In this document: positions 1 through 4,783 of the stretch, one piece after another
Layout: each line of letters opens with the position of its first letter
Numbering within the stretch: the first letter of the stretch is position 1
Assembly (NCBI GenBank): GCA_000004985.1
Contig: GG739173.1
Origin: Naegleria gruberi
Taxonomy: Eukaryota
Reading direction: 5' to 3' (one strand)
Length of the DNA stretch: 4,783 nucleotides
Position numbers and translations under genes: made by a program
The notes under the pieces: model-generated
What the model saw: only the letters and a program-made list of their open reading frames with translations
Databases searched by the model: none
Told to the model about the DNA's origin: nothing

Positions 1-53
1 AGATGTATTTAGTATTAATGCATACAACAATACCTTATCAAGCTTATTTTTAG

Positions 54-439
54 AATACTTGCATCCTGATATTCCAATAGCAAAAGCAATTAAGAATTAC
101 CATACTCAATTTGCCTCATTATTGACATTGGTGTTTGAAAAAAACGTTAAAATAATTCAAGCTGAATTGGAGAAGGAAAAACAAAGTTTAGATTTAAACA
201 TCAACAACTCAAAAAGGCTTGAAAAAATTGAACAAATGTTAAATCTTACCAAATCACAGAAAGAAAAAGAATATCTTTGTTTGTTTAAGGAAATATGTAA
301 CAAACACAACTACCCTCATATTTCTGACGTTCAACGTTATTCCATGTTTCATTTAAGCTTAGATGGACCTTTTGTTCCAACAACAGAAGATCCTTATGAA
401 CAGTACGATCAATCAGATGATGAAATGGAAAATCTCTAA
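54..439 (+). CDS. Terminal coding exon of an unidentified protein. The C-terminal region is predicted coiled-coil (ELEKEKQSLDLN...RLEKIEQMLNL) followed by an acidic tail (EDPYEQYDQSDDEMENL). The exon is partial: the gene continues upstream of the window.
   Basis: The frame is open from nt 2 to TAA at 437-439. A strong acceptor (cttatttttAG, AG at 52-53) sits after 53 nt of 24% GC intron-like sequence, so the exon probably starts at 54 in phase 1. AATAAA lies 12 nt after the stop. The amino-acid composition is protein-like and not low-complexity. The tool's 'start' at 59 is TTG, not ATG. Confidence 0.5.
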
Positions 440-450
440 CATATTTTGTA

Positions 451-456
451 AATAAA
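451..456 (+). terminator. Canonical polyadenylation signal AATAAA for the upstream + strand gene
   Basis: The hexamer aataaa at 451-456 lies 12 nt downstream of the TAA stop at 437-439. Confidence 0.5.
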
Positions 457-948
457 AGAAATCGAATTTTCTATCATTACTCTTATTCACATACGAGAAG
501 TGATACTCTTTATACAACACGAATTAATAAAAAAGAGATTGGAAAAAACTAAAAGACCACAACACGACAACTTAAATGTTTCGATAGTAAACACACAAAA
601 TAAAGTTCAAATAATATTTAGACAATTGGGTATAAAAGCTCAGGGGCTGAACCACCTTAATGGTGAAACAGCCTGGAACCTGCTTTGAAGGATGTAAATC
701 TTTATTGAGCAGGTCCCGAGATAATTAAAATTTGTCTGTAAAAAAAAACTTATCAATAGTTGACCTAAGGATAAGAAAAAAACATCAGACCAGCGATAAA
801 TGTGAACTTAGTAGTACCGTTTGGTGGTTTAGTGTGTTTCTCGATCTAAATTCGAGTTTGAATATAATTTTTGTACATTTTCACAATTTATTTTGTTGTT
901 ATATGAGAATTGATTTTTTGTATTTTATTTTTTTGATAAATTATTGGG

Positions 949-951
<3 letters not shown>

Positions 952-979
<28 letters not shown>
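952..979. repeat. (AT)14 dinucleotide microsatellite
   Basis: A perfect 28-nt at/ta run is seen directly in the sequence. Confidence 0.95.
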
Positions 980-982
<3 letters not shown>

Positions 983-1020
983 AACAAAAATTATATTTAT
1001 CTATGTTAGAAAAATCATTT

Positions 1021-1135
1021 CCCTTTTATTCTTCATCATGCTCCTCCTCATGTTTTTTACACATCCTGTCTTTATCAAATCCCATTCTCACTACATCCTT
1101 TTCATCATAATTCCTCGCAAATTCATTTATCTGTT
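1021..1135 (+). repeat. Strand-asymmetric C/T-rich, G-depleted low-complexity tract. It is about 75% pyrimidine with about 5% G on the + strand.
   Basis: Base counts over 1021-1140 give only about 6 G in 120 nt, against about 30% C. It is built from tcctc, catc and ctcat-like short motifs. Confidence 0.6.
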
Positions 1136-1497
1136 CAGATTACATTTATTTACCCCTTAAAAGTGATTTTCCATTCTTCATTTTACATGAGTTTTTCGGT
1201 GATTTCTTGGTAAGAACTCTTTATTAGTAGACTTTTTGTATTTCATTTTGTTCTGTCAATAGATTTCACATATTATAACAAAAGGTTGAGCATTTGTTAT
1301 TACAATGTCTGATAATGTGTGTCTTTTGTTGCCTGTTTGAATTGGCCGTAATAACATTTTAAGGTAATAGAAACTTGAGTATGATGAGTAATACCATGAA
1401 TATATATTGTATTTCCTTTAGAATCTAGTAATTTGGTTACCTTGGTAAGTCAAGTGTTGTATATTTTCGCTTTATTAGTTGTAAATGACATTTGAGA

Positions 1498-1501
<4 letters not shown>

Positions 1502-1543
<42 letters not shown>
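1502..1543. repeat. (AT)21 dinucleotide microsatellite
   Basis: A perfect 42-nt at run is seen directly. Confidence 0.95.
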
Positions 1544-1546
<3 letters not shown>

Positions 1547-1961
1547 AGAAAAATTTATCAAGTGTGTAGTAAAATTAATTTGAGTGTAATAAATCTTTAT
1601 ATGAAAAGCTATAAAAAGTACTTTCTTTATTAGAGATCAAGTTATCGGCGTTAATTGTCTTAAAAATCAATGTTGTTAAACAACTTCAATCATATTTATT
1701 AGAATCTTGATGATACAATTTTTTAGACATACCATGTTTACCATTTAATATCGAGTAGTAAAAATATGTAAATTAAAAAAAGGAAAAAATGTTGAGTTTT
1801 GGTATTTTTTTAAAAAATGTTTTTTTGAAAAAAATTTCGATAAAAACTAGAAATTTATTAGTATTTCAATGAAAAATACGAATTTTCATACATGCGTTGG
1901 TGGGATATGTTTGTCATATTAGATATTTAATAAAAATAAAATAAAAATTTTCGCATGCATT

Positions 1962-1987
1962 TATATATATATATATATATATATATA
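1962..1987. repeat. (TA)13 dinucleotide microsatellite
   Basis: A perfect 26-nt ta run is seen directly. Confidence 0.95.
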
Positions 1988-2147
1988 CATCCGAAAAAAT
2001 TTTTGTTGAAAGTTGGTTTATAAGATGGTGGTTAAATTGGTTTATCTGAAAAATCATTTAAAAGTGATTTAAATATAAAGATAATGAAATTAATTGAAAA
2101 TTAAGAAGCTAAAATAAATTTTCAAAAATTTATCGATTTGAAATTTN

Positions 2148-3630
2148 NNNNNNNNNNNNNNNNNNNNNNNNNNNNNNNNNNNNNNNNNNNNNNNNNNNNN
2201 NNNNNNNNNNNNNNNNNNNNNNNNNNNNNNNNNNNNNNNNNNNNNNNNNNNNNNNNNNNNNNNNNNNNNNNNNNNNNNNNNNNNNNNNNNNNNNNNNNNN
2301 NNNNNNNNNNNNNNNNNNNNNNNNNNNNNNNNNNNNNNNNNNNNNNNNNNNNNNNNNNNNNNNNNNNNNNNNNNNNNNNNNNNNNNNNNNNNNNNNNNNN
2401 NNNNNNNNNNNNNNNNNNNNNNNNNNNNNNNNNNNNNNNNNNNNNNNNNNNNNNNNNNNNNNNNNNNNNNNNNNNNNNNNNNNNNNNNNNNNNNNNNNNN
2501 NNNNNNNNNNNNNNNNNNNNNNNNNNNNNNNNNNNNNNNNNNNNNNNNNNNNNNNNNNNNNNNNNNNNNNNNNNNNNNNNNNNNNNNNNNNNNNNNNNNN
2601 NNNNNNNNNNNNNNNNNNNNNNNNNNNNNNNNNNNNNNNNNNNNNNNNNNNNNNNNNNNNNNNNNNNNNNNNNNNNNNNNNNNNNNNNNNNNNNNNNNNN
2701 NNNNNNNNNNNNNNNNNNNNNNNNNNNNNNNNNNNNNNNNNNNNNNNNNNNNNNNNNNNNNNNNNNNNNNNNNNNNNNNNNNNNNNNNNNNNNNNNNNNN
2801 NNNNNNNNNNNNNNNNNNNNNNNNNNNNNNNNNNNNNNNNNNNNNNNNNNNNNNNNNNNNNNNNNNNNNNNNNNNNNNNNNNNNNNNNNNNNNNNNNNNN
2901 NNNNNNNNNNNNNNNNNNNNNNNNNNNNNNNNNNNNNNNNNNNNNNNNNNNNNNNNNNNNNNNNNNNNNNNNNNNNNNNNNNNNNNNNNNNNNNNNNNNN
3001 NNNNNNNNNNNNNNNNNNNNNNNNNNNNNNNNNNNNNNNNNNNNNNNNNNNNNNNNNNNNNNNNNNNNNNNNNNNNNNNNNNNNNNNNNNNNNNNNNNNN
3101 NNNNNNNNNNNNNNNNNNNNNNNNNNNNNNNNNNNNNNNNNNNNNNNNNNNNNNNNNNNNNNNNNNNNNNNNNNNNNNNNNNNNNNNNNNNNNNNNNNNN
3201 NNNNNNNNNNNNNNNNNNNNNNNNNNNNNNNNNNNNNNNNNNNNNNNNNNNNNNNNNNNNNNNNNNNNNNNNNNNNNNNNNNNNNNNNNNNNNNNNNNNN
3301 NNNNNNNNNNNNNNNNNNNNNNNNNNNNNNNNNNNNNNNNNNNNNNNNNNNNNNNNNNNNNNNNNNNNNNNNNNNNNNNNNNNNNNNNNNNNNNNNNNNN
3401 NNNNNNNNNNNNNNNNNNNNNNNNNNNNNNNNNNNNNNNNNNNNNNNNNNNNNNNNNNNNNNNNNNNNNNNNNNNNNNNNNNNNNNNNNNNNNNNNNNNN
3501 NNNNNNNNNNNNNNNNNNNNNNNNNNNNNNNNNNNNNNNNNNNNNNNNNNNNNNNNNNNNNNNNNNNNNNNNNNNNNNNNNNNNNNNNNNNNNNNNNNNN
3601 NNNNNNNNNNNNNNNNNNNNNNNNNNNNNN
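2148..3630. other. Assembly or scaffold gap of 1,483 N. The sequence is unknown.
   Basis: An uninterrupted run of n. The non-round length suggests an estimated gap size from scaffolding. Confidence 0.99.
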
Positions 3631-3632
3631 AA

Positions 3633-3843
3633 CCTCTCGATTTACCTTCAGATAATGAAATTATTGGACTCTCTGCTGGCCAAAATATTTCATTGGCCAT
3701 GACTATTGCTCACGAAATATTCATTGCTGGATCATTTATGGGAACTATAGATGTTTGGAGAAAGATTGTGGAGATTGATTTTTCACCTCAATCAATCTTT
3801 GATGCTTATATTATTTATAATGATGTTTACATTCTTTCTACCA
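3633..3843 (+). CDS. Internal coding exon whose 5' end is lost in the gap. It encodes an unidentified protein (...LPSDNEIIGLSAGQNISLAMTIAHEIFIAGSFMGTIDVWRKIVEIDFSPQSIFDAYIIYNDVYILST). It includes a hydrophobic, possibly membrane-spanning stretch.
   Basis: A 70-codon open frame runs from the gap edge and ends exactly at a consensus donor cca|GTAAGT (GT at 3844-3845), phase 1. The two other + frames hit stops within about 25 codons. The opposite-strand frame is open for only about 27 codons. Confidence 0.5.
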
Positions 3844-3889
3844 GTAAGTTATTTTAGAGAATTTTTTATTCGATTATGGAAAATAATAG
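3844..3889 (+). other. Putative 46-nt intron (GTAAGT...AATAG)
   Basis: The first AG that allows an intron of at least 40 nt (3888-3889) is in exactly the phase that continues into the only long open downstream frame. A 46-nt length is typical of nematode-like compact genomes. Confidence 0.4.
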
Positions 3890-4104
3890 TGGAATACGCC
3901 GTGTTTTCGAATAATAATCGAAAGGTGGTCAAGATTCAAAGCATCAACGGAATGGAAAGCTGTGCTCCCTCATTAAAATATGTAGTGTGGCATGACGAAA
4001 TTCTATTCTATTCGGATATTGATATCATTCCAAAACATTTTATTTATAAATTCAATGAAAAATTGAATTTTAATGATGTGGACATGATTTGCCAAATGTA
4101 TTGA
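3890..4104 (+). CDS. Putative last coding exon of the same + gene (…M EYAVFSNNNRKVVKIQSINGMESCAPSLKYVVWHDEILFYSDIDIIPKHFIYKFNEKLNFNDVDMICQMY*)
   Basis: It is phase-compatible with the 3843 donor (a|tg gives Met). It is the only frame open after 3890 (70 codons) and ends at TGA 4102-4104. No canonical AATAAA follows on the + strand, which is a weakness. Confidence 0.35.
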
Positions 4105-4113
4105 TTGTAACAG

Positions 4114-4119
4114 TTTATT
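4114..4119 (-). terminator. AATAAA polyadenylation signal on the - strand for the convergent - gene
   Basis: The plus-strand tttatt at 4114-4119 reads aataaa on the - strand, 5 nt after the - strand TAA at 4125-4127. Confidence 0.3.
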
Positions 4120-4124
4120 GCTTT

Positions 4125-4302
4125 TTAATGGCATATCTGTTGATGGGGATGGCTTTTGATGGTTCCAGTTAAAGAATTCCTGAATGACATAGTCAGTTCC
4201 GTGACCAGAGGACTTGGTAATGACAGAGACTGGAATGTTTGTAATTGGAGCAAAGGAAATCTTGGATGTGTAGCCAAAGATCTTTTCCTCATACAAATCA
4301 AC
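4125..4302 (-). CDS. Putative last exon of the - strand gene in the splice-consistent frame (R LICMRKRSLATHPRFPLLQLQTFQSLSLPSPLVTELTMSFRNSLTGTIKSHPHQQICH*). The frame is ambiguous: see findings.
   Basis: The acceptor ttcactttccaatcactgttattggtgcttctcttAAG|G (AG at 4304-4303) is the first AG downstream of the 4367 donor. The phase-2 donor plus this acceptor gives this frame, which ends TAA 4125-4127 immediately followed by AATAAA. The peptide is S/L/P/T/Q-rich and tail-like, whereas the overlapping frame (ORF 4003-4347) looks more globular. Confidence 0.3.
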
Positions 4303-4367
4303 CTTAAGAGAAGCACCAATAACAGTGATTGGAAAGTGAATTTTCAATCATCCATATTGAAGCTTAC
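4303..4367 (-). other. Putative 65-nt intron on the - strand (GTAAGC...CTCTTAAG)
   Basis: The - strand reads ...tat gtt ag|gtaagcttcaat...ctcttaag|g. The donor matches the AG|GTAAGT consensus and is followed in frame by TAA, so the exon must end here. A long pyrimidine tract precedes the AG. Confidence 0.45.
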
Positions 4368-4726
4368 CTAACATATGTAGCATTTAAAGAAAGGCAGAAT
4401 TGCTGAAGTGGTTGTGACAATACTGTACTCTTACAATACCCTGTTGAAGGCTCGTAAACCCAAGTCTTCATCAGTTTGAAATTATTGAAAATGGTATAAT
4501 TGTCAGCTATTGGTTCAATGAAACAAGCATCAATTCTCATCATTCCAACTTCAAAATCCACATATATGATTTGAGTATCAATAAAATCCTTGTTCAATCC
4601 GAAAGCTCTGACTTGGGCAGCAAAACCAAATGTAAATGCAAAGTTCTTGATAATAATATTAGAAACATTATTTATTACTTTCACTTTCCACTTGTTCAAC
4701 TCCAACACGAGTAATCGCGCCAAATC
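4368..4726 (-). CDS. Internal coding exon of an unidentified - strand protein (…DLARLLVLELNKWKVKVINNVSNIIIKNFAFTFGFAAQVRAFGLNKDFIDTQIIYVDFEVGMMRIDACFIEPIADNYTIFNNFKLMKTWVYEPSTGYCKSTVLSQPLQQFCLSLNATYV-). It looks like a beta-rich globular domain.
   Basis: A 119-codon open frame with complex, protein-like composition and GC elevated to about 37-40%. In-frame TGA/TAG at 4732-4727 sit immediately 5', with ...gattttaggaagctgatAG|gat giving a phase-0 acceptor at 4727/4726. A consensus donor lies at 4368/4367. There is no ATG near the 5' end, so it is internal and the gene continues beyond the window end. Confidence 0.55.
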
Positions 4727-4783
4727 CTATCAGCTTCCTAAAATCTCTAATAAAAAATCTACAAAATGCATCCGTATCCAAAT

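What the first reader, a model, noticed from the sequence alone, without database searches (positions are those of the whole stretch)
1..4783. The window is eukaryotic nuclear DNA (compact AT-rich invertebrate-type), not a prokaryotic accessory region
Several independent signals are seen directly. There is an N-run scaffold gap. There are three (AT)n microsatellites. Coding density is under 30%. Exon-sized open frames are bounded by GTAAGT/GTAAGC donors and polypyrimidine-AG acceptors. Introns are 46 and 65 nt. AATAAA follows stop codons. Nearly all 'start codons' in the ORF track are TTG, as expected when a bacterial ORF finder runs on exons. Any search for operons or defence systems here would be misdirected.
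Basis: partly seen in the sequence, partly recalled or inferred. Interest (0 to 1): 0.5.

Follow-up and report, generated by a model that had tools for sequence, protein, structure and literature searches.

The report
Naegleria gruberi amoeba nuclear DNA scaffold

Summary
The "invertebrate/nematode-type" guess is wrong. Two window-encoded peptides match predicted proteins of Naegleria gruberi NEG-M (Discoba, Heterolobosea). Window 2..439 matches XP_002682284.1 at 144/145. Window 3633..3857 matches XP_002671747.1 at 74/74. A 98-99% identical metagenome contig (L001) continues through the NEG-M neighbours NAEGRDRAFT_52706/52707/52708 in the same order.

- **Confirmed:** the N-run (2147..3630) and the three (AT)n arrays.
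- **46-nt intron (3844..3889):** likely real. It has GTAAGT..TAG ends, preserves the frame, and has 20% GC against 32-33% in the exons. It carries an indel and a SNP, while both exon-2 SNPs are synonymous. The reference gene model does not splice it.
- **65-nt intron (4303..4367):** unresolved. It joins to the shorter of two overlapping frames, has no GC dip, and lies in an unannotated stretch that carries 262-nt and 4-nt indels between alleles.
- **TTG starts and "coding under 30%":** weak or definition-dependent. AATAAA sits near three of four stops, but the motif is abundant throughout the window.
- **Scaffold join:** the two sides of the N gap map to different NEG-M scaffolds (941 kb and 304 kb), so the join is probably an artefact.

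The finding is ordinary and of low interest.

The parts
2..442 (+). 3' end of the CDS (145 codons plus TAA stop at 440-442) of the orthologue of N. gruberi NAEGRDRAFT_45720 (XP_002682284.1), a protein of unknown function
   Evidence: 144/145 identity to P0006. 100% identity to P0005, and window 1..541 equals L002 998..1538 at 100% nt. Codon-usage log-odds +0.24 to +0.27 per codon in this frame only. No Pfam family.
443..2146 (.). AT-rich non-coding spacer (24.5% GC) carrying three (AT)n microsatellites at 952-979, 1502-1543 and 1962-1987
   Evidence: All six frames have negative coding scores and many stops.
625..735 (.). GC-richer island that folds into three hairpins. It may be an unannotated small RNA or a MITE-like element. 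Unidentified.
   Evidence: MFE z-score -4.4 on the + strand and -3.8 on the - strand. For 560-900 the z-score is -5.2. No Rfam family and no tRNA.
2147..3630 (.). Scaffold gap of 1484 N. The join is probably artefactual.
   Evidence: The flanking genes lie on different NEG-M scaffolds, 941,567 bp and 304,373 bp. L001 runs 4.7 kb leftward from window 3631 without meeting window 1..2146.
3633..3843 (+). Exon of the RCC1-like repeat gene, orthologue of NAEGRDRAFT_52706 (XP_002671747.1, residues 269-338)
   Evidence: 74/74 identity to P0008, including the 4 read-through codons. On the full-length orthologue Pfam RCC1 scores 36.5 bits (cut-off 21.7) and PDB hits include UVR8, HERC2 and RPGR RCC1-like domains. 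Coding score +0.29 to +0.43 per codon.
3844..3889 (+). Probable 46-nt spliceosomal intron (GTAAGT...AATAG), not spliced in the reference gene model
   Evidence: Frame preserved across 3843/3890. GC is 19.6% against 33.2% and 32.1% in the flanks. A 3-nt indel and a SNP against L001 lie inside it. The exon-1 frame hits TAG 5 codons into it. The reference model P0008 ends ...STSKLF, which is read-through.
3890..4104 (+). Probable terminal exon of the RCC1-like gene (71 codons plus TGA at 4102-4104), absent from the reference model
   Evidence: 70 codons open in the joined frame (chance about 0.009). Coding score +0.17 to +0.19 per codon. Both SNPs against L001 (3945, 3948) are synonymous third-position changes. 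No Pfam support for this part.
4105..4667 (-). Stretch between two convergent genes, with exon-like GC (33-38%) and overlapping ORFs on both strands. It is either an unannotated, structurally polymorphic orphan gene or a pseudogene. The upstream ORF frame is open from 4723 to 4369.
   Evidence: ORFs of 119 and 114 codons, chance about 3-5e-4 each. Coding score is +0.28 per codon for 4526-4667 but about 0 for 4147-4525. There is no ATG upstream of 4546 in that frame. L001 lacks 4264..4525 and has +4 nt at 4158. The only database hit is L001's own ORF P0001. Pfam Ependymin scores only 16.6 bits against a cut-off of 32.3. The GTAAGC donor joins to frame 1 (stop at 4125), and a weak GTTAGG donor at 4372 would join to frame 0. 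The SNP phases conflict.
4668..4783 (-). Last 37 codons plus TAA stop (4670-4668) of an eEF1A-like GTPase gene (end of domain III)
   Evidence: On L001 the same ORF extends to 155 aa. It matches Pfam GTP-eEF1A_C (41.3 bits, cut-off 27) and PDB eEF1A/aEF1A chains at E about 4e-9. Coding score +0.16 per codon in this frame.

Best explanation
The window is a small two-contig scaffold of nuclear genomic DNA from the free-living amoeboflagellate Naegleria gruberi (Discoba, Heterolobosea). The strain is about 98-99% identical to the sequenced NEG-M strain and was most likely picked up in a metagenome or mixed-culture assembly.

- **Left contig (1..2146):** it holds the 3' end of the NAEGRDRAFT_45720 orthologue, followed by 1.7 kb of AT-rich spacer with three (AT)n microsatellites.
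- **Right contig (3631..4783):**
  - the 3' part of the RCC1-like gene NAEGRDRAFT_52706, probably with a 46-nt GT-AG intron and a terminal exon that the reference model misses;
  - a 560-nt stretch with polymorphic, unannotated ORFs;
  - the last 37 codons of a convergent eEF1A-like GTPase gene.
- **N gap:** it joins regions that lie on different scaffolds of the reference genome, so the join is most likely a scaffolding artefact.

Shown: species-level identity, gene identities, repeat and gap coordinates, and the conflict over the scaffold join. Inferred: splicing of the 46-nt intron, the coding status of 4105..4667, and the provenance of the sample.
For: - **Direct matches to NEG-M:** window 2..439 is 144/145 identical to N. 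gruberi XP_002682284.1. Window 3633..3857 is 74/74 identical to XP_002671747.1.
- **Contig L001:** this ENA metagenome contig (sample ERZ929261) is 98.1-99.2% nt identical to window 3631-4262 and 4526-4783.
  - It continues into a Flavodoxin_2 gene whose 90%-identity cluster is represented by XP_002671683.1 (NAEGRDRAFT_52707).
  - It then continues into an LRR-PI3Ka gene matching XP_002671748.1 (NAEGRDRAFT_52708), with 10 mismatches and one 24-aa gap over 918 aa.
  - The three locus tags (52706-52708) are consecutive on one 304-kb NEG-M scaffold.
- **Contig L002:** from the same sample, it equals window 1..541 at 100%.
- **Taxonomy:** Eukaryota; Discoba; Heterolobosea.
- **Published figures:** the N. 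gruberi assembly is 40.9 Mb, 35% GC, 784 scaffolds from 1977 contigs. The related N. lovaniensis has a median intron of 80 bp (PMC6125883). These fit an AT-rich, short-intron, gapped scaffold.
- **No prokaryotic or viral signal:** there are no exact matches in GTDB genomes. There are no blastn matches in phages or plasmids and no relatives in IMG/VR. There is no Shine-Dalgarno enrichment, no terminator-like site, and promoter-like sites are below shuffle expectation.
- **46-nt intron:**
Against: - No nucleotide alignment to the NEG-M assembly itself could be made, because it is not in any searchable collection (searches found nothing on record).
- The window differs from NEG-M in gene (a) by T to I and by a stop where NEG-M has E followed by EHVQ. 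It is therefore not the reference strain.
- Overall GC (28.3%) is below the published 35%, because half of the non-N sequence is spacer.
- The 46-nt intron is not in the reference annotation and has no homology support.
- The gap join could reflect a real rearrangement in this strain rather than an artefact.
Confidence: 0.93

Rival explanations
1. One reading: nuclear DNA of a compact AT-rich invertebrate such as a nematode.
For: Short introns with GTAAGT-type donors, (AT)n microsatellites, an N gap and low GC are generic eukaryotic features. Some nematodes share them.
Against: Every identifiable gene is 96-100% identical to Naegleria gruberi proteins, with conserved gene order. No animal protein appeared in searches of 5.8 billion clusters and 1.84 billion representatives.
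Confidence: 0.01
2. DNA of a giant virus of amoebae, or an endogenous viral element inside the Naegleria genome. Such DNA is AT-rich and densely coding, with a divergent eEF1A-like translation GTPase, LRR and RCC1-like proteins and orphan ORFs.
For: L001 is about 93% ORF-covered at 32.6% GC. The eEF1A-like domain is divergent, at E about 4e-9 to eEF1A. Several ORFs are orphans.
Against: The genes are annotated chromosomal genes on 304-kb and 941-kb NEG-M scaffolds. No relatives were found in 2.9 million IMG/VR contigs. There is a spliceosomal-type intron and long microsatellite-bearing spacers. No viral hallmark gene is present.
Confidence: 0.02
3. Bacterial, plasmid or phage DNA that merely looks eukaryotic.
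For: The Flavodoxin_2 neighbour on L001 is closest to bacterial NAD(P)H-FMN oxidoreductase and to a KefC chain (fused, name truncated) in the PDB. This hints at an old lateral transfer into Naegleria.
Against: There are no matches in phages, plasmids or 185,579 GTDB species genomes. There are no Shine-Dalgarno motifs upstream of ORFs. The ORFs are interrupted, and the genes are of eukaryotic type (RCC1 repeats, PI3K accessory domain, eEF1A-type domain III).
Confidence: 0.005
4. The scaffold is correct. In the source strain, the region downstream of the NAEGRDRAFT_45720 orthologue really lies about 1.5 kb from the 3' part of the RCC1-like gene, through a strain-specific rearrangement.
For: Gap sizes of this kind are estimated from read pairs, so some pairs linked the two contigs. 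N. gruberi strains show structural polymorphism even within this window (262-nt and 4-nt indels).
Against: NEG-M places the two genes on different scaffolds. L001 comes from the same sample as the 100%-identical L002. It continues from window 3631 through the intact RCC1-like gene, 52707 and 52708 for 4.7 kb without any window 1..2146 sequence. A breakpoint would have to truncate the RCC1-like gene.
Confidence: 0.08

Closest known systems
Naegleria gruberi strain NEG-M nuclear genome (Fritz-Laylin et al. 2010, Cell 140:631; figures as tabulated in PMC6125883)
   Same: Proteins are 99-100% identical for the window-encoded parts of NAEGRDRAFT_45720 and 52706. The order 52706-52707-52708 is conserved on the near-identical contig L001. 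The genome is AT-rich, with short introns, dense genes and N gaps in scaffolds.
   Different: The window is not the reference strain. It has a T/I substitution and an earlier stop in 45720. L001 carries an extra 24-aa LRR unit in 52708, and indels occur in the 4105..4667 stretch. The window joins two regions that are on different NEG-M scaffolds.
Reference gene model NAEGRDRAFT_52706 / XP_002671747.1 (342 aa, RCC1-like repeats)
   Same: Identical sequence up to and including the read-through tail ...YILSTSKLF.
   Different: The window evidence favours splicing of a 46-nt intron and a further 71-codon exon. That would give a protein of about 410 aa rather than 342 aa. The reference model stops inside the putative intron.
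ENA metagenome assembly ERZ929261 (run ERR1078381, PRJEB11402), contigs k127_393125 (L002) and k127_214743 (L001)
   Same: L002 is 100% identical to window 1..541. L001 is 98-99% identical to the right contig.
   Different: Against the window, L001 has 8 SNPs, a 3-nt intron indel, a 4-nt insertion and a 262-nt deletion. This is consistent with a second allele or a co-occurring strain. L001 contradicts the window's gap join.
Ependymin-related (LolA-like fold) secreted proteins, Pfam PF00811
   Same: There is a weak profile match (16.6 bits, E 0.009) over about 44 residues of the ORF at 4368..4667, with a hydrophobic signal-peptide-like stretch upstream.
   Different: The score is well below the gathering cut-off of 32.3 bits. 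There is no PDB hit even at E<=10, no start codon, and the frame is ambiguous. This is a lead only.

Membership tests
Naegleria gruberi nuclear genome | Near-identity of encoded proteins to N. gruberi NEG-M proteins | tested here: met
   144/145 to XP_002682284.1 and 74/74 to XP_002671747.1. The neighbour on L001 has 10 mismatches and one 24-aa gap over 918 aa against XP_002671748.1.
Naegleria gruberi nuclear genome | Conserved gene order with the reference scaffold | tested here: met
   L001 carries the orthologues of NAEGRDRAFT_52706, 52707 and 52708 in that order, and all three lie on one 304,373-bp NEG-M scaffold. This was tested on the 98-99% identical contig, not on the window itself, which is cut by the gap.
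Naegleria gruberi nuclear genome | Nucleotide-level alignment to the NEG-M assembly, and location on nuclear rather than mitochondrial or rDNA-plasmid DNA | not testable with these tools
   The assembly is not in any searchable collection. Nuclear location is inferred from host scaffold sizes of 304 kb and 941 kb.
Spliceosomal GT-AG intron (3844..3889) | GT...AG boundaries with a consensus donor, and removal restores one open frame | tested here: met
   GTAAGT...TAG, 46 nt. The joined frame is open to TGA at 4102.
Spliceosomal GT-AG intron (3844..3889) | Non-coding evolutionary and compositional signature relative to the flanking exons | tested here: met
   GC is 19.6% against 32-33%. One indel and one SNP fall in the 46 nt. 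The 426 exon nt carry 2 SNPs, both synonymous. The sample is small.
Spliceosomal GT-AG intron (3844..3889) | Spliced transcripts or a spliced reference annotation | tested here: not met
   Reference model XP_002671747.1 reads through and stops inside it. RNA-seq could not be examined.
Spliceosomal GT-AG intron (4303..4367, minus strand) | GT...AG boundaries joining two coding frames, with a non-coding signature | tested here: inconclusive
   The boundaries AG|GTAAGC...CTTCTCTTAAG| are present. The intron joins to the 64-codon frame rather than the 114-codon frame. There is no GC dip (33.8%). L001's 262-nt deletion links the other frame. The SNP phases favour frame 1 or the opposite strand, and coding scores are about 0.
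Prokaryotic or phage accessory region | Contiguous ORFs with Shine-Dalgarno motifs, sigma-70 promoters or intrinsic terminators, and similarity to bacterial or phage DNA | tested here: not met
Invertebrate (nematode) nuclear genome | Best matches to animal genes | tested here: not met
   The only named matches are N. gruberi. The lineage is Discoba.
RCC1-like repeat protein (Pfam PF00415 / PF25390) | RCC1 repeats above the Pfam gathering score | tested here: met
   PF00415 scores 36.5 bits against 21.7 on the full-length orthologue from L001, with the match running to residue 303, inside the window-encoded part. PF25390 scores 74 bits, below its whole-domain cut-off of 150.
Ependymin (Pfam PF00811) | Profile score above gathering | tested here: not met
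   13.2-16.6 bits against a cut-off of 32.3. No PDB match.

The most novel reading that the evidence does not exclude
The window shows small, unrecorded details of a known genome.
1. The reference model NAEGRDRAFT_52706 is truncated. It misses a 46-nt intron and a 71-codon terminal exon.
2. Between two convergent genes lies an unannotated, structurally polymorphic ORF set. It may be a decaying ependymin-like secreted-protein gene that lacks a start codon.
3. A strongly structured GC-rich element of about 110 nt at 625-735 may be an undescribed Naegleria small RNA.
Probability: 0.45. Interest if true: 0.15.

Novelty: already known. Interest (0 to 1): 0.1.

Why it matters
The value is practical. 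The window should be excluded from any search for operons, defence systems or mobile elements of prokaryotes. It flags protist DNA in the source dataset, with N. gruberi contigs also present in ENA assembly ERZ929261. It also shows that taxon guesses from composition and intron size alone can be far off: "nematode-like" was proposed and the organism is a heterolobosean amoeba. The by-products are minor. They are a probable annotation error in one N. gruberi gene, a probable mis-scaffold, and an unidentified structured element.

Tried and rejected
**Searches that found nothing**
- Exact-DNA scans of GTDB genomes (two patterns), JGI metagenome contigs and IMG/VR.
- A protein-pattern scan of JGI metagenomes for the RCC1-like protein.
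- IMG/VR scans for the 4105..4667 ORF product and for the eEF1A-like fragment.
- blastn against phages and plasmids.
- The look-up of encoding contigs for the NEG-M proteins and for window ORFs, so neither the NEG-M DNA nor the window's own source record could be fetched.
- The ENA sample and project accessions in the paper library.
- Rfam and tRNA scans, which gave only sub-threshold microRNA-like hits on the (AT)n arrays.

**Tests that were blocked or gave no support**
The LolA/ependymin-fold idea for 4105..4667 therefore could not be tested.
- Pfam and PDB gave no support for the RCC1-like terminal exon.
- The Fritz-Laylin 2010 Cell paper is not held.

**Readings considered and rejected, by reading the sequence and counting candidate intron lengths by hand**
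- An alternative genetic code (ciliate-type). The long standard-code ORFs on L001 argue against it.
- A fusion of the eEF1A-like gene with the downstream ORF through a 46-nt GTGGAA...CAAG intron. The donor is poor, and domain III ends naturally at the stop.
- An extension of the RCC1-like gene into the plus-strand ORF 4156..4371. No frame-compatible GT-AG intron exists.
- The 24-aa difference between L001 and XP_002671748.1 as an intron. It has no GT-AG boundaries and equals 24 aa within the LRR-containing region, possibly one repeat unit.


Full report
**Observation**

The window has 3299 called bases at 28.3% GC and one run of 1484 N at 2147..3630. Three perfect (AT)n arrays lie at 952-979, 1502-1543 and 1962-1987. 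There is no tRNA and no Rfam family.

GTAAG[TC] occurs three times, at 1445 (+), 3844 (+) and 4367 (-), against about 1.7 expected. Two of the three sit exactly at the ends of long open frames. The stated intron lengths of 46 and 65 nt are correct.

- AATAAA occurs 25 times, against about 15 expected. Its presence near three of four stops is suggestive only.
- TTG starts make up 6 of 8 ORFs of 60 aa or more, where 46% is expected from trinucleotide content (p=0.10).
- Coding density is 29.7% of called bases only if 4105..4667 is not counted. Otherwise it is 40-48%.

**What it is**

Pfam gave little for the window peptides alone. A search of 5.8 billion protein clusters with the minus-strand ORF product found one hit, P0001, on a 5960-nt ENA metagenome contig (L001; sample ERZ929261, PRJEB11402).

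L001 is 98.1% and 99.2% nt identical to window 3631-4262 and 4526-4783. It continues leftward through three genes:
- a 343-aa RCC1-like ORF;
- a Flavodoxin_2 gene;
- a 918-aa LRR plus PI3K-accessory-domain ORF.

The 918-aa product matches "predicted protein [Naegleria gruberi]" XP_002671748.1 (NAEGRDRAFT_52708), with 10 mismatches and one 24-aa gap. The other two cluster at 90% or more with XP_002671747.1 (52706) and XP_002671683.1 (52707). All three lie on one 304,373-bp scaffold, so the three genes carry consecutive locus tags there.

The window itself matches N. gruberi directly:
- Window 3633..3857 is 74/74 identical to XP_002671747.1.
- Window 2..439 is 144/145 identical to XP_002682284.1 (NAEGRDRAFT_45720), which lies on a 941,567-bp scaffold.
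- Window 1..541 is 100% identical to a second contig of the same ENA sample, L002.

N. gruberi belongs to Eukaryota; Discoba; Heterolobosea. Its published assembly is 40.9 Mb at 35% GC, with 784 scaffolds built from 1977 contigs. The related N. lovaniensis is gene-dense, with a median intron of 80 bp (PMC6125883).

The window is therefore nuclear DNA of an N. gruberi strain close to NEG-M but not identical to it. In gene (a) it has T where NEG-M has I, and a stop where NEG-M reads E followed by EHVQ.

**Prokaryotic and viral rivals**

- There are no exact matches in GTDB species genomes, JGI metagenome contigs or IMG/VR.
- There are no blastn matches in phages or plasmids.
- There are no viral relatives of two of the products.
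- Shine-Dalgarno-like motifs are at chance level.
- No terminator-like site was found, and sigma-70-like sites number 14 against 23.8 in shuffles.

**The 46-nt intron (3844..3889)**

Evidence for:
- It has GTAAGT...TAG boundaries.
- The exon-1 frame hits TAG five codons into it.
- Removal gives one frame that stays open to TGA at 4102.
- GC is 19.6%, against 33.2% and 32.1% in the flanks.
- Against L001 it carries a 3-nt indel and a SNP. The two SNPs in the downstream exon (3945, 3948) are both synonymous third-position changes.
- The downstream exon has a coding score like bona fide Naegleria CDS (+0.17 to +0.19 per codon).
- Seventy open codons there have a chance of about 0.009.

Evidence against:
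- The reference protein XP_002671747.1 ends ...YILSTSKLF, which is unspliced read-through.
- Pfam and PDB alignments stop at residue 303 and lend no support to the extra exon.

I consider the intron probably real (about 0.75) and the reference model probably truncated.

**The 65-nt intron (4303..4367, minus strand) and the stretch 4105..4667**

The last 37 codons at 4783..4671 belong to an eEF1A-like GTPase. It ends naturally at TAA 4670-4668.

Downstream, on the same strand, a frame is open from 4723 to 4369. A second frame is open from 4347 to 4003, and a third from 4319 to 4125. The plus strand is also open from 4156 to 4371.

Only a weak GTTAGG donor at 4372 (70 nt) would join the longer frame.

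The evidence conflicts:
- L001 lacks 4264..4525 and thereby links the first frame to the longer frame. It also carries +4 nt at 4158.
- Three SNPs (4182, 4239, 4263) share one codon phase. They are non-synonymous first positions in the longer frame. In the plus-strand ORF all three are synonymous.
- Coding scores are clear only for 4526-4667 (+0.28 per codon) and are about 0 elsewhere.
- There is no ATG upstream of 4546.
- The putative intron shows no GC dip.
- There is no N. gruberi protein in the same 90% cluster and no other homologue.
- Pfam Ependymin is sub-threshold at 16.6 bits, and there is no PDB match.

The GC of 33-38% is exon-like, and the long ORFs are unlikely by chance (3-5e-4). 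My best reading is an unannotated, fast-changing orphan gene or a pseudogene. The junction 4368/4302 is not verified.

**The gap**

The two flanks belong to different NEG-M scaffolds. L001 runs 4.7 kb past window 3631 through intact genes without meeting any left-contig sequence. The estimated 1.5-kb join is therefore most likely a scaffolding artefact.

**Verdict**

This is eukaryotic nuclear DNA, and operon or defence-system searches here are misdirected. The taxon is a protist, not an invertebrate. The finding is ordinary and already known, and interest is low. RNA-seq for N. gruberi exists (PRJEB23822, PMC6142364) and would settle both junctions.

Noticed in passing
window 625-735 (context 560-900): A GC-richer island in the AT-rich spacer folds into three stable hairpins. 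The z-score is -4.4 on the + strand and -3.8 on the - strand, and -5.2 for 560-900. There is no Rfam or tRNA match. It may be an undescribed Naegleria small RNA or a MITE-like element. By eye, the minus strand ends in a TTTT run.
   Followed up: partly
window 2147-3630 (N gap) and its flanks: The two sides of the gap carry orthologues of genes on different N. gruberi NEG-M scaffolds (941,567 bp and 304,373 bp). The near-identical contig L001 contradicts the 1.5-kb join. This is a probable mis-scaffold.
   Followed up: yes
window 3844-4104; NEG-M protein XP_002671747.1 (P0008): The reference gene model NAEGRDRAFT_52706 stops at a read-through TAG inside what looks like a 46-nt intron. A 71-codon terminal exon with synonymous-only SNPs seems to be missing from the annotation.
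   Followed up: partly
window 4264-4525 and 4158; L001 613 and about 717: Against the metagenome contig L001 there is a 262-nt deletion and a 4-nt (AACC) insertion inside the unannotated ORF stretch. Open frames are kept on both strands across the deletion. This suggests allelic or strain-level structural polymorphism in a low-constraint region.
   Followed up: partly
L001 about 5600-5670 (minus-strand CDS codons 97-120 of the 918-aa ORF): L001 encodes one extra 24-aa unit (LTGITIDSALFPLKLTSLSLYSCN) in the LRR-containing N-terminal region, relative to N. gruberi XP_002671748.1. The segment has no GT-AG boundaries, so it is a repeat-copy difference or a non-canonical gene model, not an intron.
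   Followed up: partly
L001 2285-2908: The Flavodoxin_2 gene next to the RCC1-like gene (NAEGRDRAFT_52707) is closest to bacterial NAD(P)H-FMN oxidoreductase and to a KefC chain (fused, name truncated) in the PDB (E 1e-28 and 7e-23). It has at least two further N. gruberi paralogues in the same 90% cluster. It may be an old bacterial acquisition that has expanded in Naegleria.
   Followed up: no
window 4668-4783 and L001 3-470: The eEF1A-like GTPase is very divergent from canonical eEF1A, at only E about 4e-9 over 145 aa of domains II-III. It is a paralogue (HBS1-, eRF3- or GTPBP-like, or other) rather than the translation elongation factor itself. The subfamily was not determined.
   Followed up: no

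What the first reader, a model, noticed from the sequence alone, without database searches (positions are those of the whole stretch)
4095..4130. Convergent genes with tail-to-tail overlapping 3' ends
The + strand model stops at TGA 4102-4104. The - strand model stops at TAA 4125-4127 with AATAAA (- strand) at 4119-4114. That places the - gene's cleavage site about 15-25 nt further on, around 4090-4100, inside the last codons of the + gene. The + gene has no canonical AATAAA at all within 300 nt, so its 3' UTR must run antisense through the - gene's last exon. Overlapping 3' UTRs of convergent genes can mediate antisense regulation. Alternatively one of the two models is wrong.
Basis: inference. 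Interest (0 to 1): 0.5.

Follow-up and report, generated by a model that had tools for sequence, protein, structure and literature searches.

The report
RCC1-like gene abuts ependymin-like relic
In this Naegleria-type genome an RCC1-like gene ends about 10-20 bases from the tail of an opposite-strand ependymin-related gene copy that looks broken. The proposed overlap of two working genes therefore rests largely on a minus-strand model read in the wrong frame.

Summary
These are + TGA 4102-4104, - TAA 4127-4125, - AATAAA 4119-4114, and no + strand AATAAA or ATTAAA until 4580.

The window is Naegleria gruberi or a very close strain.

The minus-strand model is wrong. Its TAA lies in a frame reached only through the one canonical intron (4367-4303), and that frame destroys the protein homology. 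The ependymin (EPDR) homology, about 50% identity to N. gruberi XP_002675008.1, runs in another frame. That frame reads through the TAA and the AATAAA to TAG 4005-4003.

The copy also looks defective:
- It has no in-frame ATG or signal peptide.
- It starts directly after the stop of an upstream EF1A-family gene.
- Its intron donor has no usable acceptor.
- It lacks two conserved cysteines.
- A 98-99% identical metagenome contig carries a 262-nt net deletion and a 4-nt frameshifting insertion in it.

The + gene end is plausible: a 46-nt intron at 3844-3889, and only synonymous differences in the last exon.

Verdict: an ordinary tail-to-tail junction between a gene and a probable pseudogene. Transcript overlap is untested.

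The parts
3631..3843 (+). Penultimate exon (5' part lost in the N gap) of an RCC1-like-domain gene. Reading frame has codon starts divisible by 3.
   Evidence: 98% identical to L001 4715-4927. The full 343-aa ORF there hits Pfam WD40_RLD, RCC1 and RCC1_2. Codon log-odds +0.46, the best of six frames.
3844..3889 (+). Proposed 46-nt spliceosomal intron, CCA|GTAAGT...AATAATAG|TG, joining frame 0 to frame 1.
   Evidence: Enumeration of GT-AG introns. Both non-synonymous-looking window/L001 differences near here (SNP 3868, 3-nt indel 3882-3884) fall inside it. The length in L001 is 43 nt, which also preserves the frame. Not verified by RNA.
3890..4104 (+). Proposed last exon of the RCC1-like gene (M-EYAVFSNNNRK...DMICQMY), with stop TGA 4102-4104.
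   Evidence: Only open frame at 3892-4002, with the best codon log-odds (+0.11 and +0.37). The two window/L001 differences (3945, 3948) are both synonymous third positions. It has no homologue except the L001 ORF among 1.84 billion representatives and no Pfam hit.
4097..4109 (+). Two UGUA motifs (4097-4100, 4106-4109) flanking the + stop. No AAUAAA or AUUAAA follows them.
   Evidence: UGUA is the upstream auxiliary element in N. gruberi (PMC11529991). Whether these two are functional is an inference.
4114..4119 (-). AATAAA hexamer, the likely original poly(A) signal of the ependymin-related copy. It contains TAA 4117-4115 (frame -4783), which is the ORF stop in the L001 allele.
   Evidence: Dual-use stop/AAUAAA occurs in 11-13% of N. 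gruberi genes (PMC11529991).
4125..4127 (-). It lies in frame -4781, which is reached only by splicing 4367-4303.
   Evidence: That model keeps only Pfam Ependymin profile positions 8-52 (13.2 bits), against positions 8-120 (28.5 bits) for frame -4782.
4003..4104 (.). 102-nt stretch open on both strands in exact antisense register. It holds the last 34 + codons and the 34-codon read-through tail of - frame -4782, whose stop is TAG 4005-4003.
   Evidence: The + TGA is the complement of - TCA, and the - TAG is the complement of + CTA. The tail shows no significant similarity to the paralogue's tail (p = 0.4-0.56). Codon log-odds + 0.37 against - 0.16.
4120..4330 (-). Second coding block of the ependymin-related (EPDR) copy, frame -4782: (R)ITVIGASLKVDLYEEK...EFFNWNHQKPSPSTDMPLKS.
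   Evidence: Gapless alignment to N. gruberi XP_002675008.1. Ser AGC 4122-4120 sits where the family's conserved C-terminal Cys (P0001 Cys186) is. L001 has a 4-nt insertion between 4158 and 4159.
4331..4367 (-). 37-nt intron-like insert. It begins with the consensus donor AG|GTAAGC but ends ...TTTCC, with no AG. In-frame TAA at 4366-4364.
   Evidence: Removing exactly these 37 nt gives a gapless match NATYVRITVIGASLKVD / NATYARSDVLGGTLKVD. The only AG downstream is 4304-4303, which shifts the frame.
4368..4645 (-). First coding block of the EPDR copy, frame -4783: NFAFTFGFAAQVRAF...SLNATYV(R). There is no in-frame ATG before Met-Met at about 4540.
   Evidence: No ATG, with or without an intron, yields a signal peptide. 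Window 4263-4525 is deleted in L001.
4668..4783 (-). 3' end of an EF1A-family GTPase gene (...RFFIRDFRKLIGFGAITRVGVEQVESESNK*). AATAAA 4676-4671 lies directly before stop TAA 4670-4668.
   Evidence: The L001 5491-5958 ORF hits Pfam GTP-eEF1A_C and GTP_EFTU_D3. Sequence read. It leaves no intergenic space for a promoter or a first EPDR exon.

Best explanation
The window comes from Naegleria gruberi or a very close strain. On the + strand, an RCC1-like-domain gene most likely splices out a 46-nt intron (3844-3889) and ends at TGA 4102-4104.

On the - strand lies a decaying extra copy of the ependymin-related (EPDR) family, not a working gene. It keeps about 50% identity to the intact paralogue XP_002675008.1, but it carries several defects:
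- It has no initiation codon or signal peptide and begins immediately after the stop and AAUAAA of an upstream EF1A-family gene.
- Its one intron has a good donor (4367) but no acceptor that keeps the frame.
- It has lost the equivalents of two family-defining cysteines.
- Its homology frame has no stop before the old poly(A) signal AATAAA (4119-4114), and reads on, antisense, through the last 34 codons of the + gene to TAG 4005-4003.

Shown: the frames, the homology, the lesions and the strain polymorphisms.

Inferred: that the copy is non-functional; that its AAUAAA, if any - transcript still exists, would cut at about 4094-4104; and that the + 3' UTR runs antisense across it. The median N. 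gruberi 3' UTR is 39 nt, which would end the + UTR near 4143. Any sense/antisense overlap would then be a by-product of tight packing, not a regulatory device.
For: Organism:
- Window 3631-4262 and 4526-4783 are 98.1% and 99.2% identical to ENA metagenome contig L001.
- L001's 906-aa ORF is 96% identical over 100% of its length to N. gruberi XP_002671748.1.

Family and frame:
- The only database homologue is N. gruberi XP_002675008.1 (E = 6e-42). That protein passes the Pfam Ependymin threshold (45.4 bits).
- The alignment is gapless in frame -4782 once 37 nt are removed.

Lesions:
- In-frame TAA at 4366-4364, and no AG between 4363 and 4305.
- No ATG model gives a signal peptide.
- The EF1A-family stop is at 4670-4668.
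- Cys23 and Cys186 equivalents are absent, although they are conserved across EPDRs (PMC6280359, PMC6363788).

Relaxed constraint:
- Against L001 the copy shows 3 non-synonymous and 0 synonymous changes, a 4-nt insertion and a 262-nt net deletion (263 nt lost, 1 gained) in about 560 nt.
- The + exons show 0 non-synonymous and 2 synonymous changes in 428 nt.

Tail:
- It has no significant similarity to the paralogue's tail.
- It is open only because the + codons there avoid TTA, CTA and TCA.

Poly(A) rules come from PMC11529991.
Against: - Two ORFs of 119 and 114 codons remain open in about 33% GC DNA. Any inactivation must therefore be recent, or the gene still works with unusual features.
- Conserved core residues (RID, NIPVSVITK, EFFNW) are intact.
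- The acceptor region (4300-4370) is seen only in this assembly, so an assembly error there cannot be excluded.
- In L001 the deletion and the insertion both restore the frame and give one continuous 116-codon ORF ending at a dual-use TAA/AAUAAA. This could hint at selection for an ORF.
- The substitution counts are too small for significance (Fisher p about 0.1).
- There are no RNA data.
- The + last exon is an orphan with no homologues, and the RCC1-like profile seems to finish within the previous exon. The + stop at 4104 is therefore likely but not proven.
Confidence: 0.6

Rival explanations
1. Both genes are functional. The - gene splices 4367-4303, stops at TAA 4127-4125 and is cleaved at about 4095-4100. 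The + 3' UTR runs antisense through it, and the overlapping 3' ends mediate antisense regulation.
For: The 65-nt intron has the best canonical signals: AG|GTAAGC donor, CTTCTCTTAAG acceptor. Frame -4781 is open for 64 codons. AATAAA lies 5 nt after that stop, which suits N. gruberi's short 3' UTRs.
Against: That splice discards the frame carrying about 60% identity to the paralogue over 55 residues, and halves the Pfam Ependymin match. The 'polypyrimidine tract' encodes the conserved A-S-L-K. There is still no start codon or signal peptide. The L001 strain deletes the whole intron region.
Confidence: 0.07
2. The EPDR copy is functional and is translated in frame -4782 to TAG 4005-4003. It would use a non-canonical 37-nt intron and an unrecognised start. 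Two real coding sequences would then overlap antisense by 102 nt.
For: The homology frame is open to 4003. The tail after the Cys186 position is 38 aa, against 37 aa in the paralogue. Codon log-odds of the tail are mildly positive (+0.16).
Against: The tail is not similar to the paralogue's (p = 0.4-0.56). It is in exact antisense register with a + exon that has only one Leu and one Ser codon there, so it stays open by chance with a probability of roughly 0.4 (my estimate). An internal AAUAAA 110 nt before the stop should cause premature cleavage in N. gruberi. L001 frameshifts out of this frame. The start and acceptor problems remain.
Confidence: 0.08
3. The lesions are assembly or consensus errors near a scaffold gap. 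The true gene is intact, has a normal small intron, and ends at or next to the AATAAA, perhaps with a dual-use stop TAA 4117-4115 as in L001. It would then be a normal convergent pair with stops 10-20 nt apart and necessarily overlapping 3' UTRs.
For: The acceptor region is covered by this assembly only. A 2-nt change (ttccAGaatc) would create a 39-nt GT-AG intron in the right phase (inference). The frame -4783 ending RYAIKKQ* resembles the paralogue's RNAIKKASAKL* (score p about 0.05).
Against: The 5' defect (no ATG in frame, abutting the EF1A-family stop) is identical in the independent L001 assembly (99.2% identity, no indels). HQKP and RYAIKKQ* are in different frames in the window. Cys23 and Cys186 are replaced by substitutions, not indels.
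Confidence: 0.1
4. The + gene is not spliced and ends at TAG 3855-3857 (...YILSTSKLF*). The 3890-4104 ORF is not translated, so there is no + coding sequence next to the - AATAAA at all.
For: The exon has no homologue beyond the sister strain and no Pfam hit. The RCC1-like profile reaches about position 323 of 363 with some 40 residues of exon 1 still to come. No AAUAAA follows TGA 4104.
Against: There is a consensus GTAAGT donor 12 nt before that TAG and a TAG| acceptor 46 nt on. 71 codons stay open after the acceptor, which I estimate at about 0.5% by chance at this base composition. Both exon differences from L001 are synonymous, while the SNP and indel sit in the intron. This frame has the best codon log-odds of the six. 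No AAUAAA follows TAG 3857 either.
Confidence: 0.15

Closest known systems
Ependymin-related proteins (EPDR, Pfam PF00811), N. gruberi 'Basal-1' paralogues such as XP_002675008.1 / NAEGRDRAFT_70020
   Same: 48-50% identity over about 170 residues. The conserved RID, NIPVSVITK and EFFNW blocks are present, as are the Cys94 and Cys107 equivalents. The Pfam Ependymin match covers profile positions 8-120.
   Different: - There is no signal peptide or start codon.
- Cys23 and Cys186 equivalents are lost.
- The frame is broken at an intron without an acceptor.
- There is no stop before the poly(A) signal in the homology frame.
- The score is below Pfam's gathering threshold (28.5 against 32.3 bits).
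- No protein matching it was found in the database, whereas N. gruberi is reported to have 4 EPDR genes (PMC6363788).
Convergent gene pairs with overlapping 3' UTRs in compact eukaryotic genomes (natural antisense 3' overlaps, for example in yeast and protists)
   Same: Tail-to-tail arrangement. The stop codons and the poly(A) signal lie within 10-25 nt of each other, so transcripts from both strands would overlap.
   Different: One partner here is probably a pseudogene. No transcript evidence is available. Nothing suggests that the overlap is selected or regulatory.
Dual-use stop codon/AAUAAA poly(A) signals of N. gruberi (PMC11529991)
   Same: In the L001 allele the - ORF ends at the TAA inside AATAAA. 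The upstream EF1A-family gene ends AAT AAA TAA.
   Different: In the window allele the homology frame reads AATAAA as Asn-Lys, so the hexamer is not a stop there.

Membership tests
Ependymin-related protein family (Pfam PF00811) | Significant sequence match to the family profile, or to a bona fide member, across the domain | tested here: met
   E = 6.4e-42 and 48% identity to N. gruberi XP_002675008.1, which itself passes Pfam's threshold (45.4 > 32.3 bits). The window's own conceptual protein scores 28.5 bits (E = 1.9e-6), below the gathering score. Homology is therefore clear, but it is shown through the paralogue.
Ependymin-related protein family (Pfam PF00811) | N-terminal signal peptide (secreted or lysosomal protein) | tested here: not met
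   No in-frame ATG lies upstream of the homology. A hydrophobic ATG-led peptide (4668 onward) is in another frame. No ATG-plus-intron model gives a signal peptide.
Ependymin-related protein family (Pfam PF00811) | Conserved cysteines at alignment positions 23, 94 and 186 (PMC6280359). The 94-186 pair (human C113/C210) is present in nearly all members (PMC6363788). | tested here: not met
   The alignment to P0001 shows the Cys93 and Cys106 equivalents present. The Cys25 equivalent is Phe or Ala, and the Cys186 equivalent is Ser (AGC 4122-4120).
Ependymin-related protein family (Pfam PF00811) | Intact ORF of about 200-220 aa | tested here: not met
   The frame breaks at 4366-4331, with an in-frame TAA and no AG acceptor. 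Three frames end at 4127, 4117 and 4005.
Convergent genes with overlapping 3' UTRs (cis natural antisense pair) | Two expressed genes on opposite strands whose mature transcripts share sequence | not testable with these tools
   No RNA data. Geometry only: - AATAAA 4119-4114 predicts cleavage at about 4094-4104, and the + CDS ends at 4104.
Convergent genes with overlapping 3' UTRs (cis natural antisense pair) | Both partners are functional genes | tested here: inconclusive
   The + partner is plausible. The - partner carries several lesions and is polymorphic for frameshifting indels.
RCC1-like domain proteins (Pfam PF25390 / PF00415) | RCC1 repeats forming the propeller (+ gene) | tested here: met
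   The L001 orthologous ORF gives RCC1 36.5 bits (threshold 21.7), RCC1_2 33.9 bits, and WD40_RLD E = 1.9e-20, which is below its own threshold. The window fragment gives RCC1 21.2 bits. The terminal exon 3890-4104 shows no RCC1 similarity.

The most novel reading that the evidence does not exclude
The EPDR copy is alive and two real coding sequences overlap antisense, codon for codon, over 102 nt (4003-4104). The orphan last exon of the RCC1-like gene would then have arisen by overprinting on the EPDR tail, or the reverse. The two frame-restoring indels in the sister strain would reflect selection to keep an ORF that ends at a dual-use TAA/AAUAAA.
Probability: 0.07. Interest if true: 0.55.

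Novelty: new member of a known kind. Interest (0 to 1): 0.2.

Why it matters
The main value is for annotation. An ab initio model that takes the only canonical acceptor gives a frame-shifted ependymin-like protein and a false stop. It also suggests a pair of working genes with overlapping tails.

Recognising the locus as a probable EPDR pseudogene, a fifth and decaying copy beside the four reported in N. gruberi, prevents that error. It also gives a small example of gene-family turnover between Naegleria strains.

If both strands were shown to be transcribed, the locus would be a convenient test of how an AAUAAA-driven cleavage site is tolerated inside the last codons of a convergent neighbour in a genome with roughly 39-nt 3' UTRs.

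Tried and rejected
- A 16-nt or 14-nt mini-intron at 3844, and +1 ribosomal frameshifting at TTT-TAG, for the + gene. Both were dropped once the organism proved to be Naegleria (minimum introns about 30 nt, PMC8296547) and a 46-nt GT-AG intron fitted the polymorphism pattern.
- Ciliate or Euplotes genetic codes. These were rejected because the long L001 ORFs are intact under the standard code.
- +1 frameshifting at AGG-TAA in the - gene. It runs into TGA five codons later.
- Homology of the - tail to the paralogue's tail. Not significant.
- Looking up the source contig or the N. gruberi loci by exact protein. Nothing was on record, so the intron position in the paralogue could not be checked.
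- Two metagenome scans. The first found nothing. The second gave only L002, a weak hit biased by the search pattern.
- A HMMER search of the + last exon against 1.84 billion representatives. It found only the sister-strain ORF.
- A PDB sequence search of the paralogue. EPDR1 matched only at E of about 0.8.
- Rfam and tRNA scans of the window. No hits.
- A literature search for the metagenome project PRJEB11402. No hits.
- The codon log-odds test cannot separate the two strands cleanly, because they are in exact antisense register.

Full report
**What is in the window**

The window is AT-rich eukaryotic scaffold sequence with a 1,483-base N gap at 2148-3630. To the right of the gap both strands carry long ORFs that meet near 4100.

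- The + ORF ends ATG TAT TGA, with TGA at 4102-4104.
- The - strand has TAA at 4127-4125 and AATAAA at 4119-4114.
- The + strand has neither AATAAA nor ATTAAA from 3978 to 4579.

**Organism**

A prokaryote-style ORF from an ENA metagenome contig (L001, 5,960 nt) matched the + ORF. Window 3631-4262 and 4526-4783 are 98.1% and 99.2% identical to L001.

L001's 906-aa ORF is 96% identical over its full length to Naegleria gruberi XP_002671748.1. The only homologue of the - strand protein is also from N. gruberi, XP_002675008.1. The locus is therefore N. gruberi or a very close strain, read under the standard genetic code.

Direct RNA sequencing in N. gruberi has shown the following (PMC11529991):
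- AAUAAA is the dominant poly(A) signal.
- It lies typically 15-20 nt before the cleavage site.
- The median 3' UTR is 39 nt.
- The stop codon overlaps the hexamer in 11-13% of genes.
- UGUA occurs upstream and U-rich sequence downstream.

Other genes here give internal controls:
- The gene ending at 437-439 is followed by UGUA and then AATAAA at 447-456.
- The EF1A-family gene on the - strand ends AAT AAA TAA at 4676-4668.
- L001's flavodoxin-like gene has AATAAA 43 nt after its stop.
- L001's 906-aa gene has none.

A missing hexamer, as for the + gene, is therefore not exceptional.

**The + gene**

L001 shows that it is an RCC1-like-domain protein. In the window the reading frame changes near 3850.

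Of all GT-AG possibilities, a 46-nt intron (3844-3889; CCA|GTAAGT...AATAATAG|TG) is the most plausible. Naegleria introns go down to about 30 nt (PMC8296547).

Under this model the SNP at 3868 and the 3-nt indel at 3882-3884 between the two strains are intronic. The only two differences in the last exon (3945, 3948) are synonymous third positions. That exon's frame is the only open one at 3892-4002 and has the best codon log-odds.

Against it, the 70 residues have no homologue among 1.84 billion representatives except the sister-strain ORF and no Pfam match. The RCC1-like profile also appears to finish within the previous exon. I accept TGA 4102-4104 as the + stop with about 80% confidence. 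The alternative is an unspliced end at TAG 3855-3857.

**The - gene**

Its translation is 48-50% identical to XP_002675008.1, which passes Pfam's Ependymin threshold.

The homology sits in two blocks. Block A (4645-4368) is in frame -4783 and ends ...NATYV(R), then runs straight into TAA at 4366-4364. Block B (4330-4120) is in frame -4782.

The break coincides with a consensus donor, AG|GTAAGC, at 4367. Removing exactly 37 nt (4367-4331) gives a gapless alignment, NATYVRITVIGASLKVD against NATYARSDVLGGTLKVD. That segment, however, ends TTTCC.

No AG exists between 4363 and 4305. The only usable canonical acceptor (4304-4303) gives a 65-nt intron that shifts into frame -4781.

Its Pfam Ependymin match falls from 28.5 bits (profile 8-120) to 13.2 bits (profile 8-52).

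**Where the - ORF ends**

In the homology frame the match continues through HQKPSPS and a Pro-x-x-Ser. That motif aligns with the family's C-terminal Pro-x-x-Cys, and the Ser is AGC at 4122-4120. The frame then reads AATAAA as Asn-Lys and stays open to TAG 4005-4003. This gives a 102-nt overlap with the + coding sequence.

The 38-residue tail is not significantly similar to the paralogue's tail (p = 0.4-0.56).

The tail is in exact antisense register with the + codons. The - TAG is the complement of a + CTA Leu codon, and the + TGA is the complement of a - TCA codon. The stretch holds only one Leu and one Ser codon on the + strand, so it could easily stay open by chance. Codon log-odds favour the + frame, 0.37 against 0.16. 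I read the tail as read-through, not as real coding sequence.

**Evidence that the - copy is decaying**

1. No in-frame ATG precedes the homology. The ORF begins inside, or directly after, the EF1A-family gene, whose stop is 4670-4668. That leaves no room for a promoter or first exon. A systematic search of ATG-plus-intron models gives no signal peptide, although a signal peptide is conserved in EPDRs (PMC6280359). This region is identical in the independent L001 assembly, so it is not an assembly error.
2. The intron lacks a frame-preserving acceptor.
3. The equivalents of Cys23 and Cys186 are replaced. The 94-186 disulfide is the most conserved feature of the family (PMC6363788).
4. In L001 the copy has a 4-nt insertion between 4158 and 4159 and a 262-nt net deletion spanning window 4263-4525 (263 nt lost, 1 gained). 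All three substitutions between the strains are non-synonymous, whereas the + exons have only two synonymous ones.

**Counter-evidence**

- The two blocks are still open ORFs of 119 and 114 codons.
- The core motifs are intact.
- The counts of differences are small.
- Both L001 indels restore the frame. They give a continuous 116-codon ORF ending at the TAA inside AATAAA, which I cannot explain beyond coincidence (about 1 in 9).

**Mechanistic reading**

The AATAAA at 4119-4114 is probably the copy's original poly(A) signal. If a - transcript is still made, cleavage would fall at about 4094-4104, within the last three + codons. In the window allele that mRNA would lack an in-frame stop.

The + mRNA must extend past 4104. 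With a typical 39-nt UTR it would end near 4143, crossing the hexamer in antisense. Any overlap would be a few tens of nucleotides, and a consequence of tight packing next to a dying gene. Nothing here suggests a selected regulatory overlap, and no RNA evidence could be consulted.

**Verdict**

- The locus is an ordinary tail-to-tail junction between an RCC1-like gene and a probable ependymin-related pseudogene in Naegleria.
- Interest is low. The residual novel possibility is a genuine 102-nt antisense overlap of two coding sequences, at about 7%.

Noticed in passing
window 1-2147 versus L001 1-4714: The sequence left of the N gap (2148-3630) has no similarity to what lies upstream of the RCC1-like gene in the 98%-identical contig L001, namely a flavodoxin-like gene and a 906-aa PI3Ka/LRR gene. 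A collinear fit would also need more than the 1,483 Ns. This points to a structural difference between strains, or to a mis-sized or mis-joined scaffold gap.
   Followed up: partly
L001 5196-5546 (window 4158/4159 and 4263-4525): In the sister strain, the 262-nt net deletion (263 nt lost, 1 gained) and the 4-nt AACC insertion are both frame-restoring. The insertion creates the palindrome GAACCATGGTTC. Together they fuse the ependymin-like blocks into one 116-codon ORF that stops at the TAA inside AATAAA. This may be coincidence or selection for an ORF.
   Followed up: partly
window 59-456: The 3' end of another + strand gene (...DEMENL*, TAA 437-439) has no Pfam match. It is followed by UGUA 447-450 and AATAAA 451-456, a textbook N. 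gruberi poly(A) context.
   Followed up: partly
window 4668-4676 (- strand): The EF1A-family gene ends AAT AAA TAA, so its poly(A) hexamer is the last two codons. An ATG (4668-4666) overlaps the stop by one base (TAATG) and opens a hydrophobic peptide, MFLILLSRTLHLHLVLL, in a frame different from the ependymin homology. This may be the remnant of the lost signal peptide.
   Followed up: partly
window 952-979, 1498-1543, 1962-1987: Three (AT)n microsatellites of 13-23 copies lie in a 1.7-kb AT-rich (about 20% GC) stretch with no convincing ORF. AATAAA is over-represented in the window as a whole (25 observed, 14.9 expected).
   Followed up: no
window 4144-4115 (- strand, frame -4783): A third frame reads ...INRYAIKKQ* and ends at the TAA inside AATAAA. 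It resembles the paralogue's C-terminus ...FRNAIKKASAKL* (shuffle p about 0.05). This may be the ancestral C-terminus, now out of frame with HQKP.
   Followed up: partly
L002 6001-6111 (JGI contig Ga0102594_1000063): An unrelated 35% GC metagenome contig encodes a short IQEFFNW-containing stretch with 51% identity over 37 residues. The scan pattern itself included that motif, so this is probably a chance or very distant match.
   Followed up: no
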